NCBI GenBank assembly: GCA_002938255.1
Contig: PTLB01000003.1
Span: forward strand, 1-34,386
Direction of reading: 5' to 3'
Length of the DNA stretch: 34,386 bases
Source: Alphaproteobacteria bacterium MarineAlpha5_Bin3
Lineage (GTDB): Bacteria; Pseudomonadota; Alphaproteobacteria; HIMB59; GCA-002718135
Below, piece after piece: positions 1 through 34,386 of the stretch. Both the position numbers and the translations under genes were made by a program. Under the pieces are notes generated by a model. That model made no database searches and was not told where the DNA came from. It saw nothing but the letters and a program-made list of their open reading frames with translations. Each line of letters begins with the position of its first letter. The first letter of the stretch is position 1.

Positions 1-156
1 GTAAATATTATACTTATTTCTGTAATGTTTTTTAAATATTTTTTGTGGATATATAATTTTATGTTTACCGATAAGTTGATTAATATCCTCCCAATTATGA
101 TATAGTTTTACGGATTTGGCGGCTACAAAAGCTACTCCAAGTGATGAGTGTTTTTT
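1..156 (-). pseudogene. C-terminal fragment of an FGGY-family carbohydrate kinase (runs off the window edge)
   Basis: The minus-strand frame reads KKHSSLGVAFVAAKSVKLYHNWEDINQLIGKHKIIYPQKIFKKHYRNKYNIY, which resembles the FGGY C-terminus (SxLGAAxxA...W...P...Y..Y). An in-frame TGA at 159-157 precedes it, so the upstream part of the gene is missing. Not in the ORF track; family call is by eye. Confidence 0.55.
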
Positions 157-184
157 TCATAAGTTAATATTACCCCATCTAAGA

Positions 185-336
185 CAATTATACCACTTTG
201 AAATCCCCCCTATTTGTATAGTTGCAGACACTCTCTAGTCGCAAATTCGTCAAAAACGAGAAATTACTGCAGACACTTTTGAAAAAGTCTTATATATTGC
301 GACTTGGGGAACATAGTTTAGGAAACAGAGCGCCCC
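185..336 (+). repeat. Non-coding element copy 1 (putative att remnant)
   Basis: Aligns along its length with 1450-1614; the terminal 30 nt (307-336) match 1585-1614 at 29/30. Internal direct repeat TGCAGACACT at 223 and 268. Confidence 0.85.
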
Positions 337-344
337 GCTACAAT

Positions 345-785
345 TTATAGTTCGTAAACTTCCCAATTAGTTTTTTTTGAAACTCTGTCATATAGAGATT
401 TTGCTCTTAGATTATCATTGCGCGTTATCCACCTAACCAAACCCCATCCTTTTTCTTTAGAAATTTTATCTAATTTTAAAATAAGTTTCTCACCAATTTT
501 TAAACCTCTGTAGTCAGGAGAAACAAACAAATCATCTAAAAAACCAATATCCTTTCCTCTTAAAGGACTTGGCATTCTTCTGTAATGAGCAAAGGCAACT
601 ATTTTTTCTTCAAACTCACAAATCAATCCATTAAGTTCATGCTGTTCATCTGTCAACCAACTCCATATGGTATTTAATATAGTCTGTGTCATTTCAACTT
701 TATAAAACTCAGCATAACCGTGATAGAGTTTTTGCCAGTCTTCTTTATCGTTAAGTTTTATGCTTCTAATAAATGTTGTGTCCAT
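345..785 (-). CDS. GNAT-family N-acetyltransferase
   Basis: Acetyl-CoA binding motif LDDLFVSPDYRGLKIG and C-terminal NLRAKSLYD. Start moved from 821 to the ATG at 785 (MDTTFIRS) because the extra codons lie in the repeat element. Confidence 0.9.
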   Translation of the reverse strand: MDTTFIRSIKLNDKEDWQKLYHGYAEFYKVEMTQTILNTIWSWLTDEQHELNGLICEFEEKIVAFAHYRRMPSPLRGKDIGFLDDLFVSPDYRGLKIGEKLILKLDKISKEKGWGLVRWITRNDNLRAKSLYDRVSKKTNWEVYEL

Positions 786-922
786 AAGACAATTTATAGC
801 ATAGCACGAAGTCTCCTGCAAAAGTCCTGCAAAAATATTGATTTCCTTACACGAAGTTTTTGAAAATGTGTTGGTTTTTGTGGTATAAATGACTAGAGGC
901 GAGTAACAGAACGCCCCATTTA
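785..922 (+). repeat. Non-coding element copy 2 (divergent member, putative att remnant)
   Basis: 905-922 AACAGAACGCCCCATTTA is identical to 1602-1619. CACGAAGT at 805 and 850; TCCTGCAAAA at 814 and 825; TAAGACAATT (785-794) is shared with 180-189; TTTTGAAAA lies at the same distance from the core as in copy 1. Confidence 0.7.
793..801 (-). promoter_or_regulatory. Extended -10 promoter for the GNAT gene (probably leaderless)
   Basis: Minus strand TGC-TATAAA ends 7 nt before the ATG at 785; no Shine-Dalgarno. Confidence 0.45.
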
Positions 923-950
923 TGACTAATAATTATTTTAGTATTATAAT
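922..950 (+). promoter_or_regulatory. Sigma70-type promoter for the lipoprotein gene (probably leaderless)
   Basis: ATGACT(922-927)-17 bp-TATAAT(945-950), ending 5 nt before ATG 956; no Shine-Dalgarno. Confidence 0.5.
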
Positions 951-955
951 TAAAT

Positions 956-1429
956 ATGAAAACCAAGTTAATTGCACTGTTTGTTATTTCTACATTTTTA
1001 GTTTCTTGTAATACTACGAGACCAACAGACGTAAAAAAATCTGACACCCAAAAAATTACTTCAATTAAATACGGTAATATTATTTCATCAATGCCTGTAA
1101 AAATTAAAGGTGAAGGTAGCGTAATCGGTGCAACAGCAGGAGGATTAATAGGCGGTCTTCTAGGTACTCAAGTATGCGGTGAAAAAGAAACTGCTGGAAC
1201 TAAATGTCAAGATATTGCGATTGTCTACGGAACGATAGGTGGTGCAACTATTGGATATGTTACAGAAGCATTATTAGGCAATCATGATGGTTATCAATAT
1301 ATTATTGACATTGATAATAACAGTGAAGATGTTGCCATAGTTCAAGGAAATAAAACTCTTTTAGAAAATGGTGGGAGAGTAGTAATTATCTATGGAGATA
1401 CAATCAGAGTTCTACCTTATACAGAATAA
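956..1429 (+). CDS. Outer-membrane lipoprotein with glycine zipper (SlyB/Pcp-like)
   Basis: Signal peptide with lipobox LVSC; two GxxxG-rich segments (GATAGGLIGGLLG, GTIGGATIG); SlyB-like C-terminal IVQ...GGRVVII. Confidence 0.8.
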   Translation: MKTKLIALFVISTFLVSCNTTRPTDVKKSDTQKITSIKYGNIISSMPVKIKGEGSVIGATAGGLIGGLLGTQVCGEKETAGTKCQDIAIVYGTIGGATIGYVTEALLGNHDGYQYIIDIDNNSEDVAIVQGNKTLLENGGRVVIIYGDTIRVLPYTE

Positions 1430-1449
1430 ACTTACCTTGAAATAAATTT

Positions 1450-1619
1450 CAATTATACCTCTTTGAAATCTCCTTATTTGTATAGGTAGCACACAGACAG
1501 AAGTCGCAAAATCATCAAAAACACGAAATCAGAGCACACAGAAAAAGCACACAGGCGCAAAAAACTATTATATTATGTGACATTGGGAACATAGTTTAGG
1601 AAACAGAACGCCCCATTTA
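1450..1619 (+). repeat. Non-coding element copy 3 (putative att remnant)
   Basis: Homologous to 185-336. AGCACACAG at 1488, 1533 and 1546; ends GGGAACATAGTTTAGGAAACAGAACGCCCCATTTA. Confidence 0.85.
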
Positions 1620-1625
1620 AAAAAT

Positions 1626-2261
1626 ATGTCAAAAAAAAAAATAGGATATGATGATGCTTATTCATTAAAGACACCCGAAGATTCCATAAAACTCTACAAA
1701 AAATGGGCACAAGCCTATGATGAAGATTTTGCTTTAAGTTCAAATTATCTTTCACCTGCTAAAATTTGTAGTTTTTTTAATAAACATGCAAGAAATACTG
1801 ATACTCCAATTCTTGATGTTGGTGCTGGAACCGGTTTGGTTGGTGAATGTTTAAATAAAACAGGCAATAAAAAAATCATTGGAATAGATATATCTCCAGA
1901 AATGTTGGAACAAGCAAAATTAAAAGGATGTTATTCTTCCCTAGTGAGTGCTAATGTTACAAAAAAAATTCCATTAAAAAATAATTCTGTTGGAGCAGTT
2001 GTAAGTGCAGGAACTTTTACTCATGGGCATGTGGGACCAGATGCTTTTGATGAACTCTTACGTATTACAAAACCGGGAGGATTATTCGTTTTATCCATTA
2101 ATTCAAAAGTATTTATCAAGGGTGGTTTTCAAGAAAAATTCTCAAGAATTAAAAACAGTATTTCTGTTCCTATTTTTAATGAATTTAAAGCTCATGGTAA
2201 TAATAAAGATGAAAACTTTAGCAAAATAAAAATATTTGCATCTATTTTTCGTAAAAAATGA
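1626..2261 (+). CDS. Class I SAM-dependent methyltransferase
   Basis: Motif I ILDVGAGTG, GIDISPEML, and RITKPGG. Confidence 0.9.
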   Translation: MSKKKIGYDDAYSLKTPEDSIKLYKKWAQAYDEDFALSSNYLSPAKICSFFNKHARNTDTPILDVGAGTGLVGECLNKTGNKKIIGIDISPEMLEQAKLKGCYSSLVSANVTKKIPLKNNSVGAVVSAGTFTHGHVGPDAFDELLRITKPGGLFVLSINSKVFIKGGFQEKFSRIKNSISVPIFNEFKAHGNNKDENFSKIKIFASIFRKK

Positions 2262-2292
2262 AAAATGGAAATTAATACAACAAACTGTTAAT

Positions 2293-3234
2293 TTAATTTT
2301 CCTGTAAACCCAACAAATGTTCTTTAATACTTTCCGATAGTGCCAATAAATCGTAACCTCCTTCCAAAAAAGATATAATTCTTCCTTGGCAATGTATATT
2401 TGCAATTTCTATAATTTTTTTTGTTAAATCATAATAATCTTTTGATTCTAAATTAATATGCGCCAAAGGATCTCTTTTATGCGCATCAAAACCAGCGGAT
2501 ATTAATATTATTTCAGGTCTAAATTTATCTATATTATTCAAAATTTTATTTTCTAATATCTTTATAAAATCCTTTCCTTCTGTTCCTGCTAGAATTGGTG
2601 CATTGAAAATATTTCCCATTCCTTTTTCCTGTTCTGAACCTGTGCCTGGAAATAATGGGAATTCGTGTATAGAACCATAAGCAACTGTTTCGTCTTTAAA
2701 GAAAATTTCTTGCGTGCCATTTCCATGATGAACATCGAAATCAATAATCGCAATCTTATTTATTTCATATTTGCTTTGTAAATACCTTGCAGTAACTGCA
2801 ACATTATTTACAAAACAAAATCCATTTGCTCTAACAGTTTCTGCGTGATGACCTGGTGGCCGAACAGCGCAAAATATTCTTTTTTCATTTTCCCTAATAA
2901 GGCTGTCTGCGGCAGCAATACCAGCTCCACAAGATCTTAATATTGCTTTTTTACTTTTGGGACATAAAAGTGTATCGGCATATGGCTCTTTTTCTATTCC
3001 CGTTAATCCAGAATTTGGAATTAATGAAAAAATATTGTTTATATGTGTTGATGGATGTACCAGATAAATATTACGAACATCTGCTAATGGTGCATTTTTA
3101 ATATCTATATCAATACTGCTTATATTTTGAATGGATTTAAGAATAATCTGTACACGTTCTTTTTTTTCTGGGTGATTTGGACCATTATCTTTGAGTAAGC
3201 AGTCTGAGTGTGTGTAAACAATTATTTTTTTCAT
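2293..3234 (-). CDS. Zn-dependent histone deacetylase-family (AcuC/APAH-like) amidohydrolase
   Basis: HPE, RPPGHHA, GFC, DFDVHHGNGTQ, FPGTG, SAGFDAH and LEGGY motifs; GGAG just upstream. Confidence 0.95.
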   Translation of the reverse strand: MKKIIVYTHSDCLLKDNGPNHPEKKERVQIILKSIQNISSIDIDIKNAPLADVRNIYLVHPSTHINNIFSLIPNSGLTGIEKEPYADTLLCPKSKKAILRSCGAGIAAADSLIRENEKRIFCAVRPPGHHAETVRANGFCFVNNVAVTARYLQSKYEINKIAIIDFDVHHGNGTQEIFFKDETVAYGSIHEFPLFPGTGSEQEKGMGNIFNAPILAGTEGKDFIKILENKILNNIDKFRPEIILISAGFDAHKRDPLAHINLESKDYYDLTKKIIEIANIHCQGRIISFLEGGYDLLALSESIKEHLLGLQEN

Positions 3235-3387
3235 TACTCCATCTTACATTTATTTTATTAGTTTCAAAATTCGTTATCCGTATTTGAATAGCTAGTACAC
3301 ACTTTAACTGAATACTCTTACGAAAAACTGTATATACTATGTTTAAGTGATGTTTCTTCTAATTACAGAACATAGCAATATTTAAAA

Positions 3388-3846
3388 ATGAAAATCCACT
3401 ATTCTCAAATCTTAAAAAAAAACATGCTAAATGTTTTTCGCGATGTTCTAAAAAATATAGAAGTAAATGGTTTGCAAGAAGGCCATCATCTTTATATATC
3501 CTTTAAAACAGATAATAAAAAAGTTGTTATTCCAAATTGGTTAAAGGAAAAACATCCAAAAGAAATCACGATAGTCATTCAATATGAATATTGGAATTTC
3601 AAAGTAAAAAATGACTCATTCAATATTGGGCTATCATTTAATGACATAAATGCAGACATATCTGTTCCATTTGATTCTGTAATCTCTTTTGCCGATCCAT
3701 ATGCAAATTTTGGATTAAAACTTATAAATGAAGAAATTAATAAAAAATTAAGTGACAAAAAACCAAAAAGAAAAAAATCTGTTATTAAAAAAAATAAAGA
3801 CAAAGATAATATAATCGAATTTCAAAAGTTTAAAAAATTAAGATAA
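3388..3846 (+). CDS. sspB: ClpXP protease specificity-enhancing factor SspB (alphaproteobacterial type)
   Basis: HHLYISFKT, P.EITIVIQ, LSFN, FADP and a C-terminal NIIEFQKFKK tail, typical of alpha-SspB. Confidence 0.9.
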   Translation: MKIHYSQILKKNMLNVFRDVLKNIEVNGLQEGHHLYISFKTDNKKVVIPNWLKEKHPKEITIVIQYEYWNFKVKNDSFNIGLSFNDINADISVPFDSVISFADPYANFGLKLINEEINKKLSDKKPKRKKSVIKKNKDKDNIIEFQKFKKLR

Positions 3847-4467
3847 ATATTTAGAATTCACAACTTTGCCAGATTCATAAGTTATAATAAATGGGCTGCC
3901 AGTTGGAATCTCTATTTTTGAAATTTCTTCTGCTTTATACAAGCCAACTTGTATCATCGATGCTCGCAGTGAATTGCCATGGGCTGCTATTAACACATCT
4001 TGACCCTCATTGATTTTAGGTTCTATAAAGTTGATAAAATATGGCTTAACTCTTGTAACAACATTTTCCAGACTTTCTCCTCCAGGAGGAGAAACATCGT
4101 ACGAACGGCGCCATATGCGAACTTGCTCTTTACCGTATTTATTAGCAGTCTCTTCTTTATTAAATCCAACCAAATCTCCGTAATCCCTCTCATTTAAACT
4201 TTGGTCTTTGGTCATAAGAAGTTGACCGTCACTCCAAAATTGTTCCAAGTTCATTTCTTTAATTGCTAACTCAGCCGTTTTGGTGGCTCTTTGCAAAACA
4301 CTACTGAAAATTACATCAATATGCACTTTATTTTTTTTCATTAATTGACCAGCGACTTTGGCCTCTGCAATGCCCTGTTCGGTCAATGGTACATCTTCCC
4401 ATCCAGTAAATCGATTTTCAAGATTCCATTGACTTTGGCCATGGCGTAAAAGGATAAGGTTATTCAT
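3838..4467 (-). CDS. gpmA: 2,3-bisphosphoglycerate-dependent phosphoglycerate mutase
   Basis: LRHGQSQWN, RFTGW, LNERDYG, WRRSYD and AHGNSLR. Confidence 0.95.
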   Translation of the reverse strand: MNNLILLRHGQSQWNLENRFTGWEDVPLTEQGIAEAKVAGQLMKKNKVHIDVIFSSVLQRATKTAELAIKEMNLEQFWSDGQLLMTKDQSLNERDYGDLVGFNKEETANKYGKEQVRIWRRSYDVSPPGGESLENVVTRVKPYFINFIEPKINEGQDVLIAAHGNSLRASMIQVGLYKAEEISKIEIPTGSPFIITYESGKVVNSKYLS

Positions 4468-4536
4468 AAAATAAATATTTTTAATTCAATGATTGAGTTT
4501 ATGTTATACAAAAATATAATTAAATTAATACAAAAA

Positions 4537-5922
4537 ATGAAAAAAAAATACAGAATAGAATTTGATAGTTTGGGAAGCAAAAAAATAGACTCTACCCAAC
4601 TATGGGGAGCACAAACACAGCGATCACTTGAAAATTTCAAAATTGGTAATGAAAAAATTCCAAAAGAAATAATCATTGCATTTGGTCATCAGAAAAAAGC
4701 TGCCGCTCTTGCCAATATAAAAATTGGCAAATTAAATTCTAAAATCGGAAAAGCGATCATTGATGCCTGTAATCAAATTATCAATTTAAAGCTTATTGAT
4801 GAATTTCCACTTTCTATCTGGCAAACAGGTTCAGGAACGCAAACCAATATGAATGCTAATGAAGTTATTAGTAATTATGCTATTAAAAAGTTGAAAGGGA
4901 AAATTGGATCTAAAAAACCAGTCCATCCTAATGATCATGTTAATCTATCCCAATCTTCTAATGATACTTTTCCAACAGTAATGCACATAACTTGCAATGA
5001 ATTGTTACAAGATAAATTAAACATATCATTACGTAATTTGATTAAAGAATTAAAATCTAAGTCACAAAAATTCAACAGAATTATAAAAATTGGTCGAACA
5101 CATACTCAAGACGCTATACCTTTAACATTAGGACAGGTATTTTCAGGATATTTAGAACAAATAAAAAATAATCAAAAAAGAATATTACAAGCTCAAAAAG
5201 AACTGCTTTATTTAGCCCAAGGGGGAACAGCTGTTGGAACAGGTATGAATGCTCCTAAAAATTTTGATAAAATTTTTTGTAAATACTTATCATTATTAAC
5301 TAAAAGCAAATATTTTCCTGCCCCTAATAAATTTGAATCCATTGCATCGCACGATCCCATGGTAAACCTATCTGGAAGTCTTAATACTCTTGCTACTTCT
5401 CTTTTAAAAATATCAAATGATTTACGTTTTTTAGCATCAGGTCCACGTTCAGGTTTAGGAGAGTTAAAGTTGCCTGAAAACGAACCTGGATCTTCTATAA
5501 TGCCTGGTAAAGTAAATCCAACACAAATTGAGGCGTTATCAATGGTGTGCACCCAAGTAATTGGAAATCACACAACAATTACTATTGCTGGATCGCAAGG
5601 TCACTTTGAACTAAATGCTTTTAAACCAGTGATTATTTTTAATAATTTACAATCAATACATTTACTTTCTGATTCAATTGACAGTTTTATTAAATACTGT
5701 CTTCGAGGTTTAAAGCCAGATGTTTATCGAATAAAACAACATTTAGATAATTCTTTAATGCTTGTCACTGCTTTGAATGAACATATAGGGTATGACAATG
5801 CTGCAAAAATTGCAAAAAAAGCTTTCAAAGAAAACTTAACACTTAAAGAAGCAGCTATAAAACTTGGGATGATAGAAGCAAATGAGTTTGATAGGATAGT
5901 TCAACCAAAAAAAATGATTTAG
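4537..5922 (+). CDS. fumC: Class II fumarate hydratase
   Basis: WGAQTQRS, QTGSGTQTNMNANEV and signature GSSIMPGKVNP. Start placed at MKKKYRIEFD (4537) rather than 4489. Confidence 0.97.
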   Translation: MKKKYRIEFDSLGSKKIDSTQLWGAQTQRSLENFKIGNEKIPKEIIIAFGHQKKAAALANIKIGKLNSKIGKAIIDACNQIINLKLIDEFPLSIWQTGSGTQTNMNANEVISNYAIKKLKGKIGSKKPVHPNDHVNLSQSSNDTFPTVMHITCNELLQDKLNISLRNLIKELKSKSQKFNRIIKIGRTHTQDAIPLTLGQVFSGYLEQIKNNQKRILQAQKELLYLAQGGTAVGTGMNAPKNFDKIFCKYLSLLTKSKYFPAPNKFESIASHDPMVNLSGSLNTLATSLLKISNDLRFLASGPRSGLGELKLPENEPGSSIMPGKVNPTQIEALSMVCTQVIGNHTTITIAGSQGHFELNAFKPVIIFNNLQSIHLLSDSIDSFIKYCLRGLKPDVYRIKQHLDNSLMLVTALNEHIGYDNAAKIAKKAFKENLTLKEAAIKLGMIEANEFDRIVQPKKMI

Positions 5923-5929
5923 GTTTAGA

Positions 5930-6802
5930 TTAAATTATCTTGAAATTAGATTTATCTGAAAATATTTTACGCAAAAGTTGAATGTTTAAAAAATGGCCTG
6001 ATTTTTTTCCATAGAAATAACCTTGAATAGGTTTGCCAGCTAAGTATAAATCTCCTATTGAATCCAGCATCTTATGTCGAACAAACTCATCTTCAAAACG
6101 TAAACCTTCTTTATTTAAAATTTTTTTGTCCCCAACTACAACGGCATTTTCAAGTGAACCTCCGAGAGCAAATCCGTTAGCTCTCAAATAATCTACATCT
6201 TTTTCAAATCCAAAAGTTCTCGCAAAAGAAATATCTTTCTTATAGTTGCCATTAACTAATTGAAGTTGGCATGCCTGTTTATTAACTAAATGACTTGCAA
6301 ATTCTATTTCAAAATTAATTGCAAATTGTTTGTCAGGAAGAATTTTTGTAAAACTATCACCTTTGGTAACTACAACTTCTTTTTCTATCAAAATTATTTG
6401 GCGATCAATCTCTTGTTTTACTATACCTTTACTTTCAAATAATTCTACAAAAGGTAATGAACTACCATCCATGATGGGAACTTCAGGTCCATCAATCAGT
6501 ATATTTACATTATCAATATGCATACCTGATAGAGCACTCATTAAATGCTCTATAGTAGATACTGAAGCTCCTTCTTTATTTGCAATAGTTGTACATAGGT
6601 TCGTTGAAGTAACATTTGACCATAATGCATTAATGATATTGCTATTTTTTTGATCAGTTCTTATAAATCTTATTCCATTGTTAATTTCTGCTGGCTCAAT
6701 ATTTATAGCTACTTTCTTTCCTGAATGTAAGCCTACACCTGATAAAGATATGCTCGAATTTATTGTTTGCTGTTTTTTAGATGTATTTGAGCTTGCAATC
6801 AT
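5930..6802 (-). CDS. lpxC: UDP-3-O-acyl-N-acetylglucosamine deacetylase
   Basis: GVGLHSG, TIEHLMSAL, EVPIMDGS, ARTFGF and RHKMLD; follows ftsZ. ATG at 6802 preferred over the GTG inside the hairpin. Confidence 0.97.
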   Translation of the reverse strand: MIASSNTSKKQQTINSSISLSGVGLHSGKKVAINIEPAEINNGIRFIRTDQKNSNIINALWSNVTSTNLCTTIANKEGASVSTIEHLMSALSGMHIDNVNILIDGPEVPIMDGSSLPFVELFESKGIVKQEIDRQIILIEKEVVVTKGDSFTKILPDKQFAINFEIEFASHLVNKQACQLQLVNGNYKKDISFARTFGFEKDVDYLRANGFALGGSLENAVVVGDKKILNKEGLRFEDEFVRHKMLDSIGDLYLAGKPIQGYFYGKKSGHFLNIQLLRKIFSDKSNFKII

Positions 6803-6808
6803 AAATAT

Positions 6809-6836
6809 AAAAAAAGTGCTGTCCTGCAGCACTTTT
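6809..6836 (-). terminator. Intrinsic terminator-like hairpin downstream of ftsZ
   Basis: AAAAGTGCTG-5 nt loop-CAGCACTTTT perfect inverted repeat; the 6-bp GC-rich stem is followed by T7 on the minus strand. Confidence 0.7.
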
Positions 6837-6903
6837 CTTAAATATATATATTTTTATAGTTTCACAATTAACTGAATATTACTGATTATTTCAATAAATT
6901 TAG

Positions 6904-8538
6904 CTAATTTGCTTGTCTTCTAAGGAAAGTTGGAATGTCTAACAATTCCTCTTCATTTTCCTGATTAAAATCATCTTCAGATTCAGGACCTTCATCATCC
7001 GAAAATTCATTTTCATTTTCTTTAGTATTAGTTATTTCATGATCCTCTTCAAGTATTTCATTTTGAAAAACAGGTTCTGATTTTACTGAAGTTGAGTTTT
7101 CTATGGGCTCACTCTCTAGATTTTTGTCTTCAAGAGTATCAAATAAACTAAGTTTGCGAACACTAGATTTAACTTCCTCCTTTACAGCTGATGAGTTTGA
7201 AAACACTTGATTTTCTTCGTATATATTAGAATCAACTTGTTCTAATTCATTAGATTTTTCTATTTGCTCTTCATCATATGAGGACTGAGCAGCTTCTATA
7301 TTTGCTTTTTCTGTAAACAAAGCTCCTGAAGTATCTTCTTCAACATCATTATTTATATAATTAATACTTGGATTTTCTGATGGTAAAGCTTTTTCATTAC
7401 TTGAATCAACAATTTCATCTTCCACAGTATTTTCTAATGTTAATTCTTTATCTAAATCTTCTTTAATAACTTCCGTATTCTGATTAAATTCAGATGATTT
7501 TTGTAAATAAACGGAATTATCAATAGATAAAGTACTAACTGCTTCTAGAGGTTTAGGGGAGGTTTCAGAATTTAGATCTATACCGGTTGCCACTAAACTT
7601 ACCCTAACAACACCTTCTAGTCTTTCATCGCATGTAGTCCCATAAATAATATTAGCTTCTTCATCAACTTCTTGCTTAATTCTATTTGCTGCTTCATCTA
7701 CTTCATATAAAGTAATATCGTTACCTCCAGTAATATTGATAATTAAACCTTTTGCGCCTTTTAAAGATACATCATCAATTAAAGGATTGGCTATTGCAGC
7801 TTCAGCAGCAGCAACAGCACGACCTTCACCTGAAGCTTCTCCTGTTCCCATCATTGCCCTGCCCATTTCTGACATAACTGTTTTCACATCTGAAAAATCA
7901 AGATTAATCAAACCTGGTTGAACCATCAAATCTGTAACACCTCTAACACCGGCATATAAAACATCATCTGCCATTTTAAATGCATCTGCAAATGTTGTTT
8001 TCTCATTAGCAATACGAAATAAATTTTGATTTGGTATAGTCAAGAGAGTATCAACATACTGTTGTAACTCTTCAAGACCCTTGTCAGCGATCTTCATTCT
8101 TTGAGAGCCTTCAAAATGAAAAGGTTTTGTAACAACTCCAACAGTTAATATTCCTTTTTCTCTTGCAAGTTTAGCTATAACTGGTGCGGCACCCGTTCCT
8201 GTACCACCTCCCATACCTGCAGCAATAAATAACATATGACTTCCATCTAATTTTTCACTTATTTCATTAAGAGTCTCTTCTGCTGCTTGCCTTCCAACAT
8301 CGGGTCGCATACCAGCTCCAAGTCCTCTAGTGCTTTTAATTCCTAATTGAATTTTTTTCTTGCAATTTGAAATTTGAAGAGCTTGTGCATCTGTATTTGC
8401 TATCACAAAATCAACTCCCTCAAGATTTGAATTCATCATATTGTTAACAGCGTTCCCTCCTGATCCGCCAACACCTAAAACTGTAATTTGAGGATGTAGA
8501 TTAGGACCTACATCTGGTATAGAAATATTTATAGTCAT
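6904..8538 (-). CDS. ftsZ: Cell division protein FtsZ with long acidic linker
   Basis: GGGTGTG tubulin signature, [14 protein letters not shown] and C-terminal peptide [12 protein letters not shown]. Confidence 0.99.
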
Positions 8539-8565
8539 GTATTTACTCCGCCGTTTTTTTATATT

Positions 8566-8594
8566 TTTTAACGATTTACCCCCGCAACCGTCAA
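8566..8594 (-). promoter_or_regulatory. Putative internal ftsZ promoter
   Basis: TTGACG-17 bp-TTAAAA in the ftsA-ftsZ gap, followed by a GGAG RBS before ATG 8538. Confidence 0.5.
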
Positions 8595-8622
8595 TAAATA
8601 TAACTATATATTGTATGTTATA

Positions 8623-9843
8623 TTATATATATTGATCTAGCCAAGAAGAAAAACGGCCAATTAAGGTATTTTTTTTTATTTTTTGGGCTTTTTTCATAAA
8701 ATTTACTTCATATTTATCAACTTCATGCAAAATTAAACCAATAGTTTGAGAAAATTGAGGACCAGAAAAAGATTTGTTTAATCCAACTACTCCATGAGGC
8801 CGGCCAAGACGTACATTGCTATCAAATATAGTTTGGGCATAATCAACAATACCCTCTAATTGTGACCCTCCTCCAGTTAAAACTAAATTTTTAATTTTCC
8901 TCTTATGTAGTCCATACTGTTTTAATTTTTGCCAAACTAACTCTAAAGTTTCTTCTACTCTTGGTTTAATGATATTGTTAATTGTACTTCGATTAATTTG
9001 CTTAAATTGACCAGGCTCAGAAGACACAATGGGGACTTCTATAATTTCATGCTCATCGCTCGGAGAAGACAAAACTGAACCATAGAGTGTTTTTAAGCGC
9101 TCTGCGCTTTCTTTTGTAGTTGAAATACCTCTAGCAATATCATTAGTAATATTTTTACTTCCAACACTCACTGCATCAGCAAAGAGTAATTTTTCATGTT
9201 CGAAAACAACTAATGATGTTGAAGCTTCCCCTAAATCGATACAAATAGCACCTAAATCCCTATCATCAACATTTAGAACTGCCAAGGCAGAAGACAAAGG
9301 TGCCGGCACTAATTGCTCAACATGAATTTGAAGATCATAAAATAAATTTTTAAATGTGTTAATTAAATTTTTTTTTACCATTAGCTTATAAAAATTTAAA
9401 TTTAAAATTTTAGCAAAATTACCTACAGGGTTTCCAAATAATATTTTGTTATCCACTTCATAACTTGCTATAGAGTTCATCAAAATTTCATAATTAATTA
9501 AATTATCAAAAAAATCAGACTGGTTAATTGCTTTTTTTAAATGAAGATCCGTAATTAACTCATTTTCAATTTCAATTTTTGAATCATAAAAAAATGATAT
9601 AGAGTCAGTTACAGGAATATTAAGATTAATCGATTTAATTTCAGTTTGAGAATCTTTAGCAGCCAATGTGATAACATGCCTGACTTCATCCTTAATTAAT
9701 TGAAAATTAATAAAAGCATTTTTATTAATATTCGAAGTTGGATAGTTAATAAAAGATAAAATTTTAGGTAAAGAATTTTTTTGCAAATCAGATACAACGC
9801 AAGATATTTTAGAATTCCCAATATCCACTCCAACTTTAATCAT
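8623..9843 (-). CDS. ftsA: Cell division protein FtsA
   Basis: VDIGNSKI, ITNDIARG, AERLKTLYG, VLTGGGSQL and a C-terminal amphipathic helix; lies between ftsQ and ftsZ. Confidence 0.97.
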   Translation of the reverse strand: MIKVGVDIGNSKISCVVSDLQKNSLPKILSFINYPTSNINKNAFINFQLIKDEVRHVITLAAKDSQTEIKSINLNIPVTDSISFFYDSKIEIENELITDLHLKKAINQSDFFDNLINYEILMNSIASYEVDNKILFGNPVGNFAKILNLNFYKLMVKKNLINTFKNLFYDLQIHVEQLVPAPLSSALAVLNVDDRDLGAICIDLGEASTSLVVFEHEKLLFADAVSVGSKNITNDIARGISTTKESAERLKTLYGSVLSSPSDEHEIIEVPIVSSEPGQFKQINRSTINNIIKPRVEETLELVWQKLKQYGLHKRKIKNLVLTGGGSQLEGIVDYAQTIFDSNVRLGRPHGVVGLNKSFSGPQFSQTIGLILHEVDKYEVNFMKKAQKIKKNTLIGRFSSWLDQYI

Positions 9844-10610
9844 TTTATAATCTCTTTATATTTTAAAATAATTTTTTGTTTCATTCTAAGATCAATACTT
9901 TCAATTTCAATTAATTCCTCATTAGAAAAATTTATATATATTTTTTTATAATTCTCTAAGGCTTCTTTAATATTATTTTCTGGTAACTTTAACAAAATAC
10001 TATTTTTTAATTCAAGATCCCATCTTCTTTGATTAATCAGAAAAGCTTTATCAACATATTGTTGAAAATCATCTGGGAAAGAATCAATTAACTTTATTGA
10101 TTCATGTATAGAATTTTTTCCTTCAAACTTTATTAATGCACTAAATCTCTTTTCATTATTTGCAATGTTTTCTAAAATTTTTAAATCATCACTAAATAAT
10201 ATATTCTGAATTCCTGTTGTATAAATACCTATGGGTTTTGATTCATCAATATTTATTTCTATGGTATCTTTATAATTACTTTGTATATTTATAGATTTTA
10301 CCCAATTATTTTGACTAATTTTTTTGGCAATTTTTTTAATTGGAATTAAAAAAATAGATGAATCTTTATATGGTTTGATTAAATTTAGAATTTCATCTTC
10401 ATTGATATTATTCAAACCGTTAATATTAACTACTGATAAAGAATATTGATATTTATCTGAATAATTTTCAATAATACTATTAAATTGTTTAAATATTTTT
10501 TGATCATAAAAAAGCAAAATATAAATAACTATTATTAAAAAAAACAATAAAATAAGTATTGTGGGAAAATAAATTTTTTTCCGCCTTCTATTTAAAATAT
10601 TCTTTTTCAC
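9840..10610 (-). CDS. ftsQ: Cell division protein FtsQ
   Basis: Basic N-terminus, one TM helix, POTRA-like region (WVKS), RRWDL and IDLR; dcw position. Confidence 0.92.
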   Translation of the reverse strand: MKKNILNRRRKKIYFPTILILLFFLIIVIYILLFYDQKIFKQFNSIIENYSDKYQYSLSVVNINGLNNINEDEILNLIKPYKDSSIFLIPIKKIAKKISQNNWVKSINIQSNYKDTIEINIDESKPIGIYTTGIQNILFSDDLKILENIANNEKRFSALIKFEGKNSIHESIKLIDSFPDDFQQYVDKAFLINQRRWDLELKNSILLKLPENNIKEALENYKKIYINFSNEELIEIESIDLRMKQKIILKYKEIIK

Positions 10611-11545
10611 AAAGATGAATTAATTATATTGTGTATCAAATTATCAAAACTAATATTTTTATGTTTTAATTGTTCGGGGACTAAAGAAATAGATGTCAAA
10701 CCTGGTTGTGTGTTAATTTCTAAAAAATATATATTTTTATTATCATATAAAAAATCCGATCTACTTAAATTCCTGCACTTTATTGTATCATGAACAATTT
10801 TTGCATATTTGAGACAATTATCATAAATTTTGACAGGTAATTTAGCTGGCAGAATATGCCTAGAAAATCCTTTTGAATACTTTGACTGATAATCATAAAA
10901 ATAATTATTAGAAATTATTTCGGTAACCTCCACTGCTTCACTTATATTTTCTTTATTGATAACAGCTACCGTTAACTCCCTACCTGCAATATATCTTTCT
11001 ATTAATAGTTCATTGTGTTTTTTATAAATATTATGATTGTTTTCAATATTGCGTACAAAATTTTCTAAATCTTTAGAGTCTTTTATAATTTGTACACCGT
11101 AACTTGAACCGCTAGAAACTGGCTTAACTACAAAAGAATTAAATTGTTCAAATATTTCTCTTATTTTAATTTCATCTAAATTTGTAGCTTTCAAAAGAAA
11201 AGATTCAGCAGTTAAGATCTTTGTATTTTGAATTTTTTTTTTCGTTAAAAATTTATTAAAACCAATATTTGAAGTTATTGAATCTGAGTGTGTATATCTA
11301 ATTTTTTTGTTTTCTAATATTTTTTGTATTGTACCATCTTCTCCAAAAGTCCCATGCAGTGCATTAAAACACAAATAATCATTGTTATAATGATTAATAT
11401 CTTCAGAAAATGTTTGTGGTTTTACTAATAAAGAATCAAAACTAATATTTAGATTGGTTAATGATCTTTTAATTTCTTTAGCAGTATTTAAGGAAATCTC
11501 ATGTTCTTCGTTAAAACCACCTTCTAAAATCAAGATTTTTTCCAT
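10607..11545 (-). CDS. ddl: D-alanine-D-alanine ligase
   Basis: ALHGTFGEDG, GSSYGV, FYDYQSKY and LEINTQPGLT. ATG at 11545 overlaps the murB stop (TAATG). Confidence 0.96.
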   Translation of the reverse strand: MEKILILEGGFNEEHEISLNTAKEIKRSLTNLNISFDSLLVKPQTFSEDINHYNNDYLCFNALHGTFGEDGTIQKILENKKIRYTHSDSITSNIGFNKFLTKKKIQNTKILTAESFLLKATNLDEIKIREIFEQFNSFVVKPVSSGSSYGVQIIKDSKDLENFVRNIENNHNIYKKHNELLIERYIAGRELTVAVINKENISEAVEVTEIISNNYFYDYQSKYSKGFSRHILPAKLPVKIYDNCLKYAKIVHDTIKCRNLSRSDFLYDNKNIYFLEINTQPGLTSISLVPEQLKHKNISFDNLIHNIINSSL

Positions 11546-12438
11546 TAAACACCCAATATTTTTATTTCCCATTTAAGTTGAATTTGAAATTTATTAAAAA
11601 CTTTATCTATTATTCTTAATCCCAATTCCTCAATATCCTTTGCTGATGCATTATTTGCATTAATCAAAAAATTTGCATGTTTTTCACTCACATATGCATC
11701 ACCAACATTCAAATTCTTACAACCTGCCATTTCAATTAATTTAGCAGCATAATTATTGTCTGGATTCTTAAAAGTGCTTCCTCCAGTTTTAGTTCTAAAA
11801 GGTTGGGATTGTTCACGTTGAAGTTTTATCTCGTAAATATTTTTATCAATTTCTTCTTTTTCTCCATATTCTAATTTATATTGAGCAGAAATTACAATAT
11901 CATTATCGGATAATGATGACTCTCTATATTTAAGATTTAATTGATTATTTGTAAAAAAATTAATTTCTCCTTTATTATTAATTGTTTTAATACTTTTTAA
12001 AACTTTTTTAGTTTCTGATCCATAGCAACCAGCATTCATCTTAATTGCACCTCCAATTGTTCCAGGAATACCAGAATAAAATTCTAAATTTTTAATGGAA
12101 TGCATTTGGGCAAATTTTGAAAAATTAATATCTAATATTCCTGCACCAACATTAATAAAATTATCCTGTATAGAAATATGATTAAATAACTTTCCCAATT
12201 TAAAAATTATTCCATCAAAACCTTTGTCTCTTATTAAAACATTTGATCCTGCGCCAATAATTTTATATTGTAAATTTCCAATATTATTCAATATAATTTC
12301 GAGTTCTTCTTCATTATAAACTAAACAGAATATGTAAGTTTTTCCACCTGCTTTAAACCATGTATGCTTATAAATTTCGTAATCATAATAAAACTTACTT
12401 TTTAATTTTTTTTTTATTTTTTCAATGTTTTTTTGCAT
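11545..12438 (-). CDS. murB: UDP-N-acetylenolpyruvoylglucosamine reductase
   Basis: GAGSNVL, GIPGTIGGAIKMNAG, GSTFKNP and KHANFLIN. Confidence 0.97.
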   Translation of the reverse strand: MQKNIEKIKKKLKSKFYYDYEIYKHTWFKAGGKTYIFCLVYNEEELEIILNNIGNLQYKIIGAGSNVLIRDKGFDGIIFKLGKLFNHISIQDNFINVGAGILDINFSKFAQMHSIKNLEFYSGIPGTIGGAIKMNAGCYGSETKKVLKSIKTINNKGEINFFTNNQLNLKYRESSLSDNDIVISAQYKLEYGEKEEIDKNIYEIKLQREQSQPFRTKTGGSTFKNPDNNYAAKLIEMAGCKNLNVGDAYVSEKHANFLINANNASAKDIEELGLRIIDKVFNKFQIQLKWEIKILGV

Positions 12439-13834
12439 TGTTATTTTTAATTAAATTTTCAGCATAATAAGTAATAGATCCGGCACCCATGAAAATTATA
12501 ATATTATTTTTTTTAAAGTATGGTTTTAATTTGTGTTGCAAATTATCTCGATTACTCAAATAAAAAGTATTTTTGTTTTTGTTTTTTATTTTATTAACTA
12601 AATTTTTTGAATTAACTCCTTTGATTGGTTTTTCACCAGCAGGATAAATATCCATTATATATAAATAATCAATCTTTTGTAAAATATTTATAAAATCATT
12701 TAACAAGTATTTTGTTCTTGAATATCTATGAGGTTGAAAAATTACAATAATTTTTTTTTCCGCAAGGTGCTTAGCTATTTCATAACTAGCTTTTATTTCT
12801 GAAGGATGATGAGCATAATCATCATAAATTGCAGCTTTCTGAATATTGCCCAAATAACTAAATCTTCTTTTAACTCCTTCAAAGTTTAGTAATGATTGTT
12901 GAATTTTTTGTATGGAAACCTTCGCTAATAAAGATGCTATAATTGCCCCAGTAGCATTTAAAATATTATGCTCACCCAATAAATTAATTTTGAATTTATA
13001 TTTACCACCAATACCATCAATAATATTTTTATTTATAAATAAAAAAAATTCTGTACTTTTTTTATTTTTTTTAATTGAAGTAATCTTAACATCAGATGTT
13101 TTTTGATTTTTAGAATATGTAATGATGTTTCTTGTTTTAATTTCCTTGGATAGCCTTTTTAGATTATTGTTATCAGTACATAAAATAGAGTACCCATAAA
13201 AAGGAAGATTATTTATAAAATTTTTGAAAGCTTTTATTAAATTATCTTTATTTTTATAATAATCTAAATGTTCTAGATCCAAATTAGTAATAATATTTAT
13301 TTCATGTGGTAATCTTAAAAATGTACCATCACTTTCATCAGCTTCCACCACCATCCACTCACCTAGACCAAATCTATTATTTTTAGAATACGAATTTATA
13401 ATACCTCCATTGACAATGGTTGGGTCAAATTTAGCATAATCTAGGATTGAACCAACTAAACTAGTCGTAGTTGTTTTCCCATGAGAGCCTGCAACAGCAA
13501 TCGATCTTTTAGTTTTCATTAATTCAGATAGCATATCGGCACGACTCACTAAAGGAATGGATAATCTTTTACATTCAATGAGCTCAGGATTGTTTTTTTT
13601 TATTGCAGAAGAAAAAACAACAGCTGTTATATTTTTAATATTCTTTTTATCGTGTCCTTTAAAAAATTTAATACCTTTTTTTTTCAGTCTTTGAATATTT
13701 TCGTTTAAATTAATGTCACTACCCTGAATATTATATCCTAAATCTAACATCAATTCCGCGATGCCAGACATTCCAATGCCGCCAATACCCACAAAATGGA
13801 TAATAATTTTGTTAAATTTACTATTTTTTTTCAT
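12422..13834 (-). CDS. murC: UDP-N-acetylmuramate-L-alanine ligase
   Basis: GIGGIGMSG, GSHGKTTT, EADESD, DDYAHHP and FQPHRYSR. Confidence 0.98.
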   Translation of the reverse strand: MKKNSKFNKIIIHFVGIGGIGMSGIAELMLDLGYNIQGSDINLNENIQRLKKKGIKFFKGHDKKNIKNITAVVFSSAIKKNNPELIECKRLSIPLVSRADMLSELMKTKRSIAVAGSHGKTTTTSLVGSILDYAKFDPTIVNGGIINSYSKNNRFGLGEWMVVEADESDGTFLRLPHEINIITNLDLEHLDYYKNKDNLIKAFKNFINNLPFYGYSILCTDNNNLKRLSKEIKTRNIITYSKNQKTSDVKITSIKKNKKSTEFFLFINKNIIDGIGGKYKFKINLLGEHNILNATGAIIASLLAKVSIQKIQQSLLNFEGVKRRFSYLGNIQKAAIYDDYAHHPSEIKASYEIAKHLAEKKIIVIFQPHRYSRTKYLLNDFINILQKIDYLYIMDIYPAGEKPIKGVNSKNLVNKIKNKNKNTFYLSNRDNLQHKLKPYFKKNNIIIFMGAGSITYYAENLIKNNNAKKH

Positions 13835-14915
13835 CAAGTAATACTTTTAACATTAATTCATTAGCATTTGGTACTGGAATATTGTTTAATGCTTTCTTCA
13901 TTATTGTACGTTTTGTAATATCATTAATTAAATTTCTTAATATTTCTAAATTTTTATTTTTATCAAATATATTTTCATGCATAATAATTGCGCACTGTTT
14001 ACTTTCAAGATATTCAGCATTTTTAATTTGATGATTATTCATTGAATGGGGTAAAGGAAATAAAATGGATGGTATTTGATATACTATTAAGTCATTAATT
14101 GTCCCTGCTCCAGCTCGAGTAATAGCTAAATCAGTTTTTATTAAAATTTCATGAATATTATTATAATAATCTTTAAGTTGATATTCTGCATTTAACTTTG
14201 TTAAAGTTTCTTTAACTTTTTCTGTTAATTGATAAGGTGATTGAATGATGAGTTTTATTTTTTCTATCTCTTTTTTTGTCAATTCATTAAACATTAATAA
14301 AAAATATTCAATAATAGGTATTGATCCTTGACTTCCTCCATAAATAAAAATTATTATTTTTTCTTTATTAATATCTAGTTTATCAAATAATATTTTATTT
14401 TTCGCCAAAGTAGGAAGTCCTACATGATGGGTTTTATGATAAAATTCTTTTTTTATATTATTTATATGCTCAAAATTGGTAAAAATGTTTTTTGAATAAG
14501 GTAAAAAAAATAAATTAACTCTTCCCATTACTGAATTTTGCTCATGAATATGAATATCAATTTTTTTAATGAATTTAAAAAATATACTTATTAATAAAGG
14601 GGTTAATGAAGCGTAACTTCCAAATGATATACAATGTCTAGGTATAATTTTAACTATATAAAAAATTGACTGAATAAATCCTATAAATAAGCTGAATGTT
14701 GACTTAACCTTAAAGTAAAAATTGCCTGATAAATGTGAAGATTGAATAGAAATAATATTGCCTTTAAAATTATTTGCATATTTTATCCCTCTTTTATCAA
14801 GCATAAGTGAGCACCTATAGCCTTTTAAAATTAAATAATTCCCAAAATTAACGGCAGGTATTACATGCCCTCCTGTCCCTCCTGTGCAGATAAGTATGTT
14901 ATTATTTTTCTTCAT
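13821..14915 (-). CDS. murG: Lipid II GlcNAc transferase MurG
   Basis: GGTGGHV, HEQN, GGSQG, RAGAGT and HQ..NA. Confidence 0.96.
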   Translation of the reverse strand: MKKNNNILICTGGTGGHVIPAVNFGNYLILKGYRCSLMLDKRGIKYANNFKGNIISIQSSHLSGNFYFKVKSTFSLFIGFIQSIFYIVKIIPRHCISFGSYASLTPLLISIFFKFIKKIDIHIHEQNSVMGRVNLFFLPYSKNIFTNFEHINNIKKEFYHKTHHVGLPTLAKNKILFDKLDINKEKIIIFIYGGSQGSIPIIEYFLLMFNELTKKEIEKIKLIIQSPYQLTEKVKETLTKLNAEYQLKDYYNNIHEILIKTDLAITRAGAGTINDLIVYQIPSILFPLPHSMNNHQIKNAEYLESKQCAIIMHENIFDKNKNLEILRNLINDITKRTIMKKALNNIPVPNANELMLKVLLDEKK

Positions 14916-15969
14916 TTCTTTGCCTAGTTAAAGATAATAAACATCCAAATAAAACTGCACTTGATATCATGGATGAGCCTCCATAACTTACAAATGGTAA
15001 AGTCATACCTTTGGTTGGAATTAATGCTAAAGAACTACAAATATTAAATAAAGATTGTAAGCCAAAAGAACAAGTTAAACCTACTACTGCGATTATTTCA
15101 AAAGGATTGCTCATTTTTAATAATTTCAATAAAAATCTGATGATAATGACTAATATTAATAAAACAATTAAAGAGCAGAAAATAAATCCTAATTCCTCTC
15201 CAGCAACAGCAAAAATAAAATCAGTATTTGCAGAGGGTATTTTCTCTTTTAAAATTCCTTGACCTGGTCCTTTTCCAAATAAACCACCTGATTTAAAAGC
15301 TTGTAAACTTAAATCAATTTGATCAGTATTAGCTGTTGGATTTATAAATGCATCTACTCTTTTTTGGATATGATCAAAATAATAATATGAAAAAGCACTT
15401 AAAAATAATAAAGATACTAGAGCAAAAATCACCAAAACCATGGAAAGTCCGGCTATAAAAAGTTGGCAAAAAAAAGTAATGGCAATTAAGAAGGCCGTAC
15501 CAAAATCTGGCTGCAAAATTATTAAACCACAAATAGTCACAAAAGAAATTATAAGAACCACAAAGTAAGAATTTCTCCCACTAATGCCTTGAGATATAAA
15601 CCAAGCACTTAATAAGAAAAAAAATGGTTTAATAAACTCAGAAGGTTGAAGGCTAAAACCATATATCTTGAGCCATCTCTTTGATCCATTAACTTCATAA
15701 TCTAAAAATAAAATTATAAATAAAATTAAAATACATAAAATGATGGATAACAAAGAAAAACGACGGAGAAATTTAATTTCAAAACATGATACTGAAAGCA
15801 TAATAAATATTCCAATTATTGAAAAAATTAAATGTTTGTTTAAAAATAAATATGAATCACTTAGAGAAATAGAAAGAATTATACCTATGATTGCCAGCAT
15901 TAATATTAGAGCAAAATTAACTCTATCAATTTGTTTCCACCAAAACTTTATATTTAACTTCGTTTTCAT
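14902..15969 (-). CDS. ftsW: SEDS peptidoglycan glycosyltransferase FtsW
   Basis: Polytopic membrane protein with GSKRW, QPSEFIK, QPDFG, TDFIFA and KGMTLPFVSYGGSS. Confidence 0.97.
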   Translation of the reverse strand: MKTKLNIKFWWKQIDRVNFALILMLAIIGIILSISLSDSYLFLNKHLIFSIIGIFIMLSVSCFEIKFLRRFSLLSIILCILILFIILFLDYEVNGSKRWLKIYGFSLQPSEFIKPFFFLLSAWFISQGISGRNSYFVVLIISFVTICGLIILQPDFGTAFLIAITFFCQLFIAGLSMVLVIFALVSLLFLSAFSYYYFDHIQKRVDAFINPTANTDQIDLSLQAFKSGGLFGKGPGQGILKEKIPSANTDFIFAVAGEELGFIFCSLIVLLILVIIIRFLLKLLKMSNPFEIIAVVGLTCSFGLQSLFNICSSLALIPTKGMTLPFVSYGGSSMISSAVLFGCLLSLTRQRNEEK

Positions 15970-17291
15970 AAAACGGATGAAACAACTATATTTTTAAAGT
16001 GATTTCCTCTTTCTTCAAAATCTTTATACTGATCAAATGAGGTGCACGCTGGAGAAAAAAGTATAGTTAGTAATTCTTTTTTGATAGCGTTATCTAAAAA
16101 AATTTTTTTCAGAGCATCTTCCAATTTATCAAAAATTTCACAATCAATCGAACTTCCTAACTGTTGAAAAATAACATTAGCTGATTTGCCTATTAAATAT
16201 ATTTTATTTATTTTGTCTTTTTGGTTAATAAATGAGATAAAATTATCTTCTTTTGCTTGACCACCCAATATTAAGTTAACATTTTTGTAATTTTGTAAAG
16301 ATTTTAATGCTGCTTCTACATTAGTTGCTTTACTATTATTAATTATACACATTTCCTTATTATTTATAATCTCTTCCATCCTATGAGGAAGTCCAATAAA
16401 ATTAGAAACACATTTAACAAATTTATTCGTATTCAATTTTAAAATTTTTACTACTGCATAAGCTGCTAATATATTTTGCTTATTAAATGAACTGGATAAG
16501 GATGAAGAAATTTCAGGAATTGGCAGTACTTCACTCTTGTAAAAAAATTTATCTATTATATGTCCATCTTTAAAAAATATACCTTCTTCAATAGGATCGA
16601 TTGAAATAGGAATCATTTTATTTTGTTTATTTTTCCTAAATATTTTTGAACATATTTCGTTATCAACAGAAATAATGTTAAATGAATTTTGATTAGAGCT
16701 TATTATCTTTTCCTTTTGACTTACATAGTCTTCATAATTATCATATCTATCAAGATGATCCGGTGATATATTTAATAGTATAGATATAAAAGGACTAAAA
16801 CTGGGGGCTGACTCAAGTTGAAAAGAACTAAGTTCGATAATATGGTATAATTCATCAATTTTTAAATTCTTAAATTCCATTAACGGTAATCCTATATTAC
16901 CTCCTACAAAATTTTTAATTTTACATAATTGTAAAATATCTCCAATTAATTTTGTGGTAGTGGATTTTCCATTTGTACCAGTAACAGCTATTATCTTTTC
17001 ACAATTTATTAACCTAGAATATAATTCCAAATCACGGAAAAGTTTAATATTATTTTTTTTTAATATATCTATTTTTTTATCTTGTAGAGAAATACCTGGT
17101 GTAATAAAAGCTTCATCAACTAATTTTGCATCTAAATGATTTGGTTTGATAAAATTGGTTTTAAAATTAGTTTTAATTAATTTTTCTCTAATAGTTTCAT
17201 CATCATCCCAACAATAATACTTTTCATTAATACTTTTTAAATAAGTAACTAAAGATAAACCGCTTTTATTTAATCCATAGATATACTTCAT
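15966..17291 (-). CDS. murD: UDP-MurNAc-L-Ala-D-glutamate ligase
   Basis: TGTNGKSTT, GGNIG, ELSSFQL, DHLDRY, NSKATN and SPACTSFDQY. Confidence 0.97.
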   Translation of the reverse strand: MKYIYGLNKSGLSLVTYLKSINEKYYCWDDDETIREKLIKTNFKTNFIKPNHLDAKLVDEAFITPGISLQDKKIDILKKNNIKLFRDLELYSRLINCEKIIAVTGTNGKSTTTKLIGDILQLCKIKNFVGGNIGLPLMEFKNLKIDELYHIIELSSFQLESAPSFSPFISILLNISPDHLDRYDNYEDYVSQKEKIISSNQNSFNIISVDNEICSKIFRKNKQNKMIPISIDPIEEGIFFKDGHIIDKFFYKSEVLPIPEISSSLSSSFNKQNILAAYAVVKILKLNTNKFVKCVSNFIGLPHRMEEIINNKEMCIINNSKATNVEAALKSLQNYKNVNLILGGQAKEDNFISFINQKDKINKIYLIGKSANVIFQQLGSSIDCEIFDKLEDALKKIFLDNAIKKELLTILFSPACTSFDQYKDFEERGNHFKNIVVSSVL

Positions 17292-17304
17292 TAATGTTAA
17301 TTAT

Positions 17305-18393
17305 TTACCTTATTTTTAAAGTTGCTAATCCAATTAATGCTAAAACAATTGTAATAATCCAAAATCGAATTACTATTGTAGATTCCGCCCATCCTTTTTT
17401 TTCATAATGATGATGTAATGGTGCCATTCTAAAAACTCTTTTTCCTGTTAATTTAAAGCTAATTACTTGAACAATTACTGAAAGAGTTTCTAATACAAAT
17501 AAACCTCCTATAATTGCTAATACAATCTCATGTTTTACTATTATTGCTATTGAGCCTAATGCACTTCCCAGAGCTAAAGAACCAGTATCCCCCATAAAAA
17601 CCTTTGCTGGAGGTGCATTAAACCATAAAAATCCTAGTGAAGACCCAATTAATGCTCCGCAAAATACAGTTAATTCTCCACTATTTTCAATGTAGGTTAT
17701 TTGTAAATAATCTGAAAAAATAACATTGCCAGTAACATAGGCAATAAAAGCGAAGGCCATAGCAACTACCATTATAGGAACAATTGCAAGACCATCTAAT
17801 CCATCAGTTAGGTTAACAGCATTAGCGGAGCCTGCAATAATAAATATTCCAATTACATAATAATAAATACCAAAATCTATAATTAAATTTTTAAAAAAAG
17901 GGAAATTAAGAATGCCTACAATATTATTTGAAAAAGAAATTTGAATAAAATAAATTATAATTAAACTAAATATTAACTGCAAAGATATCTTAGTCGTCGC
18001 TTTTATGCCTTTGTTATTATTAAATTTGATTTTAATATAATCATCAATAAAACCTATTGAACCAAAAAGTAATGAAGTTAAAAAACAAATCCAAATAAAT
18101 TTATTTGCTAAATCTGCCCAAAGAAAAAGTGAGAAGGTCATGCTCATTAAAATCATAATTCCACCCATTGTTGGAGTGCCTGCTTTTTTAATTATATGAT
18201 TTACTGGGCCATCGGAACGTATAGGTTGTCCAATAGGTTGAAATGATGATAATTTTTTAATTATTATTTCTCCAAATATTAAAGAGAAAAAAAGTGAAGT
18301 TAAAATTGCTGCTCCTGTTCGAAAAGTAATATAATTAAATAAATTTAAATAAGAAAAAGTATTTACATATTCTTGAGATAAAAAATTAAACAA
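17305..18393 (-). CDS. mraY: Phospho-N-acetylmuramoyl-pentapeptide transferase
   Basis: [25 protein letters not shown] and APLHHH; TTG start preceded by AGGAG. Confidence 0.98.
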
Positions 18394-19788
18394 TTAATTC
18401 TCTCCTTTTTTTAATAAGATTTTGCTAATTTTATTTGTTAATGAAGAATTTGAACCTTTAATTAACAATATATCATTATTATTTAAAGTATTCTTGAGAT
18501 ATTTTATAATCAATTTTTCATTTAAAATTAATTCTATCTTTAAATCTTTTTTTGATAATTTATTTAAAGCTGATTTCATTAATTCGCCACATACAATAAC
18601 ATTATTGAGATCAAGAGTAATTATGTATTCAAGAATTTCAAGATGAAAGCCAAGTGCCCCTTCTCCTAATTCTTTCATGTCTCCTAAAATCAGTATCTTT
18701 TTTTGATTTTTCATAGTTTTGATATTGCTGAATTCATCAATACACATTCTCATTGTAGAAGGACTAGCGTTATATGTTTCATCAATAAAATTTATTATTT
18801 TATTATTAATAAATATTTTTCTTTCTAAACCTCTTCCCTCTACCAATTCGACATTTTTTGTTGAAGAGATGAAAGTTGTGATATCAAGTTTATTGTAAAC
18901 AAAAATTATTAAACTTATTAAAATATTATTTATTCTACTTAATTGGTTTTTATTTATCTCGAATTTATAGGTGGTAGTATTATTATAAATTAATACCTCG
19001 AAAGTTTTATCATCAATTTTTTTTATTTTTTCTATTCTATAATTTTGATTATTAATTTTGCCAAAAGTGATTATATTGGAAATATTTTCTTTTAATGCCA
19101 AATCCGAAATATATGTTTCGTCAGTATTATTTTGAGATAAAATAAGTAATTCTATATTAGGATTATATTCAGGGTTAAAAATATCTGATTTTTCAATAGC
19201 AATATTTCTAGTATTTTTAAAATTTTCTAAATGAGTAGGTAAAATATTTGTAATAATTGCCTGGGAAGGCATAATAATAGATGTTAAATTCTTAATTTCT
19301 TCAAAATTATTTGTCCCAATTTCAAATATAGCAAAACTAGAAGATAAATTAATGTTTATTAGCGAAATAAGTACTCCAAGATAATTATTATAACTTTTAA
19401 TAGAGACAGATACTGTTGATGTTTGTGAAATGAAATATTTTAAATTTTCCTTAAGTGTTGTTTTGCCAACACTGCCTGTTATTCCTATTACTTTTCCCTT
19501 AAATATATTTCTTTTTATTTTTGCAGTTGATAAAAGGAATGTCAAAATATCATCTACAACTAAAATTTTATTGAATATAAAATTGTCTTCTAATTTTCTA
19601 TCAGTAATAATGTATCTAGCACCCTTATTTATGGCGTCAGGAATATATTGATTACCATGTGTGTTGTTTCCCAATAGGGATATAAAAACATCATCTTTAA
19701 TAATTTCAAGACTACTGATCTTTGCCTTACCTTCATTATTCAATAAATACTCCGTAACTTTTTCAGATAAAGTATGTTTTATATTCAT
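18394..19788 (-). CDS. murF: UDP-MurNAc-tripeptide-D-Ala-D-Ala ligase
   Basis: ITGSVGKTT, SYNN, DETYNASP, LGDMKELG and LIKGS. Confidence 0.96.
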   Translation of the reverse strand: MNIKHTLSEKVTEYLLNNEGKAKISSLEIIKDDVFISLLGNNTHGNQYIPDAINKGARYIITDRKLEDNFIFNKILVVDDILTFLLSTAKIKRNIFKGKVIGITGSVGKTTLKENLKYFISQTSTVSVSIKSYNNYLGVLISLININLSSSFAIFEIGTNNFEEIKNLTSIIMPSQAIITNILPTHLENFKNTRNIAIEKSDIFNPEYNPNIELLILSQNNTDETYISDLALKENISNIITFGKINNQNYRIEKIKKIDDKTFEVLIYNNTTTYKFEINKNQLSRINNILISLIIFVYNKLDITTFISSTKNVELVEGRGLERKIFINNKIINFIDETYNASPSTMRMCIDEFSNIKTMKNQKKILILGDMKELGEGALGFHLEILEYIITLDLNNVIVCGELMKSALNKLSKKDLKIELILNEKLIIKYLKNTLNNNDILLIKGSNSSLTNKISKILLKKGEN

Positions 19789-21218
19789 ATTTTTTTCATT
19801 ATAAAATATTTAGCTACCTGAACATCATCAAAAAACCTTATTTGATTTTTTCGTACTTGGTTTTTTTCATGACCTTTGCCAGCAATTATAAGAATTTCAT
19901 TTTTTTGAAGATCATTTATTGATTCTTCAATAGCTTTTTTTCTATCTGGTATTTCAATTGCTCTTTTACATTTAGATAAAATAGCTTTACGTATTTTTTT
20001 TGGATCTTCATTTCGTGGATTGTCATCAGTTATATAAACTTTGCTTGCATATCTATTGGCAATAGATCCCATTAATAATCTTTTGCCTTCATCTCTCTCA
20101 CCTCCACAACCAAACACAACATTAGGCTTAGATTTCAAAAAAGTCTTGCTAATCAGAGCATTTTTTAAAGCATCAGGAGTATGAGCGTAGTCTACATAAA
20201 TTATCGAATTATTTTTTAGTTTTCCAACTTCCTCTAATCTTCCTTTGGGTTTAATAATTTTAGGTAAAACTTTTATAATATCCTTAATATATATGTTTAA
20301 ACTTAAGCAACAACAAATTGCACAAGCAATATTCTCTAGCTCTATTGGAGAGTAATTTAACAAACTAATTAAATATTTTTTAGAAAAAATTTTTATTTCA
20401 ATTTTATTTTTTATATAAATGATGTTTACATCACTGTTTTTTTTTCCGTAACTAATAACTTGATTTTTTTTGATTAATTTGTTTTTTAAAGTTTGGGCGC
20501 CTTTAATATTGTCATTAATAATTGCAATTCCATTTTTTTTGAGTTCGTGCGTAAACAATCTTAATTTTGACTTTTTATAATTTTCAAACGTTTTATGATA
20601 ATCTAAATGGTCATGACTAATATTAGTAATTGCTGCTATATCAATTGGAAAATTTTTTATACGATTTTGTGCTAAAGAATGACTAGATACTTCAAAAGCA
20701 AAATTATACAAATTTTTTTTTTTTTTTAAAAAGGCACTTTGGTATAATATTTCTAATTCAGGTGTAGTAAGACTAGAATTTAAAATTTTTTTTCCATTTT
20801 TGTAATATCCAAGAGTACCATATGTTTTTATGAATTCATTATTAAGCTCACATATTTGTGAAATGAACCACACAACAGAAGTTTTTCCATTAGTACCAGT
20901 TACAGCAACAGAATTTAAAGGATGTTTGGGAAACAATTTACAAAGTAAATGTTTTTTATTTTTATTGATATTCTTAACAATATACTGAGGAATTAAAAAA
21001 TTTTTATAGTATTTAGTAGTAATAAGTGCAACTGCACCTTTTGTTATAGATTCTCTAATATATTCTTGCTTAATTTTTTTTTTTGCATCAATAATATATA
21101 TTGATTGATTTTTAACCGCTTTTGAATTTGAATAAATACTCTGAAAGAGAATATTTGTTTTCTTAATATTGTATTTTTTTTTGCATTCTATGTACTTTGG
21201 TAAATCATTAAGTAACAT
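19785..21218 (-). CDS. murE: UDP-MurNAc-dipeptide-meso-diaminopimelate ligase
   Basis: TGTNGKTS, EVSSH, DHLDYH, DYAHTPDAL, DAP-type DDNPR and AGKGHE. Confidence 0.97.
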   Translation of the reverse strand: MLLNDLPKYIECKKKYNIKKTNILFQSIYSNSKAVKNQSIYIIDAKKKIKQEYIRESITKGAVALITTKYYKNFLIPQYIVKNINKNKKHLLCKLFPKHPLNSVAVTGTNGKTSVVWFISQICELNNEFIKTYGTLGYYKNGKKILNSSLTTPELEILYQSAFLKKKKNLYNFAFEVSSHSLAQNRIKNFPIDIAAITNISHDHLDYHKTFENYKKSKLRLFTHELKKNGIAIINDNIKGAQTLKNKLIKKNQVISYGKKNSDVNIIYIKNKIEIKIFSKKYLISLLNYSPIELENIACAICCCLSLNIYIKDIIKVLPKIIKPKGRLEEVGKLKNNSIIYVDYAHTPDALKNALISKTFLKSKPNVVFGCGGERDEGKRLLMGSIANRYASKVYITDDNPRNEDPKKIRKAILSKCKRAIEIPDRKKAIEESINDLQKNEILIIAGKGHEKNQVRKNQIRFFDDVQVAKYFIMKKI

Positions 21219-22848
21219 AATATCTATGATAATTTATTCTTATGGCAGCATTAAGAATTTCTAAAGCAGGAAGCCTAGGTATTTTAAGTATTTCTATCAT
21301 TCTTAATATAATATTTTTTACAAGAGGAGCGTTTACAGCAGCTCCGGTAATATTATAATTTTCCTCTTTGATTTTTTTAGGATTTTCAACAATTGTCAAA
21401 ACTAAATATTGAGGTTTTGATATAGGAAATATACCTATAAATGATGTCAGGTTTGCATCTTTTTGATATTGTCCAAGATTGTTAATTAATTCAGCAGTAC
21501 CGGTTTTGCCACCTATTTCATAACCTTCAATTCTCACTCTAGGCCCAGTGTATTTTGTCTCTGTTACAACTGCCCTTAATAATTCTAATATATATTCTGA
21601 TGTTTCTTTTTTAACTAACGCTTCTGAACTAATATTGTTAGCCCCTAATAATATTGTTGGTATAACTCTCCTTCCTTCATTCAAAATTGATGCATAAGCA
21701 GTTGCAATATGAAGAGGAGTAACAGCAAAACCATGACCAAAACCTATTGTCATAGTCTCTAATTCACCCCAATTATTTTTATTTCCAAGAGGCTGCGCTG
21801 CTTCTTTTATCTGAATGTTTATTTTTTCAAAAAAACCCATTTTTCTAAAAAATTCTATTTGTTTTTTTTTACCAATTTTATGAGCAATTTTAGCAGCTCC
21901 AATATTTGATGATTGTACAACAATATCTTTTACACTTAATGATCCAACAAATGGGTGATAATCACGTATTGAATTGATAGGTTTAGAAACATCAAACATC
22001 ATTTCTTTGTTAATTATATTTTCATCAATTCCCAATGCAACAATAATTGGCTTAAAAGTTGATCCCATTTCATAATTAGCTTGCAAGGCTCTATTAAATC
22101 GACCTTCCATACTTGATAAATTAATTCTATTAGGATTAAAATCAGGAAAGTTATTTAAAGAAATTATTTCTCCATTTTTTATATCAATTAATAAGGATAC
22201 CCCTGAATCTGCTGAAAATTTTTCAATAGTGCTTTCCAATTCTTCTTGAACTGCATTTTGTAAATTAATATCTATTGTCAAAAAAATATTTTCTCCTTTA
22301 TTTAATATGTCATCTAAACCTCTTTCAATTCCAGCCTGCCCTTTATTATCTATATCAACATAACCGAGAACATGTGCACCAATATTTTGAAAAGGGTATA
22401 TTCTTTTAGTCTCCAATAGAGTGCGTAAATGAATTTCACCAAGTTCAATAATTTTTTGATGCTCTTTTGGGGATATGTTTCTTTTTAACCAAACAAATTT
22501 TTTTTGTGATAACAATTTTTTTTCTATTACTTCTTTATCTAAAAAAAGAATTGCTGACAATTGATTAGATAAATCAGACTTATTATTTATTTTTAATGGA
22601 TTTGCTGCAAGTGAATAGTTATGTATATTTGTAGCTAATAACTGACCATTTCTATCGTAAATTTTTCCTCTTTCAATATTTGCTTTAATATTGGTAATCT
22701 CTTTTACATTATTTTCAAATACCATGACATCAGCTATTCGAAATATTGCTACAAAATAAAAACCAAGAAAAACAATAATAGAAAAAAAAACTCTTTTATG
22801 AAATTTTTTTAAATCATCACTATCAAATATAAGAAATTTTTTAGACAT
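21208..22848 (-). CDS. ftsI: Division-specific transpeptidase PBP3
   Basis: RGKIYDRNG with catalytic STFK, SSN and KTG motifs; dcw position. Confidence 0.96.
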   Translation of the reverse strand: MSKKFLIFDSDDLKKFHKRVFFSIIVFLGFYFVAIFRIADVMVFENNVKEITNIKANIERGKIYDRNGQLLATNIHNYSLAANPLKINNKSDLSNQLSAILFLDKEVIEKKLLSQKKFVWLKRNISPKEHQKIIELGEIHLRTLLETKRIYPFQNIGAHVLGYVDIDNKGQAGIERGLDDILNKGENIFLTIDINLQNAVQEELESTIEKFSADSGVSLLIDIKNGEIISLNNFPDFNPNRINLSSMEGRFNRALQANYEMGSTFKPIIVALGIDENIINKEMMFDVSKPINSIRDYHPFVGSLSVKDIVVQSSNIGAAKIAHKIGKKKQIEFFRKMGFFEKINIQIKEAAQPLGNKNNWGELETMTIGFGHGFAVTPLHIATAYASILNEGRRVIPTILLGANNISSEALVKKETSEYILELLRAVVTETKYTGPRVRIEGYEIGGKTGTAELINNLGQYQKDANLTSFIGIFPISKPQYLVLTIVENPKKIKEENYNITGAAVNAPLVKNIILRMIEILKIPRLPALEILNAAIRINYHRYYVT

Positions 22849-22862
22849 TAATTTCCTAAAAT

Positions 22863-23180
22863 TTATTGCGTACCCACAGTATAAATATTTTTAAAATTAT
22901 TTTTCTGAATATCAACAAAGCTTAATCTCTTATTGGAAAATGATTCAAATTGTTCACCATCAAAATATACTTTGTGTAGTTTTTTAAGATATCCATAATT
23001 ATGATATAAGCTAAACTCAATTTCATTAATTCTTATTTGTTCATTAATAAAATTGATTTTTTTTTCTAAAGTATAATTTTGTTTTTCAATTTCGCGAGAA
23101 ACATTTCCCAAATACAAAAGAAACAGAACTGATAGAATATTTAAAACTATCAGCGATGATATTGCACTAAAATATCGCAT
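22863..23180 (-). CDS. ftsL: Cell division protein FtsL (divergent)
   Basis: Small protein with one TM helix and a coiled-coil-like stretch, between rsmH and ftsI; assigned mainly by synteny. Confidence 0.75.
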   Translation of the reverse strand: MRYFSAISSLIVLNILSVLFLLYLGNVSREIEKQNYTLEKKINFINEQIRINEIEFSLYHNYGYLKKLHKVYFDGEQFESFSNKRLSFVDIQKNNFKNIYTVGTQ

Positions 23181-23181
23181 T

Positions 23182-24126
23182 TCAATGTATCTTTTCTCCT
23201 ACCCGAAGCTTAGCTGAACGTGAGCGAGGATTATTTAATATTTCTCGCTCTGATGGTCTAATTGGTTTTTTGGTGATTATATTAAAGGTTATTGGACCTT
23301 CATCAACTAGCTCCGGATAGTGGCGGGAGGAACGCCATCGCTTACCACTATTGTGGTTGAAAAAATCTTTCACAATTCTATCTTCTAGACTTTGGAAAGA
23401 AACTATTATCAATCTACCTTTTGCACTTAATAAATTTATAGATTTGTTTAAGGCCAAGGATAGCTCATTTAATTCATCATTAACGTAAATTCGAAGTGCT
23501 TGAAAAGTTTTAGTCGCAGGATGAATTTTTGATTTATGAATTTGTTGAGTTGTAAATGATTGTTTTATTAATTTTGCTAATTCTTTGGTAGTCATAATAA
23601 ATTTAATTTTTCTTGATTTAACAATATTTTTTGCAATTCTTCTTGATAATCGCTCATCACCAAACTTATAAATAATATTAGCCAACTGTTCTTCAGGATA
23701 ACTGTTTATTATATCTGAAGCCTTAGTTGAGGAACTGCCCATTACCATATCAAGAGGACCATCATACTTGAATGAAAATCCCCGATCTCTGTTATCCAAT
23801 TGATTGGAAGATAAACCTAAGTCAAATATTATTACATCAAATTTAATTTTTTTGATTTGAGAATTATTAACAATTAATTGATCAATATTACCAAAACATC
23901 CATTAACTAAAGAAAAATTATTATATTTTTCATTTAAATCTCTAGCAAATATCTTGCTTATAGGATCTCTGTCTATTGCAACCAATTGTTTAACATCGAA
24001 TTTCTTTAATATTGCTCGTGAGTATCCTCCTCCTCCAAAAGTTGCATCAATAACGTTGATTTTCTTGTCATGAGGGATGTAAGATTGGACTTCTTCTAAC
24101 ATTACAGGGATATGATTATTTTTCAT
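23182..24126 (-). CDS. rsmH: 16S rRNA m4C1402 methyltransferase
   Basis: HIPVML, DATFGGGG, DLGLSSNQ, RGFSF, FQALRIYVN and NPRSRSAKLR. Confidence 0.98.
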   Translation of the reverse strand: MKNNHIPVMLEEVQSYIPHDKKINVIDATFGGGGYSRAILKKFDVKQLVAIDRDPISKIFARDLNEKYNNFSLVNGCFGNIDQLIVNNSQIKKIKFDVIIFDLGLSSNQLDNRDRGFSFKYDGPLDMVMGSSSTKASDIINSYPEEQLANIIYKFGDERLSRRIAKNIVKSRKIKFIMTTKELAKLIKQSFTTQQIHKSKIHPATKTFQALRIYVNDELNELSLALNKSINLLSAKGRLIIVSFQSLEDRIVKDFFNHNSGKRWRSSRHYPELVDEGPITFNIITKKPIRPSEREILNNPRSRSAKLRVGEKIH

Positions 24127-24592
24127 ATGACCTTTGGATCGGAAAAATAATTGAACTTAAGGATTTCTTTTTCTTTATTAACCTAGCACGAGATTTTTTC
24201 TGTCTCTCAATTGCTGCTTTTGGTTCCCAAATTTGAAAATAATGACCTTGCCCAACGAATGTAACTTCTGAAGTTATATTGGAATGTTTTTTTAAATAAT
24301 CTGGAATTAAAAAACGTCCTTCCTTATCAATGTTGGTAGGTATAATTTCTGAAAGAATAGATCTTGCAAAATCATCTTGATCCTCAGAAAAAAAATCTAA
24401 TTTATTGATTCGATCTGCAATATCTTTAATTCTGTCACCACTGCAACCCTCAATAGAGTTGTGCTTTAATGACTTGTACAATATGATTTCATTTTTACTA
24501 TTTTGAGGTAATGCATTTCTAAAAATTGATGGCAGAGAAACTCTCCCTTTTTTGTCAATCTTGTTTACAAATTGTGATACAAATAACTCCAT
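24116..24592 (-). CDS. mraZ: Transcriptional regulator MraZ
   Basis: Two DxxGR repeats (DKKGRV, DKEGRF) and FQIW; first gene of the dcw cluster. Confidence 0.96.
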   Translation of the reverse strand: MELFVSQFVNKIDKKGRVSLPSIFRNALPQNSKNEIILYKSLKHNSIEGCSGDRIKDIADRINKLDFFSEDQDDFARSILSEIIPTNIDKEGRFLIPDYLKKHSNITSEVTFVGQGHYFQIWEPKAAIERQKKSRARLIKKKKSLSSIIFPIQRSYEK

Positions 24593-24622
24593 ATTTTTAA
24601 ACCATAGTGAAAAACAACTTTT

Positions 24623-24657
24623 TGGGTTAACATGGGATTATATGGGCGTCAATGGGT
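24623..24657. promoter_or_regulatory. Four MraZ boxes overlapping the dcw promoter
   Basis: TGGGN at 24623, 24633, 24643 and 24653 (10-bp period, 5-nt spacers), matching the known MraZ operator. They overlap minus-strand TTGACG(24652-24647)-17 bp-TAACCC. Confidence 0.85.
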
Positions 24658-24700
24658 ATACTAGGTTAATTACAGAGTGTTCTATAAATGTTCACGATAT

Positions 24701-25043
24701 AGATGGTGCATAAGCCGGGTTCTGTAAATTTATAAAAAAAATTTGATGATCATTAATCTAGAGCAAGTGTCACCACTTGCTTCAAGCAGCCTACCCGAGT
24801 AACTTAACTGGAAATTAATTGTTACTCCTATTTGGCCTTGCTCCTAAAAGGGTTTTCACTGCCATAATTGTTACCAATTATGCGGTGAGCTCTTACCTCA
24901 CCTTTTCACCCTTACCTTCAAAAAGGCGGTATGTTTTCTGTTGCACTTTCCCTAAGCTTGCACTTGCCAGGTATTACCTGGTTTTATTTTCCAGCGGAGC
25001 CCGGACTTTCCTCTTGATTGCTCAAGCGATCATCGCACCATCT
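24701..25043 (-). ncRNA. rnpB: RNase P RNA (type A)
   Basis: Minus strand has GAGGAAAGTCCGGGCTCC near the 5' end, GAAAGTGCAACAGAAA internally and ACAGAACCCGGCTTA near the 3' end; ends AGATGGTGC/GCACCATCT form P1. Confidence 0.97.
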
Positions 25044-25067
25044 TAATAAGAAAATAATGGAAAAAAA

Positions 25068-25817
25068 CTAAATGGTCAATGATTGATTAAAATGACCCTT
25101 AATTATTTCATAAGTATTATTATCCAAATAACCATTAACCATAGATTTTCTAAAATGCATTTGATAAGCCTTGATTAAAGTTTTAAATTTTTTTTTACCA
25201 ACTTTTGCTTGCTTAACATCATATCCAATAATTTCTAACATATATAAAGTTTTTTTTTCAATTGATCTGAATGACAAACTATTAAGATGATGTTCAATCT
25301 TTTCAGACAATTTTTTCCCAAGTAATTTAGGCATTGTAACAATTTTTTTTGAAGATAATTTGTTCCAAGGAAATTTCTCACCAGGATCAATTTTCCTATA
25401 TGGAGATATATCTGAATGTGCAAGAATATTGTGTGATTTGATTTTATATTTTTTTTTTAAAAATATTAATAATTTAACAAAAGCCTTAAATTGTAAAGAA
25501 TTATAATTTTCAAAATCCAAGTTATAACCTGAATTATCTATCTCAATACCAATTGAATTAGAATTTATATCTCTTTCCTTCTTCCAATAAGATTTGCCTG
25601 CATGCCATGCCCTATAATTAACATTCACAAGATTAAAAATTTTCCCAATTCTATTAATAAGAAAATGTGAACTAACCTGATTATTTTTATTACACAAATA
25701 ATTAATAGCTTCAACATCAGTTCGCATCGCGGTATAATGAATTATTATATACTTGATAGATAATCGCTTACATCGTTTATCATAGTTGAGTGATTTATGT
25801 TTATTTATAAATTTCAT
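25068..25817 (-). CDS. N-acetylmuramoyl-L-alanine amidase (Amidase_2, AmpD/AmiD-like) with C-terminal peptidoglycan-binding-like region
   Basis: IIHYT, VSSHFLI, AWHAG, SIGIEI and HSDISPYRKIDPG. Confidence 0.93.
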   Translation of the reverse strand: MKFINKHKSLNYDKRCKRLSIKYIIIHYTAMRTDVEAINYLCNKNNQVSSHFLINRIGKIFNLVNVNYRAWHAGKSYWKKERDINSNSIGIEIDNSGYNLDFENYNSLQFKAFVKLLIFLKKKYKIKSHNILAHSDISPYRKIDPGEKFPWNKLSSKKIVTMPKLLGKKLSEKIEHHLNSLSFRSIEKKTLYMLEIIGYDVKQAKVGKKKFKTLIKAYQMHFRKSMVNGYLDNNTYEIIKGHFNQSLTI

Positions 25818-25855
25818 TCAAATTTAATTCTTTTCAATATATAGAACTTATATTA

Positions 25856-30921
<5,066 letters not shown>

Positions 30922-30980
30922 TTTTATGTTATATTTAAATGTATATAGTATTATAAGATTACATCAAATCGGAAGTTAAT

Positions 30981-31766
30981 ATGGCAATTTTTAAAATCTT
31001 AATAGTTTTCGCTTCATTATTTTTCTATAATTTTTCATTATTGGCAGTCGAGTCAGACACTGTAAAAACTAGTTCATCAGATTTTGAAACAGGAAATTTT
31101 GAAGACGAGATATATGATCCATTAGAACCTATTAATAGGGCAATATTTGGTTTTAATAATGTGGCTGACAAAATCGTTTTAGAACCGATTGCTAAAGGTT
31201 ATAGAAAACTTCCATCCCCTATTCAAACAGGAATTGGAAATTTTTTAAGCAACTTAAAAATGCCCTTAGTTATTGTAAACCAGCTTCTTCAGGGACAGGG
31301 AAAAAATGCTGGAGAATCAACTGGTAGGTTTGTAGTTAACAGTACTGCAGGTTTATTCGGACTTTTTGATGTTGCAGATAAAATTGGCCTAGAACAAACG
31401 CAGGAGGACTTTGGCCAAACTCTTGCAACATGGGGCGTGGGAGATGGATTTTACTTAGTGTTACCAATTTTTGGCCCTTCGAATGTAAGGGATACTGCTG
31501 GAATGATCCTCGCATATACTACAGATCCAGTCAACGCCTATGCAGTACGTGAAGGCGAACCTTGGATTTTACCCGTTCGTACTGCCACAAATGCTGTTGA
31601 TCAACGTTCAAAGATTATTGATGAAGTCAACGCAATGCGTAACAATTCACTTGATTATTATGCAGCTGTTAGAAGTTCGTATTATCAATACAGAAAAGCT
31701 GCTATCTTAAACATTGATGATAATTCACAAACACCTCTTCCTTTAATAACTATTGAGTTTGAATAA
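30981..31766 (+). CDS. mlaA: MlaA/VacJ family outer-membrane lipid asymmetry protein
   Basis: DPLEPINR, RFVVNST, EDFGQTL, LPIFGPSNVRD and DYYAAVR..Y.Q.R. Confidence 0.93.
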   Translation: MAIFKILIVFASLFFYNFSLLAVESDTVKTSSSDFETGNFEDEIYDPLEPINRAIFGFNNVADKIVLEPIAKGYRKLPSPIQTGIGNFLSNLKMPLVIVNQLLQGQGKNAGESTGRFVVNSTAGLFGLFDVADKIGLEQTQEDFGQTLATWGVGDGFYLVLPIFGPSNVRDTAGMILAYTTDPVNAYAVREGEPWILPVRTATNAVDQRSKIIDEVNAMRNNSLDYYAAVRSSYYQYRKAAILNIDDNSQTPLPLITIEFE

Positions 31767-31772
31767 AACATA

Positions 31773-32381
31773 ATGCGCTTGTTTATTCAAACTTTCTCTT
31801 TGGTATTGTTAATTAACCAATCAGCTCTTGCTGATGAAGCATCAAGCTGGTTAAAAACAGAAATTGATTTTATTTTGAATGCATACAACAATTCAAGCAC
31901 TACTAATGAAACTCGTTTTCTTATTATAGAAAATACAATCAATTATAATTTTGCTGGAGCTGGTATAGCTAAATTTGTCGCTGGTAAAGCATGGGCTGGT
32001 GCGGAAAAAAATACAAAAAAAGATTACATAACATCTTTTAAAAGACATTTAGCTCTTAATGTTGCATCATTGATGAAGGGGTATTCTAATCAAGAATATA
32101 AACTGATAAATATTAAATACGATTCCAAAAATAAAGTCAGTCTAATAGACATGGAAATATATAACGAAACTGGTAGTTTGGTTGTTACTTGGAGAGTAAA
32201 AAAATCAAAAGAACGCTATTTTGTTATTGATTTATTGGTGGCAGATATTTCTCTTGTTGTTACAAAACGCTCCGAATTTAACTCAATGTTAAAAACAGTT
32301 GATTATGATCTGCATGAATTTAATAAACTGCTAAAAGATCAAAATGAAAGTAGTTACAATAAATTCATTAAATCAAATTAG
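31773..32381 (+). CDS. mlaC: MlaC/Ttg2D periplasmic phospholipid-binding protein
   Basis: Signal peptide (ALA), WRV, IDLLVADISLVVTKRSEF; directly follows mlaA. Confidence 0.85.
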   Translation: MRLFIQTFSLVLLINQSALADEASSWLKTEIDFILNAYNNSSTTNETRFLIIENTINYNFAGAGIAKFVAGKAWAGAEKNTKKDYITSFKRHLALNVASLMKGYSNQEYKLINIKYDSKNKVSLIDMEIYNETGSLVVTWRVKKSKERYFVIDLLVADISLVVTKRSEFNSMLKTVDYDLHEFNKLLKDQNESSYNKFIKSN

Positions 32382-32460
32382 TATTTTTATACGATACTTG
32401 AGTTAATAATTTCTGTAAATATTAAAAGAACTTTACGCAAATTTGAAAACTTAAGAAAAC

Positions 32461-33582
32461 TCAATGTTTTAAGTTTTTAATATCATCCTCAGTTAAAGGC
32501 GCTGGCTGATCACAAGAAGTTTCAGTTTTATAAATAGAGTTATTTTTAGATGATATAAGAATTCCATCCATAATCTCTAATACATGCAAAGCAAGATCTA
32601 TTGAGCAACGGGCATTTTTATTGTTAGAAATACAGTTAACCATATCCGCTAATCCAACACCTCTGTAATTGGCTACTATGTCATCACCATCTTTTTTATT
32701 AGGTATTCCCAATAACATTTTATCAGTTTTAACAATATCCCAATCAGAATCTTTATTAGAAACTAATAGTTCACCCCCGAAATGATTTGGATCAGGTAAG
32801 ACCAGTGAGCCGTTTGAGCCATATAATTCTATGGTATTGTGTTGATGTTTCCATACATCCCATGATGCAAATAATTGAATTTTAGTTTTATTAGCAAATT
32901 CTAATACAGCCATTAGAGTTGTAGGTGTTTCAACTTTTATTTTTTCACCATATCTGGGCTCACTTGTAATAGTACGCTCTTGTTCAATGGTTCCGCTTAC
33001 ACTAATAATATTCTCAACAGGTCCTAATAAATTAACTAATTGAGTTATGTAATATACGCCCACATCAAAAATAGGGCCTCCTCCAAGCTTAAAAAAGAAA
33101 TCAGGATTAGGATGCCAATGTTCCATACCGTGAGACATCATGTTAAAAGTTCCAAGTGAAACTTTTCCTATTTTATTTTCATCGATAAATTGCCTGGCTT
33201 TTTGTCCAGCCGCTCCTAAAAATGTATCCGGTGCACAACCAACTTGAAGGCCTTTTTCATCTGATAATTTTTTTAATTCCAAACCTTTTCGAAAACTCAT
33301 TGCAAGGGGCTTTTCAGAAAAACTGTGCTTGCCAGATTCAAGTGTTTTTTGAATTATTTCTTTATGAGATGAGGGGATGGTTAGGTTAAGTATGAGATCA
33401 ATATCTTTATTAGTTAATAAATCTTCAACACTTTGTACTTTAACGTCTTGTTCCTTTGCGCTTTTTTCAGCAGCCTCATTAATAATATCTGCACATGCAA
33501 TAATATTAATATTATTAAACAAGTTTTGACTTTGAAAATAGGTATCAGAAATATTTCCACACCCAATAATACCCACTTTCAT
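32461..33582 (-). CDS. Gfo/Idh/MocA family oxidoreductase
   Basis: GIIGCGNIS Rossmann motif, SEKP, APDTFLG, HWHPNPDFF and GGPIFDVGVYY. Confidence 0.93.
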   Translation of the reverse strand: MKVGIIGCGNISDTYFQSQNLFNNINIIACADIINEAAEKSAKEQDVKVQSVEDLLTNKDIDLILNLTIPSSHKEIIQKTLESGKHSFSEKPLAMSFRKGLELKKLSDEKGLQVGCAPDTFLGAAGQKARQFIDENKIGKVSLGTFNMMSHGMEHWHPNPDFFFKLGGGPIFDVGVYYITQLVNLLGPVENIISVSGTIEQERTITSEPRYGEKIKVETPTTLMAVLEFANKTKIQLFASWDVWKHQHNTIELYGSNGSLVLPDPNHFGGELLVSNKDSDWDIVKTDKMLLGIPNKKDGDDIVANYRGVGLADMVNCISNNKNARCSIDLALHVLEIMDGILISSKNNSIYKTETSCDQPAPLTEDDIKNLKH

Positions 33583-33591
33583 AATATAATC

Positions 33592-34362
33592 TTATTCAAT
33601 CGTGCTTAGATAATTAAGAGACCTGGATGTATAGTCTTTGTAGTCTTCAGGATCATCATGTTCTATTGCAAATATTTTACAATTTGTTTTTTTAACTTCA
33701 GAAATAATTGTTGCCCAATCAATAAATCCCTCCCCAATTGCACACTGCTCTTTGTTATCAATCAAGTCTTTGTCTTTCGAATAAAAATCTTTAAGATGAC
33801 AAGCAATAAGTTTGTAGTCATATTTTTTTATCCAAATTAAAGGATCTTGTTTTCCCGCTACAACCCAACCTAAATCAATTTCAAATTTTAAATTTTCATT
33901 GTGATCCAATATGCATTCTATAGGCATTTTACCACTCGGTAATTGATTAAATTCAAAAGAATGATTATGGTATCCTAAGGTAAGATCATTTTCTTCAAAC
34001 ACTTTTACGTAAGAAGAAAGTTCTTTGCCAAAACTATTCCATTCTTCTTCATTCTTGTCAAAACTAGTCTCAAATTTACCTACAGGTTTTCCTACAGGTG
34101 CAGGAACTATGGCGTGTTTAACATTTAGTGCCTTTAAACTATTTATAATTTGATCCGTATTTTTAAGAGTATCAAATCCTATATGTGAAGATAGAGAAGT
34201 TAAATTATATCTTTGAAGTAAATCTTTTGTTTCATCAAATGCCTCAACCTCAAATAATTCAACATTTGTCATACCTTCTAAGGATAAAAATTTAAATATT
34301 TTTTCATATGGTTTAAATTTTCTAGCTGTGTAAACTTGAATTGATATTTCTCCTTTTTTCAT
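33592..34362 (-). CDS. Sugar phosphate isomerase/epimerase (xylose isomerase-like TIM barrel, IolE/IolI-like)
   Basis: QVYTAR, GYHNHSFEF, EIDLGW, HLKD, GEGFIDW and IEHD. Confidence 0.9.
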   Translation of the reverse strand: MKKGEISIQVYTARKFKPYEKIFKFLSLEGMTNVELFEVEAFDETKDLLQRYNLTSLSSHIGFDTLKNTDQIINSLKALNVKHAIVPAPVGKPVGKFETSFDKNEEEWNSFGKELSSYVKVFEENDLTLGYHNHSFEFNQLPSGKMPIECILDHNENLKFEIDLGWVVAGKQDPLIWIKKYDYKLIACHLKDFYSKDKDLIDNKEQCAIGEGFIDWATIISEVKKTNCKIFAIEHDDPEDYKDYTSRSLNYLSTIE

Positions 34363-34386
34363 TTTAAATCCTTTCCTCTGACATTT

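Follow-up and report, generated by a model that had tools for sequence, protein, structure and literature searches.

In the attP site of phage lambda the arm-type sites of the P arm stand apart from one another, and the P' arm holds three in tandem, at a distance of about 50-80 bp from the core. CIMEs, known from Firmicutes, derive from ICEs by decay, measure several kb and are moved along with a neighbouring ICE. Genomic islands at tRNA and tmRNA genes carry an integrase gene and leave displaced repeats of the target's 3' end in one orientation. In Dehalococcoides, 15 islands at ssrA are described as being without an integration module and have been suggested to be cis-mobilizable (McMurdie et al. 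2011, PMC3146451). Tycheposons of Prochlorococcus are reported with a tyrosine recombinase and at seven tRNA genes, including tmRNA (Hackl et al., 10.1101/2020.12.28.424599). They are described as 4-200 kb long and as carrying hallmark replication genes (PMC10872708). Papers on SAR11-like plankton report flexible islands beside tRNA and tmRNA genes and report canonical mobile elements to be absent; one such paper terms the island mechanism unresolved. The main text of the island paper for the presumed clade of our bacterium (the clade assignment is a guess) does not mention tmRNA, and neither word-coded arms nor single-gene cassettes at tmRNA turned up in our literature search.

Here we analyse a stretch of 34,386 nt from the alphaproteobacterium MarineAlpha5_Bin3, which we call the window. 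An array of small units lies at its start, and we judge this system to be a kind of tRNA/tmRNA island built of single-gene, trans-dependent cassettes. As in the known islands, displaced 3'-end repeats of one orientation are present. The known islands carry an integrase gene; the window is without one, and among the relatives' arrays only those of the genomes G047 and G063 have one. The intact target gene with its identity block is seen in relatives (37 of 39), while the copy of this genome is unassembled. The features of the locus are:

1..156, minus strand: FGGY-type sugar kinase gene, C-terminal fragment only, left over as cargo of unit 1 and running off the contig start
185..323, plus strand: P-type arm of unit 1 (class 1), aligning with the G063 arm 3' of the integrase gene
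324..336, plus strand: core copy 1, AACAGAGCGCCCC, a variant with G at position 7
345..785, minus strand: GNAT acetyltransferase, cargo of unit 2 (PF00583, E 8e-15)
786..904, plus strand: P-type arm of unit 2, from word positions; relative G006 has the same arm type with other cargo
905..917, plus strand: core copy 2, AACAGAACGCCCC
956..1429, plus strand: small predicted lipoprotein, cargo of unit 3 (signal peptide with LVSC, by eye)
1450..1601, plus strand: P-type arm of unit 3 (class 1), from word positions and similarity to an arm in relative G045
1602..1614, plus strand: core copy 3, the last of the array, AACAGAACGCCCC
1626..2261, plus strand: class I SAM methyltransferase, first gene past the array (PF08241, E 2e-18)
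2293..3234, minus strand: deacetylase-family gene (Pfam), right flank
3388..3846, plus strand: sspB (PF04386, E 1e-30), right flank
3838..4467, minus strand: gpmA-like gene, named by eye from sequence, right flank
4489..5922: fumC-like frame of 477 aa, named by eye from sequence

The core AACAGARCGCCCC (pattern AACAGA(A/G)CGCCCC, 13 nt) occurs at 324-336, 905-917 and 1602-1614, each time on the plus strand. There are no matches in 100 dinucleotide-preserving shuffles of the window, and none outside these three in the assembly of this genome (874,025 bases in 81 contigs). A preliminary description of this stretch had pointed out three copies in a single orientation, and the pattern search bears this out. 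Its further observations are reproduced as well: copies 1 and 3 are identical at 29 of the terminal 30 nt (47 of the last 55), and copies 2 and 3 have the exact 18-mer AACAGAACGCCCCATTTA in common. Over its full length of about 150 nt, copy 1 aligns with copy 3 at 73% (166 columns). Rfam searches of the whole window (gathering scores) and of 1-2400 (E <= 10) gave only chance-level matches in the elements, and ARAGORN found neither a tRNA nor a tmRNA in the window.

A small gene stands to the left of each element, as had been claimed: an FGGY fragment, a GNAT gene (by Pfam) and a lipoprotein gene (by eye). The frame at 1-156 has 52 codons and no start codon; it resembles residues 435-480 of the 494-aa FGGY kinase of the same genome (45% over 47 aa, pairwise E 2.6e-6), and a Pfam search of the frame gave no match. 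The GNAT stop codon lies 9 nt past core 1. The lipoprotein starts with MKTKLIALFVISTFLVSC; its lipobox was assigned by eye, its glycine-zipper matches in Pfam are weak, and no homologue was found among the relatives' loci retrieved. Homologues of the methyltransferase, which is present in only some relatives, occur at 4 of the loci retrieved, in three genomes. The right flank (2293..4467) is conserved, with gene order kept in same-family relatives, and sspB (by Pfam) and fumC (by eye) lie downstream as previously noted.

The core is the end of the tmRNA gene, and the arrays follow this gene. An alpha_tmRNA match is present in 39 of 41 genomes, and in 37 of these 39 relatives the exact core stops 3-4 nt short of the 3' end of the match, as predicted for ssrA from the window; G019 and G030 have the match without the exact core. 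In the Rfam alignment the core falls on the conserved loop GGCAACAGAA and on the 3' strand of the coding piece's terminal stem, which agrees with the AACAGAA loop and C-rich strand that had been given for the end of that piece. The exact core is found in 87 of 101 relatives (reversed control pattern: 0). Two to six copies are present in 36 of the 101 (counted by hand from coordinates), and the copies lie 3' of the tmRNA gene in all 34 arrays examined.

The gene order in the relatives examined is thyA(-), folA(-), tmRNA(+), array, deacetylase(-), sspB, gpmA, fumC. In the genome of the window thyA-folA is found at the start of contig C36, which is broken inside folA, and the tmRNA gene is absent from the assembled contigs. 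Since this gene is unassembled, synteny is what places it beside the window: it probably lies to the left, in the assembly gap adjoining thyA-folA. Both the synteny and the break inside folA fit the earlier suggestion of an ssrA gene to the left on the plus strand. The assembly breaks at the window start because of the repeats.

Core and arm are confined to the window in this genome. Among the 101 relatives every BLAST match of the arm comes from a contig with cores, and apart from two (G093, G078) the matches adjoin a core or sit in an array; a piece of the array is found at another island in two genomes. MITEs would be expected in many scattered copies with terminal inverted repeats, whereas these elements are confined to tmRNA arrays. 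Scattering would have spoken against the earlier interpretation, as would invariant gene content between cores, which in fact differs among relatives and among marine populations. Overall, the main interpretation of the preliminary description, displaced tmRNA ends left by successive integrations, is supported.

That interpretation treated each element as a displaced tmRNA 3' fragment. This holds for the 13-nt core, but the remaining ~140 nt are the element's own arm. The 110 nt 5' of displaced cores are unrelated to tmRNA and group into families. The ~140 nt preceding a core have the layout of a lambda-like attP arm. They carry 8-nt words at fixed distances from the core, in the P arm at about -115, -70 and -57. 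In complete units of relatives the same word follows the left core three times in tandem, at about +58, +70 and +81. In the window, the arm of unit 3 carries AGCACACA three times, at 1488-1495 (-115 from the core), 1533-1540 (-70) and 1546-1553 (-57); over 132 nt this arm shares 86% identity with one in G045, a member of another genus. The arm of unit 1 has TGCAGACA at 223-230 and 268-275 with GTCGCAAATTCGTCAAAAAC in between. The arm of unit 2 has CACGAAGT at 805-812 and 850-857 and TCCTGCAA at 814-821 and 825-832; a single word stands where G006 and metagenome contigs show a tandem pair.

Words match within units. The 34 arrays contain 61 units, of which 31 have tandem words in both arms, and left and right words match in 24 of these 31; 2000 shuffles gave a mean of 3.5 matches and a maximum of 10. 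Eleven distinct words match, and the 24 matches include inherited units of related genomes, the CTACGAAG unit alone making up 8 of the 24. In separate metagenome contigs the words match in all three units that have both arms worded. Units with words in the P arm only (11 of 61) or in the P' arm only (10 of 61) are common in relatives, although a simple model does not predict them. Two cargo-less units, 152 and 129 nt long, consist of arms only, and the same arm type is found with different cargo in different genomes. We infer that a lambda-like (heterobivalent) integrase binds the words, as arm-type sites, through its N-terminal domain.

Such an integrase hardly ever resides in the arrays. Units have a median size of 963 bp, and 32 of the 61 contain a single ORF (>= 60 aa). 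PF00589 matches 1 of 95 array ORFs, and among 101 genomes a PF00589 gene lies inside the array only in G047 (coordinates read by hand), where a second arm class accompanies a conventional, frame-broken integrase. This enzyme has no close relative in species-representative genomes except its own record. There is no integrase gene in the window; units 2 and 3 are bounded by cores, their cargo is only the GNAT or the lipoprotein gene, and they contain no recombinase gene. The expectation of a tyrosine integrase beside the array thus fails in the window and holds in the relatives G063 and G047, in the latter with a broken frame.

In G063 the tmRNA core is followed by three copies of GCATAGAG and then by a protein of ~392 aa, split over two contig ends because an assembly gap interrupts its gene. 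On the 3' side of the protein an arm with GCATAGAG at class-1 offsets is followed by a core. An arm of the array type hence stands beside an integrase gene in an element of ~5 kb, whose integrase is unannotated and divergent. The protein pieces are 82-83% identical to a full-length protein, P0003. Sequence searches of the pieces against Pfam, PHROGs and PDB gave nothing significant, and a PDB profile search was weak. An AlphaFold model of the integrase is of moderate quality (pLDDT 67, pTM 0.36, TM-scores 0.3-0.43). The PDB fold matches listed up to E 0.001 are tyrosine recombinases (Tn1549 Int, XerA, Cre, XerH, lambda Int), with full-length lambda Int among them and a best E of 2.7e-5 at probability 1.00. 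More distant relatives of the protein score above the Pfam cut-offs for PF13102 and PF00589. The G063 protein is therefore a predicted tyrosine integrase, an assignment settled only by the fold search and these more distant relatives.

The integrase family comprises 41 clusters (E <= 1e-30) among 1.84 billion representative proteins. Across 187 genomes of the order it is found in G063 only, together with a remnant in G102 that has no core nearby. Neither the IMG/VR scans nor 50,697 phage records yielded this class-1 family. When IMG/VR was scanned with the core extended by one base, there was no phage attP among the matches listed (>= 80 loci), which are almost all chance; one lies inside a primase-like gene (L177), and another is a tmRNA-like end on a 242-kb viral contig (L188). 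No replication hallmark is recognised in G063 with Pfam or PHROGs. PF00239 occurs in 2 of 101 relatives, and the copy in G063 is a 239-aa resolvase-type gene within the element, unlike the large serine recombinases. The arm of G063 recurs on an integrase-less unit in G061, and arms 1 and 3 of the window align with the G063 arm beside the integrase gene.

Units also vary in presence among marine metagenomes. Close relatives differ in the presence or absence of units, and a contig from run X15 joins position 904 to 1602, skipping 697 nt, with 18 nt that fit either side. In this contig the lipoprotein unit is missing precisely from core to core. X15, X17 and X20 cover the GNAT and methyltransferase genes, but over 913-1482 their depth is close to zero. 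Another joint, 207->1474, runs from arm to arm, as does the sole joint that goes back, 1471->208. Each joint is a single contig of depth 2-10, aligned at >= 90% likeness. Empty sites and circular junctions had been suggested as a check: the empty form exists from core to core, but no joint of a circle or tandem copy of a unit was found in the metagenome contigs, which miss rare forms. In one X20 contig the GNAT and methyltransferase genes are direct neighbours, and both arm and core are missing between them. The same adjacency is found in G006, whose GNAT homologue is 85% identical. Arms are therefore lost or gained by other routes too. In contigs L243 and L253 an arm lies beside the methyltransferase gene and the core is degenerate. 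The arm of the window was not found in four genomes of the same genus, within which thyA-folA DNA is only 73.5% identical.

To explain the array, we propose that it consists of tiny integrase-less elements stacked at the 3' end of the two-piece tmRNA gene and mobilised in trans; we put the probability of this reading at roughly two in three. Elements would have inserted successively, one behind another, into the tmRNA 3' end, and the window would open inside the array. Each unit would be laid out as core, left arm (in some cases), one or a few cargo genes, right arm and core. The core AACAGAACGCCCC is the identity block with the tmRNA gene, made up of the 3' half of the terminal loop and the 3' strand of the terminal stem. 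A tyrosine integrase would exchange strands inside the core, and its N-terminal domain would bind the arm words. The integrase is almost never resident, so the integrase-less units would be non-autonomous derivatives that need mobilisation in trans, and units would still be mobilised in this way at present. Successive integrations and mobile mini-cassettes, earlier offered as alternatives, are not rivals under this proposal: both would be true together.

The units of the window itself look partly decayed, with truncated cargo, a lost word, a variant core and no left-arm words in units 2 and 3, the two complete ones. Because left-arm words are missing, unit 1 retains a gene fragment and arm 2 has lost a word, the units of the window may be immobile. 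More tentatively, the order may run a tmRNA cassette platform that works like an integron with lambda-type sites, in which each element has a private 8-nt "address word" and a cognate transient integrase; we would not bet on this wider version. It would involve dozens of ~1-kb elements, mostly single-gene, with a word repeated five or six times over two arms. Cognate members of a diversified and as yet unannotated integrase family would insert and remove the elements, visiting the cell only transiently.

The signs of decay in the window can also be read differently. The units could be fossil scars: larger integrase-bearing islands that entered the tmRNA gene in turn and were each cut down by deletion to one gene and a right arm, with nothing moving as a small cassette or in trans. 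The truncated FGGY gene, the lost word of arm 2, the missing left-arm words and the variant core would all fit, as would the degenerate core beside the methyltransferase gene in L243 and L253 and the GNAT-methyltransferase pair of G006, which lost or never had an arm in between. However, random deletion would not be expected to leave both arms intact, and matching words persist in both arms of 24 of 31 units, some of them only 129-1000 bp long. One arm type with differing cargo across genomes, arms more alike across genera than housekeeping DNA is within a genus, and a lipoprotein unit with a core-to-core absence variant also speak against mere scars, which we consider unlikely. Alternatively, arms and cores could be RecA-dependent homology anchors for environmental DNA, with no site-specific recombinase involved. 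Homologous recombination is the mechanism favoured in accounts of related streamlined plankton (PMC10734472; 10.64898/2026.10.07.757358); hardly any genome has an integrase (1 of 101 and 2 of 187), and arm-to-arm joints such as 207->1474 do occur in metagenome contigs. Yet homology anchors do not account for direct repeats of the tmRNA end, for fixed word offsets on two sides, for the match of words within a unit or for the G063 arm beside an integrase gene, and the X15 joint falls exactly at the shared block of 18 nt. We regard this explanation as improbable.

A regulatory role is less probable still. Here the arms would be promoter, terminator or sRNA modules beside flexible genes, and the likeness to tmRNA would be convergent or derived from a terminator. 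The terminal hairpin of tmRNA with its T-run does resemble a terminator, gene starts directly adjoin the arms (785 for the GNAT start codon), and the left end of the arm reads GGTATAAT on the reverse strand. Against this, no Rfam family matches, shuffled sequences fold as well as the arms whichever strand is taken (z -1.5 to +1.4), a consensus scan found 13 promoter-like sites compared to 11.3 in shuffles and no terminator-like sites, and the words and the confinement to tmRNA arrays are left without account. A true integron-like platform, with a host-encoded integrase and folded single-stranded sites, we find hardly credible. Integron cassettes are likewise mostly single promoter-poor genes, each with its own site, in one orientation at one locus, and with the integrase encoded elsewhere. 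Unlike integrons, the arrays have no adjacent IntI, no attI and no folded attC; they have double-stranded lambda-type arms and an RNA-gene core. The left flank in relatives is thyA-folA-tmRNA, and no tyrosine recombinase gene lies beside the array. Three arms, searched on both strands for attC-type hairpins, gave DNA folding z-scores of -1.5 to +1.4 against shuffles. Because there is no attC-type fold and no resident integrase, the system is not integron-like in mechanism, contrary to one suggestion of the preliminary description. A candidate host integrase, the Xer-like recombinase widespread in family f1 (47/60, against 0/40 in family f2), was rejected because f2 has the same arms without it.

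Returning to trans-mobilised elements at the tmRNA end, we can compare them with the systems outlined above. Lambda attP likewise has a core flanked by P and P' arms and an A/T-rich stretch between arm sites and core; here, by contrast, the elements are ~1 kb long, carry no int or xis, and vary in their arm word. CIMEs and array units are both flanked by att sites, lack recombination genes of their own, stack in tandem and have att arms in common with an autonomous element. In contrast to CIMEs, most units hold a single gene and every unit has an arm word of its own, and a genome with units hardly ever contains the autonomous partner as well. Complete att sites at both ends, which define CIMEs, are absent from the two complete units of the window, while 31 of 61 units have words in both arms. 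The Dehalococcoides islands, as described, involve a one-piece tmRNA, a large serine recombinase (DsiB/CcrB type) and insertion at the T-loop; here the tmRNA is permuted, the core sits where the coding piece ends rather than in the T-loop, the recombinase is of the tyrosine type, arms are worded and the median size is <1 kb. Tycheposons likewise have partial tRNA copies between neighbours, degenerate remnants and streamlined marine hosts; the descriptions available set them apart, since single-gene arrays with word-coded arms are not described there. The additive flexible islands of streamlined plankton have a similar setting: adjacent to tRNA or tmRNA genes, with 3'-end repeats between cassettes and reportedly without canonical mobile elements. 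Their published accounts, as available, report the repeats but describe no arm architecture, matching words or cognate integrase.

For one clade of such plankton, the locus offers a concrete, testable mechanism with a 13-bp core, countable word sites, a candidate integrase family missed by Pfam and natural variants. Our results suggest that the arrays are a way for a streamlined marine bacterium with almost no mobile-element genes to swap single genes. If the address-word reading were true, genomes that have been called free of mobile elements would gain and lose genes by this route as one of their main ones. If words and integrases do pair, the family would be a natural set of site-specific recombinases that are orthogonal to each other and have short, programmable arm sites. 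The repeats also matter for annotation: they mark the interval between tmRNA and sspB as a hot spot of gene flux.

The genome of the window contains one PF00589 match of its own, an integrase on contig C73, which was considered for the array because it ends 9 nt from a contig end. It was rejected: it belongs to another family, is 35% identical to the G047 enzyme, and has relatives at tRNA-Phe and tRNA-Gly.

Three copies of a 13-nt core, AACAGA(A/G)CGCCCC, lie near the start of the window. Each is preceded by an arm of about 140 nt and a small cargo gene, and the last is followed by a methyltransferase gene:

left of element 1: FGGY kinase fragment, a frame of 52 codons lacking a start, with 45% identity over 47 aa to the FGGY kinase of the same genome (residues 435-480 of 494; pairwise E 2.6e-6)
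324-336, plus strand: core copy 1
left of element 2: GNAT acetyltransferase
905-917, plus strand: core copy 2
left of element 3: small protein with a lipoprotein-like signal peptide
1602-1614, plus strand: core copy 3

Copies 1 and 3 are identical at 29 of the 30 and 47 of the 55 terminal nucleotides, and their similarity extends over about 150 nt; copies 2 and 3 have an exact 18-mer in common. The core has no match in 100 dinucleotide-preserving shuffles of the window and does not recur elsewhere in the genome's own assembly (874,025 bases in 81 contigs, 80% complete). Since the window is the start of its contig, the sequence further left cannot be read. The sole Rfam family above its gathering score in the window is a full-length bacterial class A RNase P RNA (24695-25045, minus strand, 307.6 bits). 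A second GNAT gene, with 65% protein identity to that of the window, lies at the start of another contig of the genome (C52, 121-555, minus strand); its neighbourhood is unrelated and contains no arm or core.

The core equals the 3' end of the tmRNA gene. An alpha_tmRNA match is present in 39 of the 41 genomes searched, and by coordinate comparison this match runs just 3-4 nt past the core at its 3' end in 37 of the 39; G019 and G030 have the match without an exact core. In the Rfam alignment of a same-genus relative, the core forms the 3' part of the conserved loop GGCAACAGAA and the 3' strand of the terminal stem of the coding piece. The preliminary description had named such a helix, with an AACAGAA loop and a C-rich strand closing the coding piece, and had taken ssrA to end in the core; the alignment matches the former and the relatives bear out the latter.

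An exact core occurs in 87 of 101 relatives (a reversed control pattern in none), and 36 of the 101 genomes hold two to six copies. In the 34 arrays examined, the copies of one contig share a strand and come after the tmRNA gene. The gene order in same-family relatives is thyA (minus), folA (minus), tmRNA (plus), a variable stretch, a deacetylase gene, sspB, gpmA and fumC. In the genome of the window alpha_tmRNA was not detected, and thyA-folA lies at the extreme start of contig C36, with the break within folA. Given this break and the synteny of the relatives, the tmRNA gene most likely lies in the assembly gap directly left of the window. A tmRNA-like terminal hairpin with the same core end is also found on a large viral contig of IMG/VR (L188, 242,646 nt; hairpin at 10805-10850), in a gap flanked by phage-like genes; it could represent an attachment site or part of a tmRNA carried by a phage.

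The 110 nt preceding each displaced core are unlike tmRNA and form families that recur across genomes. Hence the proposal that the elements are displaced 3' fragments of tmRNA holds for the 13-nt core and fails for the remainder. Inside the arms an 8-nt word recurs at set distances from the core. Window copies 1 and 3 belong to the most frequent class, whose word stands at about -115, -70 and -57 ahead of a core; where units are complete, a tandem triplet of this word follows the preceding core at about +58, +70 and +81. The spacing differs in a second class (-152, -141, -39, +68 and +79). The words vary between units: GCAGACA, GCACACA, GCATACA, GCATAGAG, GCACGCA, CTACGAAG, ACACGAAG, GTGCCGT, ACGCGTC, GAACACA and others.

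Within a unit the words match. We compared 61 units in 34 arrays from 40 loci, most of which were picked for at least two cores. Tandem words are present in the left arm of 41 units and in the right arm of 42. Both arms carry words in 31 units and left equals right in 24 of these, a count that is partly dependent because the CTACGAAG unit, common to related genomes, supplies 8. Eleven different words are among the matches, and dealing the right arms randomly 2000 times gives a mean of 3.5 matches and a maximum of 10. On metagenome contigs fetched by the arm motif, the words match in all three units with words in both arms. Two units have no cargo and contain only left-arm and right-arm words between two cores:

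2969-3121 of L075 (genome G067): cargo-less unit, 152 nt
3757-3886 of L068 (genome G022): cargo-less unit, 129 nt

Units with words in a single arm are common in relatives and metagenome contigs, and a simple integration model leaves them unexplained.

Core and A/T-rich spacer lie between three tandem sites and, on the opposite side, separated sites, which is the layout of phage lambda attP. On neither strand do the arms fold better than shuffles (z -1.5 to +1.4), and they match no Rfam family, which rules them out as attC-like sites or structured RNAs. At about 100 nt past the arm motif, metagenome contigs L237 and L268 have a class-1 arm that leads into another core, AACAGAAGTTCCC; behind it come a perfect 12-bp hairpin with a T-run and then ACACGAAG words. 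These contigs may show the element family directed at the tmRNA end of another lineage.

Units are small, with a median length of 963 bp (range 129-5649), and 32 of the 61 contain a single ORF of at least 60 aa. The 95 distinct array ORFs are mixed: zinc ribbons, DUFs, acetyltransferases, methyltransferases, a type I restriction system, a C5 methylase and an ArsP permease. Just one matches the integrase family. PF00589 matches occur in 91 of the 101 genomes, and by coordinates only that of G047 falls inside a tmRNA array. This gene, split by a frame break, lies in a class-2 unit with TGTGCCGT in both arms; TGTGCCGT also marks a 1.3-kb unit without integrase in G075.

The class-1 arm of the window is linked to an integrase gene in an autonomous relative. 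A resolvase domain is found in 2 of the 101 genomes, and via such a match we found an element in G063 that starts at a tmRNA core with GCATAGAG three times in tandem, followed by six ORFs. Its far end, on another contig, has a core preceded by a class-1 arm in which GCATAGAG stands at the positions usual for the class. This arm aligns with window arms 1 and 3 from the first word through the core, and in G061 it sits on a unit without integrase. The last gene is cut by two contig ends into a 113-aa N-terminal and a 185-aa C-terminal piece, 83% and 82% identical to a single full-length metagenome protein of 392 aa.

Sequence searches of Pfam, PHROGs and PDB do not recognise the two pieces. The family retains an R...K...R-H...Y pattern, and its more distant relatives exceed the Pfam cut-offs for integrase SAM-like and catalytic domains. 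Its AlphaFold model has a mean pLDDT of 67 and a pTM of 0.36, with scores of 80-90 in the N-terminal domain (sheet plus helix) and in the second, helical domain. The PDB fold matches listed with E up to 0.001 are tyrosine recombinases, among them full-length lambda integrase, Tn1549 integrase, XerA, XerH and Cre (best E 2.7e-5, probability 1.00, TM 0.3-0.43). Residue pattern, modelled fold and the domains of distant relatives place the family among the tyrosine recombinases. A set of 1.84 billion representative proteins contains 41 clusters of it at E <= 1e-30. Across 187 genomes of the order it occurs only in G063, with a remnant in G102, and scans of phage records and IMG/VR did not find it.

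The window array is best explained as a set of non-autonomous integrative mini-elements that sit at the tmRNA gene and would derive from and depend on rare integrase-bearing elements with at least two arm classes. The words would bind the N-terminal domain of the integrase, strand exchange would take place inside the 13-bp block, and the single-gene units may still be mobile today. A resident host integrase is unlikely: the one recombinase widespread in family f1 (47 of 60 genomes) is missing from all 40 genomes of family f2, although the two families have near-identical arms. The main rival reads the units as mere scars of larger islands. It agrees with the decay in the window, whose units look worn. 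Both complete units lack left-arm words, the cargo of unit 1 is a gene fragment, core 1 has G at position 7, and ACACGAAG is present once in arm 2 versus twice in relative G006 and in metagenome contigs. In G006, moreover, the GNAT and methyltransferase genes (85% and 81% aa identity) adjoin with no arm or core in between. What the scar reading does not account for is that many very small units have kept both arms with matching words.

Close relatives differ in which units they have. The window stretch, whole or partial, is found in 20 public runs. We compared Logan contigs of four runs with window 1-3400 at a likeness of at least 90%; as single contigs of low depth, their joints are evidence of presence only. 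In run X15 a contig joins 904 to 1602 (697 nt skipped, 18 nt fitting both sides, depth 9.6), an exact core-to-core cut giving the form without the lipoprotein unit. Gene content between cores varies among relatives and among marine populations, in line with the preliminary description. X15, X17 and X20 have near-zero depth over 913-1482 and do cover the genes for the GNAT protein and the methyltransferase. Further joints, on other contigs, run directly from the GNAT gene into the methyltransferase gene (777 to 1623) or from arm 1 to arm 3 (207 to 1474).

Window arm 3 has a counterpart in another genus, an arm of G045 with 86% identity over 132 nt, and was not found in the four genomes of its own genus. 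As thyA-folA DNA is only 73.5% identical within the genus, arms have moved between lineages more recently than the lineages split. The elements are not scattered genome-wide, a possibility raised in the preliminary description: own-genome cores lie only in the window, and in the 101 relatives every arm match is on a core-bearing contig, all but two (G093, G078) beside a core or within an array. In two genomes an array piece lies beside a different island (L235, G073:C2, about 3264; L022, G024:C4, 1501). Both pieces lie away from the tmRNA gene, contain the CTACGAAG unit along with a core and a class-1 arm whose word is CAGTGAAG, and adjoin genes that flank an integrase-bearing tRNA-Gly island in G065.

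Dehalococcoides is described as having tandem ssrA islands, some of which lack integration genes; they differ in using a serine recombinase and a T-loop site (PMC3146451). SAR11 and Methylopumilus islands have tRNA-end repeats between 'gene cassettes', for which the cited accounts give no mechanism (PMC11796062, PMC10872708), and tycheposons of Prochlorococcus are described as stacking at tRNA and tmRNA genes (10.1101/2020.12.28.424599). Word-coded arms, single-gene units arrayed at a permuted tmRNA gene and the G063-type integrase family were not found described in the literature searched, whose supplementary maps may bear on each point.

Several minor observations concern the window and its relatives. 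The arm directly preceding the methyltransferase gene has AGCACACAG in the window, and its word varies among near-relative metagenome contigs L243, L253 and L271 (TGCAGACAC, TGCATACAC); in L243 and L253 the core before this gene is degraded to AACAAAACTCCCA. Left of arm 1, TTTTTTTCATAAGTTAATATTACCCCATCTAAGA (148-184) is also found left of an arm in G046, there as the start (ATG AAA AAA) of a minus-strand zinc-ribbon gene. In the window this zinc-ribbon-type start enters the FGGY fragment in a different frame, as after a deletion. The f1 recombinase is a conserved, divergent Xer-like tyrosine recombinase of 352-365 aa (for example L233 3314-4372 and L234 3433-4491, both minus strand). No XerC/XerD-grade matches were seen in f1 genomes, and f2 has the usual pair of 329 and 286 aa without the Xer-like protein, which may be a single-recombinase dimer-resolution system. 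Finally, own contig C73 carries a 337-aa phage-type integrase (10-1023, minus strand) 9 nt from its start, adjoining aminotransferase and P-II genes with no tRNA beside it; relatives 50-61% identical are located at tRNA-Phe and tRNA-Gly. At the opposite end of this contig (2750-2897) the motif ATCGTTCAAC..GGGTCGGAAGTA..GAAGGAACGC is present twice and may be a tandem glutamine riboswitch.

Follow-up and report, generated by a model that had tools for sequence, protein, structure and literature searches.

Short direct repeats in tmRNA-linked gene cassettes of marine alphaproteobacteria resemble the arm-type sites of lambda-type integrases

Introduction

The attachment site of phage lambda, attP, carries the arm-type sites P1 and P2 on one arm and P'1 to P'3 on the other, and its integrase, Int, is heterobivalent. 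The 3' end of the tmRNA gene is a classic target of integrases, and a two-piece form of tmRNA is linked with the Alphaproteobacteria. Elements that have no integrase of their own are known from streptococcal ICEs. These CIMEs are bounded by att sites, occur in tandem with, or derive from, an integrase-bearing element, and are presumed to be moved by a helper.

Streamlined marine bacteria possess large flexible gene pools and almost no recognisable mobile elements; recent papers on related lineages, among them PMC11796062, call the underlying mechanism unresolved in the parts considered here. Genomic islands at tRNA and tmRNA genes, with partial repeats of these genes and elements in tandem, are known from SAR11 (PMC11796062) and, under the name of tycheposons, from Prochlorococcus (bioRxiv 10.1101/2020.12.28.424599), according to the parts of both sources considered here. 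The open full-text literature as covered here, supplements and subscription journals aside, holds no description of arm-type repeat alleles, of their geometry, or of the cassette architecture reported below.

We studied the first 34,386 nucleotides of contig PTLB01000003.1 (assembly GCA_002938255.1) from Alphaproteobacteria bacterium MarineAlpha5_Bin3, a stretch that we call the window. An earlier note, made from the letters of this stretch alone, had pointed to three copies of a direct repeat near its start and had proposed that they are protein-binding sites, such as the arm-type sites of tyrosine integrases. Here we examine the repeats in the window and in its relatives.

Results

Repeat units in the window

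Each of the three copies contains a short motif that is repeated in the same orientation on the forward strand: TGCAGACACT at 223-232 and 268-277 in copy 1, CACGAAGT at 805-812 and 850-857 in copy 2, and AGCACACAG at 1488-1496, 1533-1541 and 1546-1554 in copy 3. The coordinates and the invariant 45-bp spacing given in the earlier note are exact in all three copies, and the third unit that it placed 13 bp beyond unit 2 of copy 3 is indeed found at 1546. The core-proximal unit starts, as described, 68, 67 and 68 bp before the end of the sequence CGCCCC that closes each copy (positions 336, 917 and 1614), and in copies 1 and 2 the last base of TTTTGAAAA (285 and 866) lies 51 bp ahead of the core end. 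Counted from the core end, the units lie at -114 and -69 in copy 1 and at -127, -82 and -69 in copy 3. The 13 bp by which copy 3 exceeds copy 1 are exactly the extra unit, which places the conserved box between units 1 and 2 at -112 in copy 3 and at -99 in copy 1. This spacer box is AGTCGCAAATTCGTCAAAAAC (237-257, near-invariant columns of the alignment) in copy 1 and AGTCGCAAAATCATCAAAAAC (1502-1522) in copy 3; a further conserved box, TTTGAAATC...TATTTGTATAG, was recognised from the alignment upstream of unit 1 in copy 1 (194-222).

The motif is the same within a copy and different between copies, a pattern that had been noticed from the sequence and that was seen in all three copies: the units agree within each copy at 8-10 of 8-10 positions, while the non-conserved flanks have diverged between copies. 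Exact runs at offset 45 that were at least as long as the observed ones arose in 2, 21 and 2 per 20000 mononucleotide shuffles of the 140-bp copies 1, 2 and 3, respectively; a chance origin of the 45-bp repeats in the window is excluded.

Several simpler identities for these elements were discarded. The spacing at the upstream box fits neither a Bacteroidetes-type nor a sigma-70 promoter, as judged by eye. A target-site duplication of a 35-bp insert was rejected because the same motif occurs three or more times and is also found in the other arm of related elements (see below). A downstream complement of the repeat, which could enable alternative RNA pairing, was inconsistent between alleles by eye. 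Inspection of the spacer, also by eye, gave no convincing match to the IHF consensus, and no sites for accessory bending proteins were identified.

The core is the end of the tmRNA gene

The core that had been recorded as CGCCCC belongs to a 13-nt sequence, AACAGARCGCCCC, with which a two-piece tmRNA gene (ssrA) ends. A 16-nt core pattern matches three times in the window, against 0.01 matches expected, and has no match elsewhere in the source genome (874 kb, 80% complete). The pattern is present in 93 of 116 genomes of the same family, almost always as same-strand clusters with copies 0.4-3 kb apart, whereas the reversed pattern, used as a control over all 116 genomes, gave two matches in total. 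The loci in these genomes were located via the core alone. In most arrays, a circularly permuted two-piece tmRNA gene with the tag ANDNRLAL/IAA ends in the first copy of the core. ARAGORN called a permuted tmRNA with this tag in all six loci of one set and in five of the ten loci of a second set, the remaining five having been fetched around tRNA-linked integrases. The same sequence, AACAGAACGCCCC, terminates the permuted tmRNA gene and every cassette. The arrays lie directly downstream of ssrA and consist of same-strand cassettes of 0.4–3.4 kb punctuated by copies of the core; in relatives they are flanked by FolA-ThyA-Mrp-HflKC-HtrA on one side and by SspB-HisPhos-FumC-LpxC on the other. The arrays thus share with tycheposons the insertion at a tmRNA gene, the partial duplication of that gene's 3' end and the build-up of elements in tandem.

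The window covers the contig's first 34 kb, and its start falls inside such an array. Each of the three copies is therefore the right-hand arm of one cassette, and all three cassettes are read on the forward strand. Cassette 1 (1-336) is cut by the contig start and ends with a right arm and core 1 (AACAGAGCGCCCC, 324-336), a copy of the ssrA 3' end. Cassette 2 (337-917, 581 bp) consists of a GNAT acetyltransferase gene on the minus strand (345-821), a right arm and core 2 (AACAGAACGCCCC, 905-917). Cassette 3 (918-1614, 697 bp) consists of a gene for a glycine-zipper lipoprotein-like product (956-1429), a right arm and core 3 (AACAGAACGCCCC, 1602-1614), which is the last core of the array. The flank at 1626-6832 encodes a methyltransferase, a histone-deacetylase-family protein, SspB, His_Phos_1, fumarase and LpxC. 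The last four of these genes, SspB to LpxC, are the conserved downstream flank of the relatives' ssrA arrays, and their position right after the array of the window identifies it as the same locus. The ssrA gene itself is absent from the source assembly (80% complete) and presumably lies beyond the contig start.

Right-arm geometry and motif alleles among relatives

We pooled 210 distinct elements from the family genomes, one scan of a genome collection and one scan of metagenomes. The class to which the window belongs, class C, comprises 34 of them and is characterised by a conserved box, AGTCGCAAAWTCRTCAAAAAC, and a terminal GGAAACAGAACGCCCC. Its units lie at -127, -82 and -69 from the core end; a two-unit form, with units at -114 and -69, has one 13-bp unit fewer. 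The earlier note had expected homologous elements to keep the spacing and to show covariation within a copy, and both expectations were borne out. Spacings of 45 and 13 bp dominate among the elements, the constancy of the distance to the core being partly due to selection in the metagenome set, where the search pattern fixes CAAAAA 55-85 bp before the core. Units 1 and 2 are identical at 9 or more of 10 positions at the 45-bp offset in 23 of the 34 class C elements; the corresponding figure between elements is 22%, and the observed count was reached by none of 10000 permutations, which leave relatedness uncorrected. In the other 11 elements, unit 1 is missing or unlike unit 2.

The related class C alleles are TGCACACACT, TGCAGACACT, TGCATACACT/GT, AGCATAGAGT, AGCACACAGA and TGCACGAAGT, and alleles of other sub-classes include CTACGAAG, TCAACGAAG, ACAATGAAG, TCAGTGAAGT and CTATGTACCT. 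In these other sub-classes the distance between units 1 and 2 is maintained at 44-46 bp despite spacers that can no longer be aligned. Of all observations, this one argues most strongly for a constraint on the spacing, as opposed to mere inheritance. Several alleles occur mixed within single arrays, in genomes that lack any ssrA integrase.

The same motif on both arms of cassettes

If the repeats belong to attachment sites, the opposite end of a cassette is of particular interest. Ninety distinct complete cassettes were cut from core to core, of which 66 have an exact right-arm repeat of at least 8 nt. For 23 of these, the 8-mer is found again, in the same orientation, between +25 and +110 after the left core, at the other end of the cargo and up to 3.4 kb away; 16 of these 23 cassettes have at least two left-arm copies. 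The corresponding frequencies were 65 of 4218 (1.5%) for cross-pairs of arms and 1 of 66 for the reverse complement. Recurrence in the left arm was not seen in 43 of the 66 cassettes. In classes C and T the left-arm units lie at about +47, +59 and +70, as two to four same-strand copies. A second architecture, class I, has two pairs, one at +57/+68 and one near -165/-154, as well as a lone unit at -50. The presence of the same motif in the opposite arm rules out local slippage as the source of the identity within a copy. As far as it can be read from sequence, the two-armed layout is the plan of a putative lambda-type attP, with the core in the centre and arm-type sites on both sides.

Two of the window's own alleles, TGCAGACACT and AGCACACAG, also occur in two-armed cassettes whose cargo is different, namely L051, which comes from the same genus, and L087. 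Left-arm sites were found neither in the two complete cassettes of the window, 2 and 3, nor in a near-identical relative of cassette 1.

Integrases and their repeats

Three arrays, taken together with their flanks, have 65 ORFs, none of which encodes a PF00589 protein. Homologues of one integrase family (E <= 1e-30) were detected in 25 of 187 genomes of the order; inside ssrA arrays they occur in two of the 187, here called G006 and G050. The G006 integrase (336-340 aa) begins about 90 bp after the ssrA core, and two copies of GCCGAAGC lie before it, right after ssrA. The G050 integrase is split (181 + 142 aa) and lies within a 3.4-kb element. Two copies of GTGCCGTTT with an 11-bp period immediately precede int in this element, and its opposite arm contains three more. 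Integrase-less cassettes bearing the G006 and G050 alleles exist as well (L009 and L130). In L009, from genome G009, a remnant encoding 53 aa of the integrase N-terminus is preserved behind a tandem pair, which means that cassettes can arise from autonomous elements through loss of int. A tyrosine or serine recombinase of its own, often accompanied by replication genes, is a trait of the tycheposon that most cassettes lack; int is present only in G006, in G050, where it is split, and as the remnant in G009.

The other homologues of this integrase family adjoin tRNA genes. An integrase-specific tandem pair with an 11-bp period lies just before the start codon at 28 of 30 integrase loci (two of the loci hold the same gene). 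The sequence of the pair differs by integrase lineage, and close relatives share one, for example TGTCACAA. The AlphaFold2 model of the G006 integrase (28 sequences, mean pLDDT 90.2) has strands at residues 2-7, 10-15 and 23-27 and a helix at 30-45, followed by core-binding and catalytic domains. Foldseek matched it to lambda Int (1z1b and 1z1g) along the full length of that protein, in an alignment of about 350 columns, and also to the Tn1549 integrase. The enzyme models as lambda-Int-like, including a predicted arm-binding beta-beta-beta-alpha N-domain. The Pfam model Arm-DNA-bind_4 scored below cut-off in the homologue from the source genome (E 0.031).

That homologue is the one integrase found in the source genome (80% complete); it lies beside a tRNA gene and has a different motif, GGTTGCA. 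No integrase with class C/T alleles (the GCACACACT, GCAGACACT, GCACACAG and ACGAAG types) was found in the 187 genomes of the order, in the 3-kb flanks of 79 metagenome loci or in viral contigs. The suggestion of the earlier note that the repeats vary together with distinct recombinases is largely supported: the relatives' loci have integrase-specific pairs in 28 of 30 cases. The alleles of the window have no cognate integrase among the sequences searched. A conserved recombinase of 352-365 aa that is present in the family was considered as a resident integrase; it matches PF00589 only, does not lie beside ssrA, and as a query found no match in the source genome.

A viral origin of the sites was considered and rejected. 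The class C pattern has no match in viral contigs, the best 80 of 541 or more viral relatives of the integrase have neither the ssrA core nor a class C motif pair, and no integrase homologue lies within 3 kb of any of the 22 viral loci at which GCACACACT stands in tandem.

Cassette 3 in natural populations

Positions 1-3400 of the window are near-identical (0.97-0.98 of sampled words) in at least 14 marine metagenome runs from at least nine studies, some of which runs may be the source sample. Contigs from four runs were aligned at 90% likeness. The summed depth over the interior of cassette 3 (913-1482) is about zero in three of the four runs, with both sides covered; such depth holes were not counted as absence by themselves. 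One contig (depth 9.6, shorter side 58 letters) joins 904 directly to 1602 and skips 697 bp, and 18 letters at the joint, namely the repeated core and ATTTA, fit either side. Thus, cassette 3 is present or absent exactly from core to core. Its loss could be due to site-specific excision or to recombination across the 18-bp repeat, and the contigs fit both. Other low-depth joints were left out, since their sides of 20-30 letters at 90% likeness possibly come from relatives or repeats.

Discussion

We consider it likely that the repeats are arm-type integrase sites and that the elements carrying them are lambda-type att cassettes without an integrase of their own, located at ssrA and mobilised in trans by helper integrases that are rare. 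The arm-type sites that the earlier note had proposed gain support from the identity of the core with the ssrA end, the recurrence of the motif in both arms (23 of 66 cassettes versus 1.5% of cross-pairs), the G050 element, the 28 of 30 integrase loci with a tandem pair, and the lambda-Int-like model. Against this reading stand the lack of an integrase with the class C/T alleles in the sequences searched, the mixture of alleles in single arrays, the 43 of 66 cassettes in which the motif does not recur in the left arm, the 11 of 34 class C elements with a deviating or missing unit 1, and the sub-threshold Pfam match. The three repeats of the window would then be the right-hand arms, with the core, of lambda-type attachment sites that end three small cassettes. 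Strand exchange would occur at the 13-nt core, a copy of the ssrA 3' end, as the core-to-core boundaries of the cassettes suggest. A heterobivalent tyrosine integrase, provided in trans, would bind the copy-specific repeats of 8-10 bp with its N-terminal domain and hold the core with its other domains. Right-arm units at -127/-82/-69 and, in complete relatives, left-arm units at +47/+59/+70 would provide the geometry for folding the arms onto the core, and each allele of the motif may mark a specificity group that matches one integrase lineage. Mobilisation in trans and present-day activity of the cassettes are what we infer from this arrangement.

The strongest rival to this explanation is that the repeats descend from once-autonomous ssrA elements and are now inert here, with cassettes that are fixed and vary only by homologous recombination or deletion across the cores. 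We regard this as possible but on balance unlikely. The missing left-arm sites of cassettes 2 and 3 speak for it, as do the failure to find an ssrA-type integrase in the source genome and the rarity of such integrases (two of 187 genomes, one of them split). The assembly, however, covers only 80% of the genome, and a helper might come and go. The near-identity of the array in at least 14 runs from at least nine studies also speaks for stability; against this, cassette 3 varies between contigs as an exact core-to-core unit, and the units within each copy of the window are still identical although the non-conserved flanks have diverged. The cassettes of the window nonetheless look half-decayed, with an intact right arm, missing left-arm sites and a genome in which no cognate integrase was found. 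The earlier note had held that the sites are, or recently were, functional; of these two options the second suits the window better, as neither of its complete cassettes has left-arm sites.

It is improbable, in our estimate, that the repeats bind some other protein, be it an excisionase or directionality factor, a repressor of int, or the replication initiator of an excised circle, for which they would serve as iterons. Direct repeats at a period of 11-13 bp are typical of iterons. The period observed here resembles theirs, and the tandem pairs lie directly before int start codons, where an operator would be placed. Yet the cargo is of other kinds (lipoproteins, zinc-ribbon membrane proteins, nucleases and similar products), and the cassettes have no gene for a Rep, Xis or repressor able to match dozens of alleles; moreover, the motif varies with integrase lineage, and the placement of sites to either side of the core, at set distances from it, agrees with the plan of lambda attP. 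Least credible by far is the structured ncRNA (a riboswitch, guide RNA or small RNA in which the repeats would be functional segments) that the earlier note had named as the competing reading, for although the conserved 140-nt block lies in intergenic DNA and an inverted repeat, AGTCGCA/TGCGACT, pairs in 80% of cells, that helix lacks covariation beyond shuffles, the only Rfam match in the window is RNase P at 24695-25045, six single-strand folds from both strands were no stabler than shuffles (z +0.58 to -0.97), RNAalifold found 0 pairs in the plus-strand alignment of 32 class C elements, and the repeats are direct, not complementary, with the same motif up to 3.4 kb away across the cargo.

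Returning to arm-type sites and cassettes moved in trans, a more far-reaching version is that the ssrA arrays practise an integron-like capture of genes that uses lambda-type attP sites in the place of attC. Dozens of very small int-less cassettes, each with both arms, would share the tmRNA core, and the arm motif of each would be an address, so that only the rare, transient helper whose N-domain reads it could move the cassette. We put this forward tentatively, as an idea with a real but minority chance of being correct. If true, it would offer a concrete, testable route for the flux of single genes in ocean bacteria that are said to lack mobile elements. More generally, the tmRNA-linked cassettes suggest how streamlined marine alphaproteobacteria may swap single genes. 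The locus provides a model, defined at the level of sequence and testable at the bench, of single-gene lambda-type att cassettes with a shared core and alleles that would track integrase lineages, as well as a natural series of matched pairs of arm site and N-domain in which the evolution of arm specificity of integrases can be studied.

Comparison with known systems

The locus has counterparts in several known systems and is identical to none. As in lambda attP, the core is common to the bacterial site, and in 23 of 66 complete cassettes of relatives, unlike in the two of the window, direct repeats stand in both arms at fixed distances, with a tandem triple on one arm; the integrase, according to its model, likewise combines a beta-sheet N-domain with core-binding and catalytic domains. 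Unlike in lambda, the att sites are on int-less cassettes of 0.4-3.4 kb, many alleles accompany one core, and the target is the 3' end of a two-piece tmRNA. With integrons the arrays share same-strand, promoter-poor one-gene cassettes, each closed by a recombination site, and a single chromosomal address. Integrons differ in the imperfect-palindrome attC hairpin, in place of which direct repeats are found here (RNAalifold, 32 elements, 0 pairs); a PF00589 search of the three annotated arrays and their flanks gave no integrase gene, and the proposed sites would be double-stranded and lambda-type. Tycheposons and SAR11 islands, as described in the parts of the two sources considered here, resemble the arrays in their streamlined marine hosts, in tyrosine integrases at tRNA or tmRNA genes, in partial repeats of the RNA gene that bound the inserts, and in tandem order; by the same descriptions, the units studied here differ in being mostly single-gene and integrase-less and in belonging to a different host lineage. 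The cassettes and CIMEs are alike in being integrase-less, att-bounded DNA with a presumed helper integrase. CIMEs, however, are few and large and belong to one ICE family, whereas the ssrA arrays comprise dozens of small cassettes with many arm alleles.

Cassette arms and cargo

In class C, the arm class of the window, the stretch that follows the last repeat unit of the left arm (CTCTGAAGTYGCA...) is similar to the stretch that follows unit 1 of the right arm (CTCTGAGGTCGCAAA...). This resemblance suggests that a module composed of a unit plus a box was duplicated anciently between the left and right arms.

One contig assigned to a Marinimicrobia bin (loci L075 and L076) carries a near-identical copy of the arm of window cassette 1 and the next cassette. 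It likely represents the same alphaproteobacterial lineage as the window, binned elsewhere.

Small secreted or lipoprotein-like proteins with a common signal peptide (MKTLLTLFVLFFSS...), zinc-ribbon/DUF805 membrane proteins, and HNH and EEP nucleases predominate in the cargo of relatives' cassettes (L034, L036, L040, L043 and L051). Most of these genes run on the opposite strand from ssrA. Directly past the last core of the window lies a methyltransferase gene (1626-2261), with no core behind it. Its counterpart in genome G034 (L036, 11061-11699) is a cassette gene; the core behind it, GCACCAGGCAACAGAACGCCCC, is bare and lacks arms. The window also contains a class A bacterial RNase P RNA (24695-25045, minus strand; full-length match, 307.6 bits).

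Other recombinases of the family and of the genome

The sole lambda-type integrase of the window's own genome (L044, contig G000:C73, 10-1023, minus strand) is located at the end of its contig with a tRNA gene adjoining, and a tandem GGTTGCA pair precedes its start. It is the mark of a second island belonging to the same family of integrases, here linked to a tRNA.

Most family genomes also encode one copy of a conserved tyrosine recombinase of 352-365 aa (for example L334, 1441-2499, on G080:C3), in which no N-terminal Pfam domain was recognised. The query used did not find it in the window's own genome, which is 80% complete. Possible identities for the protein, whose gene does not adjoin ssrA, are a single Xer-type resolvase and a resident recombinase.
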